Of a stretch of DNA of 64,000 nt, positions 1 through 64,000 are shown one piece after another (positions within the stretch are counted from its first letter, which is position 1; each line of letters starts with the position of its first letter). Origin of the DNA: Promethearchaeota archaeon (GTDB taxonomy: Archaea > Asgardarchaeota > Lokiarchaeia > Sigyniarchaeales > SOKP01). The notes beneath the pieces were generated by a model that ran no database searches, had not been told where the DNA came from, and saw only the letters and a program-made list of their open reading frames with translations. The position numbers and the translations under genes are program-made. The stretch lies in NCBI GenBank assembly GCA_048941065.1, contig JBHLNY010000001.1:28-64027 (forward strand), read 5' to 3'.

Positions 1-628
1 TTATGTTAATATTTTTTGTAATCCCTGTTAAATTTTTAAATTTTTACTCGATAACTTATTTCTTTTTATTATTCTCTTCATTATACATTTTAATTTTCAT
101 TATAAACTTTGCAATTAACAGCACTTTCAGAAATAATGATTCATTTGAGATCTTTTTCAATACTAATTCTAAATTATCACATTTTAAGAGAAGTTTTATA
201 AAAATATTCTTTAAATTTTTAAATTTTTCAGAATTAGAGGGTTATAAGGAAGATAAACATCTTATTAAGTCTCTTACTATAATATATAATAATGCTAGAA
301 AAAAATTCCAAATTTTAGTTCAGTACAGACCTCCTCTTATGATTATCTGTTTGATTTCTTACTTTTCTTTTATATGGATTTATTTTTAAATTTCTTTTAA
401 TAAGATTGACTAAAATCTTCTATTTTCATTTACATCTAACGAGTTAATTTCAAAATTTTCAAGGATTAATATGATTTGAGTAAATTTTTGATAAAGAATT
501 AATTTTTATTTGAATTCTTGTAGTTATAGATTTTTAGAATGTATATAAATTAAGATATAAAATTTTAAATTTACGAATTTTTATTAAATTAATGAAGCTT
601 AATTATTTTTTAATGTGAAAAATAAGAG

Positions 629-1021
629 ATGGAGATTGAAAAAACAAGAGAGACCTCTTGGAAAATTCTTTTAAAAAATAAGGATCAAAACATAGAAATA
701 ACTTCAGTAGAAATTAGTGGTGAAGTTAGGATTATTAAGCTCGCTCTTCTAAATAAAGACCAATCAATAAGAGTTGAAATGAATAAAGACGAGTTTTTTA
801 ATTTTCTCTCTTTAATTTCGGCTTTTAAAGATGTAGTCATTGGAGAAGATTCATTTGTGATGGGTGAGGATTTAGATTTAATTGAAAGTACTCCCCAACA
901 AGAACAAGAGCCTAGCCCTATAAATACTGATATTTATCCAATTAATACCGAAAATTCGGAAAAAAATCTTGAGAATGAGGATACTGAAGAATTAAATCCT
1001 GAAGAATGGGATCCCTGGTAA
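629..1021 (+). CDS. hypothetical protein with acidic, Pro/Glu/Asn-rich C-terminal tail ending EEWDPW
   Basis: 130-aa ATG-initiated ORF. A compact N-terminal ~75 aa is followed by a low-complexity acidic tail. No family recognised. Confidence 0.45.
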   Translation: MEIEKTRETSWKILLKNKDQNIEITSVEISGEVRIIKLALLNKDQSIRVEMNKDEFFNFLSLISAFKDVVIGEDSFVMGEDLDLIESTPQQEQEPSPINTDIYPINTENSEKNLENEDTEELNPEEWDPW

Positions 1022-1030
1022 AGCTCGTAC

Positions 1031-1519
1031 TTATTCAATTCTTTCAATTTTAAATTCGCAATAGTTTAAATTTAAACCTTCAAGACAACATTCATTTTCA
1101 GAAACTGATACCCTATATAGAGCAAACTCTCCAAAACCTGTTAATAATCCTGTTATAAAATAACAAAAATATTTTGATTTATTTTCTAACTCTGTTGATA
1201 TATTATTATAAAGATGGATAACAATCAAATCTTCAGAAATAAGTTTAGGACTAAAAGATCCCCAACCTTGGTTACTTAAAATATTACAAAATTGATTAAC
1301 TAAATCTTCTAAAGATTTTGGCTTTAAATTTTCATCCCAATTTTGTATAAACGTCCAACCCGCCTTTTTACCAAGCCAAACTAATAGAGATTTTACACCC
1401 TCCCCATAAATTGATGAAAGAATGTCAACTATTTGTGGAGGAAAAAATACAAAACGATCATTAAATAATTCATATTTTCCCTTATTGTATTTTAATCCTT
1501 TCATTTTTAAAGTTCTCAT
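1031..1519 (-). CDS. V4R (4-vinyl reductase) domain protein, bet3/TRAPP-related small-molecule-binding fold
   Basis: The C-terminal pattern GWGSF...CYFITGLLTGFGE...VSVSENECCLEG...YCEFKI matches the V4R signature (C-x-f-x-x-G-x-x-x-G ... E-x-x-C ... C-x-F). Confidence 0.7.
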   Translation of the reverse strand: MRTLKMKGLKYNKGKYELFNDRFVFFPPQIVDILSSIYGEGVKSLLVWLGKKAGWTFIQNWDENLKPKSLEDLVNQFCNILSNQGWGSFSPKLISEDLIVIHLYNNISTELENKSKYFCYFITGLLTGFGEFALYRVSVSENECCLEGLNLNYCEFKIERIE

Positions 1520-1601
1520 AATAATTATCAGCTTTTTTTCTTATTTAATATTTTGTAAACTTATAAGACAAGATCTTTAAATAATTCTTTTAAGAACTAA
1601 T

Positions 1602-1907
1602 ATGGATATGTTTGAATTTAACTTAATATTATTTGAGATTTTTCTTTTCTTAAGTTTTTTTGTTTTAATTTTTATATATTCAGTTATATCAGCTGATCAA
1701 TTAGTTACACTAATGTCTTTTCTATTATTTTTAATTCTTCTAATTCCATTATATTCCTTATTAAAAAAGTTAGAATCATTAGTATATCTTAGTAATTTTA
1801 TTAATATCTCTTTTTTCGGTCTTCTCTTCTTTTATTCAAACTTAATAAATCTTTTCATTGGTATATGTTTATTTGTTGAGTTAATATATCTCTTTTTTTT
1901 CTCTTAG
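1602..1907 (+). CDS. small hydrophobic protein (about 3 predicted TM segments), hypothetical
   Basis: 101-aa ORF filling an otherwise empty 410-bp gap. It is very Phe/Leu/Ile-rich, which could also be a compositional artefact. Confidence 0.3.
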   Translation: MDMFEFNLILFEIFLFLSFFVLIFIYSVISADQLVTLMSFLLFLILLIPLYSLLKKLESLVYLSNFINISFFGLLFFYSNLINLFIGICLFVELIYLFFFS

Positions 1908-1929
1908 TAAGACTAAATTTTAATTGTAT

Positions 1930-3456
1930 CTATACAAAATTCAGTACATTTAGAAATGAGATTGAAAAAGTCAAAAAGTATACTACGTTCACAATTAAAA
2001 TTATAAAGAATTGCTTGATTTGATTAATAATTCTTAAAAAGTAATAAGAAGTAATCGAAATTGTAGATAATAAAGTCAAGAAAATAATGATTATATCTTT
2101 GAAATACTTCGAATTAAAGAATAGATTAAATGTGAAATTATTAGTCAATTCTATATTTTTAGTTAATAATATAAAAAAAGGAAGCATGCCCCCAATAACT
2201 CCTGTAATAATTGGCAGAAGAAATAAGAAAAAAAAGACTTTAAATTTTTCTCCTTTGATTATTATTTCTAATTTTTTTTCCAGTTTTTGATGTTTTGATA
2301 AAATTGTCAGAATTTCGAATATTTTTTCGGAAGAATAATACGCATTCTGTTTAATAAATTTCTCAATTGCATCTAAAATTATTCTAAAGCGTATAGAATT
2401 TAATTCAAATTTTAAATTTTTAATCATTTCTTGGAATGAACAAGAAATATTTAAAAGTAAAGAAATTTGATTTTTTAAAGGCTCTTTTATTATATTATAT
2501 AGATTTCTATTTTGAATATAAGATTTAAAGAAAGCATATTCTGGTGATATATTTCTAGCTAAATTATTAGCAAAACTTTTTAAAAAAAGGATAAATTCAT
2601 GAAATCTTTTTTTATCTAAATTTGAATATTCACCTAATAATCCTATTAAGAAATTATTTTGTTTTAGAAACTTTTTAAATAATAAATTTAGTATGAAAAG
2701 GAAGATAGCAATAAGAAATAATATTAAAATTTGATTAACTAATTGGAATAATAGAAGAAAGCATAATCCTATTGGAAAAAATAATCCAATAAAGAATATT
2801 ATACTTAATTTCGATTCTACCTCTCTTAAATAGATTTTAAATTTTTTTTCTAGTGTATTTTCATTAAAATCTTCAAATGTATACTCATTGTTGAAATTAT
2901 TGGTTAATAATTCATTTAAATAATTATTAAAATCTTCAGAAGGAGTTATAATTTTTATAAGTGCTTTTTCAGGTATTTCTCCTTCATGAATTTTTTTTAA
3001 AATTTTTTTAAAATTATCTGAAATTGGAAGATTATAATTTTTTATTAATTCTATGAAACTAACACAATAGTCAGATTTATTATTTAAGGATTTTTGAATT
3101 AAAGAAAAGTCGATTTTAATTATATAAAGCATAGCATTAATGACAGATTCTTCTTTACGGATTTCATTTAAAAGATAAACGCTAAATTTATAGGATAGAA
3201 TTAAAGAGAACAGAAATGAATAGAAGATAATAATCAAAAGATGAAATGATGAAAAAACGAATAAAGAAATTATAGAAAATCCAAATGAGATAAAGAATAT
3301 TGCAAAATTAGCTTTATAAATGTCATTTTCACTAATATCATAAATTTCATTATATATCCTTTTATATCTTTCACTTAATTCCTTAAATTTTAATTTGGGT
3401 AAAATTAGATTATGAAATTTTCTACAAATGTGGAGATACTTTTCAATGAGTTTCAT
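1930..3456 (-). CDS. polytopic membrane protein, FlaJ/TadC/PilC-like (T2SS-F type) platform candidate
   Basis: 508 aa with hydrophobic blocks alternating with soluble helical segments, in two halves. It is the last gene of an operon headed by a secretion-type ATPase. The call rests on context plus topology only. Confidence 0.5.
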   Translation of the reverse strand: MKLIEKYLHICRKFHNLILPKLKFKELSERYKRIYNEIYDISENDIYKANFAIFFISFGFSIISLFVFSSFHLLIIIFYSFLFSLILSYKFSVYLLNEIRKEESVINAMLYIIKIDFSLIQKSLNNKSDYCVSFIELIKNYNLPISDNFKKILKKIHEGEIPEKALIKIITPSEDFNNYLNELLTNNFNNEYTFEDFNENTLEKKFKIYLREVESKLSIIFFIGLFFPIGLCFLLLFQLVNQILILFLIAIFLFILNLLFKKFLKQNNFLIGLLGEYSNLDKKRFHEFILFLKSFANNLARNISPEYAFFKSYIQNRNLYNIIKEPLKNQISLLLNISCSFQEMIKNLKFELNSIRFRIILDAIEKFIKQNAYYSSEKIFEILTILSKHQKLEKKLEIIIKGEKFKVFFFLFLLPIITGVIGGMLPFFILLTKNIELTNNFTFNLFFNSKYFKDIIIIFLTLLSTISITSYYFLRIINQIKQFFIILIVNVVYFLTFSISFLNVLNFV

Positions 3457-3474
3457 AAGCTTAATTTTTTGATA

Positions 3475-3891
3475 TTAATCAATAAATTGAATTTTTATTC
3501 GATGTGAATTGAAAGAAACATTCAAGAGGTATGCTTTAGGTAAAAAATCATGAAAGAAGTAATAGCTAAAAATTTCTTCATAAAAGAGAATTATAGTTTG
3601 TTTTTCATTACTAATAATAAAATCAAATTTAGCATATTGATTATAAAAAGTTATATTTAAATTTGTTGGATATTCAACATATTTGAGATAATATTCTTCT
3701 GGGTTATCAATAATGTAAAGTATGGCTTGATCTATCTCATCAATAAAGGATGTGTAAATCTCTATATCTTTTTTTTCATTATTATTAAAATCTGCAAAAT
3801 CATCTAAAAAAGGACTAATTAAAGAAAAGAAAATTAATAAAGTGAAAATTCCAAAACCTATAATCAATGATTTTTCTAATAAATTTGTCAT
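3475..3891 (-). CDS. N-terminally membrane-anchored small protein (FlaF/FlaG- or pilin-like position in operon)
   Basis: 138 aa with a single N-terminal hydrophobic helix (LIIGFGIFTLLIFFSLI) and then a beta-rich soluble part. It lies between the ATPase and the platform gene. Confidence 0.4.
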   Translation of the reverse strand: MTNLLEKSLIIGFGIFTLLIFFSLISPFLDDFADFNNNEKKDIEIYTSFIDEIDQAILYIIDNPEEYYLKYVEYPTNLNITFYNQYAKFDFIISNEKQTIILFYEEIFSYYFFHDFLPKAYLLNVSFNSHRIKIQFID

Positions 3892-3907
3892 GTAATTAAT
3901 TTTAATT

Positions 3908-6094
3908 TTAAAAATTTAAACAACGATTCTTTTTCCATTTATTCCAAAAATTTTCAATTAGGTCATATGATTGAAAAGAATAAAAAGCTAGTTTATGGAA
4001 AAATTCAACTAATTCATGATTATCTATTTTTTTAATTTTAGACAGAGAAGTGAATATATTATTATATATTTTAATTACAAGGGAGAATTTTTCTTTATTT
4101 AAATCTTCATATTTTCTTAATTCATTAATTATTTCAGTTTCAAAAAGAGGGACTAGTAAATCCCATTTATTTAATTCTGGATTATATTGGAATATATTAT
4201 TGTACAATTTTTCCATTCCTAAATAATTGCTACCAAATTCAGAAATTGAGATAACTCTTCTTTGATTATAATCTTTACTCATTAAAATAACAAGATCTAA
4301 ATCATTCAAGCATGATTTACTGATTTTAAAATGATAAACAATACGATTTATTAATGAATCAATATCATTAGAATGGATTGTTTGAAAGCCTCTTAATCCA
4401 GCAGCAAGACAATGAAACATTGCTTCTGCCTCTTCTTTTGTCAAGATTTCACCTAAATATATAATATCTGGTGTTCTATGTAAAAGCGTTTTAATTTGAC
4501 TACTTTTAGAAAATTGTTCTTTTAGAGATGCATTATAAGAGTCAACTTTATATTTTAACTGATGTTTTCCAAAATCAAATTGATTTAAAGATTCTACTAT
4601 ATTTTCAACATATATCTTTCTAAATTCTTTAGGAGTCAATAAGTCTAACGCATTAATCAGGGTTGTTTTTCCACTATCAGTTATGCCGGTAACAGTTATA
4701 TTTCTTCTTCGTAAAATGTTAAAGTATATAAAACTAACCATTAAAGGGTTTAAAGTCCCATTTTTTAATAAATCTTGAATATTAAGAATGTTCTTATTCA
4801 ATTTTCTTATATCTAATGCGAAATTATTCAATTGAATAGGTTCAATATCTAAAGCAAATCTACAATAAAAAAATTTATTTTTTAATACAAGTTTTATACC
4901 TGGATTCATAAAATCTAGTCTTTGACCACTATAGAGTCTTAATAATGTCTTTATCCTTTCAATTTCTCGTAAATTAAAGTTTATATCTGTTCGACATCGT
5001 CCATATTTTTGGTGATTAATATAAATTTTATCATGCGGAGAATCTAAGAATATTTCTTCAATAAAATCATCAATTAACAAGGGAAAAATTTTTTCTAAAT
5101 TTAACCTATTTAGGGCTGAAATAAATGCTATCTTATATTTTTCAGTTTTTGAAAATTTGTATTTTTCATTAAGAATTCTTAAGGATTCTCTATTATAGAT
5201 ACTTATTAAATCTTCTAATGGAATGATTTGATTAAAATTGGTCAAGTTTAAGCTACTTGATACATCTTGGATAATTTTTTTGAAATAATTCTCTTTTGCA
5301 TTTGATTCGAATCTGTAGTGGACATTGTATTTTTTTTCAGCCTCAAATAAAATGTTGTAAATGTAAACCTGATAAAGGTCGTTTTGCCCAATATAATAAG
5401 TTTCAAGAGATTCCTTACTTTTTAATTTAGTATGTTGTTTAGTGTCTTGTTTTTTTAAAGATGTTTCGAGAGAATTAAAAAACAGTTTCTCATAAAAAGA
5501 AGAATCCTCTTGATATTTATTTTTTACATTTTTAAAGTTAAGATATAATTTTATAATTTTTAGACTATTTAAGATTTCAAAAATGTAATTTTCTATACTT
5601 TTTAGATAATTATAACAATTTTGGCAGAAATTATCATATATTTTAATTTTTTCTATAGAATAACTTCTTTTCAAAAAAAGATTATATACTAAAATTGGGT
5701 CATAATACTTGAAGCTAGGTATATTAACTAAAGAAAAATAATGTGGAAAGTTCTTGCATTTAAATTCTTGATAAATACATCTCTTTTTCCTAAGATCTTC
5801 AACTTTTTGATTTAATCTATTTATCTTATTTAATTTTTTGAAATACTCTAAAAATAAATCTAATTTGTCAGCGTTAATTAAGATTTCATTTTTTGAAATT
5901 AAAATTTGATCAAATTTTCGATTTTTATTAATAAATAAGCTTTTTAAAAAACAATTAATGCATTTTTTATTCTTATAGAAGTATTTCTCTTTCTCAGAAC
6001 ATTTTTTGCAATCAATAATTAAGAGTTTCTCTTTTTTACCTACTATACTATCTTTTTCATTAAAAAAGACTCGTTTTTTTAGATTTTGTACCAT
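3908..6094 (-). CDS. type II/IV secretion-family ATPase (FlaI/PilB/VirB11/TadA superfamily) with long N-terminal extension
   Basis: Walker A is GITDSGKTTLINAL. The Walker B/Asp box is TPDIIYLGEILTKEE. The His box is AAGLRGFQTIHSND. About 440 aa precede the ATPase core and include CKKCSEKEKYFYKNKKCINC (CxxC-x12-CxxC). Confidence 0.8.
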   Translation of the reverse strand: MVQNLKKRVFFNEKDSIVGKKEKLLIIDCKKCSEKEKYFYKNKKCINCFLKSLFINKNRKFDQILISKNEILINADKLDLFLEYFKKLNKINRLNQKVEDLRKKRCIYQEFKCKNFPHYFSLVNIPSFKYYDPILVYNLFLKRSYSIEKIKIYDNFCQNCYNYLKSIENYIFEILNSLKIIKLYLNFKNVKNKYQEDSSFYEKLFFNSLETSLKKQDTKQHTKLKSKESLETYYIGQNDLYQVYIYNILFEAEKKYNVHYRFESNAKENYFKKIIQDVSSSLNLTNFNQIIPLEDLISIYNRESLRILNEKYKFSKTEKYKIAFISALNRLNLEKIFPLLIDDFIEEIFLDSPHDKIYINHQKYGRCRTDINFNLREIERIKTLLRLYSGQRLDFMNPGIKLVLKNKFFYCRFALDIEPIQLNNFALDIRKLNKNILNIQDLLKNGTLNPLMVSFIYFNILRRRNITVTGITDSGKTTLINALDLLTPKEFRKIYVENIVESLNQFDFGKHQLKYKVDSYNASLKEQFSKSSQIKTLLHRTPDIIYLGEILTKEEAEAMFHCLAAGLRGFQTIHSNDIDSLINRIVYHFKISKSCLNDLDLVILMSKDYNQRRVISISEFGSNYLGMEKLYNNIFQYNPELNKWDLLVPLFETEIINELRKYEDLNKEKFSLVIKIYNNIFTSLSKIKKIDNHELVEFFHKLAFYSFQSYDLIENFWNKWKKNRCLNF

Positions 6095-6226
6095 TTAAAC
6101 TCTTTTTGAAATGAAAAAATTTAAATAACACGATTTTATTTATCCGTAGAAGTTTATGGATTAAATCTTGAATGAAAAAATTTATTTATTTTAAAAAATT
6201 CATATCCAAAAGTTAAGTGATTATTT

Positions 6227-7246
6227 ATGGGTCATCGCAAAAAGCACGCACCCAGACATGGGTCATTAGCATACCTTCCTAGAAAAAAGGCTTCACAGAT
6301 CAAGGGTAGAGTGAGACATTGGCTAGATAATTCAGAAGATATTAATTATCTTGGATTTGCTGGTTTTAAAGTAGGAATGACTCATATTACATATATTGAA
6401 GATCAAAGAAATAGTCCTTATTATGGAAAAGAAATAATGAAACCTGTGACTATTATTGAGGTTCCATCACTAATCCAAATAGGGATTAGAGTCTACAATG
6501 AAGATGAATATGGAAAATATATTTGTGGTGAATTATTCACCGATAACTTTAATAATTACTTAACGAGAAAAATTAATATCCCAAATACAGAAGGATATAA
6601 TTTTAAGAAGATTAAAAAAGAAATTTTGGGAAATTTAAATGATACTAGTGAAATCAGAGCAATATTTCAAAGTCAACCCAATAAGACGTCTTTACCGAGG
6701 AAAAAACCCGATATTATTGAAATTAAAATAAATTCAGTAAGTAATCCTAAAAAAGAGTTTGAATTCGCTTTAGAAAAATTAGGTAAAGAAATTAGAGCCC
6801 GAGACATACTAAGAGAGGGAGAATTAATTGATGTGATTAGTGTAACTAAAGGAAAGGGTTTTCAAGGTCCTGTAAAGAGATATGGTGTTAGAATTTTAAC
6901 AAGGAAAAATAGCAAAATTAGAAGAGCTGTAGCCTGTATTGGTCCTTGGCACCCTGCTAGAGTGCTCTATACTGTACCACGTGCTGGGCAAATGGGTTAT
7001 CATCAGAGGACTGAATATCATAAAAGAATTATGCTGTTAGGTGAAAATGAGGAAGAAATCAATCCAAAGGGAGGATTTATAAGATATGGCAAGATACAAG
7101 GAGATTATATATTGATTTTGGGATCAATTCCTGGACCAAAGAAAAGATTAATTAGAATAAGAAAAACCATCAGGCCATTAAAATCCTTCATTGTACAATC
7201 TCCAGAGATTACTTTTATTAGTCGAGAAAGTCACCAAAGAAGGTAA
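6227..7246 (+). CDS. rpl3: 50S ribosomal protein uL3
   Basis: The N-terminus MGHRKKHAPRHGSLAYLPRKKA and the KGKGFQGPVKRYG motif are typical of archaeal L3. The gene heads an L3-L4-L23 cluster. Confidence 0.95.
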   Translation: MGHRKKHAPRHGSLAYLPRKKASQIKGRVRHWLDNSEDINYLGFAGFKVGMTHITYIEDQRNSPYYGKEIMKPVTIIEVPSLIQIGIRVYNEDEYGKYICGELFTDNFNNYLTRKINIPNTEGYNFKKIKKEILGNLNDTSEIRAIFQSQPNKTSLPRKKPDIIEIKINSVSNPKKEFEFALEKLGKEIRARDILREGELIDVISVTKGKGFQGPVKRYGVRILTRKNSKIRRAVACIGPWHPARVLYTVPRAGQMGYHQRTEYHKRIMLLGENEEEINPKGGFIRYGKIQGDYILILGSIPGPKKRLIRIRKTIRPLKSFIVQSPEITFISRESHQRR

Positions 7247-7269
7247 AATTTGAATTATAGTGTGATTTT

Positions 7270-8058
7270 ATGGAAAAAAGTAATATATATAATTTAGATG
7301 GAAAAAAAAAAGGACTAGTCGATAAACCAAAGATATTTAATTTCAAACCTAGAAAAGATTTAATTCAAAAAGCAAGTGAGATCTCTCAAAGCAGAAAAAA
7401 ACAAATTCAAGGAAGAGATAAAGGTGCAGGATTAAAAAATGTTGCAGAAAGTTGGGGAACAGGACACGCTTTATCTAGAGCTCCAAGAATTAAAGGTTCT
7501 GGATTTATTACAGCAAGACAGGTGGGTAGAGTCCCCTTTGCTATAGGAGGTAGGCAGGCACATCCAATTAAAACAGAGAAAAATATAAAAAAAAAGATAA
7601 ATAAAAAGACTAAAAAGTTATCTATAATTTCTGCTATTTCTGCTTCCGGAGATATATCATGGGTCAAAAAAAGGGGTCATATAATAGATAATGTCCCAGA
7701 AATTCCTTTAGTTATTGATGATAAAGTACAATCAATTAAAAAAACAGCTACAATTTATTCAATTTTATGTAATTTAGGATTAAAAGAGGAATTACTTAAA
7801 AGTAAAAATAATAAAAAAATTAGAGCGGGTAAAGGAAAAAGAAGAGGACGTAAATATAAAAAGAAAAGAGGGATATTATTTGTAATTAAAGATGATTTTG
7901 GAATAAATAAAGCTCTAAGAAATATTCCAGGGATAGAAGTAATAAGATTTGAAAGCTTATCGATCGATGCTTTAGCACCTGGAGGGTTATCAGGTCGATT
8001 GGTATTATGGACACAATCTGCTTTTACAGCATTAAATAATTACGAGGTGTCAATTTAA
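7270..8058 (+). CDS. rpl4: 50S ribosomal protein uL4
   Basis: Its position is after rpl3. It carries the L4/L1e-type sequence (GRDKGAGLKNVAESWGTGHALSRAPRIKGSG...). Confidence 0.9.
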   Translation: MEKSNIYNLDGKKKGLVDKPKIFNFKPRKDLIQKASEISQSRKKQIQGRDKGAGLKNVAESWGTGHALSRAPRIKGSGFITARQVGRVPFAIGGRQAHPIKTEKNIKKKINKKTKKLSIISAISASGDISWVKKRGHIIDNVPEIPLVIDDKVQSIKKTATIYSILCNLGLKEELLKSKNNKKIRAGKGKRRGRKYKKKRGILFVIKDDFGINKALRNIPGIEVIRFESLSIDALAPGGLSGRLVLWTQSAFTALNNYEVSI

Positions 8059-8059
8059 G

Positions 8060-8323
8060 GTGGAGAGATTTTATAAAATTATTAAAAGACCATTAATCAC
8101 TGAAAAAACATTTGATTTAATTGAAAAAGAAAATAAACTAGTTTTTATTGTTGACCGATTATCAAATAAAAGTCAAATAAAAAAAGCGTTTGAAAAAATT
8201 CATAATGTAAAGGTAACTAAAGTAAATACTTTGATTACTATACAAGGAGAGAAAAAAGCATTTATTAAACTTCATCCCGATGACTCTGCTCAAGATATAG
8301 CAATTGATTTAGGGATTTTCTAA
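8060..8323 (+). CDS. rpl23: 50S ribosomal protein uL23
   Basis: 87 aa with a GTG start 2 nt after the rpl4 stop. The ITEKTFDLIEKENKLVFIVD...KVTKVNTL pattern is typical of L23. Confidence 0.9.
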   Translation: MERFYKIIKRPLITEKTFDLIEKENKLVFIVDRLSNKSQIKKAFEKIHNVKVTKVNTLITIQGEKKAFIKLHPDDSAQDIAIDLGIF

Positions 8324-9442
8324 TTTTAAGCTGTTTTTAAATATTTTTAAATTAAGAGTTGAGAATTCATTTGGATTTATAATTTTAATTTTCTTTAAAA
8401 GACTAATCTCTTTAATTTCTAATAGTTTATTATAATCTCTCTGATTTATTGTCAAAATATAGATGAAATATTTTAGATGATAATTTTCAATAATTTTTTG
8501 AATTAAATTGGTGTTTAGTGAAAGTAATACCAGAAGTAAGCACCATTGCTCTATAAAAATTAAATGTTTACTTAATCTTTTGAATTCGATTTGATTTTTT
8601 AATAAGTTGAGTTCAAGTTTAGTATTAAAATCTAGCAATGTTGAAAGTCTATTTTGATCTTCTGATAAAAACAAATCTTTTGAAGATTCTATGATATAAA
8701 AATGATCAGAGATCCCTATTCTCCATAATAGCTTGTATATTTCCTTTAACTTTACTCTTGATTTTTCTAATAAGGTTTCATCAAAAAAATGATTTATATT
8801 TTTTTCAATACTCTCTTTATCTTCTCCAAATTTGCTTTCTTCTACAAAATAAGCCATTATTTTTATATTATCACCAAAATCTAATTTAATATGAAAAATC
8901 AAAAAACCATTACGATCAAAATTATTAATTAAATTTAAAAAACAGTAAATAAAAGCACTTTTCTCTTCTATTCTATCCAAGTAAATTTTATAGAATGTCA
9001 GGCGTTTAGGATTTTTATTATCTTCAATCAAAATTGATTCTGAATCTTTCATTACTTTCAAATTAGAATCTCGATTGTTCAAAAATATAGAAATAAATTC
9101 TTTTTCTAAATTATCATTACGTAAAAATCTTATTGAAATCCTGCTCTTATTTAATCTTTCATAAATTATATTAAACAGCTTTCTAATTCTATCTTTTTCA
9201 ATATCCTCAAAATTTAGGATAATTATCTTTTTAATTTTTTCTTTAGGGTCAAATTGTATTGAGAAATATTTTATATATCTCTCAATTAAAAAATGGTTTA
9301 AAATAGAAAATAATGGATAAATGGTTTTTACTTCAAGGAAAGAAAAAGCTATGAATTTTTTGAGATTGCCTAAATTCTTATAAAAAATTAGGTTATTTTC
9401 AACTAGATATGATAATAATCCATATTTACCTTTTTTACCCAT
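8309..9442 (-). CDS. hypothetical protein (377 aa), no recognised domain
   Basis: Long uninterrupted ORF convergent with rpl23, overlapping it by 15 nt at the 3' ends. It is Lys/Ile/Leu/Asn-rich with no motifs recognised. Confidence 0.5.
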   Translation of the reverse strand: MGKKGKYGLLSYLVENNLIFYKNLGNLKKFIAFSFLEVKTIYPLFSILNHFLIERYIKYFSIQFDPKEKIKKIIILNFEDIEKDRIRKLFNIIYERLNKSRISIRFLRNDNLEKEFISIFLNNRDSNLKVMKDSESILIEDNKNPKRLTFYKIYLDRIEEKSAFIYCFLNLINNFDRNGFLIFHIKLDFGDNIKIMAYFVEESKFGEDKESIEKNINHFFDETLLEKSRVKLKEIYKLLWRIGISDHFYIIESSKDLFLSEDQNRLSTLLDFNTKLELNLLKNQIEFKRLSKHLIFIEQWCLLLVLLSLNTNLIQKIIENYHLKYFIYILTINQRDYNKLLEIKEISLLKKIKIINPNEFSTLNLKIFKNSLKLENP

Positions 9443-9680
9443 TTCGTTAATTATTTTAATATAAATTATAAAAACATAGACAATTTACAGTTTCTAATTT
9501 TGTTAAAAAACAATAAAGAAAACGCTATGTTAATTTTACCTTCCTAAAACCAATTATAATATCATAGATCAATATTTTAAATCCTGATAAAAATTCAAAT
9601 TTTACACTTAATTAAACCTACTTAAATTGAAAAATAAAACTTAAAATCAACATTAATTCTAGTATAAATTAACTCATAGT

Positions 9681-10961
9681 ATGTTTTTTGTGATAAAATT
9701 GCTAGAATCTATTAAAGAGTTTTTATCTAATTTAAATCCAGATATCATTATTCAAGCACCATCAAGAATTAACTTAATAAATCCCTTAGATGCTGTAGAG
9801 GGAGATTTCTGGATGCCTTCAGTTGCAATTAACGCAGAAAATGATCCATTATCAACATTTTTTTATATTAAGAAAATTAAAAATGAAAGCAGATTAAAAG
9901 TCTTTAATATAAGAGGAGTGCCTCAAAAGTATAATTTTGAGATAATAAGTGAAGAAATTCTTCATAAAAAAACAAAATATATTAAAAAAAAAATTTCTGG
10001 AAAATTTAAATTAATATATGCAAGCATTTATAAATTAATTGAAATAAACTCGTGTTTTAAAACAAAATTTTTTAATTCTAATATTGAAATTGGGTTAATT
10101 ACAACAATACCTAAACAAAGTGGATTAGGAGGAAGTGCTGCAATAATAATTGCTACTATCTATGGATTATCTATGTTTTTTAATTTGTATAATAATTTAG
10201 ATTGTTTAGCTGAGAATGAGATCCCCATCAATAGGGATACAATTGCAGAAATTGCTACAAAAATAGAAGATGAAGATTTACTAATCACTGCTGGCTATTC
10301 TGATAGATATGTAATAAGCAGGGGAGGGTTATGTTTTTGTTCTTATTATGGTAAATTGTATCACAAAGACCTTTCAATGGAACCTTTAGCTATTTACGAT
10401 AGAATCGATAAAGTATATAAGATAGATGATTTGCCAATAGTTTTGTGCTTTTCTGGAGTGGTTCATGAAAGTGGTGATGTTCATGGCAGATTAAGGGAAC
10501 TTTATCTTCAAAAAGATTCTATAATTTTGAGTGAATATTACAATTTAGCCGAAATATCTTGGAAATCGCGATTTGCTCTAATGAAACACGATTGGAAAGA
10601 ATTAGGTGAATATTTTAAACAAAACACCAAAATTATGAATCATATTATGAAATATGCTGGTTTTAGATATGGTATTGGATTAGCAAACAATATTTTAATA
10701 AAAATCATTGAAGAACACCCTGATGTCTATGCTGCTAAATTAACTGGCGCTGGTGGTGGTGGTTCTGTTTTTGCATTGGTAGATCCGGATAAAACATATA
10801 CAATTTTAGAATATTGGAAAAAAAGATTAATTGAAATTATTGAAAATAAGGATAAATTTTCCTCTATTTTCCCTAATTACCCTTTCGATATAATGTTGAA
10901 ACTTAGAAATGCAAAGTTTTATAAAATAACAATTGATGTCAAAGGTGTGAAAAAGTTATAA
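9681..10961 (+). CDS. GHMP-family kinase (substrate unknown)
   Basis: GHMP motif II is PKQSGLGGSAAIIIATIYGL and motif III is KLTGAGGGGSVFALV. Confidence 0.8.
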   Translation: MFFVIKLLESIKEFLSNLNPDIIIQAPSRINLINPLDAVEGDFWMPSVAINAENDPLSTFFYIKKIKNESRLKVFNIRGVPQKYNFEIISEEILHKKTKYIKKKISGKFKLIYASIYKLIEINSCFKTKFFNSNIEIGLITTIPKQSGLGGSAAIIIATIYGLSMFFNLYNNLDCLAENEIPINRDTIAEIATKIEDEDLLITAGYSDRYVISRGGLCFCSYYGKLYHKDLSMEPLAIYDRIDKVYKIDDLPIVLCFSGVVHESGDVHGRLRELYLQKDSIILSEYYNLAEISWKSRFALMKHDWKELGEYFKQNTKIMNHIMKYAGFRYGIGLANNILIKIIEEHPDVYAAKLTGAGGGGSVFALVDPDKTYTILEYWKKRLIEIIENKDKFSSIFPNYPFDIMLKLRNAKFYKITIDVKGVKKL

Positions 10962-11006
10962 TCTAATAAAAATAAATAATATATAAAATAATTCTCTGGA
11001 CTTATT

Positions 11007-11186
11007 ATGAGTAAATTCGAAAGATACAAAAAAAAAGCGGAGATATATATTGATCCGCATAAGCATTGCAAAAAGTGTGGTCAGATGATTGATGAAGGTT
11101 TAACTTTTTGCCCTGAGTGTTATAAAGAGATAAAGGAAAAGAAAAAAAAGAGGAGATTTAGACGAAAAAAAAAAGATAAAGAGTAA
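11007..11186 (+). CDS. small zinc-ribbon protein with basic tail (DUF2116-like), 59 aa, absent from ORF track
   Basis: My own translation is MSKFERYKKKAEIYIDPHKHCKKCGQMIDEGLTFCPECYKEIKEKKKKRRFRRKKKDKE. It has CxxC-x11-CxxC and a Lys/Arg-rich C-terminus, with ATG at 11007 and TAA at 11184-11186. Confidence 0.55.
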   Translation: MSKFERYKKKAEIYIDPHKHCKKCGQMIDEGLTFCPECYKEIKEKKKKRRFRRKKKDKE

Positions 11187-11219
11187 ATATATTATTAAAT
11201 TGATAGGAAGTAATTATGC

Positions 11220-12926
11220 TTAAATTTTTAATCTCCTTAATAGCCACTCTTTATCAATTAGGGTTAAAAAAGGTCCTAATCGGGGTCCAGATTTCTTTCC
11301 TAGGATAATGAAATAAATTGCTTCAAATAATTTTCTTGGTTGAATTTCTATATCATTGTTTGCTATACTGAAAATTTTATTCTGTATTAAATCTGGATTT
11401 AAATCTTCATTTTTTTCTATAAAATTTCTTAATAATCGTATACCTTGGGCTTGTTTATCATCTAATTTCTCTGTTATTTCAAAATCAACTTTATCAGGAA
11501 TTTCAAAGAGATTGACTTTATTTTTTAATTCTTCCCTTTTTTTTGGATCTTCCTCATTGTTAATAATTATTTTCACTTCTTTAATCCAATTTTTAGTTCT
11601 ATTTAACAAAAGTTCAAACTCTTTAATTGAAATCATTTTTTCCAAACTTTCCTTTTCTAATATAGATTTAACTTTATTGTATAGCTTTTTAATATCTAAT
11701 AAATTTTGTAACTGTGATAAAAAAATTAAAAGTTTTATTGGGATTCTAAAAGGTTTAACCTCTGGAATCAGATCTATCTTAGTCAGAGGATATACATATC
11801 GATAAAATTCTTGTTCCTCCTCATTACCACTATCTTCTAAAGAAAAGTAGATATTCTCCATCTTATCATAATAATCAAAATATTGAGGAATTTCCTCAAT
11901 TCTTAGGTCAATATGTTTCAACGGGTTAGTTCTTAAGATTAACATTCGATATATTTCAGGATCGGCAATTTCTAGATACTTTTTCGGGGTAAATACTATT
12001 CCTTTTGAAGTTCCCATATCTTGCTCTCCTAATCTCAACCATTCATATGGTACTTTTACTGGTCCAATATAACCAAATATTTGTTGGCATAATTCTAAAC
12101 CTGTATCGTATGCTCCTCCTTTTACACTATGATCTTTACCAGCTGGTTCACATGTAGTACTATAAATAGCCCATTTTGCTGGCCAATCTACACGCCAATT
12201 TAGCTTTAATCTCCCACTATATATGGATAATTCACCCTTATATCCACAAGCGGAACAAAAGTAAGATACTTTTTGCTCTTTTTTAAAGAATTCTAATACT
12301 CTATTGGGTTTAATAGATCCATCCATTTCTAAATGTTGGATTCTATTACATTTCTCACAAATTGCCATTACAGGCATCCAATTTTCCTGCATTTTAATAA
12401 AAGCCAACTTTTTTTCTTCATCCAAAGTTGGTAAAATGTATTTCCTTAATATTTTTTTAATCTTATCAGTGTTTTCTAAGGAAATTCTAATTTTTTCTTG
12501 CATTTCTTCAGTTTTATACAATTCATGAGTCCATACTATTTCTGTTTTTATCCCAAAATCATCAAATGTAAAAATTAATTCATTACCAAAATGATGAGCA
12601 TAACTTTCACATCCACACTCTTTAAATGGACATGGTATTAAAGAAAAAGGCTTTCCCTTGTTCTTTTCTTGAAATTCACTATCAATATAAGCAGGAAACC
12701 TTTTAGCGGCGTCCAGACTATCAATAAATAAGAAAAACTCTACATTTTTACCTTCTTTCTCAAAGATTCTTCTTAATGCATCGCAAATTATAATTTCTCT
12801 TAAAATTCCAATATGAATATGTCCAGAAGGGGTTTTTCCAGTAGCTAATGTTATTTTGGATTCATTTCTTGCTAAGATTTTGTCAACAATTTCTTCTAAC
12901 CAATGAATATAAAATCTTTCACTCAA
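11220..12926 (-). CDS. lysK: lysine--tRNA ligase, class I (archaeal type)
   Basis: The HIGH-type motif is TPSGHIHIGILRE and the KMSKS-equivalent is DMGTSKG. The overall N-terminal pattern is that of class I LysRS. Confidence 0.9.
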   Translation of the reverse strand: MSERFYIHWLEEIVDKILARNESKITLATGKTPSGHIHIGILREIIICDALRRIFEKEGKNVEFFLFIDSLDAAKRFPAYIDSEFQEKNKGKPFSLIPCPFKECGCESYAHHFGNELIFTFDDFGIKTEIVWTHELYKTEEMQEKIRISLENTDKIKKILRKYILPTLDEEKKLAFIKMQENWMPVMAICEKCNRIQHLEMDGSIKPNRVLEFFKKEQKVSYFCSACGYKGELSIYSGRLKLNWRVDWPAKWAIYSTTCEPAGKDHSVKGGAYDTGLELCQQIFGYIGPVKVPYEWLRLGEQDMGTSKGIVFTPKKYLEIADPEIYRMLILRTNPLKHIDLRIEEIPQYFDYYDKMENIYFSLEDSGNEEEQEFYRYVYPLTKIDLIPEVKPFRIPIKLLIFLSQLQNLLDIKKLYNKVKSILEKESLEKMISIKEFELLLNRTKNWIKEVKIIINNEEDPKKREELKNKVNLFEIPDKVDFEITEKLDDKQAQGIRLLRNFIEKNEDLNPDLIQNKIFSIANNDIEIQPRKLFEAIYFIILGKKSGPRLGPFLTLIDKEWLLRRLKI

Positions 12927-13013
12927 AATCTTGTCACTCTATCGCTAATTCTTTATTTAATTAATGATTACATTTATTTATCATTTTTTATTTTAGATAT
13001 TTGTGAATTCATT

Positions 13014-14840
13014 ATGAGGATTGCTGTTCTAAATAAAGATCGATGTAAACCAGATAAATGTAGTCCTTTTGGAGCAAAACCTTGTATTAAATATTGCCCC
13101 AGAGTAAGAACTGGAGATATGACAATTGTATTAAGTCAAGATGGAAAAAATGTTGAAATTGCAGAAAACCTTTGTACTGGATGTGGAATCTGCATTAAAA
13201 AATGTCCCTTTAATGCTATAAGTATTGTTAATCTTCCTGATCCATTAAGAAATCAAATGACTTATCGATATGGACCAGATCAGTTTTCTCTATTTAGAAT
13301 GGCTATTCCTAAAAAGGGAAAAGTTTTAGGTTTGATTGGACAAAATGGAATAGGTAAAAGTACAATGCTAAAAATATTGTCAGGAGATCTAAAGTTAAAT
13401 CTTGGGAGATTTGGTGAGGAAACTCCCGATGATGATGATGTAATTAATTTTTTCAAGGGATCTGAGCTCCAACAATACTTTATTGATATTAAAGAAAAAA
13501 AAGCTAGTATTGTACTTAAACCACAAGATATTACAATAATACCAAAGTATGTGTCTGGCAAGGTTTTTGATTTATTAAAAAAAAATGATAGAGAAGATAA
13601 ACTGGATGAGATAGCAGATCAATTAAATTTAAATGAAATTATGGATCGTGATATTGATGTATTATCTGGCGGCGAATTACAAAGAGTAGCAATTACTGCT
13701 GCCTACTTGAAAGATGGAGATATATATCTTATAGATGAACCAAGCTCTTACTTAGACGTTAGCGAAAGGATTAATATGGCTAAGTTAATTAGATCACTAA
13801 CTGAGAAAAATAAAACTATTGTCGTTGTCGAACATGATTTAGCGATTTTAGATTATTTAAGTGATTATATTTCTCTATTTTATGGTATTCCAAGTGTATA
13901 TGGGATAATTTCTCATCCTCAAGGAGTAAGGGTGGGTATAAATATATATCTTAATGGGTATATTAAAGATGAGAATCTAAGAATAAGAGATACACCTATT
14001 CAATTCCATGAACGCCCACCTCAAGATTCTTTATTTGATTCGGGTGATATAGTATTTTCATATAGTGATCTAAAAAAATCTTTGGGAAATTTTCATTTAT
14101 CTGTTTCCGGAAGTGAAATACACGCCGGCGAAATTATAGGGATATTAGGACCAAATGGGATCGGGAAATCAACATTTATAAATTTAATAGCTAATAAAAT
14201 TAAAGCTGATAATGAGGCTAGGAACATTAATGGAATTATCAATAATAATGAAGAACTAAAGGTATCTATTAAACCCCAATATATCAAAATGGATTTATCT
14301 ATTTTAATTGCTGATTTCATAAAGAAAATTAAATTAACTCCTCATCTAAGTGAAAGCTTTAAAAAGCGTGTAATTAATAATCTAAATCTTACCAGTATTA
14401 GTGAACGGTACATTTCTGAATTAAGTGGAGGAGAATTACAGAGAGTAGCAATTGCGAGTTGCCTTGTTACTGACGCTGATATTTATCTATTTGATGAGCC
14501 TTCCGCATTTTTGGATGTAGAAATGAGATTACAAGTGGCTCAACTATTGAGAAAATCAATTGAAGAGATTAAAAAAGCCGCATTTGTAGTAGAACATGAT
14601 ATAATTACTCAAGATTTTATTGCTGATTCTATCTTAGTTTTTGAAGGTACTCCTGGTTTGGAGGGAAGAGCACTAGTTCCTCAAAATTTAAGAGATGGTT
14701 TTAATCTTTTCTTAAAAATGATGGGGATAACTTTTAGGAGAGATTCAGTTACTAAAAGGCCTCGGGTAAATAAAGTAGGGAGTAATAAAGATGCTTATCA
14801 GAAAAAGATAAATGAATATTATTATATTCCAAAAAAATAG
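13014..14840 (+). CDS. abce1: ABCE1 / RNase L inhibitor-type ribosome recycling ATPase
   Basis: The N-terminal Fe-S domain has MRIAVLNKDRCKPDKC...CIKYCP and CTGCGICIKKCP. There are two ABC cassettes (GQNGIGKST, GPNGIGKST, two LSGGELQR signatures). The start is moved to ATG 13014; the track ORF begins upstream at 12903 in a hydrophobic leader that overlaps lysK. Confidence 0.95.
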   Translation: MRIAVLNKDRCKPDKCSPFGAKPCIKYCPRVRTGDMTIVLSQDGKNVEIAENLCTGCGICIKKCPFNAISIVNLPDPLRNQMTYRYGPDQFSLFRMAIPKKGKVLGLIGQNGIGKSTMLKILSGDLKLNLGRFGEETPDDDDVINFFKGSELQQYFIDIKEKKASIVLKPQDITIIPKYVSGKVFDLLKKNDREDKLDEIADQLNLNEIMDRDIDVLSGGELQRVAITAAYLKDGDIYLIDEPSSYLDVSERINMAKLIRSLTEKNKTIVVVEHDLAILDYLSDYISLFYGIPSVYGIISHPQGVRVGINIYLNGYIKDENLRIRDTPIQFHERPPQDSLFDSGDIVFSYSDLKKSLGNFHLSVSGSEIHAGEIIGILGPNGIGKSTFINLIANKIKADNEARNINGIINNNEELKVSIKPQYIKMDLSILIADFIKKIKLTPHLSESFKKRVINNLNLTSISERYISELSGGELQRVAIASCLVTDADIYLFDEPSAFLDVEMRLQVAQLLRKSIEEIKKAAFVVEHDIITQDFIADSILVFEGTPGLEGRALVPQNLRDGFNLFLKMMGITFRRDSVTKRPRVNKVGSNKDAYQKKINEYYYIPKK

Positions 14841-15155
14841 TTCTCTCAATTTAGACAATAATCTATTTTTTCCTAATTAGATCCTCTATATACCCCTATT
14901 TTTCCATTGGAAATTTTCAAAATGAATAGAATAAAAAATTAAAATAATCAATGTTTTAATAAATTCTTTTAAATATGATGAAATAATTTTATCTTGGGGG
15001 CCATATTAAAATATCTAATTGATTTTATCAAAAGAGCCAATTAAAAATATAATTTGCAGTGGAAATTTTGGAGTATATTATATTATTAATTTTTTATAAC
15101 TATGCTGATCAATTTTTCTTAAAAATTTTCAAATTAATTAAAAAAAAATAGTTTT

Positions 15156-15410
15156 TTAATCCTTGATTTTCCAAAAGATTAATGGTCTACCCCGTTTCCC
15201 GTCATTTCTTGAAAATTTCTCAACCATTTTTCTCTTTTGAAGTTTTAACAAGTTATCATAAATAGTTGTTCTAGGGGTTCTTAATTGGTTGACTAATTCC
15301 TTACGTGTTAAGGGTCCAGATCTAGCTAATGTTTTAATTAAATTATATTGAATAGGGGTAAAGAATTCTTTAGAATCAAGCATTTCTTTTATAAAAATCT
15401 CATTTGCCAT
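15156..15410 (-). CDS. small winged-helix transcriptional regulator (TrmB/MarR-like)
   Basis: 84 aa. The stretch LIKTLARSGPLTRKELVNQLRTPRTTIYDNLLKLQKRKMV...GRPLIFWKI shows an HTH plus wing pattern. Confidence 0.6.
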   Translation of the reverse strand: MANEIFIKEMLDSKEFFTPIQYNLIKTLARSGPLTRKELVNQLRTPRTTIYDNLLKLQKRKMVEKFSRNDGKRGRPLIFWKIKD

Positions 15411-15624
15411 AATATTTTCCTCTACATATTTTAAATTTTAAGTTCGACAATTTTTCGACATTTTAAACTTTAAAGAGAGAATTAAGATCTTAAGTAAATA
15501 TATAATTTTGTCATATATAAGTATGCTTATTTATGCATTATTATCATCAATAAGCACTAAAATTTATAAAGGAATATTATTAATTTGTAATTATAAATCA
15601 TGATTTTTTCTTAAAAGTACAAGA

Positions 15625-15996
15625 ATGACCGAAACTACAAGAACTACTGTTACTCTAAATAAAAGTTATATGAATTTAATCGAAGAACTAGTAGACGTTT
15701 TTGGAGCTACAAAAGCTCAAGTAATTGCTAATATAGTAGAACATTTTTTTAATGATAGTAAAAATGATCCTCTATTAGAAAAATTAAGGGCAAGAAAAAG
15801 AAAAGAAAAATTACCTGAAGAAATTGATCTTAATAATCGAATAAAGAATTATTTAAAAAGGGCAGATAAAATACCATTTGAAATATTTATCGAACATTTG
15901 AAATTGGATTCTGATTTTGTTATTAACCATTTAAATGAGTGGGGAAAAAAGTATAACTTTATGTTAATTGATAACAAAGTAACAAAAGTCGAATAA
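15625..15996 (+). CDS. hypothetical protein with N-terminal ribbon-helix-helix (CopG/Arc-like) pattern
   Basis: TVTLNKSYMNLIEELVDVFGATKAQVIANIVEHFF fits beta-helix-helix. The gene is divergent from the wHTH gene. Confidence 0.45.
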   Translation: MTETTRTTVTLNKSYMNLIEELVDVFGATKAQVIANIVEHFFNDSKNDPLLEKLRARKRKEKLPEEIDLNNRIKNYLKRADKIPFEIFIEHLKLDSDFVINHLNEWGKKYNFMLIDNKVTKVE

Positions 15997-16026
15997 TATT
16001 CTTGAAAATCTTTATTAAGTAAATAA

Positions 16027-16230
16027 CTACCCATTAATCATTTCTAAAAAATTGTCTGCTAGACCTTGAACCCAATCAAGCATTCCTGTTATTATTCCGA
16101 CAATTATGAAAAATATGAATAAAGCAAAACCAATTAATAGAGCATATTCTACTAAATTTCCACCAAATTCGTCAAAAAAGAGTTCTTTAGTTTTAGTAAC
16201 AAATTTTCTAAGAAATTTCCAAAGGTGCAT
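16027..16230 (-). CDS. Flp/Fap (Tad-type, type IVb-like) pilin candidate
   Basis: 67 aa. FFDEFGGNLVEYALLIGFALFIFFIIVGII matches the Flp prepilin motif G/XXXXEY followed by a hydrophobic helix (compare bacterial ...DESGATAIEYGLIVALIAVVIV). Confidence 0.6.
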   Translation of the reverse strand: MHLWKFLRKFVTKTKELFFDEFGGNLVEYALLIGFALFIFFIIVGIITGMLDWVQGLADNFLEMING

Positions 16231-16304
16231 AACTACTTTTAATTTAAATACATTTTTTTAAACTAAACCAATTCTTTAGCAAAACAAAAATTAAATTGGG
16301 AGGA

Positions 16305-16718
16305 TTAAGATTTCAAAATCATAAGAATTGTATTAAGTTCTTCCTCAGTAGCTTTATTTCTTGGGATTTTAATGCTAAATCTTTTATCATCCAAACTTCT
16401 TGGAATAATATGAACATGGATATGTTTTATAACTTGACCCGCAGCTTCATAATTATTTTGAAGAACATTATATCCATCCATTTTTAATTTATTATGAATT
16501 AGAATAGCAATTTGTTTAACAGTTTTAAATAGCTCAATGAGTTCTAAATCAGGTATATCTTCTAAATTTCCATAATGACTTTTAGGTATTACTATCGTAT
16601 GTCCTTTTGAAATAGGAGAGGTATCTAAAAAAGCTAGATTTAAGTTATTTTCAAATATAATTTTGGATGGAATTTCTTTATCAATTATTTTACAAAAAAT
16701 ACAGTTTTTATCTTTCAT
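16305..16718 (-). CDS. HIT-family (histidine triad) nucleotide hydrolase/transferase
   Basis: The CIFCKI N-terminus and the histidine triad HIHVHIIPR are present. Confidence 0.9.
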   Translation of the reverse strand: MKDKNCIFCKIIDKEIPSKIIFENNLNLAFLDTSPISKGHTIVIPKSHYGNLEDIPDLELIELFKTVKQIAILIHNKLKMDGYNVLQNNYEAAGQVIKHIHVHIIPRSLDDKRFSIKIPRNKATEEELNTILMILKS

Positions 16719-16840
16719 ATTTTTATAAACACTTTATATCATATATATGATTTACATGATTTAAATTAAGATTTAAAAAATCCATACTCAGTTTTATCAT
16801 ATTAAATTATAAAAATTTTTCATATTATTCTTTTAAAATA

Positions 16841-17665
16841 ATGAAAAATATGTTTCTCGAAGAAATAAAAGATATTTTTGAAAAGAATTTAGCTCCAAAA
16901 TTATTTAGGTTAAATTCTGAGATATATGGTTTGCAGTATGGGGAAAAAAATAGGAATAAAATGATAAAGAGAGTTATGCTCACAATTGATCTAAGTTTAG
17001 AAGCGATACACTTTGCTTTAAAAAATAAAATCAACTTATTAATATCTCACCATGGTTTAATTAACAATCCAATTAAATATTTTAATCAAAATCTAATAAA
17101 CAAATTATCTCTACTTTCTAAATTTCCGATCTCGATATTTGTATTAAATTCATCGTTTATTGCAGCAGAAGGTGGGATATCGGACACAATTTTAGAAGCA
17201 CTATATCTAAAATTAGAAAGTACTTTCGATATAAAAACTGAAAATGGAGTTGAAGTTCCCATAGGAAGGATTTGTTTACCAAAGAATTACCCTAATCAAA
17301 ATAATCCCTTAATATTGGAAGATCTAATTAAAAGATTAAAAAATAACTTGAATTTACGAGTTGTTTCTTATGTAGGTGATTTAAAAAAGGAAATTAAAAA
17401 AATCTGTATTGTTGGAGGAGAAATATCGACTAAAAAGTTTTTAAGAAAAGCATTAAACATTGGATGTGATTGTTATATTACCGGACGATTTAACTATTTT
17501 GATGCAGTTTTTGCAAGGGATGTTGGGTTAAACTTGTTAGAAACATCACATTATAAGAATGAATTCATTGCGTTGCAAAAATTATGTAATATATTAAGTT
17601 TAGAATTTCCTTATGTTGAATTTATTTTGTTTGATTCCAAGGATCCATATAAAACTTATTTCTAA
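16841..17665 (+). CDS. NIF3-family dinuclear-metal protein (GTP cyclohydrolase 1 type 2 homolog)
   Basis: It has an NIF3-like layout: LISHHGLI near the N-terminus and ETSHYKNE near the C-terminus. The length is 274 aa. Confidence 0.75.
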   Translation: MKNMFLEEIKDIFEKNLAPKLFRLNSEIYGLQYGEKNRNKMIKRVMLTIDLSLEAIHFALKNKINLLISHHGLINNPIKYFNQNLINKLSLLSKFPISIFVLNSSFIAAEGGISDTILEALYLKLESTFDIKTENGVEVPIGRICLPKNYPNQNNPLILEDLIKRLKNNLNLRVVSYVGDLKKEIKKICIVGGEISTKKFLRKALNIGCDCYITGRFNYFDAVFARDVGLNLLETSHYKNEFIALQKLCNILSLEFPYVEFILFDSKDPYKTYF

Positions 17666-17788
17666 AAAAAGATTAAAAGAAATGTTAATAAATTCAAAAA
17701 TAAAATTTAAATTGTTTTTTAGTATTAATTCATATAATTTAAACTTAAATTATACTTCATAAAAAGAAATATAACCTGTGCTCAAACT

Positions 17789-18370
17789 ATGCCTATTTTG
17801 GAATATAATGGTAAAAAACCAATAATAAGCCCGAATAGCTATGTATCACCAATGGCAACGCTAATTGGAGAAGTAAAAGTCGATAATAATGCAATAATAT
17901 GGCCCGGTTCAATCTTACGTGCTGAAAATTCACCAATAACGATTGGTGAATATACTACAATCTTTAATGGTGTAATGATGCTCACACGCACACAAAGAAG
18001 TTCAATCAACATTGGCAGATATTGTATTATAGAAACAGGAGTTACACTCCTAGGTTGTTTTTTAGAAGATTATGTTCAAATAATGGAAGGATCCTTACTT
18101 TATGAAGAAGTATCAATCGGTGAAGGAGTAATAATATTAAACAATAGCCAAGTACCACCTGGCTTAACAGTTCCTGCTAGAGCAGTAATGAAAGGGAACC
18201 CTGTTGAAACTATTAGAGAACAATCTCGCAATGATGTCTTGAAACAAAAAGAAAGAGCAGAAAATTACTCTCAATTATTTATTAAAATAAAAGAACATCT
18301 TCCAAATGCTCAAGAATATTTATTAACTCTGCCAGATTTTATTAAAATCTTATTAAAAAGAGAAAATTAG
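17789..18370 (+). CDS. gamma-carbonic-anhydrase-like / hexapeptide-repeat (LbH) protein
   Basis: The typical N-terminus is present (PIISPNSYVSPMATLIGEVKVDNNAIIWPGSILRAENSPITIGEYTTI), followed by left-handed beta-helix repeats. Confidence 0.8.
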   Translation: MPILEYNGKKPIISPNSYVSPMATLIGEVKVDNNAIIWPGSILRAENSPITIGEYTTIFNGVMMLTRTQRSSINIGRYCIIETGVTLLGCFLEDYVQIMEGSLLYEEVSIGEGVIILNNSQVPPGLTVPARAVMKGNPVETIREQSRNDVLKQKERAENYSQLFIKIKEHLPNAQEYLLTLPDFIKILLKREN

Positions 18371-18395
18371 AAATAAAATAAAAAATTATTTAAAT

Positions 18396-19283
18396 TTAAG
18401 CTATTATATTAAGCTTATTTATTAGTTCTTTATATCTCGAACGGAGAGTAACTTCAGTTACTCCAACTAGATTAGCAATTTCTTTTTGCGAGATTTTTTT
18501 GTCTTTTCTTTTACAAACTAAGTATAGTGCTCCTGCACATAAACCTTTAGGATCTTTACCACTTGTAGAAAACTTGGATGTAAATGATTGTAATAGTTTA
18601 ATTGTTGTTTTTTCAGCATCAGCATCCAATTCTAACTCTGCTATAAATCTGGGAATAAGAGATATGGGATCTGTTGATGGAGCTTTTAAATTTAATTCTC
18701 TAATTAAGGTTCTATAACATCTTCTTACATTTTTAGCATTCACAGAAGTTTGATCTAATATCTCTTGCAGAGTTCTAGGGATTTTTCTTTCTCTACAAGC
18801 AAAATACAAACACGCGGCAACCATACCATTAATAGATCTTCCTCGAAGTAATTTCCTTTTGAAAGCTTCTATATATAAACGGATAGCAGCTTTCTTAACA
18901 TGGTTTGGTAAGTTAAGATTACTTCCAATCCTTTTTAACTCGGTGGTTGCTATTAACATATTTCTTTTATCCCATGTCATTCGAGAGTTCCATTTTGCAG
19001 CTCTCTTTAAATCGGGGCTTTTAATATTAGTTTTATCTATAATTGTACTTAAACCCATATCAGGTAATAAAATTGATATTGGTGATCCTGTTCTTTCTCT
19101 CATTTCTTTTTCTTGTTTAGTAAAAGCTCTTTTACCACTATGAGAAATATCTACAATTCTCTCACTTATAACTAAACCACATTGACCACAGACGATCTCT
19201 CCCTTTTCTTGAATTGAGATAGGCTTACCCCCACATTCGGGGCATGAATTTATAAAATTACTTAAATCTGATTTAACTTCCAT
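18396..19283 (-). CDS. tfb: transcription initiation factor IIB (TFB)
   Basis: There is an N-terminal Zn ribbon CPECGG...CGQCGLV and two cyclin-fold repeats (RGRSINGMVAACLYFACR..., KDPKGLCAGALYLVCK...). Confidence 0.95.
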   Translation of the reverse strand: MEVKSDLSNFINSCPECGGKPISIQEKGEIVCGQCGLVISERIVDISHSGKRAFTKQEKEMRERTGSPISILLPDMGLSTIIDKTNIKSPDLKRAAKWNSRMTWDKRNMLIATTELKRIGSNLNLPNHVKKAAIRLYIEAFKRKLLRGRSINGMVAACLYFACRERKIPRTLQEILDQTSVNAKNVRRCYRTLIRELNLKAPSTDPISLIPRFIAELELDADAEKTTIKLLQSFTSKFSTSGKDPKGLCAGALYLVCKRKDKKISQKEIANLVGVTEVTLRSRYKELINKLNIIA

Positions 19284-19581
19284 TTAATAAACCTCTTATT
19301 AATTTTTAAATTAAATATAAAACATTTTCTAATATATTGAGAAATTACGATGGAATATTAACCCGTGTAAACCAAAAAAATCTGAAATAAAATCTGAAAA
19401 ATTATTGTGTGACTGATTTCAATAATATTCTCCAGTGCAAATATATTAAATATAGTTAAAATATTTAAATGTTTCGCTCAATTAAAAGAACGTGTTAACA
19501 AATTAATTAATGATAAATTCTAACGTTTTTATTACTCATTTTTAATTGTTTTTAGACTCTATAATATTTTATTTTAGGGAT

Positions 19582-20199
19582 TTAATAATTTATAAAATAG
19601 GGAAGGAAGGTTGTAAACCCAAAAAATATTATCTCTACTGTTGCTGCAACTAAATTAAGAACATGTCTTCTAGGGTTACCCACGACACGATTACTATTAA
19701 TTAAATAATAGATGCTTAAAATTAAATGTAAAAATGCAATAAACGAGAAAAAGGCAATTAGAGGATGGATAGAACTACTTAAAAATTCAATATTAATTCT
19801 AGATTCTGCCGGAATAATACGTTTAAGTAATTCAAAGAGAACAAAAATAAATCCATCTGGAAATTTATTTGAAATCCAAATCAAAAAATATATTAAATGG
19901 TTAAACAAAATTCCAAAAGCTAAAAACAAAAAAGTTATCCCTAATATCAAACGTACATTTTTAAGTTGCTCTTCCTCATCTTTAATGCCTTTGGCTCTTT
20001 GTTGAAGATGTATTCCTCTTAATCGTAATAAAGTTAGTGCTCCTATAATTAATAGTGTAAATATAAGAATATATTTTAAATATATAAAAATTGATTGAAG
20101 AAAAGAGTCGAAAATTTCAAATAACTCTTTAATGTTTACATCCATTTCAGTTTCGACTTTTCTTTTTCGAGTATCAAATTTATTTAATTTAATATCCAA
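19582..20199 (-). CDS. hypothetical membrane protein
   Basis: 205 aa with about 4 hydrophobic segments. No motif recognised. Confidence 0.4.
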   Translation of the reverse strand: MDIKLNKFDTRKRKVETEMDVNIKELFEIFDSFLQSIFIYLKYILIFTLLIIGALTLLRLRGIHLQQRAKGIKDEEEQLKNVRLILGITFLFLAFGILFNHLIYFLIWISNKFPDGFIFVLFELLKRIIPAESRINIEFLSSSIHPLIAFFSFIAFLHLILSIYYLINSNRVVGNPRRHVLNLVAATVEIIFFGFTTFLPYFINY

Positions 20200-20306
20200 T
20201 TTTGAATATTTAAAGTCTGAAAATAAATGAAGTAGGAACTATTGAAGAAATTAATCAATTAAATGTCTTTTCTATTCTAATTTGTAAACAAATTGTAATT
20301 TACAAA

Positions 20307-20747
20307 TTAAGTTATTTTTTCACATTCTTCATTTACAATTTTCATGGTTGTATTGAAATCTTGCCACCAATCTTGTCCTTGTTGTGCTACTAACATCGGG
20401 TCTCTCTTACGAGAGTCAAGACATCTTATTTCATCCTTTTGACCTTTGATTTTGTCTTTCCAAATTTCAGAAATGATACCTTGTAGATTTATTTTAACTT
20501 TTTTGATTAATTCTTCATATGAAACGGACACATCTTCGATTTTTTGAAGTTTTTGTAGTTGTTCAAATTTTACTTTTTCTTTTGCACGATTCAAATCACC
20601 GCAACCAATTTTTATAGAAAATGGCACTTCTTTTCCCCATTTGCAAAATTTTTGAATTTCACATATTGTACAATAACTTTCAAAACTAATATTATAGTCT
20701 TCCAAACCGATTATTGAATAATTTAAAATTTTAGGCATTGATATCAC
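20307..20747 (-). CDS. hypothetical protein (Cys-containing N-terminus, Trp-rich C-terminus)
   Basis: 146-aa ORF. It contains CTICEIQKFC and GCGD elements. No family recognised. Confidence 0.4.
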   Translation of the reverse strand: MISMPKILNYSIIGLEDYNISFESYCTICEIQKFCKWGKEVPFSIKIGCGDLNRAKEKVKFEQLQKLQKIEDVSVSYEELIKKVKINLQGIISEIWKDKIKGQKDEIRCLDSRKRDPMLVAQQGQDWWQDFNTTMKIVNEECEKIT

Positions 20748-20889
20748 TTATCTTCCTTATATTAACAATATATTACTATTTTAATTTTAAAATTTGGTTC
20801 ATAAAATTTTTTAAATGGTTTTAACTAAATTTAATTGTTCAAACTTGCTCTTTAACGATTTAATTAAAATTCAAAAACGTTCTCTCAAT

Positions 20890-20963
20890 GGGAGAGTGGC
20901 TTAGCCTGGTATAGCGCACGGCTGATAACCGTGAGGTCGGGGGTTCGAAGCCCCCCTTTCCCA
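20890..20963 (+). tRNA. tRNA-Ile (anticodon GAT), no intron, no encoded CCA
   Basis: Hand-folded cloverleaf. The acceptor stem is GGGAGAG/CTTTCCC with one G-U pair. The anticodon stem is CACGG/CCGTG with loop CTGATAA. The T arm is GGGGG-TTCGAAG-CCCCC. The discriminator is A. Confidence 0.9.
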
Positions 20964-21038
20964 TTATTATAGTTGACGATTAGTTCAAAATATTTACCAT
21001 TATCTTTTTAATCAACAATCCCTATTATTAAATTATAA

Positions 21039-21632
21039 ATGAAAACAATCATTATCTCTGGAACCCCTGGTTGTGGAAAAACATCTGTCTCGAAGAAAAT
21101 AGCTAAAAGATTAAATGCAAAAGTAATTTCATTAAACAAATTAGCTATCTCGAAGCATCTATCACTAGAATATGATAACTATAGAGAAACTTATATTGTT
21201 GAAATAAAAAGCTTAGTACCTATTCTAAAGAAGCAAATTGAAAGAATTAAGAAAGAAAAACCAGATTTTTTGATTATAGAGGGTCACTTTTCTGATATAG
21301 TGCCAGAAAGCTATATTAATTATGTATTTATATTAAGGTGTGATCCTGATGAATTAAAAAAAAGATTGGAAAAAAAAGATTATAAAGTCAAGAAAATTCG
21401 AGAAAATATTCAAGCAGAGATTTTAGGAAATTGTGTTAATTATTTTATTCAAAAAAGAATTAAAAAACCTCTATTTGAAATAGATACAACTAATCTAAGT
21501 ATTGAAACTATAGCAAAAATTATAATAGAAATTTTAGTTAAAAATGAAAATGCTGATAATTATAAGGTTGGAAATATCGATTGGTTAGAAAAAATTTTTC
21601 AAGAAAATCGTCTTAAGGAATTTTTTGATTAA
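21039..21632 (+). CDS. adenylate kinase-like NTPase, AK6/Fap7 homolog (small-subunit rRNA maturation)
   Basis: It has the P-loop IIISGTPGCGKTS, a length of about 190 aa, and an archaeal Fap7-like layout. Confidence 0.75.
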   Translation: MKTIIISGTPGCGKTSVSKKIAKRLNAKVISLNKLAISKHLSLEYDNYRETYIVEIKSLVPILKKQIERIKKEKPDFLIIEGHFSDIVPESYINYVFILRCDPDELKKRLEKKDYKVKKIRENIQAEILGNCVNYFIQKRIKKPLFEIDTTNLSIETIAKIIIEILVKNENADNYKVGNIDWLEKIFQENRLKEFFD

Positions 21633-21681
21633 AAATTCAAAATTCTGAGGTGAATATTGTATACAATATGAAATAATTGAT

Positions 21682-23310
21682 ATGGATGCACTTGGAAGGA
21701 TAGGAAAACTAAGATTAATGAAAAAAGAGATGATAACACCCAATTTATTTCCTGTAGTTCATCCAGTTAAAAATCTAATCGCAGCTTCAGATCTAATTAA
21801 AATGGGTGCTCAATGCATTTTTACTAACGCTTATATCATTTATCAAAATAAGGAAATAAAAGAACGAATTTTAAAAGAGGGAATTCACCGGTACTTGAAT
21901 TTTAATGGTATAGTTGCTACTGATAGTGGTGCATTTCAACAATATATTTACAATAATGATGAATTAGATATTAGTGCTGATGAAATCGAGAATTTCCAAG
22001 AAAAATTGAATACAGACTTTGCTGTTATTTTAGATATCCCTGTTCAATTATCAGATAACTTTGAAATGGCTAAAAATAAAGTCTTAACAACTATAGAACG
22101 TGCAAGACAAAACATTATTCGCAGAAGAAACAAAAATTGTCACTGGTTTGGGCCTATCCATGGTGCTAAATATTTAGATTTAATTAAATTTAGTGCTAAA
22201 GAAATGAGTAAATTAAATTTTGATATATTTGCAATTGGAGGTCTGGTAAAAGCATTCTTAAACTATAGATTTGATATTGTACTTCAAAACTTATTAATTG
22301 TAAAGGAAAATATCATTCCTAATAAGCCATTACATATGTTTGGACTAGGTTTACCTCAATTTTTTTCATTAGCTGTGGCATGTGGGTGTGATTTAATGGA
22401 TTCTGCTGCCTATATTTTATATGCTAAAGAAGAACGATATTTCACTCTTTCAACAGGAACAAAAACTCTTGAGGAATTATATGAATTTCCTTGCCACTGT
22501 CCTATTTGTAGTAAGTATGGACCTCAAGAAATGAAATCATTTAATGAAGAATTGAAAATTAGATTATTAGCAAAACACAATTTATACATTTCTTTTTCTG
22601 AATTAAAAACAATTAGACAAGCTATAAGGGATGGCAATTTATGGGAACTCGTTGAACTTAGAATAAGAAATCACCCTAATCTTGTTAATGCTGTCAAATT
22701 AATAAAAAATCATAGACCTTTATTTGAAATTCATGAAAAGATTTACAAAAGCCATGGTAGATTATATACATCAAATGAGGCTTTAAATAGACCTTTAATT
22801 TATAGATATGAAAAAAGACTTTTAGCGAACTATCGTGTTCCAAAAGATGTAAAATATCTAATTATTTTGCCTGAATTAGATACCAAGGCCAATAGTTCCA
22901 CAACAATACAGAAATTGCTGGAAAAAGTTAATAATAATAAAATTATACAAAGAGAATTAATTCATATCGTATTCAGTTCTGAATTTTATGGGCTAATTCC
23001 TCTTGAATTAATTGAATCTTTTCCTATGGGACAATATGAATCAATTCTATCATCCGGGATAAATGATTTAATTCACTCTAATTCAATACATAAGGTAGAA
23101 CGGTTCTTTGATAAGAATTATAAATATTATAATAAATGTGCTGTGTTAATCCCTGAAAATTATATTAATCAATTCAATGAAGTAATTAATTTTCCTGAGG
23201 ATAATATAATTTATAACTTAATTCCGGTTTTAAAATCTAAGTTTAGTGAAAATTTCTCTGTATTTAAGAATTTAAAAGAGCTTTTGGTGTTTTTCACTAA
23301 TGGTAATTAA
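21682..23310 (+). CDS. tgtA: archaeosine tRNA-guanine transglycosylase (ArcTGT family)
   Basis: It has the TIM-barrel TGT motifs ITPNLFPVVHP and ATDSGAFQ, and the zinc site CHCPIC...H. The C-terminal extension has no obvious PUA motif. Confidence 0.85.
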   Translation: MDALGRIGKLRLMKKEMITPNLFPVVHPVKNLIAASDLIKMGAQCIFTNAYIIYQNKEIKERILKEGIHRYLNFNGIVATDSGAFQQYIYNNDELDISADEIENFQEKLNTDFAVILDIPVQLSDNFEMAKNKVLTTIERARQNIIRRRNKNCHWFGPIHGAKYLDLIKFSAKEMSKLNFDIFAIGGLVKAFLNYRFDIVLQNLLIVKENIIPNKPLHMFGLGLPQFFSLAVACGCDLMDSAAYILYAKEERYFTLSTGTKTLEELYEFPCHCPICSKYGPQEMKSFNEELKIRLLAKHNLYISFSELKTIRQAIRDGNLWELVELRIRNHPNLVNAVKLIKNHRPLFEIHEKIYKSHGRLYTSNEALNRPLIYRYEKRLLANYRVPKDVKYLIILPELDTKANSSTTIQKLLEKVNNNKIIQRELIHIVFSSEFYGLIPLELIESFPMGQYESILSSGINDLIHSNSIHKVERFFDKNYKYYNKCAVLIPENYINQFNEVINFPEDNIIYNLIPVLKSKFSENFSVFKNLKELLVFFTNGN

Positions 23311-23312
23311 AA

Positions 23313-23747
23313 ATGAGGACTTTAGATAAAATTTATGCCTTTGGCCATGAGAATATTCTCTGTTCTCATAAGACGACAATAGAAATTACTAAAGATAAGG
23401 ATCTCACTAAAAAAGGAAGTTGTATCATTGGTATTAAAGCTTCAAAAGCTTGCATTGATTTGGATCCCAAACTAAAAGAAAATATAATAAATGAAAATAA
23501 GATTAAAGTCACCTTTAAAGTAGGAAACTTAAAAGACTCCTTTTATGGTTTTGGTCATAAATCTTTAAGATTATTGAACAAAAAAGATATAGTTTTTCGT
23601 AAAAGCAATTATATTTGCGACAGAACAATTTTAATTAATTGTACAAAATCGTCAAATGAATTAAATCGGGAATTAGTTGAAAACTTAAAGGACTCTAGGA
23701 AAAAATTTTCAATTATATTCGAGATAAATGATTTTAATGGGTGCTAA
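23313..23747 (+). CDS. DUF371-like protein
   Basis: The N-terminus IYAFGHENILCSHKTTIEITKDKDLTKKGSCIIGIKA resembles the archaeal DUF371 signature. The gene starts 2 nt after tgtA. Confidence 0.55.
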   Translation: MRTLDKIYAFGHENILCSHKTTIEITKDKDLTKKGSCIIGIKASKACIDLDPKLKENIINENKIKVTFKVGNLKDSFYGFGHKSLRLLNKKDIVFRKSNYICDRTILINCTKSSNELNRELVENLKDSRKKFSIIFEINDFNGC

Positions 23748-24888
23748 TCTAGTAAAAGAAATAAAATATTTAAAAGTAAAGAAAGCAGAAGGGCAGAAAG
23801 CTCTTGATTTAATAAAAGTAAATTTTAAAAAATATTCTGTAGTTAACCAGAAATATAAAATTCTATATAAAGATGAATTTATCTTTTTTCCATTAGAAAA
23901 AAGTAAAGATTTAGCAGAGAGAGTATTAAGCTCTATTGGAAATAAAATTGATGTTGAAATTATTTCTAAAATTGGCATAATAAATGAAAATTACAAATTA
24001 AACTCTCTCCAAGATGCTCTAAAAGGCAAAATCCCTGATGAATATCAAGGATTAATTCCAAAATCATACGATCTAATAGGAAGTATTGCGATTATTGAAT
24101 TTGATAAAAGTGAATATATAGAAAAACAGACATTAATTAACTATAAAAAAGAAATCGCTAGAGCAATAACAATAGTTAATAAAAAGATAATCTCCGTTTA
24201 TGAAAAGAAAAGTGAAATTATGGGAACTTATAGATTAAGAGAATTCGATCTATTATATGGTAAGGGCAATTCAGAAACGATTTATAAAGAAAATAATTGT
24301 ACTTACAAACTTGATGTTAAAAAAACGTATTTTACTCCAAGGCTTATTTATGAACGTAGGCGAGTTACCTTTAGTGATATAAAAGAAAACGAACAAATTG
24401 TTGATATGTTTGCCGGTGTAGGCTCTTTTTCAATCCAATTAGGAAAAAATCATAATGTAAGGATTTATGCTTTTGATGTTAATCCAGATGCCTATAATTA
24501 CCTTAAAGAAAATATCAAAATAAATAAACTTAAAGGAGAAGTTATTGCATATAATATAAACGTTAAAGATCTTCTTAACCCTTTTAATAAATTAGGGAAA
24601 TCACTACAAGGTAAATTAGATAGAATAATAATGAATTTACCAGAAAGGTCAATCGATTTTGTTGATGTAGCCTGCTTTTTAATGAAAAAATCCGGGGGAA
24701 TTTTACATTTTTATCAGTTCTCTGAAAAGCCAAATCCAATAGAAAGAACTATAGAACTCTTGAATAAAAAATTAAATAATTTTGACTGGGTTATCGAAAA
24801 AATACTACTCTCCAAAATTGTAAAATCCTATTCTCCTAAAGCAGAGTTAATTGTAGTAGATTTATTGATAAAATATTCGAAATTTTAA
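23728..24888 (+). CDS. trm5: Trm5/Tyw2-family SAM-dependent tRNA methyltransferase (m1G37-type)
   Basis: The SAM motif is VDMFAGVGSFSI and the catalytic motif is NLPE(R). It overlaps the preceding gene by 20 nt. An alternative ATG lies at 23737. Confidence 0.8.
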   Translation: MILMGANLVKEIKYLKVKKAEGQKALDLIKVNFKKYSVVNQKYKILYKDEFIFFPLEKSKDLAERVLSSIGNKIDVEIISKIGIINENYKLNSLQDALKGKIPDEYQGLIPKSYDLIGSIAIIEFDKSEYIEKQTLINYKKEIARAITIVNKKIISVYEKKSEIMGTYRLREFDLLYGKGNSETIYKENNCTYKLDVKKTYFTPRLIYERRRVTFSDIKENEQIVDMFAGVGSFSIQLGKNHNVRIYAFDVNPDAYNYLKENIKINKLKGEVIAYNINVKDLLNPFNKLGKSLQGKLDRIIMNLPERSIDFVDVACFLMKKSGGILHFYQFSEKPNPIERTIELLNKKLNNFDWVIEKILLSKIVKSYSPKAELIVVDLLIKYSKF

Positions 24889-24929
24889 ACTGAAGCTTTT
24901 AATCTGAACATTTTTTGAATAAGCAAAAG

Positions 24930-25034
24930 CGGGCCTAGCAGGATTCGAACCTGCGACTTTCGGATTAGAAGTCCGACGCCCTATCCATACTAGACTAACT
25001 AAGGCGGTTAGTTAATTTGCTAGGCTATAGGCCC
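24930..25034 (-). tRNA. tRNA-Arg (anticodon TCT) with ~30-nt intron in the D-loop
   Basis: The minus-strand sequence GGGCCTATAGCCTA[GCAAATTAACTAACCGCCTTAGTTAGTCTA]GTATGGATAGGGCGTCGGACTTCTAATCCGAAAGTCGCAGGTTCGAATCCTGCTAGGCCCG folds into a cloverleaf only after the bracketed segment (about 24991-25020) is removed. Confidence 0.8.
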
Positions 25035-25310
25035 TTGAGTTATGACATCTATTTTTATTTTATGATATTTTATAAAATAAAAGGTTTAAACTTTATTATA
25101 AATCCTTACAAGTTTTTAAATATTAAGAAATTAGATAGAATTAAGCATTCTCAACTTTTAAATCTATGTCAGATAAGATTAGCTAAATATTTTTTATAAA
25201 TTAATAAATTATTAATAGATTTTTTTTAATAAATTACTAACTTAAATTATATTTAAGATATATAATGATTATATATGTCTGATTTGGTAGTATAAAAGAA
25301 GGTTTCAAAG

Positions 25311-26033
25311 GTGCTAAAGAAAAAGCTTTTTTTACATCAAAACATACCTTATTCATTCAATTGGAATAAAATTCATCATAAAGATAAATATTATCAAATC
25401 ACGATTAATCGAGAAGAACTGAATCGACTTAAGGTGCATTTTAAAAATGTATCTGATGGACTTATACCTAATAAATTATTTAATTCTCCAGATCTTCCGA
25501 GAGTTTCTCAATTTAAAATTAGTGGTATAAAACCAGCTTTTTTAAGAAGTTTTAGTAAAACATTAATTCGTTATGGTAAAATAGAACGTTTTGATTCTAA
25601 TTCAAAATTACCCAAATATGCTCAAAAAGTTTTTGAAAATTATAAAGAAAATGGATTTAGAGGAGATCCTGGACATGAACCCATTTTAAAAAACATTTTA
25701 ATTAAAGATAAAAACTCAGTAGCAATAGAAGTCCCTATTTGGAAAGAAGAAAAAAATAAAACCATAACAGGTCATATTGATTTAATCCAAATTGAAAAAA
25801 GCACCATTAAAGTAATTGATTATAAACCAGAAGGAAAATTTTTGCTCTCTTTACCACAAGTAGCAATGTATGGTTTTTTATTAAAGTCTAGATTAAATAT
25901 AAAGAATATAAAATGTATATCTTTTAATAAGGAAGAAGCATGGGAATACTCCCCAAAAATATTATTGGAGGACGTTAAAGAATATCTAATTTCTCATCAT
26001 ATTAATAAAAGACCATGGGAAGGATTCATTTAG
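25311..26033 (+). CDS. PD-(D/E)xK nuclease-fold protein (Cas4/RecB-like core), hypothetical
   Basis: GTG start. ITGHIDLIQIEKSTIKVIDYKPEGK fits the D...(D/E)xK restriction-endonuclease-like core. Confidence 0.45.
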   Translation: MLKKKLFLHQNIPYSFNWNKIHHKDKYYQITINREELNRLKVHFKNVSDGLIPNKLFNSPDLPRVSQFKISGIKPAFLRSFSKTLIRYGKIERFDSNSKLPKYAQKVFENYKENGFRGDPGHEPILKNILIKDKNSVAIEVPIWKEEKNKTITGHIDLIQIEKSTIKVIDYKPEGKFLLSLPQVAMYGFLLKSRLNIKNIKCISFNKEEAWEYSPKILLEDVKEYLISHHINKRPWEGFI

Positions 26034-26039
26034 AATCTT

Positions 26040-26318
26040 CTATTTAGTTTTAATTTCCTTTTTTTTTGTTGGTCCAGGTTCTTCTCTAGGTTTCAAATAC
26101 CCCTTAAAAACAAAAAAACATAAAATTAGGCCAACAAATTCAGTAGCAATACCAAGAAAAGTAATAATTGTACCATTATATCCTAGATACCTTAAAACTA
26201 ATGCACAACCTAAACCAGAAAATGCCAATATAAATAATATAAATCCTTTTATGATTTCTGGGAAGGAATCTTTAATATATCCTAGTTCCTTTTTGATCCA
26301 AGTAAAAAATGAGGACAT
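26040..26318 (-). CDS. small membrane protein (2 TM) with basic C-terminus
   Basis: 92-aa ORF with two clear hydrophobic helices and a PGPTKKKEIKTK tail. Confidence 0.4.
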   Translation of the reverse strand: MSSFFTWIKKELGYIKDSFPEIIKGFILFILAFSGLGCALVLRYLGYNGTIITFLGIATEFVGLILCFFVFKGYLKPREEPGPTKKKEIKTK

Positions 26319-26465
26319 AAAATGATTCTACTTCTAGATAATTTTAAATTAATTAAATAAATATCATTTTAATATCTTTGTTATTTTCAAGAAATAAATT
26401 TGAATATCTCAATTCAGAAGTAATTCTAATGGAAATTGGATGGAACATAATTTTTGGGAACTCCT

Positions 26466-28664
26466 TTATTTACTTTTGAATTTTGAATATAATGCTTTAT
26501 CTAACAATTTACCTATTCTTTGAGCAATTTGCTTACTAACCTCATATCTTTCACCATCAAGCAAATTTCTCTTTGCTTCTGTGGTAGGTTTACTACCTAA
26601 TCTTCTAAACAAGACTTTTTCTGTTATTTCATTCACTATATCTTTAATTTTTTCATAATCAGGTAAATTTATATTGGGATTAAAGCTTTTGATTTTCTCT
26701 ATTGCAAAATGGAAAAATTGACTAATTAGATGGATTGGATCACCTTTTAATTCACTATGAAGTTTAATATTATCCGTAGCGATTTTCATATCTTTTTCTT
26801 GCCAATATAACTGATTTGGATTAATACCTGGACTATTTATTCTCATAAGTGAGCTTGTAATTCTCCGTTCTATCCAATTTAACGTGCTTATTTCTTGTTT
26901 TTCACGTATTTCCTTCTTTTTTTCTTCTTTTTCTTTTTCTTTAGATTCTATAATTTTTTCTACTTTTAATTTACGCTTTTCTTCAAATTTTTCAAACCTT
27001 TTAACAATATCATATCCTATACAGTAAGATATTGGTGAGATTAAATCTGATTTTAACTTTAATGGTAATATCCCCGTATATATTTGACTATTTTTATCTT
27101 TTAATTCCGAAATCCCCTCTTTTAAAGGAATATCCATCAAACGTGCCAATATAAAACCATTAACTATAAATGGTTGATTATCTGCATTAAATACTATAAC
27201 TAATTCTTCTTGAATTTTATTTATTCTTTCAATTATTAATTCTTCTAATTTGACCTTAACCCATTCTTCAGAATCAGTGGTTCCAAAAATCTTTCTTAAA
27301 GCTAAAAGAATTAATGTTTTATCATTTGAAATTTTAAGATATAACTCAATTATCCTGCTAAGTTGTCTTAGTATTTTTGACATTAAATAAAAAAACACAT
27401 CTTTGACTAATTTGTTCATAACATCGTCAAAATCTAACACAAATTGGATTTGAGCATAATTTTTTAACTTTAGTCCATTTATAAATACCTTCTCAATAAC
27501 TTCTTTTTTTCTTTGATCATTCGGATTTATAATATCATGTTTTTTTATATTATATCTAACCATATTTTTCTTTGCTTCCTCAGATACTGCGTTATCTATG
27601 TTCATAAGGTATAAGACATTGTAAATCCCATATCTATTTAACATATAGATTAAATCATTAAAACTACATTCATTAAGACTCTGCAGAAAATAAATGAAAT
27701 CATTTGGATTTGTCTTTAATTGTTTATATAACTCAGACTTTAAAAAATCTAAAATTTTTTGTTCAAATTGGTCATAATTAATCCTTTCTTTTAGTGCTCT
27801 TTCTATTCTTTTTATCAATTCTATTTTTAAAAAGTTTGCTTCCTTAAAGATTTTTAACCCGGGAATAGAAATAGGGAAACGATCCAAATTAAATTCAAAT
27901 ATTTTTCGCTTTATCATCCTAACTGGCATTGCTTGTACCTGAAGTTCTTTATAAGACTTAAATTCGAAGTCTCTTCGGATTTTTTCAATCATTCGTCTTA
28001 ATGTTGCTAACTCAATAAATTTGTCTTCTTTTTCTTGTCGTTCTATTTTTTTTTCTATTTCTAATGATAAATCCTTGAAAGCTGAGCTTTCTTCTAAGAT
28101 TTCTCGTTTAACTTCATCGGTTAATCCTATTAAATCACCAATTAAATCGTAAAAGTAAAAAGGAGGATAATTTAATATGATTTCTAATAATTCTTGCTCA
28201 ATTTGATTTTCTATATCATTCAGTATCTGCTTTCTTTGAAAATCTAAAAGTGTTGATTTTCTTTCTTCGATTAGAAACGATATAAATTTATTTTCTAAAT
28301 CAATTCTCTTATTAAGTATGTTTACTTCTAAATTAAATGAATTTTTTAATAAAGAATCAACCTCTTCTATCAAAATATCTTTTTCTAATTGTTCTAACTT
28401 TTTAGCAGATTCAAATGAAAATTGATTTTGATTTAGATTTTCTTTAACTCTAATACCTAAACTATGATAAATATGAATTGTAGCTGTAGCAACTAATAAA
28501 TCCTTGAAAGTGGATTTTTGACTTGTTAATTCAAATATTTTCTGCTTATCAGCATCTCTCTTAAAATGGGAAATTATTAAATCAACAGTTTGAAAAAATC
28601 TAAATGTGCTTTCTATAGCTGTTGTCTTCCTTTTAATCCCACTAATCATAATTCCTTTATCCAC
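26466..28664 (-). CDS. large orphan protein (732 aa; 727 aa if started at ATG 28649), predicted mostly helical/coiled
   Basis: Long clean ORF. The internal ATG at 28649 forms an ATGA overlap with the stop of the upstream 768-aa gene. There is a Lys/Glu-rich segment KEKEKEEKKKEIREKQE. No enzymatic motifs recognised. Confidence 0.6.
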   Translation of the reverse strand: MDKGIMISGIKRKTTAIESTFRFFQTVDLIISHFKRDADKQKIFELTSQKSTFKDLLVATATIHIYHSLGIRVKENLNQNQFSFESAKKLEQLEKDILIEEVDSLLKNSFNLEVNILNKRIDLENKFISFLIEERKSTLLDFQRKQILNDIENQIEQELLEIILNYPPFYFYDLIGDLIGLTDEVKREILEESSAFKDLSLEIEKKIERQEKEDKFIELATLRRMIEKIRRDFEFKSYKELQVQAMPVRMIKRKIFEFNLDRFPISIPGLKIFKEANFLKIELIKRIERALKERINYDQFEQKILDFLKSELYKQLKTNPNDFIYFLQSLNECSFNDLIYMLNRYGIYNVLYLMNIDNAVSEEAKKNMVRYNIKKHDIINPNDQRKKEVIEKVFINGLKLKNYAQIQFVLDFDDVMNKLVKDVFFYLMSKILRQLSRIIELYLKISNDKTLILLALRKIFGTTDSEEWVKVKLEELIIERINKIQEELVIVFNADNQPFIVNGFILARLMDIPLKEGISELKDKNSQIYTGILPLKLKSDLISPISYCIGYDIVKRFEKFEEKRKLKVEKIIESKEKEKEEKKKEIREKQEISTLNWIERRITSSLMRINSPGINPNQLYWQEKDMKIATDNIKLHSELKGDPIHLISQFFHFAIEKIKSFNPNINLPDYEKIKDIVNEITEKVLFRRLGSKPTTEAKRNLLDGERYEVSKQIAQRIGKLLDKALYSKFKSK

Positions 28665-30952
28665 TCCCTATATACTTCTTTAAAATTATCTGCCAATTCA
28701 AATCTGGAATTATCATGCCAAAACTTGAAGTTTAACACATGAAAAAGCTCTCCCTTAAATAATTCTTTTTCTTCATTTGTTAAAGAGTGTTTCAAGATTA
28801 AATTTATTGGTCTAGGGATTAATTTTGAGAAGTATTTTAGATTTATTTCTTTAATATAATCATAAAAGGTGTCCTCACCATTTATGCTAAAAAAGTTTAT
28901 TGGAACTAGTTCTTCTAATTGATAATTTGAAATATTTATTTCTTGTTTAATTTTTTCTTTAACATAATTTGGAAAAACTGTACTGATATCTATACTAAGA
29001 GCATAGTGTTTATAAAATTCAAGTAGTAAATTCTTTTCTTCAATATTAGATATTTGAGCAATATATATATCTAGAAATTCTAGAAAATGATCAAACTTTT
29101 GTTCTTTCATTTCTCTATCTTCAAAATAACTAATGAAATCATAGAATGTCTCTTCTAAACTCCAATCTTTTTTTTCTTCTAATTTAAAGAATCTTTTTGC
29201 ATAATCATTTACCCATTCTAATATATAAAATTTCCAGACCAAATCAATTCCGCCTATCCGTTTTTCTAAGAATCGATGAAACCTAGTAGCAAAGGTAACT
29301 GGATCTGCTATTTCTTTATCAGGTTCCTCTTTAATAAACCGGTTAATCGTGGTATATCTAAGAATATAGCTTAATAGATAATCCAATTCATATGGAAAAT
29401 TCTTAAATTTCTCTATATGCTCTCGTATAATATTAAAATTGTCATCCATTTGTATTTCTACAAAAGACACTAGATCTCCTATGTTTATTTTTATTTTATT
29501 GAAAAAAATTTCAATACTTGAATTAATTAATCTTTTAAATTCTCTTATTACATTTTCTTCATTAAATTTAAGATCCCTTAATAAAACCATTGGGTTAATT
29601 TCAATTTGGTTAAATATATACTCTTTAAATTGTTCTATTAAGTTCTGCCCAAAAGTTTTCGCTGGTTTTTGTTCTTTTTCAAACTTCTGCTTTAAAATAT
29701 TTGTTAAATTAATAAGTAAGGATTTTAACCGACGACGAGAAAGATATCTTGGAATTGAGTCTTTAACTAAATTAATACTAATCTTAATAATTTCCGAAAA
29801 ATAATTGAATACAGAACTTAACTCTATTGCTCTTAAATTTTCTTTCGGAATTATTGATTGATTAATCAAAGTAATAGCTAAATTACATATATCTTCAAAA
29901 TTTTCACTTTCAAATTTTGCTTTATTCGCAATAAATTGTTTATATTTATTTAATAATCCAGATAAGTTCCCAGTCTCTCCAGTAGTCAGAAAAGAATTAG
30001 AATATTCAATAAATTTATTCATATATCTTTCTAAATCAATTAAAATTTTGGCTATAAAGGAAATTAACCATTTTGCTGAGCATTGTTCTTTAACGTCTTT
30101 TAATTTTTCTTTAATATAGTTGATAATAAATAATACAATTTTATCTTGAGATTCATCTATTGTTCCAGTATTTGCTAAGTTTATTAGATTTGCTCCAAGT
30201 TTTAATGTGTTATCCACAATAAAATTAGCACTGGGTTCCGATATGGAATATTTGAGATGATCTATGGCTTCCTGCCCCTCAAAAGCGGTTTTTATTCTCT
30301 CAAACTTAGAATTATAGAAATTAATCTCAAATGGTCTTTTATACCATGATATCTCAACATCTGACTTGATCTTTCCATAAGTATTTAACAATTCTTTTTC
30401 TGTAGGAAGTGAAACACTTAATCCAATTAATTTCTTATTCCATTTATCTTCCACTAATTCTCCGAAGAGTCTTTTGCTAAATCTACTAGCAAATCTTTTA
30501 TATATCAGTTCTCTATCGTGACTTTTTAATTCAGGTCGATCTGTAAATTCTTCTACTTCAAAAAATAATTTACTTATATTATTTATGGATTCATTAGATT
30601 TATGCACATCTAAATATCCTGTATCTGGTTTCAATGCCAGTAATAAACTTTCGCATTCCTTATATTTGCCAGGTATGAAGATCATTGATTTTGGGTAAAT
30701 ATTAAGTTGAGCACTTTTTTCATCAAAATTATATAACTCAAATTCGATACTAAATACTTCTGATCCCGTATAATCTCTTAAAATTGCATTGTACATTCTT
30801 AAAAATTTTATTACTTCTTGGGAAAGAATATTCACTTTTTGTCTTGTTAATTTTCCAGGACCAATTACATCTCCGACAATGAGGTCACTTGGAGAAGAAT
30901 ATCCAAAAATTAATGAAAACTGATAATTAATTGATTCTCTTGTAGTTATCAT
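28646..30952 (-). CDS. large orphan protein (768 aa) with longin-like N-terminal ~115 aa and long helical remainder
   Basis: Long clean ORF. The N-terminus reads as beta-beta-alpha-beta-beta-beta-alpha by eye (YQFSLIFGY / LIVGDVIG / QKVNILSQEVIKFLRMYNAIL / EVFSIEFE / AQLNIYPK / MIFIPG / ECESLLLAL). No catalytic motifs were seen. Confidence 0.6.
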   Translation of the reverse strand: MITTRESINYQFSLIFGYSSPSDLIVGDVIGPGKLTRQKVNILSQEVIKFLRMYNAILRDYTGSEVFSIEFELYNFDEKSAQLNIYPKSMIFIPGKYKECESLLLALKPDTGYLDVHKSNESINNISKLFFEVEEFTDRPELKSHDRELIYKRFASRFSKRLFGELVEDKWNKKLIGLSVSLPTEKELLNTYGKIKSDVEISWYKRPFEINFYNSKFERIKTAFEGQEAIDHLKYSISEPSANFIVDNTLKLGANLINLANTGTIDESQDKIVLFIINYIKEKLKDVKEQCSAKWLISFIAKILIDLERYMNKFIEYSNSFLTTGETGNLSGLLNKYKQFIANKAKFESENFEDICNLAITLINQSIIPKENLRAIELSSVFNYFSEIIKISINLVKDSIPRYLSRRRLKSLLINLTNILKQKFEKEQKPAKTFGQNLIEQFKEYIFNQIEINPMVLLRDLKFNEENVIREFKRLINSSIEIFFNKIKINIGDLVSFVEIQMDDNFNIIREHIEKFKNFPYELDYLLSYILRYTTINRFIKEEPDKEIADPVTFATRFHRFLEKRIGGIDLVWKFYILEWVNDYAKRFFKLEEKKDWSLEETFYDFISYFEDREMKEQKFDHFLEFLDIYIAQISNIEEKNLLLEFYKHYALSIDISTVFPNYVKEKIKQEINISNYQLEELVPINFFSINGEDTFYDYIKEINLKYFSKLIPRPINLILKHSLTNEEKELFKGELFHVLNFKFWHDNSRFELADNFKEVYREWIKEL

Positions 30953-31093
30953 AATCCAATTTAATTACAAATCTTATTTCTTCGATTAATAAATCATAAT
31001 GGTTATAATTCTTACTGAAAATGTAAAAAATTTAGCTATTGTTTTTAATATTTTTAAGTTTATATAATACTAAATAAATTAATTTTATAAAAA

Positions 31094-31103
31094 TTTATAT
31101 ATA
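31094..31103 (+). promoter_or_regulatory. TATA-box-like element TTTATATATA upstream of the coiled-coil ORF
   Basis: It lies in the divergent intergenic region. The reading frame of the downstream gene opens at 31121, about 20-30 nt downstream. Confidence 0.3.
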
Positions 31104-31270
31104 GTATTCTGAAAAAGTAGATAAAGGGAAAAAAACTGTCAGAAATACTTCTTAATCAACTTATACAGAAATTAGACGAGGTAATTTTAGGAAGAAGGGA
31201 TATTTTATCTGAGATTGAAAAATTAAAGGATTCAATAGAAAAAGTTCGAGATATCGGAAAAAAAGAATCA

Positions 31271-31807
31271 ATGATACAAATAACCGATGCCGTAAATGAA
31301 ATTAACAGTTTTATGTCAAACTCTACTAGTGTTTTATTTGATCTTAACAATAATATAAAGAACTTACAGAGTTTAGTTATTTCTCTCTTTAATCTTTTTG
31401 ATACAATTTTAAATAAATTAAATGCATTGAATATTAATAAAATTCATGAATCTTTTGCTACAGGCGAAGCTAAAATTTTATCATCTACTAGATATGAGAA
31501 CCATCTTTCTAATCCTATTAGATCTCCGTTTGAACAAAAATCAGCAGATTCTAAACACAAAATAAATATAAGTGGAGAATATGATTTTAATTTAATTATG
31601 TCTGCTGCAAAATCAAATAATCCTGCAGTGGAAATCGCTATGATGCTTGAAAAATTAAGAATTAAGTTACAAAAAGAAAATCCATTAAACCCTATATTAT
31701 TTGAATTAAGTATGGAATCAAGAAGACTTCAATCTTTAGGAAATATACCACTTAATGAGCATAATCTGCTTATCTTAATAGAGAAAATACAAAAATGGAT
31801 CGAATAA
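31271..31807 (+). CDS. coiled-coil protein, hypothetical (frame open upstream to 31121)
   Basis: 178 aa from the first ATG. The 50 in-frame codons upstream (IKGKKLSEILLNQLIQKLDEVILGRRDILSEIEKLKDSIEKVRDIGKKES) look like genuine coiled coil but contain no ATG/GTG/TTG. Confidence 0.5.
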   Translation: MIQITDAVNEINSFMSNSTSVLFDLNNNIKNLQSLVISLFNLFDTILNKLNALNINKIHESFATGEAKILSSTRYENHLSNPIRSPFEQKSADSKHKINISGEYDFNLIMSAAKSNNPAVEIAMMLEKLRIKLQKENPLNPILFELSMESRRLQSLGNIPLNEHNLLILIEKIQKWIE

Positions 31808-31930
31808 AAATTAAACATTATAAATTTTTATTTCAGTTAAATTTATTCTTAAAGAAAATAAATAAATAAATAGAATTTAATTAATTCTATATGAGAATAA
31901 TCTATATAATTAAAAGATTAATTCAAAAGG

Positions 31931-32344
31931 TGTGTACTTATACAATTTGGATCAGATTTAGGTATTAACCATGAAGATATCGAGAAAATAAGTCCTCAAA
32001 TCACATTTATAACTTCTAATGCAGATATAGAAGCAATTGCACTCGTAAGTGTTGAGGGATATCAGATTGCTTTCTCTGCGTTGCCCCAATACCATGTTGA
32101 TGGTGATCAATTTTGTGGACTTGCTAGTGCTTTATTAATGACAGGAAGATCAACAATTCAGACTTTATTTCAAGAAGATATCAGCGAAATAATTGTAAGG
32201 GCTGAAAATGGATATATTGTAGTTACTAATGCAGGACGTTTAGTGATTGTATGTGCTGGAACTATTATAGATACCCTAATGAAAACCGTAAAAGTAATGC
32301 GAATCGCAGCAAATAATCTCTATAAGATTTTTGAGGGTCGTTAA
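31931..32344 (+). CDS. Roadblock/LC7 (MglB-like) domain protein
   Basis: The core VEGYQIAFSALPQYHVDGDQFCGLASALLMTGRSTIQTLF...IIVRAENGYIVVTNAGRLVIVCAG is a typical Robl_LC7 pattern. I extended the start from the track's TTG 32081 to in-frame GTG 31931 to recover a full ~137-aa domain. Confidence 0.75.
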   Translation, partial: CVLIQFGSDLGINHEDIEKISPQITFITSNADIEAIALVSVEGYQIAFSALPQYHVDGDQFCGLASALLMTGRSTIQTLFQEDISEIIVRAENGYIVVTNAGRLVIVCAGTIIDTLMKTVKVMRIAANNLYKIFEGR

Positions 32345-32690
32345 AGGTTAAAGTGTCTTTATTTCACCTTTTTACATTTCTGTAAAATGTCTCTATTTTT
32401 TAAACAGTAATTTTTGGAATAATTAACTTTTTATTTATTAAAGGATATACAAACTATTAATCATTTTATTTATAATATGGTTTAATTTTATGGCAACTGG
32501 AAAATATAATTTTTGGCAGTGGCCTTGGTCTCAGTAGTAAGACTCATCACATTGGCTTAAACCATATTTTATTTTTCTCTTTTACTTATTTTCCATTTCT
32601 TTTAATTAGTAAATTCTTTCCTACAAATGTGCATTAATAATATTGATATCCAATATAGTAATGAGACACATAAAGTAAATTAATAAAAAA

Positions 32691-34106
32691 TTGGTTATAG
32701 AAATGGTTAATTATTATAATTCAAGAATTCTGTTGCAACCAAATGAAATACCTAAGGAATGGGTAAATATTTTACCAGACTTACCCTCTCCTATGACGCC
32801 CTTAGTGAATCCAATGGATGGGAAACCAGCACCACCAGAACTAGCATTAGCAATATTTCCAAAAGAATGTGTTATGCAAGAGATATCTCAAGAGCCATTA
32901 ATTCCTATCCCTAAGGATTTAAGGGAAATTTTCGCAAGGACTTATAGACCAACTCCTCTCCATCGGGCTTTAGGATTAGAGAAAGAATTGGGAATAGAAG
33001 GTGATGACGTAAAAATTTTTTATAAAAATGAATCTGTCTCACCTACGGGATCTCATAAACCAAATACGGCAATAACGCAAGCCTACTATGCAAAAAAAGA
33101 TGGTCTTGAAGAGTTGGTCACTGAAACTGGAGCGGGACAATGGGGCTCAGGACTTGCTTACGGATGTAATTTGTTTAATTTAAAATGTACAGTATATATG
33201 GTAAGAGTAAGTTTTTTACAGAAACCTGGTAGAAAGATTTTAATGAAAACCTTTAATGCAGATGTTCATGCTAGTCCTTCTAGATTTACTGAATCTGGTA
33301 AGACTTTTTTGAAAGAAGATCCAGAACATCCTGGAAGTTTAGGAATAGCTATTTCTGAAGCAGTTGAACATAGTCTTAGAAGTGACAAAATAAGATACTC
33401 TTTGGGAAGTGTTGTAAATTTTGTACTTTTACATCAGACAATTATAGGACAGGAAACGAAAGTTCAATTAGCGAAAGCTGGTGTTGAAAAACCTGACATA
33501 ATAATTGGTTGTATGGGAGGAGGCTCTAACTTTGCCGGATTAATGATTCCTTTTGTAAGAGATAAACTCCATGGTATCCTTCCAGACGTAGAAATTATTG
33601 GAGTGGAACCAAGAGCCTGTCCAAGTGTTTGTAAAGGTGAATATCGATGGGATTTTGGAGATACTTCAATGAAAGGACCGATTGTAAAAATGCACACTTT
33701 AGGCCATACGTTTGTACCCAGTCCGATTCACGCAGGAGGATTAAGATATCATGGGATGGCACCTATAATTTCGATCTTATATAAAAATAAAGTCATTTTA
33801 GCATCAATGCATCATCAAACTGAGATTATTAAATCAGGTCTTTTATTTGCCAATGCTGAAGGAATTCTCCCTGCCCCTGAAACTGCACATGCCGTAAAAG
33901 AAGCAATAGATCAAGCATTAAAAGCCAAAAATGATCAAGAAAAAAAGACTATTGTCTTCAATTTTAGTGGTCATGGCTTTTTTGATTTATTAGCGTATAA
34001 ATTATATATGACAGGAGATTTAGAAGATTACGAATTACCAACCGAAGAAATCCAAAAAGCACTATCATCAGAAGAAATGCCAAAAATTAATGAATCTCAA
34101 TTTTAA
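32691..34106 (+). CDS. trpB: tryptophan synthase beta-chain-like PLP enzyme, TrpB2 type
   Basis: The PLP-lysine motif is PTGSHKPNTA. It has the GGGSNFAG loop and the TrpB2-type N-terminal extension (EIPKEWVNILPDLP). It starts at TTG 32691 or ATG 32703. Confidence 0.9.
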   Translation: MVIEMVNYYNSRILLQPNEIPKEWVNILPDLPSPMTPLVNPMDGKPAPPELALAIFPKECVMQEISQEPLIPIPKDLREIFARTYRPTPLHRALGLEKELGIEGDDVKIFYKNESVSPTGSHKPNTAITQAYYAKKDGLEELVTETGAGQWGSGLAYGCNLFNLKCTVYMVRVSFLQKPGRKILMKTFNADVHASPSRFTESGKTFLKEDPEHPGSLGIAISEAVEHSLRSDKIRYSLGSVVNFVLLHQTIIGQETKVQLAKAGVEKPDIIIGCMGGGSNFAGLMIPFVRDKLHGILPDVEIIGVEPRACPSVCKGEYRWDFGDTSMKGPIVKMHTLGHTFVPSPIHAGGLRYHGMAPIISILYKNKVILASMHHQTEIIKSGLLFANAEGILPAPETAHAVKEAIDQALKAKNDQEKKTIVFNFSGHGFFDLLAYKLYMTGDLEDYELPTEEIQKALSSEEMPKINESQF

Positions 34107-34143
34107 ATTATAGATTTCTATTTTAAATTATAGATTTCTATTA

Positions 34144-34153
34144 TTTTTTTTTT
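34144..34153 (+). terminator. oligo-T tract (T10) downstream of trpB2
   Basis: Archaeal transcription typically terminates at oligo-T. The tract lies 38 nt after the stop codon. Confidence 0.4.
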
Positions 34154-34236
34154 AAAATAATGTTATTTTACTTTTTAAGAAAATCTTAAAATGAAAGAAT
34201 CCTTTCAATATTCAAATTTTAAGAGATTGGTAATTA

Positions 34237-35244
34237 TTGAATGTATTTTCGATAATAATTTTATGTTTTTTCTATTTATACAGCTTATTTCTATTATACA
34301 TAACCTTTTTAGCAAAAAGTAAAGGAGAAAGAGGGGCATTCATTAATAATTTGGTAAATGCAATAGTTTTGACAGTATCAATTACGATTAATTTAGGTAT
34401 CATATTTTTTTTAAATACACCTAGCAATGAATTCATTATTTTTCCATTTGATTTTTTAATGATAATTTTCCTTATTGTATTTTATCCTATATTTTCTCTT
34501 TTGATTTTACGTGAAAAAAAAAAAAATAGGGATGGGAAAGAAATAGAAAGACGCCTTAAATCAAAACAATCTAATGAATTACCGTTAAAGTATGATGTTT
34601 ATAGAAAATTGACTCATTTAGTTGTTTTAGGTATAATTTTTTCTTATTTTACACTTGGATTTTATATTAATGGAGGTATAATGTTTTTTACTCAGAATTT
34701 GGTTTTATTCTTGGTAGGAATCTCTTTAATAGGTTTATTAACTGCTGAATTTATAAGAATCCTAAATCCCAAAATTTATCCATTGAAGCCAGTTAATCAA
34801 ATATTACGAGAAAATGAATTACATATGAGATTTGGGCCTCATATTTCTATGAGTATAGGATGTTTTTCAATAATTCTTTTATATGGACTAATTCAACCAA
34901 TAGGACCCGTAATAATTTGTACATCCATGACAATGTCAATTTTTGGAGATATGGCATCAAACTTAATTGGTAGAGTAAAAGGAAAAAGTATTATCCGCAA
35001 TACAAACAAAACTTATGAAGGCCTATTCGCAGGAATAATAATATCATTAATTTCGGGCATTATAATGTTAATATTATTAAGAAATTTTTATAGAACAAGC
35101 ATTCTTGGATTTTTCTTAATTCCAATATTAGGCGCATTGATTATTGGTGGGATAGATTACATTGATTTAGAAATTGATGATAATTTAACTTTTAATTTCA
35201 CTTTATCAACGATATTATTTTTTGTTTCATTTCTTATTACATAA
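34237..35244 (+). CDS. polyprenol/dolichol kinase-family (CTP-dependent, cytidylyltransferase-superfamily) membrane protein
   Basis: It is polytopic. The C-terminal motif FGDMASNLIGRVKGK...NKTYEGLFAGIII resembles the dolichol/phytol kinase signature GD..A..vG...G......KS.EG. Confidence 0.55.
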   Translation: MNVFSIIILCFFYLYSLFLLYITFLAKSKGERGAFINNLVNAIVLTVSITINLGIIFFLNTPSNEFIIFPFDFLMIIFLIVFYPIFSLLILREKKKNRDGKEIERRLKSKQSNELPLKYDVYRKLTHLVVLGIIFSYFTLGFYINGGIMFFTQNLVLFLVGISLIGLLTAEFIRILNPKIYPLKPVNQILRENELHMRFGPHISMSIGCFSIILLYGLIQPIGPVIICTSMTMSIFGDMASNLIGRVKGKSIIRNTNKTYEGLFAGIIISLISGIIMLILLRNFYRTSILGFFLIPILGALIIGGIDYIDLEIDDNLTFNFTLSTILFFVSFLIT

Positions 35245-35283
35245 CAATTTACCATAAGTTTTTCAATAAAAGTATTTTAACTA

Positions 35284-35793
35284 ATGAAAATGTTAGAAGA
35301 AAAATTAAAAATTGATAAAATTTCTAAAGGAACTGTTATTGACCATATTGATGCTGGTTATGCCTTAACTATTCTTAATCTTACCGGATTAGATGAATCT
35401 AAAAATTTAATGACTATAGGTGTTAATGTATCTTCTAAAAAATACCAAACAAAGGATATTATAAAAATTGAGAATGTTTTTTTAAATGAAACTCAAATGC
35501 AGCAAATTTCAATTCTTTCACCGAATGCAACAATTTCATTGATTGAAAATTTTAAAGTAATTGAAAAGAAAAAAGTTCAAACACCAAAAATTATTAAAAA
35601 ATTAATTCTATGCATTAATCAGACTTGTATTTCCAATTCAGGCGAGCCAATTGATTCTGAATTTTTGGTATTGGAAGAGAAACCTTTAAAATTGCAATGT
35701 ATATACTGTGAACGCATATATAAGTTAGAAGAAATTGTTTTTACTTCTAAGGAAAAAAAAGAAAAAAAAGTAAAGCAAAGAATTCAACTATAA
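35284..35793 (+). CDS. pyrI: aspartate carbamoyltransferase regulatory chain PyrI
   Basis: It has the KISKGTVIDHIDAGYALTILNL allosteric-domain motif and the C-terminal zinc domain CINQTCIS...CIYCE. Confidence 0.85.
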   Translation: MKMLEEKLKIDKISKGTVIDHIDAGYALTILNLTGLDESKNLMTIGVNVSSKKYQTKDIIKIENVFLNETQMQQISILSPNATISLIENFKVIEKKKVQTPKIIKKLILCINQTCISNSGEPIDSEFLVLEEKPLKLQCIYCERIYKLEEIVFTSKEKKEKKVKQRIQL

Positions 35794-35809
35794 TAAAAAT
35801 ATAAAGGCA

Positions 35810-36247
35810 TTATAAAAATAATTCAAGGATCGAAGAAAATAGAAAAAATTTTAATATTGTATGAATAGTCACCCCAACAATCATAAATAAAAAGAAAAAT
35901 ATTCCTATTCCCGGTTTTAAAATATTTTTCCATGTCCACTCTTCCTTATCATATTCATATTTTAATATAAAAAAGCTAACAATGAAGGGAAATAAAAACC
36001 ACCAAAATAACATCCACAAAAATAAAAACCATCCAATAAAACCAAATACAAATCTTCCTATTAACGCACTTAATGCACCAGTTGCTGCTCTTATCCAATA
36101 TAACTTTGTCTCTTTCTCAAGTCGAAGTTCAATAGGTTTTAATGTAGTCTTTTTTGGCGTAATATCTTGTTTCTGTAATTCTCTCTTCTTATCTCTTATT
36201 AATTTCCTTCTTTTCTTTCGAATATCGACTTTTTTATGTTTAGCCAT
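35810..36247 (-). CDS. membrane protein with basic N-terminus, hypothetical
   Basis: The start is set at the internal ATG (MAKHKKVDIRKKRRK...), discarding a 20-aa Ile-rich leader. It has 3-4 hydrophobic segments. Confidence 0.4.
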   Translation of the reverse strand: MAKHKKVDIRKKRRKLIRDKKRELQKQDITPKKTTLKPIELRLEKETKLYWIRAATGALSALIGRFVFGFIGWFLFLWMLFWWFLFPFIVSFFILKYEYDKEEWTWKNILKPGIGIFFFLFMIVGVTIHTILKFFLFSSILELFL

Positions 36248-36317
36248 GTTATTATTATAAATAATTATTATTATAAAAATCATTATATATAATGATAAAG
36301 AAAACAACAGACGGAAA

Positions 36318-38384
36318 ATGATAAGAACTGTAAAAGGATTTTCGAATTTTGATGTATATGCTATTGTAAAAGAATTAGATTTAGTTTTATCAAATGGTGC
36401 GATATCTAATGTTTATGAAATTGAAAATTTATTGGTATTAAAAATTAATACACAACAAGGTAAAAAAAATTTAATTATTGAAGAAGATTCTCGGATTAAT
36501 TTAACTGAGTATAAATATCCTGTTCCTAAATATCCAAGTCAATATACAATGTCTTTAAGAAAATTCTTAAAAAATAGACAGATTATTAAAATTTATCAAC
36601 ATAAATTTGATAGAATCATTATTATTGAATTGAGCAATATCGATACCAAGCCATGGAAGTTTGTGATTGAGCTCTTCAATAAGGGGAATTTCTTGTTATT
36701 AAACGAAAATAACATAATCAAAATTGCTAAAAAGTATAAAAGATACAGGGATCGAAATATTTTGGCTAACAAAGAATATATCTTTCCTAAATCACGAGGA
36801 TTTAACTTTTTAACTATAAATAAAGAAGAATTTAAAGTCTTAATGAAATCAAATAAAAGTGTAGAATTAGTTAGGTATTTAGCGAGAAATGTTAACATTG
36901 GCGGGTTTTATAGTGAAGAAATATGTTATAGAGCAGGAATAGATAAAAATTTAATTGGAGTGGATTTAACTGAGGATGATTTAGAGAAATTATATAAATC
37001 ATTTAAAAAATTACGGAATGATTTGCTCTTTGGGACCATAGATGCTCAAATCGTTTTCGATGATAATGGTATTGAGATATCGATTATTCCATTCGAGTTA
37101 AAAATCTTTAAAGATAATAAAAAAAAGAGATTTGACTCTTTTAACAAAGCTTCCGATAATTTTTACTCGAAATTAGATGCGAAAAAATTAATAACTCCCA
37201 ATAATCAGAAAATTGTTGAACAAATTAAAGCTCTAGAAAAAATCTTGAAGAATCAACAAGATTATTTAAAAGAACTTAAAGAAAAAAAGCAGAAATACTA
37301 TAAACATGGAGATTTCATTTATTCTAATTTCAATATTTTAGAAAAATTAGTTGAAATAATCCAAAATGCAAGAAAAAAAGGATATGTTTGGGAAGAAATT
37401 AATAACAAACTACAGAAAGCTAAAATGGAAGATATGAAGGGAATAGAAATTTTTGAGAAGTTAATACCAACAACTAAACAAATGCTTATTATGATCAATG
37501 GTGATGAAGTTTTTTTAGATTTGAATAAAAGCATTGGTGAAAATTCAAATCTAATTTACTCTAAAGGAAAAAAAGCCGACAAAAAGATAAAGGGTACTAT
37601 AACTGCAATTGAAAAAACAAAAGAAAAAATTGGAAACTTAGAACTTGAGAAGGAATCTATGGAAGTGGGAATTGATTTCTTTATTAAAAAACCAAAATTA
37701 AAATGGTATGAGAAATTCAGATGGTTTATCTCATCAAATGGATTTCTAGTAATTGGAGGAAGAGACGCCTCATCTAATGAAGTAATTTTTAAGAAGTATA
37801 TTGATACTAACGATCTAATCTTCCATACAAACTTCCCTGGATCGCCTTTAACAGTTGTAAAAAATCCAAAAAAAAAAGAAGTTCCTGAAATAACTCTTAA
37901 TGAAACGGCTAACTTTGTCGTAAGTTATTCACGGGCATGGAAAGAAAATTGGATTATAGCTGATGCTTTTTATGTAAATTCCACACAAGTCTCAAAAAGT
38001 CCACCAACGGGAGAATTTTTACCTAAAGGGTCTTTTATCATTTCAGGAAAAAAGAATTTCATTAAAAATGCAAAAACTGAGCTTGCAATAGGATTAAACT
38101 TTATAGAACTTAGTTCTAAATCAGAAGAAAAAGATGAAATTCTTTACCCTAAATTAATATGCGGGCCATTATCAGCAATTCAGAAGCATACGAATAATAT
38201 TATTATAATAATTCCATCAAAATCAGATGGTTTGAAAAAGGGGAAATTAGCTCAGGAGATAAAAACCTACTTTATCAATCACATTGATAACAATTTTAAA
38301 AAATGGGTTAAATTATTAACTATCGATGAAATACTCCTTTATCTACCTAATGGACTTTCATCGATTAAATCCGATTCTTCTTAA
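36318..38384 (+). CDS. NFACT-family protein (Rqc2/NEMF/FbpA homolog, ribosome quality control)
   Basis: It has an NFACT-N-like N-terminus, a central coiled coil, and an NFACT-R/DUF814-like segment (GFLVIGGRDASSNEVIFKKYIDTNDLIFHTNFPGSPLTVVKN). Confidence 0.85.
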   Translation: MIRTVKGFSNFDVYAIVKELDLVLSNGAISNVYEIENLLVLKINTQQGKKNLIIEEDSRINLTEYKYPVPKYPSQYTMSLRKFLKNRQIIKIYQHKFDRIIIIELSNIDTKPWKFVIELFNKGNFLLLNENNIIKIAKKYKRYRDRNILANKEYIFPKSRGFNFLTINKEEFKVLMKSNKSVELVRYLARNVNIGGFYSEEICYRAGIDKNLIGVDLTEDDLEKLYKSFKKLRNDLLFGTIDAQIVFDDNGIEISIIPFELKIFKDNKKKRFDSFNKASDNFYSKLDAKKLITPNNQKIVEQIKALEKILKNQQDYLKELKEKKQKYYKHGDFIYSNFNILEKLVEIIQNARKKGYVWEEINNKLQKAKMEDMKGIEIFEKLIPTTKQMLIMINGDEVFLDLNKSIGENSNLIYSKGKKADKKIKGTITAIEKTKEKIGNLELEKESMEVGIDFFIKKPKLKWYEKFRWFISSNGFLVIGGRDASSNEVIFKKYIDTNDLIFHTNFPGSPLTVVKNPKKKEVPEITLNETANFVVSYSRAWKENWIIADAFYVNSTQVSKSPPTGEFLPKGSFIISGKKNFIKNAKTELAIGLNFIELSSKSEEKDEILYPKLICGPLSAIQKHTNNIIIIIPSKSDGLKKGKLAQEIKTYFINHIDNNFKKWVKLLTIDEILLYLPNGLSSIKSDSS

Positions 38385-39113
38385 ATCAATCCACTGTTTC
38401 ACTTTTGGAATATTTTTATAATTATCAAATAAAATACCATCAATTCCTAAATTTATCAAGGATTTTATAATTTTTATTGGATTTTCATAGCCGAGAAAGT
38501 CCCATGATATAGATAAAATTTCATTTTTATGACAGATTTTAATAAATTCAGATGTAACAAAACTTGATCTTAAACTAATTATTTCTGGTTTGAAAATTAG
38601 CTTCTTTTCTTGCTTTAAGAAATCTCTAAGAGTAAATTTTTTAGCTTTAGTAATGTTATAACATATCCTAGTTTTGGGCAAATCTTCTTTTAATAATTTT
38701 AGAATGTGCAGATCTCGCCCACTAAAAATACATTCTTCTATTAAATTTCCTTGTTTAACTATTTTTATGATCTTATTGTGTAGATTTTCTTCTTTTAGTT
38801 CTATCATAAATTTACTTTTTCTACTTAGTAAGGTTAAAACTTCGGAGAGTAAAGGAATTTGATTTTGACATAATTTTGTTCTTAAAAGTTTAAGCTCATC
38901 GTAATTACAATCTCCTAATAGCCCTGATCCATTAGTGGTTCTATCTAATGTAGAATCATGCATAATAACTAATTTTCCATCTTTAGTCTTCCGTACATCT
39001 AATTCAAGGTAGTTTGCCCCATATTCTATAGCTTTCTCAAAAGCATTGATTGTGTTTTCATCAAAGTTCGTTCTTGTTCCTCTATGCCCAATATAAAGGA
39101 ATTCAGATTTCAT
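38358..39113 (-). CDS. glycerophosphodiester phosphodiesterase (GDPD family)
   Basis: It has the motifs IGHRGTR...ENTINAFEKAIEYGANYLELDVRKTKDGKLVIMHDSTLDRTTNGSG. The 3' end overlaps the convergent NFACT gene by 27 nt. Confidence 0.85.
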   Translation of the reverse strand: MKSEFLYIGHRGTRTNFDENTINAFEKAIEYGANYLELDVRKTKDGKLVIMHDSTLDRTTNGSGLLGDCNYDELKLLRTKLCQNQIPLLSEVLTLLSRKSKFMIELKEENLHNKIIKIVKQGNLIEECIFSGRDLHILKLLKEDLPKTRICYNITKAKKFTLRDFLKQEKKLIFKPEIISLRSSFVTSEFIKICHKNEILSISWDFLGYENPIKIIKSLINLGIDGILFDNYKNIPKVKQWIDLRRIGFNR

Positions 39114-39149
39114 TATTGTAATAATATTTAAAAATTTAGCTGTATATCT

Positions 39150-39566
39150 TTAAATCTCTTGTATTAAATATAAATAAATTAATATAAATAAAAGTCCTAT
39201 GAGAGTTAAAATAAAAACCCATGGATTTAGAATGGATTGGCCTAAAGATAAAACTATAAGTAGTAAAATTTCTTTCCAATTTACAGGCTTCCCTACTAAT
39301 TCTTTATAATTTCCAATACTAATCATCATAAAGAAAAAAAATAATAGTATTGCACCAGTTTTAATAATTACATCTATTATATCCCATAATATATTTCTAC
39401 CCTCAAAAATTGTTATAATCTCTATATTAAAAAAAATTGATATGGTAAGAAATATACCTCCTAATATTACTGAAATAATCACTGATCTATATGCAAATTT
39501 CTCATCAATACCTTGTTTAGCTTTAGAATTTGCTTTTTTATCTGTGTGTTTAGAAATATTTGACAT
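39150..39566 (-). CDS. hypothetical membrane protein (about 4 TM)
   Basis: 138-aa hydrophobic ORF starting 1 nt after the upstream gene's stop, so it is probably co-transcribed. Confidence 0.4.
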   Translation of the reverse strand: MSNISKHTDKKANSKAKQGIDEKFAYRSVIISVILGGIFLTISIFFNIEIITIFEGRNILWDIIDVIIKTGAILLFFFFMMISIGNYKELVGKPVNWKEILLLIVLSLGQSILNPWVFILTLIGLLFILIYLYLIQEI

Positions 39567-39567
39567 T

Positions 39568-40362
39568 TTATCGGCGATACCTTTCCATAGTTCCTTTTAA
39601 TTTAAATATCCTATATATATAAAATCCATATAAAATTCCAACAAGACTAAAAATTGTTATTGAAAAAATAAAAGCTGTAAGTTTCCAGAAACCTAATTCA
39701 ATTCTGGGAGGCGTTTTTATATTTATAAGAAAAATGCTACTTTTTTTTATTCCTTCAGGATAAATGGGGGTGTTTCCATACGTTATATTGAAAGCAAAGG
39801 CATCATCATATTTCAGATAGACATCCTCCTCAACTCCTTGAGGATTATCAATAGGAATGGAAAATTCATAAGTGGCAGTTTCACTTACCAGCTTTGCAGC
39901 TCCATTGCCATTGGATATAGAATCAATTATAAAAACACCATTATTTATTAAATAATCAAAATAATCAAACTCATCATCATATATATCAGAAAACTGAATA
40001 ATCTTTGCATCAACAAAATCTCCTATATCTTCAGAAGAACTATTTGAAATTAAAATCCCTACAAATTCAGTTGTTCTATTCACGACTCCAGCTAAATCAA
40101 TTTGGACTGCAATAAATAATTTTGTTCCACTCTCCATGACCCATAATTCAATTGGTAAATCTGTTAAGTTTGTTTGAATATTAGAAGCATCCTTCCATTC
40201 ATTTTCAATTGAATCAATCTGACCATCAATAGTAGGGGCACTCCCAAATTTAGGATCAATTTCTTCTGACGCACCATGACTTGGAAATGTGAAAAAAGCG
40301 GAAATTGAGATTATGTTGATAATAAATATACATAATAAAATTTTAAAAATTAATTTCCTCAA
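39568..40362 (-). CDS. exported protein with N-terminal signal/anchor and C-terminal TM anchor (possible CBM9/DOMON-like beta domain)
   Basis: It has an N-terminal hydrophobic leader ending ...PSHGASEE. APTIDGQIDSIENEWKDAS resembles carbohydrate-binding/DOMON openings. The C-terminal TM is FWKLTAFIFSITIFSLVGILYGFYIY. Confidence 0.4.
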   Translation of the reverse strand: MRKLIFKILLCIFIINIISISAFFTFPSHGASEEIDPKFGSAPTIDGQIDSIENEWKDASNIQTNLTDLPIELWVMESGTKLFIAVQIDLAGVVNRTTEFVGILISNSSSEDIGDFVDAKIIQFSDIYDDEFDYFDYLINNGVFIIDSISNGNGAAKLVSETATYEFSIPIDNPQGVEEDVYLKYDDAFAFNITYGNTPIYPEGIKKSSIFLINIKTPPRIELGFWKLTAFIFSITIFSLVGILYGFYIYRIFKLKGTMERYRR

Positions 40363-40540
40363 GATATTGTTATCACGTAATTATATTTTAATCTATTATC
40401 CTTTTAATTAAATATTAAAATTGAAAATTTAATTTAATATTTTTTCTTTGCTTTGTTCAAAAAAATAATATTGAGTCAGAAGAAAGTCTTATCCAAAATT
40501 ATCATTATGAAATTATAAAAGCAAATTTTAAATTATTGAA

Positions 40541-40993
40541 CTATACTAAGTGATTTGGAAGGAGGATCATGCATTTAAACTTCCTTAAATAGGCGACAAT
40601 ATAATTTATTAAACGTTTTATTTCACGTTTTGCCTCGGAGGAATTATTACTATTATAATCCGCAAATGATTTAGGCCCTATGGCTATTAAAGCCCCAGAT
40701 AAATCCTTCTCTCTCTTTATTAAAAACCAAAATGGTTTTTTTTTTTCATTATCCTTAACCATCAAAAGCATCCACGGATTATACGTCCAATCGTCTTTCT
40801 CTGGTCCCGATACATTTTCAATTGCTTTATTAGTAAAATAATTTTTAGTCATTTTTACTGTTTTAGAGAGAGCATTAAAATAACTTCTTTTTATTTTTAA
40901 ATATCCGCCACCAAAATAAGTCTTAGCATCAAATAATTCGACTTCTCTATTTGTCCCGTCAGAGAATTTTAATGAAATTTTCCAATGGCTCAT
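40541..40993 (-). CDS. hypothetical protein (150 aa)
   Basis: Last ORF of a four-gene minus-strand operon. No motif recognised. Confidence 0.4.
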   Translation of the reverse strand: MSHWKISLKFSDGTNREVELFDAKTYFGGGYLKIKRSYFNALSKTVKMTKNYFTNKAIENVSGPEKDDWTYNPWMLLMVKDNEKKKPFWFLIKREKDLSGALIAIGPKSFADYNSNNSSEAKREIKRLINYIVAYLRKFKCMILLPNHLV

Positions 40994-40995
40994 AA

Positions 40996-41436
40996 TTAAG
41001 GCTTTTTAATTGTTTTTAAGCTAATTTCTTCTAATTTTATTTCTTTAAATCTACTTTTAATTTTATCTATAGATGTTTTTAAATCTTCACTTTTCTTTTC
41101 AGAAAAATTCAGGTTTAAATAACATTCATATAAAAGCTCCTTTTCTTTTAATAAAAAACCAGATGTATGAATAATTTGAAAATTATGAAGAATTTTTGAA
41201 AGTACTTCAAAAATATCATTAGATACATTTAAACCGCTTAAACTCAGTTTAATAATTTTCTCTTTATTTATAGGATAAATGGTTAATTTAGTAAAGTTTT
41301 CGAAATTTGATTGGATTATTAATAAAAATGAGCAGGTATCAATATTTTTAATATCTAATAAAGATAAATTAATTGATATATCTGATATATCCCTAATGCG
41401 CTTAATATAGGCAGTAGTTAGGTTAGTATTCTTCAT
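40996..41436 (-). CDS. hypothetical protein (146 aa), possibly ACT-like fold
   Basis: Co-directional and closely spaced after the Pop5 gene. A beta-alpha-beta-beta-alpha-beta-like alternation was judged by eye only. Confidence 0.35.
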   Translation of the reverse strand: MKNTNLTTAYIKRIRDISDISINLSLLDIKNIDTCSFLLIIQSNFENFTKLTIYPINKEKIIKLSLSGLNVSNDIFEVLSKILHNFQIIHTSGFLLKEKELLYECYLNLNFSEKKSEDLKTSIDKIKSRFKEIKLEEISLKTIKKP

Positions 41437-41461
41437 AATTGTAGTTTCACTATAAGTATCT

Positions 41462-41809
41462 CTATGTTCTTTTATTTTTATTCATTATTAATTTTTTTAT
41501 TCTAATCATTGATTTTATTGTTCCAGAAGTTTTTAAAGGAGAAAATATTACCCTCTTTCCACTAATTTGAGATACTAAGCTTAAAGCTGAAATTATATTA
41601 TATTTAGTTTGATGAGAACACCTAATTATTCCATAACCCTTTTCTAAATTTAATTCTATCAACCATAAACCAATTTTATTAGCTTCTTTCATCCCAAAAT
41701 ATCGCCAAATTGAATGCCAAATAGCATTTATGATCTCTTTCTGTTCAAATACTATATCTTGTTCTCTTATTATTTTAAATAAAATATATCTTTGCCGCTC
41801 TTTTTTCAC
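41462..41809 (-). CDS. rnp2: RNase P protein component 2 (Pop5/Rpp14 family)
   Basis: RQRYILFKI...GYGIIRCSHQT...LKTSGTIKS is the Pop5 pattern. The GTG start overlaps the upstream stop by 1 nt. Confidence 0.8.
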   Translation of the reverse strand: MKKERQRYILFKIIREQDIVFEQKEIINAIWHSIWRYFGMKEANKIGLWLIELNLEKGYGIIRCSHQTKYNIISALSLVSQISGKRVIFSPLKTSGTIKSMIRIKKLIMNKNKRT

Positions 41810-42531
41810 TATTTCAATTCTCCTCTTCTAATTAATCTAATCCCTGATTCAGTGATATTGTCTTTCTTTCTATTTTGAATTCTTTCTATAAGTAATTTGG
41901 GATTATCTATAAATCCTTTTTTTATTTTATTCAATGGAATATCTAAAAGTGAATGACATATACTTAAAAGAGATTTAGGATGTCTCAAATCATATAAATC
42001 ATCAAAATTTCCACTTATTATAAAATTTGCGTTCAATTTAAGAGCTAATTGGATAAATTTATATAAATTTCTAAAATTTTTTGATTGAAGTGCCTTATTA
42101 CTAGTCATTATTGGCGCTAAGGAAAACTCTATGAAGGAATTATTTTGTTTTGTCAAAGAAATTATTCCAGCTGTAAGTGTTTTTAATATATTCTCGTCAG
42201 AAAAAGATATAATATCCACACGAGAATCTCTTGCAGCATTAATTTGAATATCTTTATCTATAGATTCAATTGAAAGAATAAAAGGAAAATTATTAAAGTC
42301 CTTCATTCTGCTTTTAAAATCACTTAAACTAACTGGTTTTAAATTAAATCGATAGTATATATTTAGATTGGTTTGCTGTTCAATTTTTCCTCTTAACTCT
42401 GCCGATATTTGACTTTTTACTGTCTCTAAAATTAAATTTTTAATGCCCAATACTTTGCAGAATTCCAATTTTTTGTTTAATTCATCAATATTTTCAAAAT
42501 TTACTTTTAATCTAGATTCAAAATAGGACAA
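41809..42531 (-). CDS. rnp3: RNase P protein component 3 (Rpp30 family)
   Basis: 240 aa. The p30 TIM-barrel pattern includes AARDSRVDIISF and IEFSLAPI. The gene is adjacent to the Pop5 gene. Confidence 0.8.
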   Translation of the reverse strand: MSYFESRLKVNFENIDELNKKLEFCKVLGIKNLILETVKSQISAELRGKIEQQTNLNIYYRFNLKPVSLSDFKSRMKDFNNFPFILSIESIDKDIQINAARDSRVDIISFSDENILKTLTAGIISLTKQNNSFIEFSLAPIMTSNKALQSKNFRNLYKFIQLALKLNANFIISGNFDDLYDLRHPKSLLSICHSLLDIPLNKIKKGFIDNPKLLIERIQNRKKDNITESGIRLIRRGELK

Positions 42532-42658
42532 TAAAATAAAAACCTCTAATTTAACAATTAGATTTTATAACAATGCTTCAAGAATTGAAAGAATAAATAT
42601 AATAAAAAGATTTTATTATAATTAAACATTTAAATTGATATCTTTTTGAAAATTTTAA

Positions 42659-43957
42659 GTGATACTCTTGGTTAAAAGAAGGAGTCTCTCAGAAATCAAA
42701 AAAAAAATTAATAGTGGAACAGCAATAGTAATAACTGTTCAAGAATTAATAGATCAAATAAATGAAGGGCAAAAAGTACAATTTGACGATATAGATGTTG
42801 TAACAACAGCTACCAAAGGTCTAATGAGTGGAATAATGGGTGTTTTTTCTTTTCGACTTTCTCCACCAAAAACTTTAAGAAAATTTACAGAAGTTTATAT
42901 AAATGGAATTCCGGCTTACCCAGGACCGTGTCCAAATGAATATTTAGGGATAGTAGATTTAATTGTGTATGGAACAACACAAAGCAGTACTCAAGAAAAT
43001 TATTGTGGGGGTTCTCTTTTCAGAGAACTAGTAGAGGGGAAATCTGTAGAAATTGATGCAAGAAGCAGTGAAGGTGAAAAGATTCAAAAAGAAATATCTT
43101 TAGAGGATATGCAATTTGCTAAATTAATGGGAACAAGACAAGCTATAAAAAATTATAATGCAATGATTAACTGTGAACCTTATAAGGTAGATACTATCTT
43201 TTCATGTTTATCTTTTGAGCCTAATAAAACTGAACTCACTTTTTCTGGTTGTGGTGCATTAAATCCTTTCGAAAATGATCCAGAATTCCAGACTCTCGGT
43301 GTAGGGTCACCTATCTTAGTTAATGGTAAAAGAGGATATCTAATAGGTCCAGGAACTCGAAATTATATAGCTAAGCCAAATATGATGACAATTACACCTA
43401 TGATGGGAATGAAACCCGAATATATGGGTGCTTTTAAAACATCCTACGGATTAGAACCAATCTGTAGTATTGCAGTACCCATACCAATCTTAACTGAAAA
43501 AATCTTTAAAAATATCATAAAGTCTGATAATGAAGTTGTTTTAACTATTTTAAATCTTGTAGGTAGGGAAAAGGTTGGTGAGATTACTTATGGTGATGTA
43601 TGGGACAATAATTTTCTTATGAAATTTAATCCATCTGTTTGTATTAAGTGTGATAAGTGTGATGTCATAAATAATTGTCCCACAAGCGCATTTATTATCA
43701 ATAATGGCCTAATCACTGCAATAGACCGTTCTCGTTGTTTTAATTGTGGAAATTGTGTTCGTTTATGCCCAGATGCATTTAATTTGGATTTAAAGTCAAT
43801 TAAGTTTGAAGATCGTGATATACCAGTTGTTTTAAGACAATCAGATAGATATGGAGCAATAAAATTGGCTGAACAATTAAAATATATGATTCTTAAAGGA
43901 GATTTTCCCTTAGAAAAACCAACTGGCGAATTAGATTTTGCTGAAAGTGTAAAATAG
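42659..43957 (+). CDS. COG1900/DUF39-family homocysteine-biosynthesis (aspartate-semialdehyde sulfurtransferase-type) protein fused to 2x[4Fe-4S] ferredoxin domain
   Basis: The N-terminal pattern is TAIVITVQEL...DVVTTATKGLMSG. The C-terminus has CIKCDKCDVINNCP and CFNCGNCVRLCP. GTG start. Confidence 0.75.
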   Translation: MILLVKRRSLSEIKKKINSGTAIVITVQELIDQINEGQKVQFDDIDVVTTATKGLMSGIMGVFSFRLSPPKTLRKFTEVYINGIPAYPGPCPNEYLGIVDLIVYGTTQSSTQENYCGGSLFRELVEGKSVEIDARSSEGEKIQKEISLEDMQFAKLMGTRQAIKNYNAMINCEPYKVDTIFSCLSFEPNKTELTFSGCGALNPFENDPEFQTLGVGSPILVNGKRGYLIGPGTRNYIAKPNMMTITPMMGMKPEYMGAFKTSYGLEPICSIAVPIPILTEKIFKNIIKSDNEVVLTILNLVGREKVGEITYGDVWDNNFLMKFNPSVCIKCDKCDVINNCPTSAFIINNGLITAIDRSRCFNCGNCVRLCPDAFNLDLKSIKFEDRDIPVVLRQSDRYGAIKLAEQLKYMILKGDFPLEKPTGELDFAESVK

Positions 43958-43984
43958 TAAATTATATGTTAATATTGATTTTAT

Positions 43985-44428
43985 ATGGTTGTTCTGAAAT
44001 TAGAAAATTTTGATCAAATTGGAATAGTAGTAAAAGATATTAAAAAATCTTCTAAATATTTTGAGGGGTTATTAAATTTTAAACAAAAATTAAATCTAGT
44101 GGAACAAACTAATACTGTATTTTATAAGGGAAAAGAAGCTACATTTAAAATGAAAAAAATCATGCAAAATTTCGGGGGAAAACAATTTGAAATTATTGAA
44201 TTAATAGAATCAAAAGGGGATCATTTATATTCAGAATTTCTTAAAGAGGGGTATGAAGGGCTACATCATTTAGGCACTTATATAAAAAACCCAAATCAAT
44301 TTATTGAGCATTTCGAAACTGAATATAACATTAGTGTTATTCAAACTGGTAAATTTGGGAAAGTAAGATTTGATTATTTAAATACCAAAGAAATCCTTGG
44401 TTTTTATTTAGAATTAATTTCTTTTTAA
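43985..44428 (+). CDS. VOC/glyoxalase-family protein (methylmalonyl-CoA epimerase-like)
   Basis: It has FDQIGIVVKDIKKSSKYFEGLL and a later HHLG motif. The size is 147 aa. Confidence 0.7.
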   Translation: MVVLKLENFDQIGIVVKDIKKSSKYFEGLLNFKQKLNLVEQTNTVFYKGKEATFKMKKIMQNFGGKQFEIIELIESKGDHLYSEFLKEGYEGLHHLGTYIKNPNQFIEHFETEYNISVIQTGKFGKVRFDYLNTKEILGFYLELISF

Positions 44429-44498
44429 TCTTCCAATTTTCTTTTACATATTTGAAGTTTTACCAAAATTTATTTTTCATTTTTAATAACTTTTCAAT

Positions 44499-46235
44499 AT
44501 GTCTAAACAAACATTAAATGGTGGGGATTTAGTCGTTAAATGCCTTTTAAAAGAAGGTATTTCCAAAATATTTGGAATTGTTGGTGGGGAATTATCAAGA
44601 ATATATGATGCTATAGAACGATGGGGACGTGAAGAAGGTATAGATACTGTAATGGTAAGACATGAACAGGGAGCAGGACATATGGCTGATGCATGGGCAA
44701 GAGCAACTGGGGAAATTGGTGTGTGTATGGGTACTGCTGGACCGGGGGTAACTCATTTAGTACCTGCAATTGCTGCAGCAAATGCCGATTCGATTCCCTT
44801 GTTAGTTATTGGCGCTCAAATTGCTAGAATGTTCGATGATACAGGAATTTTACAAGGTGGACTTGATCAAATGGCTTTAATGAAACCAATAACAAAATTA
44901 CAAATTTCTGTAGAACATCCATATGAAATACCACATGCGATACAAAAATGCATCAAAACGGCTATGTCTGGAAGGAGAGGCCCAGTTTTTCTTGAATTGA
45001 GAGAAACAGCATTAGTGAGAAATGCCAGTGAAGAAGATATGAAGAAAATCATAGATCCAGAAAAATATAGGCCTAATGATCGACCTGCGGGTAATCCAGA
45101 AGTTATTAAAAGGGCTGTTAATGTTTTAAGAGCAGCAAAAAAGCCTATAATCATAGCAGGAGGGGGAGTAAATGCTTCAGAAGGTTATAATGATTTACAA
45201 AAATTGTCTGAAACTTACAAGATGCCTACAGCAACATCTTTTAACGGTATAGGTACCATTGGAAAAGATAAAAAAACATTTATTGGATCCAAATTAACCG
45301 CTAGCGCCTATAGAAGGGCTGCATTTGAAGCTGATGTAGTTTTATCCCTTGGATGTAGATGGGGGTATCCTTTACTTTATGGTGCTTTACCAATTTGGAA
45401 TCAAGATCAAAAAATAATTCAAGTTGATATCGATCCAAAAGAAATAGGTAAAAATAGACCGGTTGAAGTAAGTATCATTGGAGATGCTAAAGTTGTTATC
45501 CAACAACTATTAATGGAGATGGAAGAAAATCTTCCTAAAGAAAAAATTACTGAATGGTCTGATTGGAATGACTATTTACAAGAAATCAGAAAAAATGATG
45601 ATTTACAAATTCAGAAAATGTTAAAATCAGAAAAATTACCTATGAAACCACATAGACTCGCATTTGAAGTGTTAGATTTTATCCCCCCTGATACTCAAAT
45701 AGTAATTGATGGTGGGGATATATTTGTATTCACATTGGATCTTATCAATCATAAAAATCGTCCTCCCAGAAGTTTTTATCGTTCTGTATCAATGGGTCAC
45801 TTAGGAACAGGAATCCCTTATGCTATTGGTGCTAAAATGGCAAAACCAGATAAGCTTGTAGTATGTATAACTGGAGATGGAAGCTTTATGTTTACCGTAC
45901 AAGAATTAGAAACTGCTGTAAGATTAAATCTCCCCATAATCGTAGTAATTGCAAATAATTGTGCTTGGGGCATGATAAAAAGTTATCAAAGAAATAACCT
46001 CCTAAAAAGGTATTGTGATGTTGATTTTCCACTTATTAATTACGCCGAAATTGCGAAAGGTTTTGGATGTTATGCTGAGAAAGTATTAAAACCAGAAGAT
46101 ATTAAACCTGCTTTACAACGTGCTATCAATTCTAAAAAACCAGCTGTCCTTGATGTAGATATTGCTTTTGAAACGCCCCCAGCAATGAAGTTACTTGGTC
46201 TCTATAAGAAGAATAAAGGATTATTTGGAAATTAA
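44499..46235 (+). CDS. thiamine-diphosphate enzyme, acetolactate synthase large-subunit-like
   Basis: The N-terminal Pyr domain is VRHEQGAGHMADAWARATGEIGVCMGTAGPGVTHLVPAIAAANADSIPLLVIGAQ. The C-terminal ThDP motif is GDGSFMF...NN. Confidence 0.9.
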   Translation: MSKQTLNGGDLVVKCLLKEGISKIFGIVGGELSRIYDAIERWGREEGIDTVMVRHEQGAGHMADAWARATGEIGVCMGTAGPGVTHLVPAIAAANADSIPLLVIGAQIARMFDDTGILQGGLDQMALMKPITKLQISVEHPYEIPHAIQKCIKTAMSGRRGPVFLELRETALVRNASEEDMKKIIDPEKYRPNDRPAGNPEVIKRAVNVLRAAKKPIIIAGGGVNASEGYNDLQKLSETYKMPTATSFNGIGTIGKDKKTFIGSKLTASAYRRAAFEADVVLSLGCRWGYPLLYGALPIWNQDQKIIQVDIDPKEIGKNRPVEVSIIGDAKVVIQQLLMEMEENLPKEKITEWSDWNDYLQEIRKNDDLQIQKMLKSEKLPMKPHRLAFEVLDFIPPDTQIVIDGGDIFVFTLDLINHKNRPPRSFYRSVSMGHLGTGIPYAIGAKMAKPDKLVVCITGDGSFMFTVQELETAVRLNLPIIVVIANNCAWGMIKSYQRNNLLKRYCDVDFPLINYAEIAKGFGCYAEKVLKPEDIKPALQRAINSKKPAVLDVDIAFETPPAMKLLGLYKKNKGLFGN

Positions 46236-46279
46236 GAAATAGTATTTTAGATTAATATACTTAATTTGAGGGAAATTAT

Positions 46280-47077
46280 ATGGAGAATGAAAATTTTTTA
46301 GAAGGGAAAGTAGCTCTAGTTACAGGAGCGGGTGCTGGATTTGGTCGGGAAATGGCCATTGCTTTTGCAAGTAAAGGAGCAAATTTAGTATTAAACGATA
46401 TCAATTTAAAAAGTATAAAAGAAACTCGTGATATTGTTCTAAAATCTTATGATGTAGATATATTATTAGCACAAGCAGATATTTCTGAAGTTGAAGCGGT
46501 AAATCTCATGAGTAAAAATGTTTTTGAGAAATTCAAAAACGTTTTTTTATTAGTGAATAATGCTGGAATAAGAGGAGGTACTTCTTCTCTTAAGACTAAA
46601 ATGGAAGACTATAAAAGAGTTATGGATGTAAATTTAATGGGTAGCTGGAATGTAGCAAAAATCTTTAGCAAAAGGATGAAAAAGCAGAAATTTAAACCAA
46701 TTGCGGGAAAGATTATTAATATCACATCATGTGCGGGAACTGAATGTGGCCTAAATCCATTTATTGGAATATATAGCGTAAGTAAAGCAGCTCTAATTGC
46801 CTTTACCAAATTATGGGCACTTGAATTAGGTTCTAGAAACATCACAGTTAATGCAATTTGTCCAGGGATCTTTCTTACTCCAATATACGATAATGATCCA
46901 AACCTAATAAGGGAGTGGATAAAATTGAGAAATATAAAACTTCCCATAAATAGAATTGGAGAAGCTAAACAAGTTGCGGATGTTGCCTTATTTTTAGCTT
47001 CCTCTGCTGCAGATTACATTACAGGGCAGAATATCATTTTAGACGGTGGAATGACTATCAGTATAAATAAATTGTAA
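46280..47077 (+). CDS. short-chain dehydrogenase/reductase (SDR)
   Basis: It has the cofactor-binding motif TGAGAGFG, then NNAG, and the catalytic motif YSVSK. Confidence 0.9.
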   Translation: MENENFLEGKVALVTGAGAGFGREMAIAFASKGANLVLNDINLKSIKETRDIVLKSYDVDILLAQADISEVEAVNLMSKNVFEKFKNVFLLVNNAGIRGGTSSLKTKMEDYKRVMDVNLMGSWNVAKIFSKRMKKQKFKPIAGKIINITSCAGTECGLNPFIGIYSVSKAALIAFTKLWALELGSRNITVNAICPGIFLTPIYDNDPNLIREWIKLRNIKLPINRIGEAKQVADVALFLASSAADYITGQNIILDGGMTISINKL

Positions 47078-47117
47078 TATAGAATTCTGATTAATATAAC
47101 TTAAATTTTCTCTTTTC

Positions 47118-47126
47118 TTTTTTTTT
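47118..47126 (+). terminator. oligo-T tract (T9) downstream of SDR gene
   Basis: It lies 41 nt after the stop, in a convergent intergenic region. Confidence 0.35.
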
Positions 47127-47375
47127 GGATTCAACACCTTAGTATTCATTTTCGCTTTCTTATTAATCCATATTTCTTAAATATTTTCTTTAAGATTTTT
47201 AACGAAAACAAGGTTTTTTTCTTATTCTAAAGATATTAATCTTTTTTTAACTCTTTTTCCAATTTAGAAATCTAAAAGGATATTAATATATTAACTTTAT
47301 CCAAATATTAAATTCAGAGAATGATAAGTATTAACAAAAAAGTAATTTAAAAAAGAAAGAAATCTGAATTTTTGA

Positions 47376-47960
47376 TTATTTTCCACGACCTTTGTTTGCA
47401 CTAATGCTAGGTCGGGTTTTTTCAGATCCCCATCCTTTTCTATGTAAACCTCTTGCTCTCTTTCCTGCAGAAGTTAATCCCCGAGTCACTCTTTTTGTAT
47501 TCTGAGGTTCAGAAATCCAATTTATTTTTGGATCTGATTTGATTACTGGATGGTGAGGATCAACTAATATAACCTCGTAATACCAGTGTTTTCCATCAGA
47601 GTAGACTTTATAACTATTCAAAACTTCCATATTCGGGTATTTACGTTGAACACGTTCTTCTGCAATCCATTGCAGATTTTTACCAGTAGTATATTTTGAA
47701 ACACCCATCGCTCGAGGTTTTCTACCTCGTTTAGGTCGTGTTTTGTGCATTCCACCCTTTCTTATCCTTGCTCTTATTATAGCATATCCTTGTTTTGCTT
47801 TATAGCCTAATGTTCTTGCACGATGAATTTTAGTAGGTTTTTCCACTCTCTGAATAGATTTACCTTTCCGATATTCAATTCCACGATTCCAATGGGGTGT
47901 TTTATATCCTTTTTTATGTTCCTCAAAAGTATCTTTTACATAACTATATCCAGACTTCAA
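47376..47960 (-). CDS. rpl15e: 50S ribosomal protein eL15
   Basis: 194 aa and highly basic. ARTLGYKAKQGYAIIRARIRKGG and the overall L15e pattern are present. Confidence 0.95.
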   Translation of the reverse strand: MKSGYSYVKDTFEEHKKGYKTPHWNRGIEYRKGKSIQRVEKPTKIHRARTLGYKAKQGYAIIRARIRKGGMHKTRPKRGRKPRAMGVSKYTTGKNLQWIAEERVQRKYPNMEVLNSYKVYSDGKHWYYEVILVDPHHPVIKSDPKINWISEPQNTKRVTRGLTSAGKRARGLHRKGWGSEKTRPSISANKGRGK

Positions 47961-48158
47961 CTTTCAAAACACTCTTGATTTAATATAACTTAAAAAATTC
48001 ATGAAAATTAATTAATTTTTTTATTTCTCTATCCTATTAAAATTTATTTTGTTAGGATTTTATATCTTTATTTAACTAATGTAAGAATAATTTTAATACT
48101 TTAAACATATTATTTTAATCACCACATGCTTAAAGGTATAGTTATCAGAGGAAATTAA

Positions 48159-48647
48159 TTGTCAGATAAAGAAATAAAAAGAAATAAACCACATAAAAAA
48201 GCAAAAATAAAAGATAATAATGGGTTAGAAATTTCATATGATAAAAATGAATTAGCTGAGTATTTTCCCCATTTAATATCAGAAGTCTCTATAAGTAAAA
48301 AGGCATTAAAAATTGATTCAGTAAAATTTAACATCCAAAATTCAAATGATTATTATCCAGAAGAACTATATAACCCAAAAGCAATTGATTTTATAAGAAG
48401 ATGTACTAATGATGAAGAAGCCATTGAGATCTTAAATTATCTATTAAGAAGAAAAGAATTATCTAATGATGAATATAAATTACTTAAAAGCCAAATATTA
48501 CAAAAAGAGGGTTTAACAAATTTAATCGAGGAGCATGGAGGCTTCAAAAAGCCGGGCTATTATGAAAGAAAGTTTAGAAATTTTACCCAACAGAAAAAAA
48601 ATGAAAAACAAAGAACGACCGAGAGAAGTAAAACCAAAAAAAATTAA
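48159..48647 (+). CDS. conserved archaeal hypothetical protein (DUF2095-like)
   Basis: TTG start. NPKAIDFIRRCTNDEEAIEILNYLLRRKELSNDEYKLLKSQI...GGFKKPGYYERKF resembles DUF2095. This recollection was not verified. Confidence 0.45.
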   Translation: MSDKEIKRNKPHKKAKIKDNNGLEISYDKNELAEYFPHLISEVSISKKALKIDSVKFNIQNSNDYYPEELYNPKAIDFIRRCTNDEEAIEILNYLLRRKELSNDEYKLLKSQILQKEGLTNLIEEHGGFKKPGYYERKFRNFTQQKKNEKQRTTERSKTKKN

Positions 48648-48692
48648 ATTAGGCTAAGAACTATTAGAATTATAACGTTAATTTCAGATTAT

Positions 48693-48774
48693 GAGAAGAA
48701 AAATGATGATCTTATGACAAACAGAACTACTGCTCATAGTGATGATTCTTGTCGCCCCAATCTGATTTTTTCTC
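48693..48774 (+). ncRNA. candidate C/D box sRNA (2'-O-methylation guide)
   Basis: The C box is ATGATGA (48703-48709). A degenerate D' box CAGA (48722-48725) follows after 12 nt. The C' box is GTGATGA (48739-48745) and the D box is CTGA (48762-48765). The flanks GAGAAGAAAA / TTTTTTCTC can form a terminal stem. It sits in a convergent intergenic gap. Confidence 0.4.
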
Positions 48775-48795
48775 TGACTTCTTAAATTAATTCTT

Positions 48796-49050
48796 TTAAA
48801 AATCGTTTTCTATTTCTTTTTTGAATTTAATTCCTTTTTCTGTTAAATAATGTTCTTCTTTAATCTTTTTAATCAGTTTTAAATCTAATAAAACCGGTAT
48901 TCTTCCCTTAATACATGCAATTGGCAAACCAGAAAACAACTTAATTGTTTCATAATTCTTTGCTCCTTTATCAATTGCTAGTAATATCTCAATCCCCATA
49001 TATCCTAAGAGATATTTTAAGTCATCATAAGATTCTACTTCATTAGACAT
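48796..49050 (-). CDS. small winged-helix protein
   Basis: 84 aa. GIEILLAIDKGAKNYETIKLFSGLPIACIKGRIPVLLDLKLIKKIKEEHYLTEKG has a wHTH pattern. The gene is immediately downstream of the longin-like gene. Confidence 0.5.
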   Translation of the reverse strand: MSNEVESYDDLKYLLGYMGIEILLAIDKGAKNYETIKLFSGLPIACIKGRIPVLLDLKLIKKIKEEHYLTEKGIKFKKEIENDF

Positions 49051-49088
49051 GCTTCATCCTGAATTGAAAAATTTTTTTGAATTATCTT

Positions 49089-50219
49089 TTAAGTATTTTT
49101 TTTAGATTCTTTTGGTAATAATTTTCTCATCCATTCTGGAAAGGCAGTAGTTATGCGTAGATTTGTTTTTAAAACAACATACCTCTCATTATTGTAATTT
49201 AATTCTTCGATGATATCATACTCCTTCAAATATTCTATATTTTCCATGAGATAATCAAGAGACTTTTTAGATACTAATTTGGGTAATTCATCTCTTGAAA
49301 TTAACCCATTACGCAATTCAGAAAGAATATTATACTTTTTAGAATCTGCCATTATTTGAAATAATCTATAGGAATCTTTTTTTAACTCTTCCTCTTCCTT
49401 TTTTTCATATTCACTGAAATATTCCTGAACTTTTGGAAGTAATAAATCAATCAATTCTGGTTTGTCATCGATATACTCTATAACACTATCAGGTGGAATT
49501 CTTTCAGCTTTTATTTCTTTTAATAAAAGTACATACTTTTCGACTAAACCAATTTGATTTATAATGATAATTTGCTTCTCATCTAATGTACCGATTATTT
49601 CTTCAAAAACTTTATGAGGAGAATTTTCAATAAACCATTCTCTTAGTTGTTCTAGTTCTACAGGACCTTTTGAGAGTTTTTCTAAAGTTTTATATATATG
49701 ATTATCACTTATTAGAATTGCTATCTTTTCTTCTTCAGTTTTTTCTCGTGTCTCATCCATTACTGCCCTGTACAAGTTCTTTACTCCAGCTTTAATTAAG
49801 CCATTGTTTTTCAGAATTAATTCTACATCTTCCTCATGATATTCTTTCTCGTTAATATAAAAACCTGTAAAAATCTCCTCATTTGATTGAAACCTCTCTG
49901 AAAAGTCTGTACATAGATTTGCTATAATTTCCTCATTTGCTGGTTTAATTTGCTGCTCAAGAATTACTGAGAACATTAGCATTTCTTTATTACCTCGAGC
50001 CCAATCTGAATGAATTTCAAAATAATAATTCAATGATTTTAAATTTTCAAAAGAATGTGTGAAAAAGCCTTCATTAAATTGCTGGTCCATAATATTTGCT
50101 ATTTTGACCTCTAATTCCTTCGCTAATATATCCTTCGGGTATGAATAAAATACTAAAGGTCCAATTTTGCGGTGAAAATATGATAAGGCTACGGTTGTTT
50201 TCAAATAACGAATCTCCAC
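49089..50219 (-). CDS. hypothetical protein: longin-like N-terminal domain plus two winged-helix-like modules
   Basis: The N-terminus VALSYFHRKIGPLVFYSYPKD...FFTHSF...LNYYFEIHSDWARGNKEMLMFSVIL reads as beta-beta-alpha-beta-beta-beta-alpha. The C-terminal half has two HTH-plus-wing-like segments. Confidence 0.5.
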   Translation of the reverse strand: MEIRYLKTTVALSYFHRKIGPLVFYSYPKDILAKELEVKIANIMDQQFNEGFFTHSFENLKSLNYYFEIHSDWARGNKEMLMFSVILEQQIKPANEEIIANLCTDFSERFQSNEEIFTGFYINEKEYHEEDVELILKNNGLIKAGVKNLYRAVMDETREKTEEEKIAILISDNHIYKTLEKLSKGPVELEQLREWFIENSPHKVFEEIIGTLDEKQIIIINQIGLVEKYVLLLKEIKAERIPPDSVIEYIDDKPELIDLLLPKVQEYFSEYEKKEEEELKKDSYRLFQIMADSKKYNILSELRNGLISRDELPKLVSKKSLDYLMENIEYLKEYDIIEELNYNNERYVVLKTNLRITTAFPEWMRKLLPKESKKNT

Positions 50220-50423
50220 AGATATTTTATCTTTTTACAAACAATACTGTTATTTTTAGGTATGATATCTTAAAATAAATTAATGATTAAAGATTATATA
50301 TTCTTAAAGATAAATAAATTTATCTTATTTAAACATCTATTAACAATAGTTTAGTATTAAAATGAATCAATTTATTATATTGATTGATTTTCTAAATTAT
50401 AAAGGAAATTTCTACTTAACATT

Positions 50424-51167
50424 ATGATCAATAATAGAATTAAATTAATTGGATTTGATTTAGACGATTGTCTTTTTGATTCAACCGGACTTTCTGACAG
50501 AGCTAGAATTAAGGGAATTGATGCTATGATTAATTTAGGATTAGATATTGATAGAGATGGAGCAATTGTAAAAATCCAAGAGATTGTAAAAGAATATGGA
50601 TCAAACTTTTCTAAACATTATAATTACTTTATTCGAAGATTAAATGAATTTGAAAACTATAGAATCTCCAGCAATGTTAAATATAAATATATAGCTGCTG
50701 CGGTAATAGCATACCATCAAGAAAAAATTGATTCTATAAAATTATATGAAGATGTAAAACCTTGCTTGAAAAGATTAAGAAAAATGGGGATTAAAACGGC
50801 AATAATAAGTGATGGTATCCCCATAAAACAATATGAAAAAATTTTAAGACTTAAAATTGATAAGTTAATAGACTTGGTTGTAATCTCAGATGAAATCGGC
50901 ATTAAAAAACCAAACCCTAAATTATTTAATTACTGTTTAAAAAAATTTGGACTTAAGGGTTCAGATACAATTTATATAGGAGATCGAATTGATAAAGATA
51001 TTATTCCTGCTCGTTTAAATCATATTTTCAGTGTCTATATTCATCGGGGAGGTAAATATGATACTTATAAACTAGATAAAAATAATTCTACTAGATATAA
51101 AGCTGATTATGAAATATCAAATTTAAATGAAATATTTGGGATATTAATAGAAATTAATAAAAAATAG
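50424..51167 (+). CDS. HAD-superfamily hydrolase
   Basis: Motif I is FDLDDCLFDS, motif II is ISDG and motif IV is GDRIDKDI. Confidence 0.85.
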   Translation: MINNRIKLIGFDLDDCLFDSTGLSDRARIKGIDAMINLGLDIDRDGAIVKIQEIVKEYGSNFSKHYNYFIRRLNEFENYRISSNVKYKYIAAAVIAYHQEKIDSIKLYEDVKPCLKRLRKMGIKTAIISDGIPIKQYEKILRLKIDKLIDLVVISDEIGIKKPNPKLFNYCLKKFGLKGSDTIYIGDRIDKDIIPARLNHIFSVYIHRGGKYDTYKLDKNNSTRYKADYEISNLNEIFGILIEINKK

Positions 51168-51189
51168 ATTTTTAAATAAAAGTAAGATT

Positions 51190-52008
51190 ATGAAAATTGC
51201 TTGTATTCAACCCAAAATATTTCAAGATAGAAGAAACTGTTATTACGAGGTAGAAGATCTATTAAAAGTTTTATTAGAAGAAACTAATAAATGTGATGTC
51301 ATATGCTTACCAGAAAGATGGATTCCAGTTTATAGCGATTCTTCTAAAAACTTTCAAAAAGAAAGAGGAGATGATTATTCATTTATCAAGTATTTAGCAA
51401 ATGAATACGGTATAAATGTTTTATCAGGAGGAATATGGGAAAAACGTGATAATCCAAAAAAATTGGTAATTACATGCTATTTTTTTAATGAGAATGGTGA
51501 AGAAGTAGGGCGTCAGGATAAAATTCATCTCTATTCTTATGAACGAAAGCAATTTGAACCTGGAAATGAATTAAATATATTTAAATTAAAAAATTTACAT
51601 AATTTTGCAATTCTCATTTGCTTTGATATGGCTTTTTTTGAAACTCCTAGATTGGCTGCTGAGAATGGTGCTGACTTTTTACTCTCTCCTACTCAGATAA
51701 GACAGGAAGGAATGGATAATTGGAATACTTATTTGAAAGCACGTTCTCTTGAAAATAGAATACCAGTTGCAGCTTGTAATACTTTTGGGACTTTTTTTAG
51801 AAAAAAATTTTTAGGGAATAGTAAAATAATCTCCTTTATTAAAGGAAATATTTCACCAGCTAAGCTTAAGATAGTTGAAGGACCTAATGATTCGAATGGA
51901 TATATCTTTGATGATATTGATTTAGATTTTCCAAGAAAATTAAGAAAAATTCGACTAAAAGAAAAAATTGAGAAAAATAAAATTATAGTGAAAAATGTAA
52001 ATAGCTAA
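51190..52008 (+). CDS. carbon-nitrogen hydrolase (nitrilase superfamily)
   Basis: The Glu-Lys-Cys triad context is CLPERW ... K ... ILICFDMAF. Confidence 0.85.
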   Translation: MKIACIQPKIFQDRRNCYYEVEDLLKVLLEETNKCDVICLPERWIPVYSDSSKNFQKERGDDYSFIKYLANEYGINVLSGGIWEKRDNPKKLVITCYFFNENGEEVGRQDKIHLYSYERKQFEPGNELNIFKLKNLHNFAILICFDMAFFETPRLAAENGADFLLSPTQIRQEGMDNWNTYLKARSLENRIPVAACNTFGTFFRKKFLGNSKIISFIKGNISPAKLKIVEGPNDSNGYIFDDIDLDFPRKLRKIRLKEKIEKNKIIVKNVNS

Positions 52009-52105
52009 GTTGCTTAATTTATATACGATTCTAAAAATTATTAATTTTTGTTATCTTATACAACATTGTTTTAATGATGCAACTAAGTTTTAGAGTTGTT
52101 TAAAT

Positions 52106-53047
52106 TTGGATATGAAGATTATGCTATGCGGGCTTGAAGATGCAGGAAAAACGTCAATTTTACTAGTCTTAGATAAGAAATTTAGTCTCTTAACTTCAGT
52201 TGCCCCTACTATAAAGGCTAAGAGAACTTCACATACTAATAAACTATTAGGTATTTCAATCACACGTTGGGATTTAGGTGGTCAAAAAAGTTTTAGAAAG
52301 ATATATATTGACAATAAAAGTAAATATTTTACCGAAATGCGTTCAATCTTTTACGTAATTGATATACAAAGTAAAGATAAATTTACTGAAGCTCTATCTT
52401 ATCTTAAAGATATTATAAATATTATTTCACATAACCCTCCTGAAAATTTTCAACTATTAATCCTTTTTCATAAATATGATCCAGATATAAAAAATAAAAA
52501 AGAAATTTTAGATAATTTAAGCTTTTTAGAGAAAAAAATAAATTCACTAATTAAAAAATTAAATTTCTCTGTTTATAGAACTTCGATCTATGATGATTCT
52601 TCTTTACTAAAAGCATTTTCAGATGGAGTATTTACTGCTACTGAGAAATCAAAATTGCTCCAATCTTTATTAAGAGATTACATGAGTAAAACATATACTA
52701 GTTCTACTCTACTTTTGGATCAAAATTGTTTTATAATCGCAAGTAGAGCTACTGATGATGCATACCAGGGAATATGCGAAGCAATTGCTCCCAGATTAAC
52801 AAATGCATTAGAAAAATTAGAAGAATGGGATATTGATACAAAAGATATTATCACAAATATAGAATTTCCTCAAAATAATGTAGAAGATTCTAGAGAGGGC
52901 ATAATTTTTTTAAGAAAATTAGAAATAAACAATGATAGATTATATCTTATTGCACTTTGCTTAAACAAAAGGATACAGAAAAAATCCTATGATTATCTAC
53001 CAATATTAGCTAAAAATCTAAAGAATTTATTAGAAAGTTTTGAATAA
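52106..53047 (+). CDS. Rag/Gtr1-family small GTPase with C-terminal roadblock-like domain
   Basis: G1 is GLEDAGKTS and G3 is WDLGGQ. G4 is HKYD (Rag-type HKxD rather than NKxD). The G5 region YRTSIYDDSSLLKAFS parallels RagA TSIWDETLYKAWS. The C-terminal ~120 aa aligns by eye with the Rag C-terminal roadblock domain. It starts at TTG 52106 or ATG 52112. Confidence 0.85.
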   Translation: MDMKIMLCGLEDAGKTSILLVLDKKFSLLTSVAPTIKAKRTSHTNKLLGISITRWDLGGQKSFRKIYIDNKSKYFTEMRSIFYVIDIQSKDKFTEALSYLKDIINIISHNPPENFQLLILFHKYDPDIKNKKEILDNLSFLEKKINSLIKKLNFSVYRTSIYDDSSLLKAFSDGVFTATEKSKLLQSLLRDYMSKTYTSSTLLLDQNCFIIASRATDDAYQGICEAIAPRLTNALEKLEEWDIDTKDIITNIEFPQNNVEDSREGIIFLRKLEINNDRLYLIALCLNKRIQKKSYDYLPILAKNLKNLLESFE

Positions 53048-53112
53048 AATTACCAACATTTGTAAAAAATCTCTACTTCGATTGAAAAAAAATTTTAAAT
53101 TTACTTTTAATC

Positions 53113-53133
53113 ACCCCACCCTGTGGGTGGGGT
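53113..53133 (+). promoter_or_regulatory. perfect GC-rich hairpin ACCCCACCC-TGT-GGGTGGGGT abutting a TATA-like box
   Basis: It has a 9-bp stem (7 G-C pairs) and a 3-nt loop in an otherwise AT-rich 136-bp spacer. TTTATATA follows at 53133-53140, about 43 nt upstream of the Orc1/Cdc6 ATG. Confidence 0.4.
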
Positions 53134-53183
53134 TTATATATGTATTCATAAATATAAAGTAAAAATACAAATTAATAACAAAA

Positions 53184-54374
53184 ATGATTGTTGATTCAGA
53201 AAGTTATAATGAATATGTTGGACCAAAAGCTATATTTGATCCAAATTACATCCCCCCTCAACTATTATATAGAGAAAAAGAAGTACAATCATTATATTCT
53301 ATTTTAGATGATTCAATAGCAGATCGATTTTGTCTTAATATAATATATCAAGGAATTCAAGGAATCGGGAAAAAAGTTGTTGTCAATAAAGTATTAAAGG
53401 ATTTATTAGCTAAAAATAAGGAATTAGTAAATATTCATAAAATTTGTATTGATTGCAAAGAAAAAAATCTAGAGGATTTAATTTTTTCAATATTAACTGA
53501 ATTAAATCGCTTTTCAAGTTTTAACATCGATTTTAATTCAATTTTAAATTCAAAAATCTCTCATTTGTGGAATATCATTAAATTAGCATGTAAAAAAGTT
53601 AATAGTGGTCTCTTTTTTTTATTCTATAATATAGAATCTTTGAAGCCTGATGTCTTTAAGAAGTTCTTACAATTTGGGAAAGAATCAAATATTACATTAA
53701 TTTCTACGGTAAATACAATTTTGAAGCCTTCGACTTTAGATTTGTTATCCGAATTTGATTTCAAAAAAAAATTAAACTTTTTTACTTATAATGAACTTTA
53801 TTCAATTCTTAAACAGAGAGTATCTCTTACGTTTACTCATGAAATTGATAAAGAGTTAATAAGATATATTACAGATCTAATTTGTGAATATTATGTGCCA
53901 GTACCAGGAAAAGGTATTGACATTTTAAGAGATACCTATCCATTGCTAATAGAAAAGAAAAATTTCAAAAATTATGAAATAATTGATATATGTCAGAATG
54001 AATTCGATTCAATTCAAGTTACGGATGAATTTTGTATTTTAAATTATGTTTCTGAAGAAAATCTTTTAACAATAATATTTTTAGATAATCTCTCTAACTA
54101 CTTCTTAAAAAAGCTGAACCTTTATATCTCTTTGGAAGAACTGAATGAAATTTATGATATTTCTTGTGAATCTTTAGAATATAAAAAGAATCTGAATGAA
54201 TTTAATGAATTAATTAAAAGATTGCTTAGTTTTGGAATTTTAAGTGGTTCAAAAAGAAATCCTTCCAAAAAGAAATCTTATTTATTAAATAATGCTTCAA
54301 ATTTTGAATCTTTCTTTATGGTATTGAACCCCAAACAACTAAAAGCGATAGTAGATGCAATATTTAATAAATAG
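53184..54374 (+). CDS. cdc6: Orc1/Cdc6-family AAA+ protein, divergent paralog with degenerate nucleotide-site motifs
   Basis: It has the characteristic opening FDPNYIPPQLLYREKEVQSLYSIL...NIIYQGIQGIGKK and FFTYNELYSILKQRV. Walker A ends GKK instead of GKT. Walker B is FYNIE instead of LDE. The sensor-2 region is GKGIDILR instead of GDAR(R)A.DLLR. Confidence 0.7.
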   Translation: MIVDSESYNEYVGPKAIFDPNYIPPQLLYREKEVQSLYSILDDSIADRFCLNIIYQGIQGIGKKVVVNKVLKDLLAKNKELVNIHKICIDCKEKNLEDLIFSILTELNRFSSFNIDFNSILNSKISHLWNIIKLACKKVNSGLFFLFYNIESLKPDVFKKFLQFGKESNITLISTVNTILKPSTLDLLSEFDFKKKLNFFTYNELYSILKQRVSLTFTHEIDKELIRYITDLICEYYVPVPGKGIDILRDTYPLLIEKKNFKNYEIIDICQNEFDSIQVTDEFCILNYVSEENLLTIIFLDNLSNYFLKKLNLYISLEELNEIYDISCESLEYKKNLNEFNELIKRLLSFGILSGSKRNPSKKKSYLLNNASNFESFFMVLNPKQLKAIVDAIFNK

Positions 54375-54530
54375 AATTAATATTTTCCTTTTAAAAAAAC
54401 TAATTTTACACATTTATTATTTATATAAATTGAAAGAATCAATCAGATTTTTTTTTTTATGATGTCTAATATATATAAAGATGCAATTACTCTATCTTTT
54501 TAATAATAAACGAAGAATTGGAGATCTAAG

Positions 54531-57500
54531 TTGACATATATTAAAAAAATCTCTATGACTGGTTTTAAATCGTTTGGAGAGCGAACAGTAACTATCAAAT
54601 TTTCAAGTGGTTTTACATGTATTGTCGGGCCAAATGGTGCAGGTAAATCTAATATCATAGATGCATTATGTTTTGCTTTGGGCAGATTAAGTAAGAAGAC
54701 TATGAGAGCAAAAAGTCTGGAAGACCTTATTTTTGCTGGTGCGAAAGGAAAAAATCCCTCAACTCGTGCTTCTGTGACAATGTATTTTGACAATTCAGAA
54801 AATGTTTTTCCTGGAGGTACTGACACATTCGAAATAACACGGACTATAAAAAGAGGTGGCGGTGGAGGATATAAAATGAATGGTAAAAAAGTAACTCGTC
54901 AACAAATACTAAATGCTTTAGCAGCAGCCAATGTGGATCCAGATGGTAGTAATCAATTTGTTCTTCAAGGTAAAATAGTTGAATTAACTCATATGAATGC
55001 AGAAGAAAGAAGGATTTTCATTGAGGAATTAATTGGACTTCAAAAATATGACGAAATGAAAGATTCTACCTTAAAAGAGTTAGAAAAAGCAGAAAGAGAT
55101 TTAGGTCAGTTTGAGGCAATTTTTAAAGAGGTTTCTGCTCAGCTTAAAAAAGTTGAAAAGGAAAAAAATGATGCTTTAGCTTGGAAAGAATTAGACCAAC
55201 AAATTAATTTTCTAAATTCACAATTAATTGCTTTAAAAATTTCAAAATTACGAGAAGAAGAAGATGAATTAGACAAAAAAATTGAAGCATCTTCAAAAAT
55301 TATTGAAGAATTAAAAGAAAAGATCTCTAGACAAGAAGATGTTCTGAAACAAGAATCTTTAGTTATGGAAAACATTCAAAAAACGATTACTGAGAAAGAA
55401 AAGGAAAGAGAAGAAATAAATGAAAATATCACAAATTTAAAAACACAATTATCTTCAAGTCAAACAACTTTAGATTTAGCTAAAAAATCAATAGATAAGA
55501 CAACACAAGAAATAAAAAATTTAGAAAATTTGCTAATGGTTCTTGAGGAAGGACAAACTTATGATTCTCTAATACAAGATGTATCAAGTCAAATTTCTGA
55601 ATGTGATAATCATCTAGAGGCTGCTAAAAAAGAAATTGAAAAAAGACAGCAAAATCAATCAGAGTTTGATATTAAAATTAAAAATAGCGAGGATGAAAAA
55701 TCCCAATTTAATTCTGAAATTTCAAAAGTACAACAAGATATTTCCTCAAATAATACTCAAATAAAGCTTCTTAGAGAAAGTATAAAGAAGAATGAAGATA
55801 AAAAAATTAAACTAGAAGCTGAATTGAATAAATTGAAGCAAGAAGCTGAAAGCATAGATGAAGCTATTGTTGAAACAAAAAAGACTGAGAAACAAATAAG
55901 AAAAAGAATTGAAGATTTAAAAGCAAAAATTAATGAAGAAAATCAAAAACAAAAAGAATTGGAAACTAACATTAATACTGTTCAAGAGGAAAAGAATCAA
56001 TTAAATTCAAAATTAGCTCTCTTACAATCTACATTATCTTCATTGAATACCGAAATAAGCATGAATAGAAGTACTATACAAGATTTAAATGGTAAAAAAA
56101 CTTCTATTGAGAATAAAATTAGAGATTTAAGTAAAGGTAAAGATACAGAAGAGGTCGTAAAAGCCTTATTGAAGGAAAATGAAAACATCAACAAACAATT
56201 GAGTGAATTTAAAGCAGATTTAAAGAAAGAAAACTCAGGATTCAGAAGTAATGAACAGAATCTAGAATTATTAAACATGAAAAAATATTCATTTGATTCA
56301 GAAATTCATGATAATAATGCAAAAATAGATAATCTTAATACAGAACTAAAAATTTTCAAAAAAGAATTTACTAAATTAGAACGTGAAAAAGGTAATTTAG
56401 AACAACAAATTAAAACATTAAATAGTGATCTATCAAACATAAATAAAGATACAGAAAATTTCAATTTTAAAAGCCAGAATGTTCAAAGACGTTTAGAAGA
56501 ACTTTCAAAGGAAAGAGGTAATTTATTAGAAAAAATTGAAACTTCTGAAGAAGAATATGAAAAAAATACAAGAGATATTACTGGAATTCTTCAAATCTTA
56601 AATATGCTTACCCAAAATATTAATATCTCAGTCGAATCAATAAAAAGTAACATTCAATTATCAAATGCAGAAGCAATTGAAACCTCAGCTGAAGATTTCA
56701 AAAAGTTTGTATTAGATCTTGTAGATATTATGAAAAGCGTTGAAGGGATTGGTATTGATAAGGATCAATCCTCTGAAATGTCAAGTATGCTAAATTCTAT
56801 TCTACGAACTTTAAAAATGTTTACTGATAATGCTGATGCAACAATTGATCAATTAATTAATAAAGTAAAAGAATCTGCTGATATAGAAGTACAAGAATCC
56901 ACCGCGACATTTGATAGTTTTGTGCAAGATTTAATGGAAATTCTTGAAAATGTCTATATTTCATTAAGAAAATTAACTATGTCAAAAAGTCAAGATCTGT
57001 ACAAACAATTAGAAGACATCTCTGAAAATATTAAATCACAGAGTGATGATTTTAATGATTCTGAGAAAAAATTGTCAGAATTAAGTATTCAAAAAAAACA
57101 TTATTCTGAAACTTTATCAACACTAACAAGAAGACTTGAAGAAATTAATGAAAGAAATAATGAATTAAATAAAAGAATTAAAAATTCTGAAGAAGAAATT
57201 GAAGATAGATACAAAGTAGTTAAAGAAAAACAAAATGAAATTGAAACCTTAGAAATTGAGATAAAAAAATCCAAAGAGCTGAAAGATGCTTATTGGGAAA
57301 AGTTAACAAACATTCAAGATAATATTGAAAAAAAACAAAATGAATTAGAAGACTTAAGACTAAAACTTCAAGAGTTGCATGGAATCCAAAATCTATTTGA
57401 AAATATTACTGAGATTGAGGAGGATATAGGAAAATTAAACAATGTTATTGAAGAAAAGAAAAATTCAATTATTAATACAGAAGAAAACATAAATCAGATC

Positions 57501-58985
57501 CAAGCTGAACAAAAAACGCTAGAAAGCAAAATTGAAGCTCTAATTTCAGAAAAAGAAGAATTTTGGGGAAAAACAGAAAGTTTGAGAGTAGAAATAGACA
57601 AAGAAAATGGTGTTTTAGAAGAGACAATGGATCGATTAAGAGCACTTGAAAATGTAATGAGAATTATTAGTTCTATTGAAGATATTAAGAAAGAAAATAT
57701 TGATGCTAACAACAATATTGAACTATGTCTAACTAATATAGAAAAACTCAATTCTCAAGTAGATGAAATTCAAAAAAATGTTGATCAAAAGCAACAAGTT
57801 ATAGATTCTTTGAGAAATGAAAAAACTAAAGAAGTAGAATTACAAAAAAAAGCTCAGAAAGAATTAAATAAATTAAATAAAGATTTACAGAAATACCAAC
57901 GTCAATTAAATGAGCTTACCAAAAATAGGGAAAGAGAACTAAAAATTATAGAATTAAATCAAGATATTAAGGATACGGAAAAACAAATAGAATCTATCAT
58001 AGAAGAATTAGGAAAATTTGAAGTTCAATTAAATAATGAAAATGAGAAAAAAGATGTAAAGCAAAAAGAAATTGATGAATTCAATCAAAAAAAGGATGAA
58101 TCATGGAATAAGCAAAAGCAGTATCAAAAAATCTTAAATGATTTAAAATCAGATCTCTCTATGGAAAATTCTAAAATCAACAATTATGAATCTAAAAAGA
58201 TAATTTGTAATGATCAAATTGAGACATTATTCCAGAGATCTAAAGAATATGGGTCACTTCCTACTGTTACTGAGGGTTTAACAGAAGCAGAGTTACAAGC
58301 GGATATAGGGGAAGTGACAACGAAGAAAAAAGCGCTTGAACCTGTCAATTTAAAAGCTATTGAACAATATGATGCAGTAAAAGAGAGATTTGATGAAATT
58401 GATATGCGAAGACAGACTATACAACGGGAACGCAAGTCCATTTTAGATGCAATAGATAAAATTGAACTTGAAAAAACAAGAACTTTCATGAAAGCGTATC
58501 ATGAAATAAATCGGGAGTTCAGCAGAATTTTTCAGAAGCTTAGTCCTGGTGGATCGGCTAAGATGATCTTAGATCGCCCTGATAAACCCTTCGAAGGAGG
58601 AATTAGTATCGAAGCTCGTCCTCGTGGGAAGAAAATTTCGAGTTTAGAAATTCTTAGTGGGGGAGAAAAAACCTTAGTCGCTTTATCTTTCATTTTTGCT
58701 GTTCAAGAATTCTATCCTGCTCCATTCTATGTTATGGATGAAATTGATGCTGCACTTGACGGTCCTAATGTGCATAGAGTCAGTATGGTTATAAAAGAAT
58801 TTGCATCACAAGCTCAATTTATGGTGATAAGCCATCGTGAGGAAAATATCGTTAATGCAGATAGAATCTATGGTGTTTCAATGCAACAGAGTGGGATTAC
58901 TGATATCTTTAGTGTTGATTTAGAAGAAGAGGCCAAAAGGCTTTTAGAACTTGAGGATATTGAACCAACTATAACAGAAAATTAA
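54531..58985 (+). CDS. smc: SMC (structural maintenance of chromosomes) ATPase, unusually long, non-canonical central region
   Basis: TTG start. The N-terminal head is MTYIKKISMTGFKSFGE...GPNGAGKSNIIDALCFALG. The C-terminal head has LSGGEKTLVALSFIFA and YVMDEIDAALD. About 1100 aa of coiled coil lie between them. It is followed by scpA and scpB. Confidence 0.9.
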   Translation: MTYIKKISMTGFKSFGERTVTIKFSSGFTCIVGPNGAGKSNIIDALCFALGRLSKKTMRAKSLEDLIFAGAKGKNPSTRASVTMYFDNSENVFPGGTDTFEITRTIKRGGGGGYKMNGKKVTRQQILNALAAANVDPDGSNQFVLQGKIVELTHMNAEERRIFIEELIGLQKYDEMKDSTLKELEKAERDLGQFEAIFKEVSAQLKKVEKEKNDALAWKELDQQINFLNSQLIALKISKLREEEDELDKKIEASSKIIEELKEKISRQEDVLKQESLVMENIQKTITEKEKEREEINENITNLKTQLSSSQTTLDLAKKSIDKTTQEIKNLENLLMVLEEGQTYDSLIQDVSSQISECDNHLEAAKKEIEKRQQNQSEFDIKIKNSEDEKSQFNSEISKVQQDISSNNTQIKLLRESIKKNEDKKIKLEAELNKLKQEAESIDEAIVETKKTEKQIRKRIEDLKAKINEENQKQKELETNINTVQEEKNQLNSKLALLQSTLSSLNTEISMNRSTIQDLNGKKTSIENKIRDLSKGKDTEEVVKALLKENENINKQLSEFKADLKKENSGFRSNEQNLELLNMKKYSFDSEIHDNNAKIDNLNTELKIFKKEFTKLEREKGNLEQQIKTLNSDLSNINKDTENFNFKSQNVQRRLEELSKERGNLLEKIETSEEEYEKNTRDITGILQILNMLTQNINISVESIKSNIQLSNAEAIETSAEDFKKFVLDLVDIMKSVEGIGIDKDQSSEMSSMLNSILRTLKMFTDNADATIDQLINKVKESADIEVQESTATFDSFVQDLMEILENVYISLRKLTMSKSQDLYKQLEDISENIKSQSDDFNDSEKKLSELSIQKKHYSETLSTLTRRLEEINERNNELNKRIKNSEEEIEDRYKVVKEKQNEIETLEIEIKKSKELKDAYWEKLTNIQDNIEKKQNELEDLRLKLQELHGIQNLFENITEIEEDIGKLNNVIEEKKNSIINTEENINQIQAEQKTLESKIEALISEKEEFWGKTESLRVEIDKENGVLEETMDRLRALENVMRIISSIEDIKKENIDANNNIELCLTNIEKLNSQVDEIQKNVDQKQQVIDSLRNEKTKEVELQKKAQKELNKLNKDLQKYQRQLNELTKNRERELKIIELNQDIKDTEKQIESIIEELGKFEVQLNNENEKKDVKQKEIDEFNQKKDESWNKQKQYQKILNDLKSDLSMENSKINNYESKKIICNDQIETLFQRSKEYGSLPTVTEGLTEAELQADIGEVTTKKKALEPVNLKAIEQYDAVKERFDEIDMRRQTIQRERKSILDAIDKIELEKTRTFMKAYHEINREFSRIFQKLSPGGSAKMILDRPDKPFEGGISIEARPRGKKISSLEILSGGEKTLVALSFIFAVQEFYPAPFYVMDEIDAALDGPNVHRVSMVIKEFASQAQFMVISHREENIVNADRIYGVSMQQSGITDIFSVDLEEEAKRLLELEDIEPTITEN

Positions 58986-59016
58986 TATAAGATCATTAAT
59001 AAATAAATGAGCAAAA

Positions 59017-60009
59017 ATGTCAGAAGAAGAAGAATCAATAAAACCATATGATTTTCCCAACTGGACAGTAAAGGAATTAAGGGAATTTGCTGATAAGAAT
59101 AACATAAAAATTCCAACAAAGTCTAAGAAAAAAGAAATTATTGAATTACTAGATAAAATAGTATCTCATCCTGAATTTGTTGATAGATCTCAAGAACCAG
59201 AAGAACTTGAAGTAGAACTGGTTGCTGAGTTTGAAGAAGAAGATCTTGCTTTGTTAAGAAAGGAAAAAACAGAGTTAAAATTTTGGCAAAAGCCACCTTT
59301 TTCAAGCCTATTAGATCCTGAATTAGCAAAAGAATCAGAAATCGCATTTTATGATTTAGCTAGCCTGGTAGACAAATTCTTTGATAATATGCTTCATGAG
59401 GAATTAATCAATTATAAAATATCAGGTATTGCTCTTAAAACATCAGCAAGTTTACATCATTATAAAATTTCGAGTATAATCAGAGAAGAAGAACAAATAC
59501 AGAAAATGGAAGAATTACGAAAATTTAGAGAAAGACATGGTAGATCGATTCCAAAAACATTACCACAGCCAATACAACCTAAAATGCAAATTGCTACAAA
59601 AGAAGAGTTGTTTGATGCTATGAGATCTGCAATTATAGAGGTCATGCAGAATAAGGAAAAGATAAGAAGGAGACAAATTAGAAAAGAAGAATTAAAACAA
59701 CAAAGAATACAAATGAAATCTAAAGCACAGCTCCCTAAGGAACTTCTAAAACATATCAGTGGAAGAGAACAAACGATTGAAGAATTACATGAATCATGGT
59801 ATAATCGTATAAAAGCAACTACTAATCTAAATAATAAACCAACTAGTTTTTTTGACTTAACAGAAATTATAAAAACTGAAGAAGAAAGCGATTTAGGCAG
59901 AAAATTTTCATTAGTAAGGATGTTTTTAGCTTTAATGTTTTTATCCACTGGAAATAAATTGTCTTTATCTCAAGATGAAGATTTTAGCGATATCTCAGTA
60001 ATGATTTGA
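59017..60009 (+). CDS. scpA: ScpA (kleisin) with N-terminal SAP/HeH-like extension
   Basis: The kleisin N-terminal WHD region is FYDLASLVDKFFDNML...ISGIALKTSASLHHYK. The C-terminal WHD is LVRMFLALMFLSTGNKLSLSQDEDFSDISV. The N-terminus has WTVKELREFADKNNIKIPTKSKKKEIIELLDKI. Confidence 0.8.
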   Translation: MSEEEESIKPYDFPNWTVKELREFADKNNIKIPTKSKKKEIIELLDKIVSHPEFVDRSQEPEELEVELVAEFEEEDLALLRKEKTELKFWQKPPFSSLLDPELAKESEIAFYDLASLVDKFFDNMLHEELINYKISGIALKTSASLHHYKISSIIREEEQIQKMEELRKFRERHGRSIPKTLPQPIQPKMQIATKEELFDAMRSAIIEVMQNKEKIRRRQIRKEELKQQRIQMKSKAQLPKELLKHISGREQTIEELHESWYNRIKATTNLNNKPTSFFDLTEIIKTEEESDLGRKFSLVRMFLALMFLSTGNKLSLSQDEDFSDISVMI

Positions 60010-60044
60010 TCAATATACAAAAAATTTAAAGGTTGTAAGTAATC

Positions 60045-60866
60045 ATGAATGAGTCTGAAAAAAATTTAGATCAAAATTCAGAAAAGGACCTTGATGAAAA
60101 TTTAGAAGAAAATTCTAAAGAATATGATGATGGTACAATGAGGAATGATACCAGAATTGAAAAAAATAATGAAGATTTCGAGGAACCTTCTGAAAACAAT
60201 ATTATTCAAGATGTAGAAGAAAGTGCTGCTGTAGGTTCTATTGAAGAAAAAGTAGAGTCAATTAATAAAGAACAAACTATTCACAGGGAAGAATTGGATG
60301 AAGAATTATTAAAAAAGCAAGTAAGAGAATTCCATCGAAATTTAATTGAGGCTTCTTTATATGCTGCTGGTAGACCTTTGACTATCGAAGAGATATCAAC
60401 TAAATTAGAATTACCTAAAAAAGAAGTGGAAGAATTGACTAATGAAATAGCTTTTGATTATTTAGAACGCTCCTCGGCATTAATAATAGCCCAAATAGGG
60501 GATAGATATCAAATGCAGATTAAACCTGAATACACAGAAAAAGTCTCTAAATTTGCTAAAGGTGGAGCCATTGCTGAACGCTATTTAAGGACATTAACCT
60601 TGATTGCACTAAAGCAACCAATATTAAAATCAACAGTAGTAAAGTTAAGAGGTACTGGAGCTTATGAACATGTAAAATATCTTGTAGATAATGGATTTAT
60701 AAATGCAGTAAAAAAAGGGCGATCTCAAGAATTAACTACTACTGATAAATATGCTGATATGTTTGGGTTACCTAAAAATATACCTCAATTAAAAAAGGCT
60801 ATGATCGCCCAGCTAGGAGTCGAGGAAATAAGAAAAAGTGAGCAACCAGATGAAAATGAAGAATAA
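60045..60866 (+). CDS. scpB: ScpB (kite subunit) with ~90-aa acidic N-terminal extension
   Basis: IEASLYAAGRPLTIEEIS...YLRTLTLIALKQPILKSTVVKLRGTGAYEHVKYLVDNGFI is the tandem-WHD ScpB pattern. Confidence 0.85.
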   Translation: MNESEKNLDQNSEKDLDENLEENSKEYDDGTMRNDTRIEKNNEDFEEPSENNIIQDVEESAAVGSIEEKVESINKEQTIHREELDEELLKKQVREFHRNLIEASLYAAGRPLTIEEISTKLELPKKEVEELTNEIAFDYLERSSALIIAQIGDRYQMQIKPEYTEKVSKFAKGGAIAERYLRTLTLIALKQPILKSTVVKLRGTGAYEHVKYLVDNGFINAVKKGRSQELTTTDKYADMFGLPKNIPQLKKAMIAQLGVEEIRKSEQPDENEE

Positions 60867-60892
60867 AAATAGTTAATATATAATAATTTATC

Positions 60893-63493
60893 TTATTTAA
60901 AAATATAAATTGAAAGGTTTAGCTCTTTAACTTCTTGCATTAAGTTTGGCTTTTCTTTTATATAACTCTCCATTGATTTTTCAATTATCTCTAAATTATC
61001 TATTCTAATTGTACTTTTAATATCTTGTTTCAAAAATTCAATGTTTTTTAACAAATTCGCTTCAATTATGATGATTACTTTTGAAACTTCTTGATTTAAC
61101 GGTATTTGAAGTTGTGATTTATTCATTCTTAGAATTTTAATGATCTCAATACCTAATTTCCCTTTTTCAGCTAACTCTTCTGATATACCTTCATAATATA
61201 TAGGCCATTTCTCTAAATGAATAGATTTTATATTTACAAAGTTTTTAAAAAGAATTGAATATATTTCTTCTGAAATAAATGGCATTATAACCGAAGAAAT
61301 TTTTAATAATTGGTAAAAAAGATTTAATGCATTTTTCAGAGAAATTTCTCTTGTCTGTTGATCTTCAGAATAAAACTTATGCTTTATGGCTTCAATATAG
61401 TTATCGCAAAGATCATTCCAGAAGAAAGATCGTAAAAACATTGTGGCTCCATGCCAATTGTAAACATTAAAATAATTAGCAATCATCTCTAACTTTTTAT
61501 TAAACTCTGAGAAAAAGAAACAATCTATTGGAGATAAATCCTTAGGATCAATATTTAGGTTATTAATCTCAATTTTTTTTAAATTTAAGAATAAAAATCT
61601 ATAAGCGTTCCATATTTTAGTTATAAATCTGGAAGCACCAACTAATTGTTCATATCTTATCCCATACTTTTTATTGAATTTGTCTTCTGGAAGCTTTTTC
61701 CTCTCCTTTAAGATATTTTCAAAAGGAACTGGTTGTTTAGATTGAAGATTGATCCAAGAAAATTCTAATGGATAATCATCACCTAGTGAGCCCATAGCGG
61801 CCCAATATCTAGTAGCATCAGCTCCGAAATCAGGGATAACCTCATCTGGTGACACAGAATTTCCAAGACTCTTAGACATATGACGACCATCTGGACCAGC
61901 AACCATTCCGTTTATCATTACCTCGTAAAATGGAGATTTTCCAGTTAATTTTTTACATCGAAATAAGGTATAAAAGAGCCACGTTCGGATAATCTCATAC
62001 CCTTGAGGTCGATGAACTTTAGCATTTAAATAAGTTTTTTCATAAAAGACTTTATCTTCTTCCCATTTTGCTATTTCTAATGGAGTTATGCTCGAATCAA
62101 TCCAACAATCGCAAATATCTTTCTCTCCTATAATTTTATTGCTCTTACAATTAGGACATTGTTCAACAGGGGCTGAGACTTTCACTGGGTCTAAAGGCAA
62201 AGACTCTTTTTCTGGAGGTATAATTTCACCGCAATCTTTACAATACCAAAATGGTATAGGAGTACCAAAAACTCGTTGACGAGAAATTACCCAATTCCAA
62301 TCTAAACCTTCAGCCCAATCAAGTAATCTTTGTTTTTGTTTTTCTGGATACCATCTCATCTTTTCTGCTGAGTTAATAATCTCCTGAGTAAAATCTTTAA
62401 CATTAATAAACCACTGATAAACTGGTAAATATTCAATAGGTTTACGGCAAGATGGTCGTTCAGTATGAACAATTATACTATGTTTAAAATCTTCTATTTT
62501 CTCAATTAGTCCCATTTTATCAAGATCTTCGACAATTTGCTCTCTAGCTTCCATTATCGTTAAACCTTGATATTTAGAGTTTTCATTCATATGGCCATCT
62601 TCAGTAAATATTTGGATCTCTTCTAAATTATATTCAATTTTCCATTTAATATCCATCTCATCTCCATATGTGCAAACGTAGACAACACCAGTGCCAAAAT
62701 TCATATCAACTGTGCTATCCATATAAACTCGAACAGTACGATTCGTAAAAGGGATTTCTATTTCAGCAGCAGATAGATCATAATAACGCTCGTCATTTGG
62801 ATGAACCATTATAGCAACACATGCTTCCATATATTCTGGACGTGTTGTAGCTATCGTGATATATTCATCTTCTCTACCTACAATTGGCAATTTTAAATAC
62901 CATAATTTTCCTTCCTCTTCCTGATATCCTACTTCTGCTTTAGCTACAGAAGTTTCGCAATTAACACAAAAATGAGTTGGGAATTTTTCTCGATATAGCC
63001 ATCCTTTTTCATAAAAATAAAGAAGAGATAATTGAACTTTATACTTATAATCATCATTCATAGTACGATATGTATAATCCCAATCAGAAGAATATCCTAA
63101 CTCCTCAAATTGTCTTCTCATATTTATGATACTATTATTAACCCATTCAACACATTTTTCTAGGAATTCATCGCGTTGATGTTGAGATATTCCATATTGT
63201 CTTTGTACAGCTAATTCAACAGGAAGACCATGACAATCGAAACCCTGTGGGAAATAAACATTATCACCTTTCATCTTATGATACCTTGCGACAAAATCGA
63301 TCCATGAATGATTTAAAATATGCCCCATGTGAAGATCTCCACTTACAAAAGGAGGAGGTGTATCAATAGAAAATATCTCACCCTTTTGATTGAGATCAAA
63401 TGCATAGATCCTTTCATCTTTCCAATATTTTATCCATTTTTTTTGGACTTCGTTAAAATGAAAGCGTTTTGGATATATTGTTCCTTGTGCCAT
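60893..63493 (-). CDS. valS: valine--tRNA ligase
   Basis: The class I motifs are PPPFVSGDLHMGHI (HIGH) and RHMSKSLGN (KMSKS). The length is 866 aa. The editing-domain region and the Cys-rich CPNC/CKDC segments are typical of archaeal ValRS. Confidence 0.9.
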   Translation of the reverse strand: MAQGTIYPKRFHFNEVQKKWIKYWKDERIYAFDLNQKGEIFSIDTPPPFVSGDLHMGHILNHSWIDFVARYHKMKGDNVYFPQGFDCHGLPVELAVQRQYGISQHQRDEFLEKCVEWVNNSIINMRRQFEELGYSSDWDYTYRTMNDDYKYKVQLSLLYFYEKGWLYREKFPTHFCVNCETSVAKAEVGYQEEEGKLWYLKLPIVGREDEYITIATTRPEYMEACVAIMVHPNDERYYDLSAAEIEIPFTNRTVRVYMDSTVDMNFGTGVVYVCTYGDEMDIKWKIEYNLEEIQIFTEDGHMNENSKYQGLTIMEAREQIVEDLDKMGLIEKIEDFKHSIIVHTERPSCRKPIEYLPVYQWFINVKDFTQEIINSAEKMRWYPEKQKQRLLDWAEGLDWNWVISRQRVFGTPIPFWYCKDCGEIIPPEKESLPLDPVKVSAPVEQCPNCKSNKIIGEKDICDCWIDSSITPLEIAKWEEDKVFYEKTYLNAKVHRPQGYEIIRTWLFYTLFRCKKLTGKSPFYEVMINGMVAGPDGRHMSKSLGNSVSPDEVIPDFGADATRYWAAMGSLGDDYPLEFSWINLQSKQPVPFENILKERKKLPEDKFNKKYGIRYEQLVGASRFITKIWNAYRFLFLNLKKIEINNLNIDPKDLSPIDCFFFSEFNKKLEMIANYFNVYNWHGATMFLRSFFWNDLCDNYIEAIKHKFYSEDQQTREISLKNALNLFYQLLKISSVIMPFISEEIYSILFKNFVNIKSIHLEKWPIYYEGISEELAEKGKLGIEIIKILRMNKSQLQIPLNQEVSKVIIIIEANLLKNIEFLKQDIKSTIRIDNLEIIEKSMESYIKEKPNLMQEVKELNLSIYIFK

Positions 63494-63616
63494 TTTAAAC
63501 TCTACTTAGAAGATTATTTAATATAAAAATGTATAATATTTGATAAATTTATAAGATATATTCAAATCTAAACTCTCATTATACAGTTCTTATTATTATA
63601 AATCGAAAATAATTAA

Positions 63617-63718
63617 TGGACCTGACGGGAATTGAACCCGTGACCTCTTGAATGCGAATCTTGTAATTAAGCATTATGCTGAATTAGATCAAGCGATCTT
63701 CCACTGATCTACAGGCCC
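63617..63718 (-). tRNA. tRNA-Ala (anticodon CGC) with ~30-nt intron on the 5' side of the anticodon loop/stem
   Basis: The minus-strand sequence GGGCCTGTAGATCAGTGGAAGATCGCTTGA[TCTAATTCAGCATAATGCTTAATTACAAGA]TTCGCATTCAAGAGGTCACGGGTTCAATTCCCGTCAGGTCCA forms a cloverleaf once the bracket (about 63659-63688) is removed. The G3:U70 Ala identity pair is present. Confidence 0.8.
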
Positions 63719-63802
63719 AAACCAAATTTATAAATTTTTATATATTAAAAATTAGAATATCTAAAATTCTTTATGATTTTCCTAAGTTTTCAAAAAAAGA
63801 GA

Positions 63803-64000
63803 TTAATACTCAGTTCGAGCAATTATATCATCCTGAGCGGTTTTAGATAATTCACTGAAGAGGACAGGATAACCAGCAATTCTTACAACTAAACCAGGGT
63901 ATTTCTCAGGACTCTTTTGTGCATCACATAGTGTATCTTTACCAATTACGTTAAATTGAATATGATATCCACCATTTAATTGAAAAAATGTACGTATAAC
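63803..64000 (-). CDS. glycyl radical enzyme (pyruvate formate-lyase family), C-terminal fragment running off the window
   Basis: My own translation is ...GGYHIQFNVIGKDTLCDAQKSPEKYPGLVVRIAGYPVLFSELSKTAQDDIIARTEY*. It contains the glycyl-radical motif R-[IV]-x-G-Y and the typical C-terminal ..Q.DII.RT. Confidence 0.8.
   Translation of the reverse strand, partial: VIRTFFQLNGGYHIQFNVIGKDTLCDAQKSPEKYPGLVVRIAGYPVLFSELSKTAQDDIIARTEY

Follow-up and report, generated by a model that had tools for sequence, protein, structure and literature searches.

The smc locus and its gene products

The window, i.e. the whole stretch of 64 kb of DNA that was analysed, carries an smc gene followed by a candidate kleisin gene and by scpB. 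The features of the locus are listed below, each with the evidence on which it rests.

54531..58985, + strand: smc gene, 1484 aa, TTG start (open reading frame list and translation; SMC_N; TIGR02168; head match to 5xei)
54531..55025, + strand: N-terminal half of the ATPase head (aa 1–165), Walker A GPNGAGKS at aa 33 (motif scan; PDB alignment)
55026..56576, + strand: N-terminal arm strand (aa 166–682, 517 aa), heptad coiled coil with short phase breaks (3.5-residue periodicity, 2/7 positions hydrophobic)
56577..56738, + strand: repeat A of the tip module (aa 683–736) (hhalign against repeat B; periodicity 3.65, zero power at 3.5)
56739..56789, + strand: variable acidic loop, chain reversal (aa 737–753; modelled loop aa 741–746) (non-helical in both AlphaFold2 models)
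56790..56951, + strand: repeat B of the tip module (aa 754–807), net charge −7 (homology to repeat A; periodicity 3.65)
56952..57050, + strand: conserved extension of repeat B (aa 808–840), 11/3 periodicity, returning into the heptad arm (sliding-window periodicity)
57051..58340, + strand: C-terminal arm strand (aa 841–1270), heptad coiled coil and head-proximal joint (periodicity map)
58341..58982, + strand: C-terminal half of the ATPase head (aa 1271–1484), signature LSGG at aa 1375, Walker B FYVMDE at aa 1399 (motif scan; PDB alignment to Smc heads)
59017..60009, + strand: kleisin (ScpA-like) candidate, 330 aa, with an N-terminal SAP/HeH-like motif (weak SMC_ScpA match; position)
60045..60866, + strand: scpB (kite subunit), 273 aa (PF04079, 1.8e-33; TIGR00281, 93.9 bits against a cut-off of 89.2)

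The Walker A, signature and Walker B motifs of the SMC protein are all intact and divided between its N- and C-termini, and the N-terminus, MTYIKKISMTGFKSFG, aligns residue for residue with the head of the Smc from Pyrococcus yayanosii. In a PDB sequence search the heads matched that same protein (5xei, 1e-120), with all matches confined to the heads, so that the canonical heads described in the first-pass annotation held. Column identity in the N-terminal head half amounts to 90–92% over 120 orthologues. Among Pfam families, SMC_N was found (2.9e-42) and otherwise coiled-coil noise only. The protein scores above the cut-off of the NCBIfam model TIGR02168 (623.8 bits; cut-off 567.35) and below that of the archaeal Smc model TIGR02169 (637.7; cut-off 729.4), a shortfall that is to be expected if approximately 170 profile positions for the hinge are missing. 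With its 1484 residues it is about 300 aa longer than canonical Smc, as had also been claimed in the annotation, and since 147 related sequences measure 1460–1505 aa, the extra length is not an accident of assembly. Its relatives carry the label Promethearchaeota, which is what NCBI calls Lokiarchaeota, so that the Asgard affiliation assumed in the annotation is right, and in the closed genome of Lokiarchaeum ossiferum the protein annotated as Smc is of the same hinge-less type.

Of the scpA/scpB pair that the first-pass annotation had placed downstream, scpB held and ScpA is weak. The 330-aa product matched SMC_ScpA (PF02616) with an E-value of 1.3e-3 and 19.3 bits, i.e. below the Pfam cut-off of 24.6, and its C-terminus matched Rad21_Rec8 with an E-value of 0.053. 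The SMC_ScpA match was not reproduced in six orthologues of the candidate, in which the SAP/HeH-like match alone recurs, and PDB sequence and profile searches with it gave no match. The gene between smc and scpB may possibly encode the kleisin; the assignment is weak, though both position and size fit. The order smc, kleisin-like gene, scpB is kept in 40 of 48 related loci, and scpB also adjoins smc in a relative with 43% identity. Taken together, the TIGR02168 score, the head match, the adjoining ScpB and the synteny make it likely that the open reading frame 54531–58985 encodes a condensin-type Smc, which supports the initial classification. Scans of the window for tRNAs and Rfam families revealed two tRNAs and nothing relevant.

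Absence of the hinge and the zinc hook

Both the hinge and the zinc hook are absent from the SMC protein. The hinge family PF06470 was not found in the whole protein at E ≤ 1, nor at E ≤ 10 in the sub-sequences aa 401–1100, 501–1000 and 601–900, all of which returned only coiled-coil noise below the respective cut-offs (ATG16, Spectrin, Apolipoprotein etc.). PF06470 in the same library did recognise a canonical Bacillus-type hinge that served as positive control (E-value 8.3e-37), and comparison of the module profile with this control hinge by hhalign gave a probability of 0.04%. A search of the PDB with the profile of the SMC centre found nothing, the best E-value being 0.14 (Vta1, which was taken as a chance match). 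Furthermore, PF06470 is present on none of the 240 rows from two full-length SMC searches, many proteins being shared by both lists. A motif scan of the full protein did not find CxxC, and no cysteine is conserved in aa 560–960 across the 120 orthologues. The first-pass annotation had described the protein as lacking both elements and had named a PF06470 hit as one result that would refute this; no such hit appeared, and the description held.

Two candidates for the apex were tried and rejected: a zinc hook, ruled out by the lack of CxxC, and a hinge concealed in the SMC centre, ruled out since the three sub-sequences yielded coiled-coil noise only.

The tip module and the arms

The middle of the protein is occupied by a tip module (aa 683–840). 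The region 56580–56990, which the first-pass annotation had singled out as lacking a recognisable hinge, was correctly placed; the sequence it quoted begins at aa 683 (nt 56577). The module contains two homologous repeats, A and B, of 54 aa each (hhalign probability 94.7%, E 5.8e-8). Repeat A exhibits 92% identity, its core and surface columns being equal in this respect and Q695, N696 and N698 being examples of conserved residues on its surface, and the extension of repeat B has a column identity of 85–93%. The acidic loop between the repeats, with an identity of 48–62%, is the sole site of insertions and deletions in the module alignments and provides the sole non-helical residues in both AlphaFold2 models. 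The hydrophobic periodicity within the module is 3.65–3.67 residues (11/3) with zero power at 3.5, against 3.5 in the arms; the hydrophobic residues occupy four positions per 11-residue frame with the spacing 3-4-3-1, forming a broader hydrophobic seam than that of the arms, with few charges. The net charge of aa 683–840 is −14. The identity of surface, i.e. non-hydrophobic, columns reaches 80–92% in the module, compared with 68–71% in the arms and 90–97% in the heads, and this conservation argues for an interface on all faces of the module. The conservation, the internal repeat, the change of periodicity and the taxonomic spread of the module are directly shown by these comparisons and those given below. 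The four-in-eleven hydrophobic pattern could, however, conceivably also fit a lone two-helix hendecad hairpin.

Sliding-window analysis indicated heptad periodicity from aa 164 to 680 and from aa 822 to 1157, and the arm strands comprise about 470–520 residues each, against about 340 in a typical Smc. AlphaFold2 modelled aa 570–950 as two unbroken helices (aa 571–740 and 747–949; overall pLDDT 86), reversing in a single loop, aa 741–746, at the exact midpoint of the protein. Following the coiled-coil register, a check proposed in the annotation, gave heptad arms and an 11/3 module with the modelled reversal at this loop. The arm parts of the model have pLDDT values above 90 and the module within it 65–85. 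When modelled alone, the module adopted the same topology with lower confidence (pLDDT 69, pTM 0.33); a more diverse alignment including the tandem-module family described below was used here, and the fold was not sharpened. The closest Foldseek matches of the aa 570–950 model are long antiparallel hairpins, namely the chemoreceptor cytoplasmic domain 2ch7, Rad50 (7zr1), the MukB elbow and Smc arms; the module-only model gave nothing specific (best E 0.15). That the two helices pair in antiparallel fashion was concluded from the secondary structure together with the hits in Foldseek, without coordinates or contact maps. The tip is thus predicted by modelling to be a helical hairpin, and, given the modest pLDDT and pTM, its exact fold may be either an extended hairpin or a more compact bundle.

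Distribution, length classes and a second module-bearing family

The module occurs in only 38 of 1.84 billion representative proteins. These are the SMC proteins of Lokiarchaeota and Sigynarchaeota, including the annotated Smc of the cultured L. ossiferum, and a second family, described below; the module-bearing SMC is present in more than 100 species. The SMC lengths fall into two discrete classes of about 1295 and 1480 aa, differing by about 95 aa per arm strand: the short class has about 97 aa less in the N-terminal strand and about 90 aa less in the C-terminal strand, at matching heights. Such matched shortening of both strands is as expected for a paired, tuned arm. Within the two length classes, the distance from the module to the head is fixed across 180 sequences. 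A search with a short-class SMC, aimed at the SMC proteins of sister Asgard groups, was saturated by Lokiarchaeal proteins. The SMCs of other Asgard phyla did not match the module profile, and it is possible that they retain the hinge, although this rests on that indirect evidence alone.

The second family is not of SMC type and has exactly two modules per chain followed by a lysine-rich tail, an arrangement that fits modules acting in pairs. Only about 14 clusters of it are known, among which are those of the cultured Promethearchaeum syntrophicum MK-D1 and L. ossiferum, and it was not found within the window; DSAG12_01461 and WKT22_04228 are members. The genes that accompany it in a syntenic block encode GMP synthase, a hydrolase, a HEAT-repeat protein and two proteins without a Pfam match, and they give no clue to its function.

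Proposed role of the module

The explanation preferred here, with moderate confidence, is that in the Lokiarchaeal Smc-kleisin-ScpB complex the module has taken over dimerisation from the hinge; dimerisation is inferred, there being no multimer prediction or experiment. The globular hinge would have been replaced in evolution, the Smc remaining a subunit of the complex. At the end of the arm the chain would run through a helical module of about 160 residues in place of the α/β hinge, turning at the acidic loop. Two Smc tips may then pair via their modules, most simply as a four-helix bundle of two hairpins, and this putative pairing would both supply the constitutive dimerisation normally provided by the hinge or the Rad50 zinc hook and close the Smc-kleisin ring. 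Since the module is acidic, it probably lacks the DNA-binding surface attributed to canonical hinges. The first-pass annotation had left undecided whether a novel helical element has taken the place of the hinge or whether the hinge is too diverged to be recognised; the first option, a helical element for fold-back or dimerisation, is the better supported, the dimerisation part being an inference only.

The rival that survives best, unlikely as it is, regards the tip as a docking site for a lineage-specific factor, such as the tandem-module proteins or another chromosome or envelope anchor, rather than as a homodimerisation element, the Smc pair being held together by arm co-alignment, head engagement and the kleisin. 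In its favour, the conservation on all faces implies an interface without specifying the partner, heterotypic module-module contacts are conceivable given the same module in the lysine-tailed family, and the lone module was modelled at low confidence. Against it, the tandem-module family amounts to only about 14 clusters in comparison with the SMC module in more than 100 species and is missing from the window, and in comparisons across the SMC superfamily (PMC5344682, PMC9389158) the apex of the coiled coil is the dimerisation element, be it a hinge or a zinc hook.

There is still less support for the view that the protein is a specialised paralogue and that another locus of the genome encodes the true condensin, a canonical Smc with a hinge. 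Only the 64 kb of the genome were examined, whole Lokiarchaeal genomes were not scanned for a second SMC, and the TIGR02169 score falls short of its cut-off (637.7 < 729). This view is, however, opposed by the adjoining scpB in both the 40 of 48 loci and the 43%-identical relative, by heads that are nearest to those of bona fide Smc, by the annotation of the hinge-less type as Smc in the closed L. ossiferum genome, and by the lack of PF06470 on all 240 rows of the two overlapping lists. Finally, that the central region is a canonical hinge diverged past sequence recognition is practically excluded since, although very divergent domains can escape sequence methods, the region is predicted to be wholly helical with one loop, has helical amphipathic periodicity throughout, lacks the glycine motifs, gives 0.04% in hhalign against the hinge and finds only helical hairpins in Foldseek.

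The replacement of the hinge by a dimerising module may be extended to a bolder reading, to which very little credence can be given, namely that the module is a portable, self-recognising association domain with which Lokiarchaeota close their SMC rings, and that the SMC tips also dock onto the two-module, lysine-tailed and probably DNA-bound protein of the cultured Lokiarchaeota. If true, the DNA-binding and gate roles of the hinge would be dispensable across a whole archaeal phylum, and the hinge end of SMC would be anchored to chromatin in a previously unknown manner.

The hinge is treated as a universal and defining part of SMC-kleisin complexes, regarded as the interface at which the dimer is constitutively joined and as a surface that binds DNA, and proposed to act as a gate for DNA. 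No description of a hinge-less Lokiarchaeal SMC was found in the full-text literature searched. Here, a whole phylum, including the cultured eukaryote relative L. ossiferum, has an unrelated acidic helical module in the place of the hinge and keeps the heads, the kleisin-like partner and ScpB. Eukaryotic SMCs bear a hinge, unlike the Lokiarchaeal type, and SMC comparisons that use Lokiarchaeota alone could therefore mislead on the origins of eukaryotes. Because L. ossiferum is cultured, the prediction is open to experiment.

Comparison with known systems

With the canonical Smc-ScpAB of Pyrococcus and Bacillus subtilis, the Lokiarchaeal Smc shares ABC heads in which every motif is present, a long antiparallel coiled coil formed within one chain, adjoining genes for ScpB and a kleisin-like protein, and a TIGR02168 score above the cut-off. 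In contrast, it lacks PF06470, it ends at the tip in an acidic module of 11/3 periodicity that is predicted to form a helical hairpin, its arm strands are about 130–180 residues longer and the whole protein exceeds canonical Smc by about 300 aa.

Rad50/SbcC and the archaeal ASRP/ClsN/Sph proteins also combine SMC-superfamily heads with a hairpin coiled coil and no globular hinge. Rad50/SbcC and ASRPs dimerise via a CxxC zinc hook, which is typical of ASRPs (PMC9389158), whereas the Lokiarchaeal Smc has no CxxC and its partner genes are scpB and the kleisin candidate, not Mre11. The comparison with ASRP/ClsN suggested in the first-pass annotation separates them as well, the protein scoring 167.9 bits against the ASRP model NF045487, far below the cut-off of 300, without a hook; with the best Rad50 model it reached 109.8 bits, far below the cut-off of 700. 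RecN likewise has no hinge and dimerises via the helical tip of its coiled coil. It differs in being a much shorter, bacterial repair protein without kleisin or kite partners, and its model TIGR00634 gave 28 bits, below the cut-off of 407.85.

A 'hinge-less' SMC clade from ocean metagenomes has been assigned to Actinobacteria (Sussfeld et al. 2025, PMC12153180). It resembles the Lokiarchaeal Smc in having SMC-type heads and arms with neither hinge nor CxxC, but it is bacterial, not archaeal, and no tip module is described in that paper; homology of the tips was not compared. The cytoplasmic signalling domain of the chemoreceptor (MCP) 2ch7 likewise forms a long hairpin of antiparallel helices, the tip of which is highly conserved. 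Two MCP hairpins associate into a four-helix bundle, the same arrangement as proposed for the Smc tips; there is, however, no sequence relationship (12% identity, TM-score 0.3–0.4), so that the analogy is structural only.

A precedent for function is an engineered B. subtilis protein, Smc(Zh), that carries the Pyrococcus Rad50 zinc hook instead of its hinge and supported normal growth (Burmann et al. 2017, PMC5344682); an Smc can therefore function when the tip of its arm bears a dimerisation element that is not a hinge and is unrelated to it in structure. In the same study the Smc arm length was found to be constrained to discrete values about 100 aa apart. The Lokiarchaeal Smc resembles a natural version of this chimera, also in its two length classes, which differ by about 95 aa per strand and support the idea of a quantised arm length. 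Unlike the engineered zinc hook, the element that stands in for the hinge arose naturally, is helical and much larger, and contains no CxxC to bind metal. Being the natural equivalent of that chimera, the Lokiarchaeal Smc makes it possible to test directly which functions of the hinge are really required for loop extrusion or DNA entrapment.

Gene neighbourhood and absence of a hinge

The smc gene, its neighbours and the only two RNA genes detected in an RNA scan of the window, which has a G+C content of about 26% overall, are located as follows.

20889–20964, tRNA-Ile (GAT)
24931–25005, tRNA-Arg (TCT)
52106–53047, Gtr1/RagA-family small GTPase, two genes upstream of smc
53184–54374, 396-aa protein, directly upstream of smc
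54531–58985, + strand, smc (1484 codons, TTG start)
59017–60009, + strand, kleisin-like gene (330 aa), between smc and scpB
60045–60866, + strand, scpB

The first 250 and last 220 residues of the SMC protein match the Smc head construct of Pyrococcus yayanosii (5xei; E 1e-120 in a PDB sequence search), and its ATPase motifs are intact, with Walker A (GPNGAGKS) at aa 33, the signature motif (LSGG) at aa 1375 and Walker B (FYVMDE) at aa 1399. Pfam assigned SMC_N and generic P-loop models to the whole protein. No match to SMC_hinge (PF06470) was found in the whole protein at E≤1 or in three nested central fragments at E≤10; as a positive control, a canonical Bacillus-type hinge was detected at 8.3e-37 in the same Pfam library. 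Alignment of the central-region profile with the Bacillus-type hinge by hhalign gave a probability of only 0.04%. CxxC is absent from the protein, and no cysteine between aa 560 and 960 is conserved across 120 orthologues. Judged by the criteria for an Smc, the protein passes on heads, arm and ScpB and fails on the hinge. The first-pass annotation, made from the sequence alone, had reported a helical centre at nt 56580–56990 without hinge or CxxC hook; these coordinates, the central sequence it quoted and both absences held (aa 683 corresponds to nt 56577). A cryptic hinge, diverged beyond recognition, which it had offered as an alternative, is all but excluded, and so is an artefact as the explanation of the hinge-less SMC.

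The scpB product has a Pfam match at 1.8e-33, with the domain restricted to aa 100–250 behind an N-terminal extension of ~100 aa; its match to the 'long form' model NF001106 is weak (73.5 bits, cut-off 300). The kleisin-like protein shows a weak, marginal ScpA/Rad21 C-terminal match, and its orthologues reproduce only the match to a SAP/HeH/Rho_N-like helix-extended-helix motif at the N-terminus (aa 11–47, about nt 59047–59157), which was found again in all six orthologues tested. PDB searches with this protein were empty. Its identity as a kleisin remains a weak call and no more than possible; of the earlier statement that scpA and scpB follow smc, the scpB part held and the scpA part is only weakly supported. 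Among 48 related loci whose downstream sequence is long enough, 40 keep the order smc, kleisin-like gene, scpB, as does a relative with 43% identity. At eight of the 48, a minority of close relatives (among them L002:6039–13111, L003 and L071), smc is not followed by scpA and scpB; in L002 the gene after it is an 863-aa ORF encoded on the other strand. The 396-aa protein, with only faint Cdc6 C-terminal and AAA_16 matches, keeps its place upstream of smc in 69 of 80 related loci, and the GTPase gene (PF04670, 5.3e-28) is syntenic in 38. Gtr1/RagA-family GTPases are a eukaryote-signature protein of Asgard archaea.

Predicted fold and tip module

The AlphaFold2 model of aa 570–950, based on an alignment with 61 orthologues, contains exactly two helices (aa 571–740 and 747–949; mean pLDDT 86) connected at the midpoint of the protein by a six-residue loop. 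The pLDDT exceeds 90 in the flanking arms, lies at 65–85 in the conserved centre and drops to ~50 in the loop. Foldseek against the PDB returned long antiparallel helical hairpins only, namely the chemoreceptor cytoplasmic domain 2ch7, Rad50 7zr1, the MukB elbow and Smc arm fragments. In a second model, of aa 660–850 alone with distant module copies added to the alignment, the helix-loop-helix topology was retained at lower confidence (pLDDT 69, pTM 0.33), and Foldseek found no significant structural neighbour. The alignments were shallow and the prediction output was without coordinates; antiparallel pairing of the centre is inferred from the predicted secondary structure and the hairpin matches. 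Of the "novel helical dimerisation or fold-back element" suggested by the first-pass annotation, the fold-back is supported by this single-chain model and dimerisation is inferred only.

The tip is a module distinct from the arms. Mean identity to the window SMC across 120 orthologues is 90–94% in the heads, 60–63% in the arms and 77% at aa 676–840. The module (aa 683–840; net charge −14) comprises two mutually homologous repeats, aa 683–736 and 754–807 (hhalign probability 94.7%, E 5.8e-8), separated by a variable acidic loop, the sole site of indels, and followed by an extension (aa 808–840). The arms have heptad periodicity, with two of seven positions hydrophobic and a spectral peak at 3.5; both repeats peak at 3.65–3.67 residues with zero power at 3.5, and each 11-residue frame has four hydrophobic positions spaced 3-4-3-1. 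Hydrophobic content rises from 0.21–0.29 to 0.35–0.46 in the module, where the charged fraction is lower. Identity of non-hydrophobic columns is 80–92% in the module, 68–71% in the arms and 90–97% in the heads; therefore the exposed faces of the module are constrained too, a pattern that we read, from conservation, as that of an interaction surface.

Distribution and arm lengths

A search of the module profile against 1.84 billion representative proteins matched 38, which are either SMCs with a central module (some of them fragmentary) or members of a second, non-SMC family. Scanning one genome per GTDB species located the module at ≥65% identity in 100 genomes, most of them under the label Promethearchaeota, NCBI's term for Lokiarchaeota. 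PF06470 occurs in none of the 240 rows from two full-length SMC searches (many proteins being in both lists), and each of the 34 additional SMCs that the second search yielded has the module, among them the 1505-aa 'Chromosome partition protein Smc' of the cultured Lokiarchaeum ossiferum and a protein with a Sigynarchaeota label.

Some MAGs carry inconsistent taxon labels. SMC sequences 70–87% identical are labelled Hod-, Thor-, Hermod- or Odinarchaeota (loci L001, L005, L007, L011, L048 and others); these labels look unreliable, since the SMC modules are 73–87% identical to the Lokiarchaeal one. A Lokiarchaeal-type SMC also lies on a contig (L075, DATKTW010000114.1) whose MAG bears the label Candidatus Nanopelagicaceae (Actinobacteria), where it has probably been mis-binned.

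The SMCs form a long class of 1460–1505 aa (n=147; module start aa 647–665) and a short class of 1290–1304 aa (n=9; module start aa 559–561), with no lengths between. In the short class the N-terminal strand is shorter by ~97 residues (aa 479–506 and 517–585 missing) and the C-terminal strand by ~90 (aa 873–962 missing), paired deletions at roughly matching arm heights. Such a difference agrees with an earlier report that Smc arm lengths are quantised, with increments of about 100 residues (PMC5344682).

A second family with tandem modules

The second family consists of about 14 clusters of uncharacterised proteins of 900–1180 aa, none with a Pfam match. Two tandem module copies lie near the N-terminus (about aa 45–249 and 298–500); a non-helical region that is conserved comes next, then a short coiled coil, and finally a tail rich in lysine. 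When the three kinds of module are aligned, gaps are confined to the loop. No copy of this family lies within the window; two members are found in cultured species.

L081:8001–10766, DSAG12_01461, Promethearchaeum syntrophicum MK-D1
L083:8001–11336, WKT22_04228, L. ossiferum

Their neighbourhood is syntenic between the two species (GMP synthase, a HEAT-repeat protein, two proteins without Pfam match and a hydrolase) and offers no functional clue.

Proposed role of the module

We lean, by a modest margin, towards the module replacing the hinge as dimerisation element; this is inferred, as dimerisation has not been demonstrated and no multimer model is available. Two hairpin tips would pair, probably as a four-helix bundle, so that the Smc-kleisin ring would be closed where the ~80-nm arms end. 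The proposal rests on several points. Every face of the module is conserved, the type of coiled coil switches precisely at the tip, the head-to-module distance is fixed, and each chain of the second family carries exactly two modules. There is also a precedent from experiment, in that B. subtilis Smc tolerates replacement of its hinge by a zinc hook (PMC5344682). Hinge-type DNA binding is improbable, judging from the acidic charge of the module.

The main rival, that the SMC tip docks some other partner, is considered unlikely. That a canonical Smc is encoded elsewhere in these genomes, given that 64 kb of this one was analysed, is a still smaller possibility and very unlikely.

Comparison with known systems

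The window SMC, with 517 residues between head and module on the N-terminal strand and 430–463 on the C-terminal one, exceeds the common Smc mode of 341 residues by roughly 130–180 per strand. It differs from Rad50 and from the archaeal ASRP/ClsN proteins in failing their zinc-hook criterion. Hinge loss has a precedent, since a 'hinge-less SMC' clade assigned to Actinobacteria has been reported from marine metagenomes (PMC12153180). In the literature searched, neither a Lokiarchaeal hinge-less SMC nor the repeat module nor the tandem copies in the second family are described.
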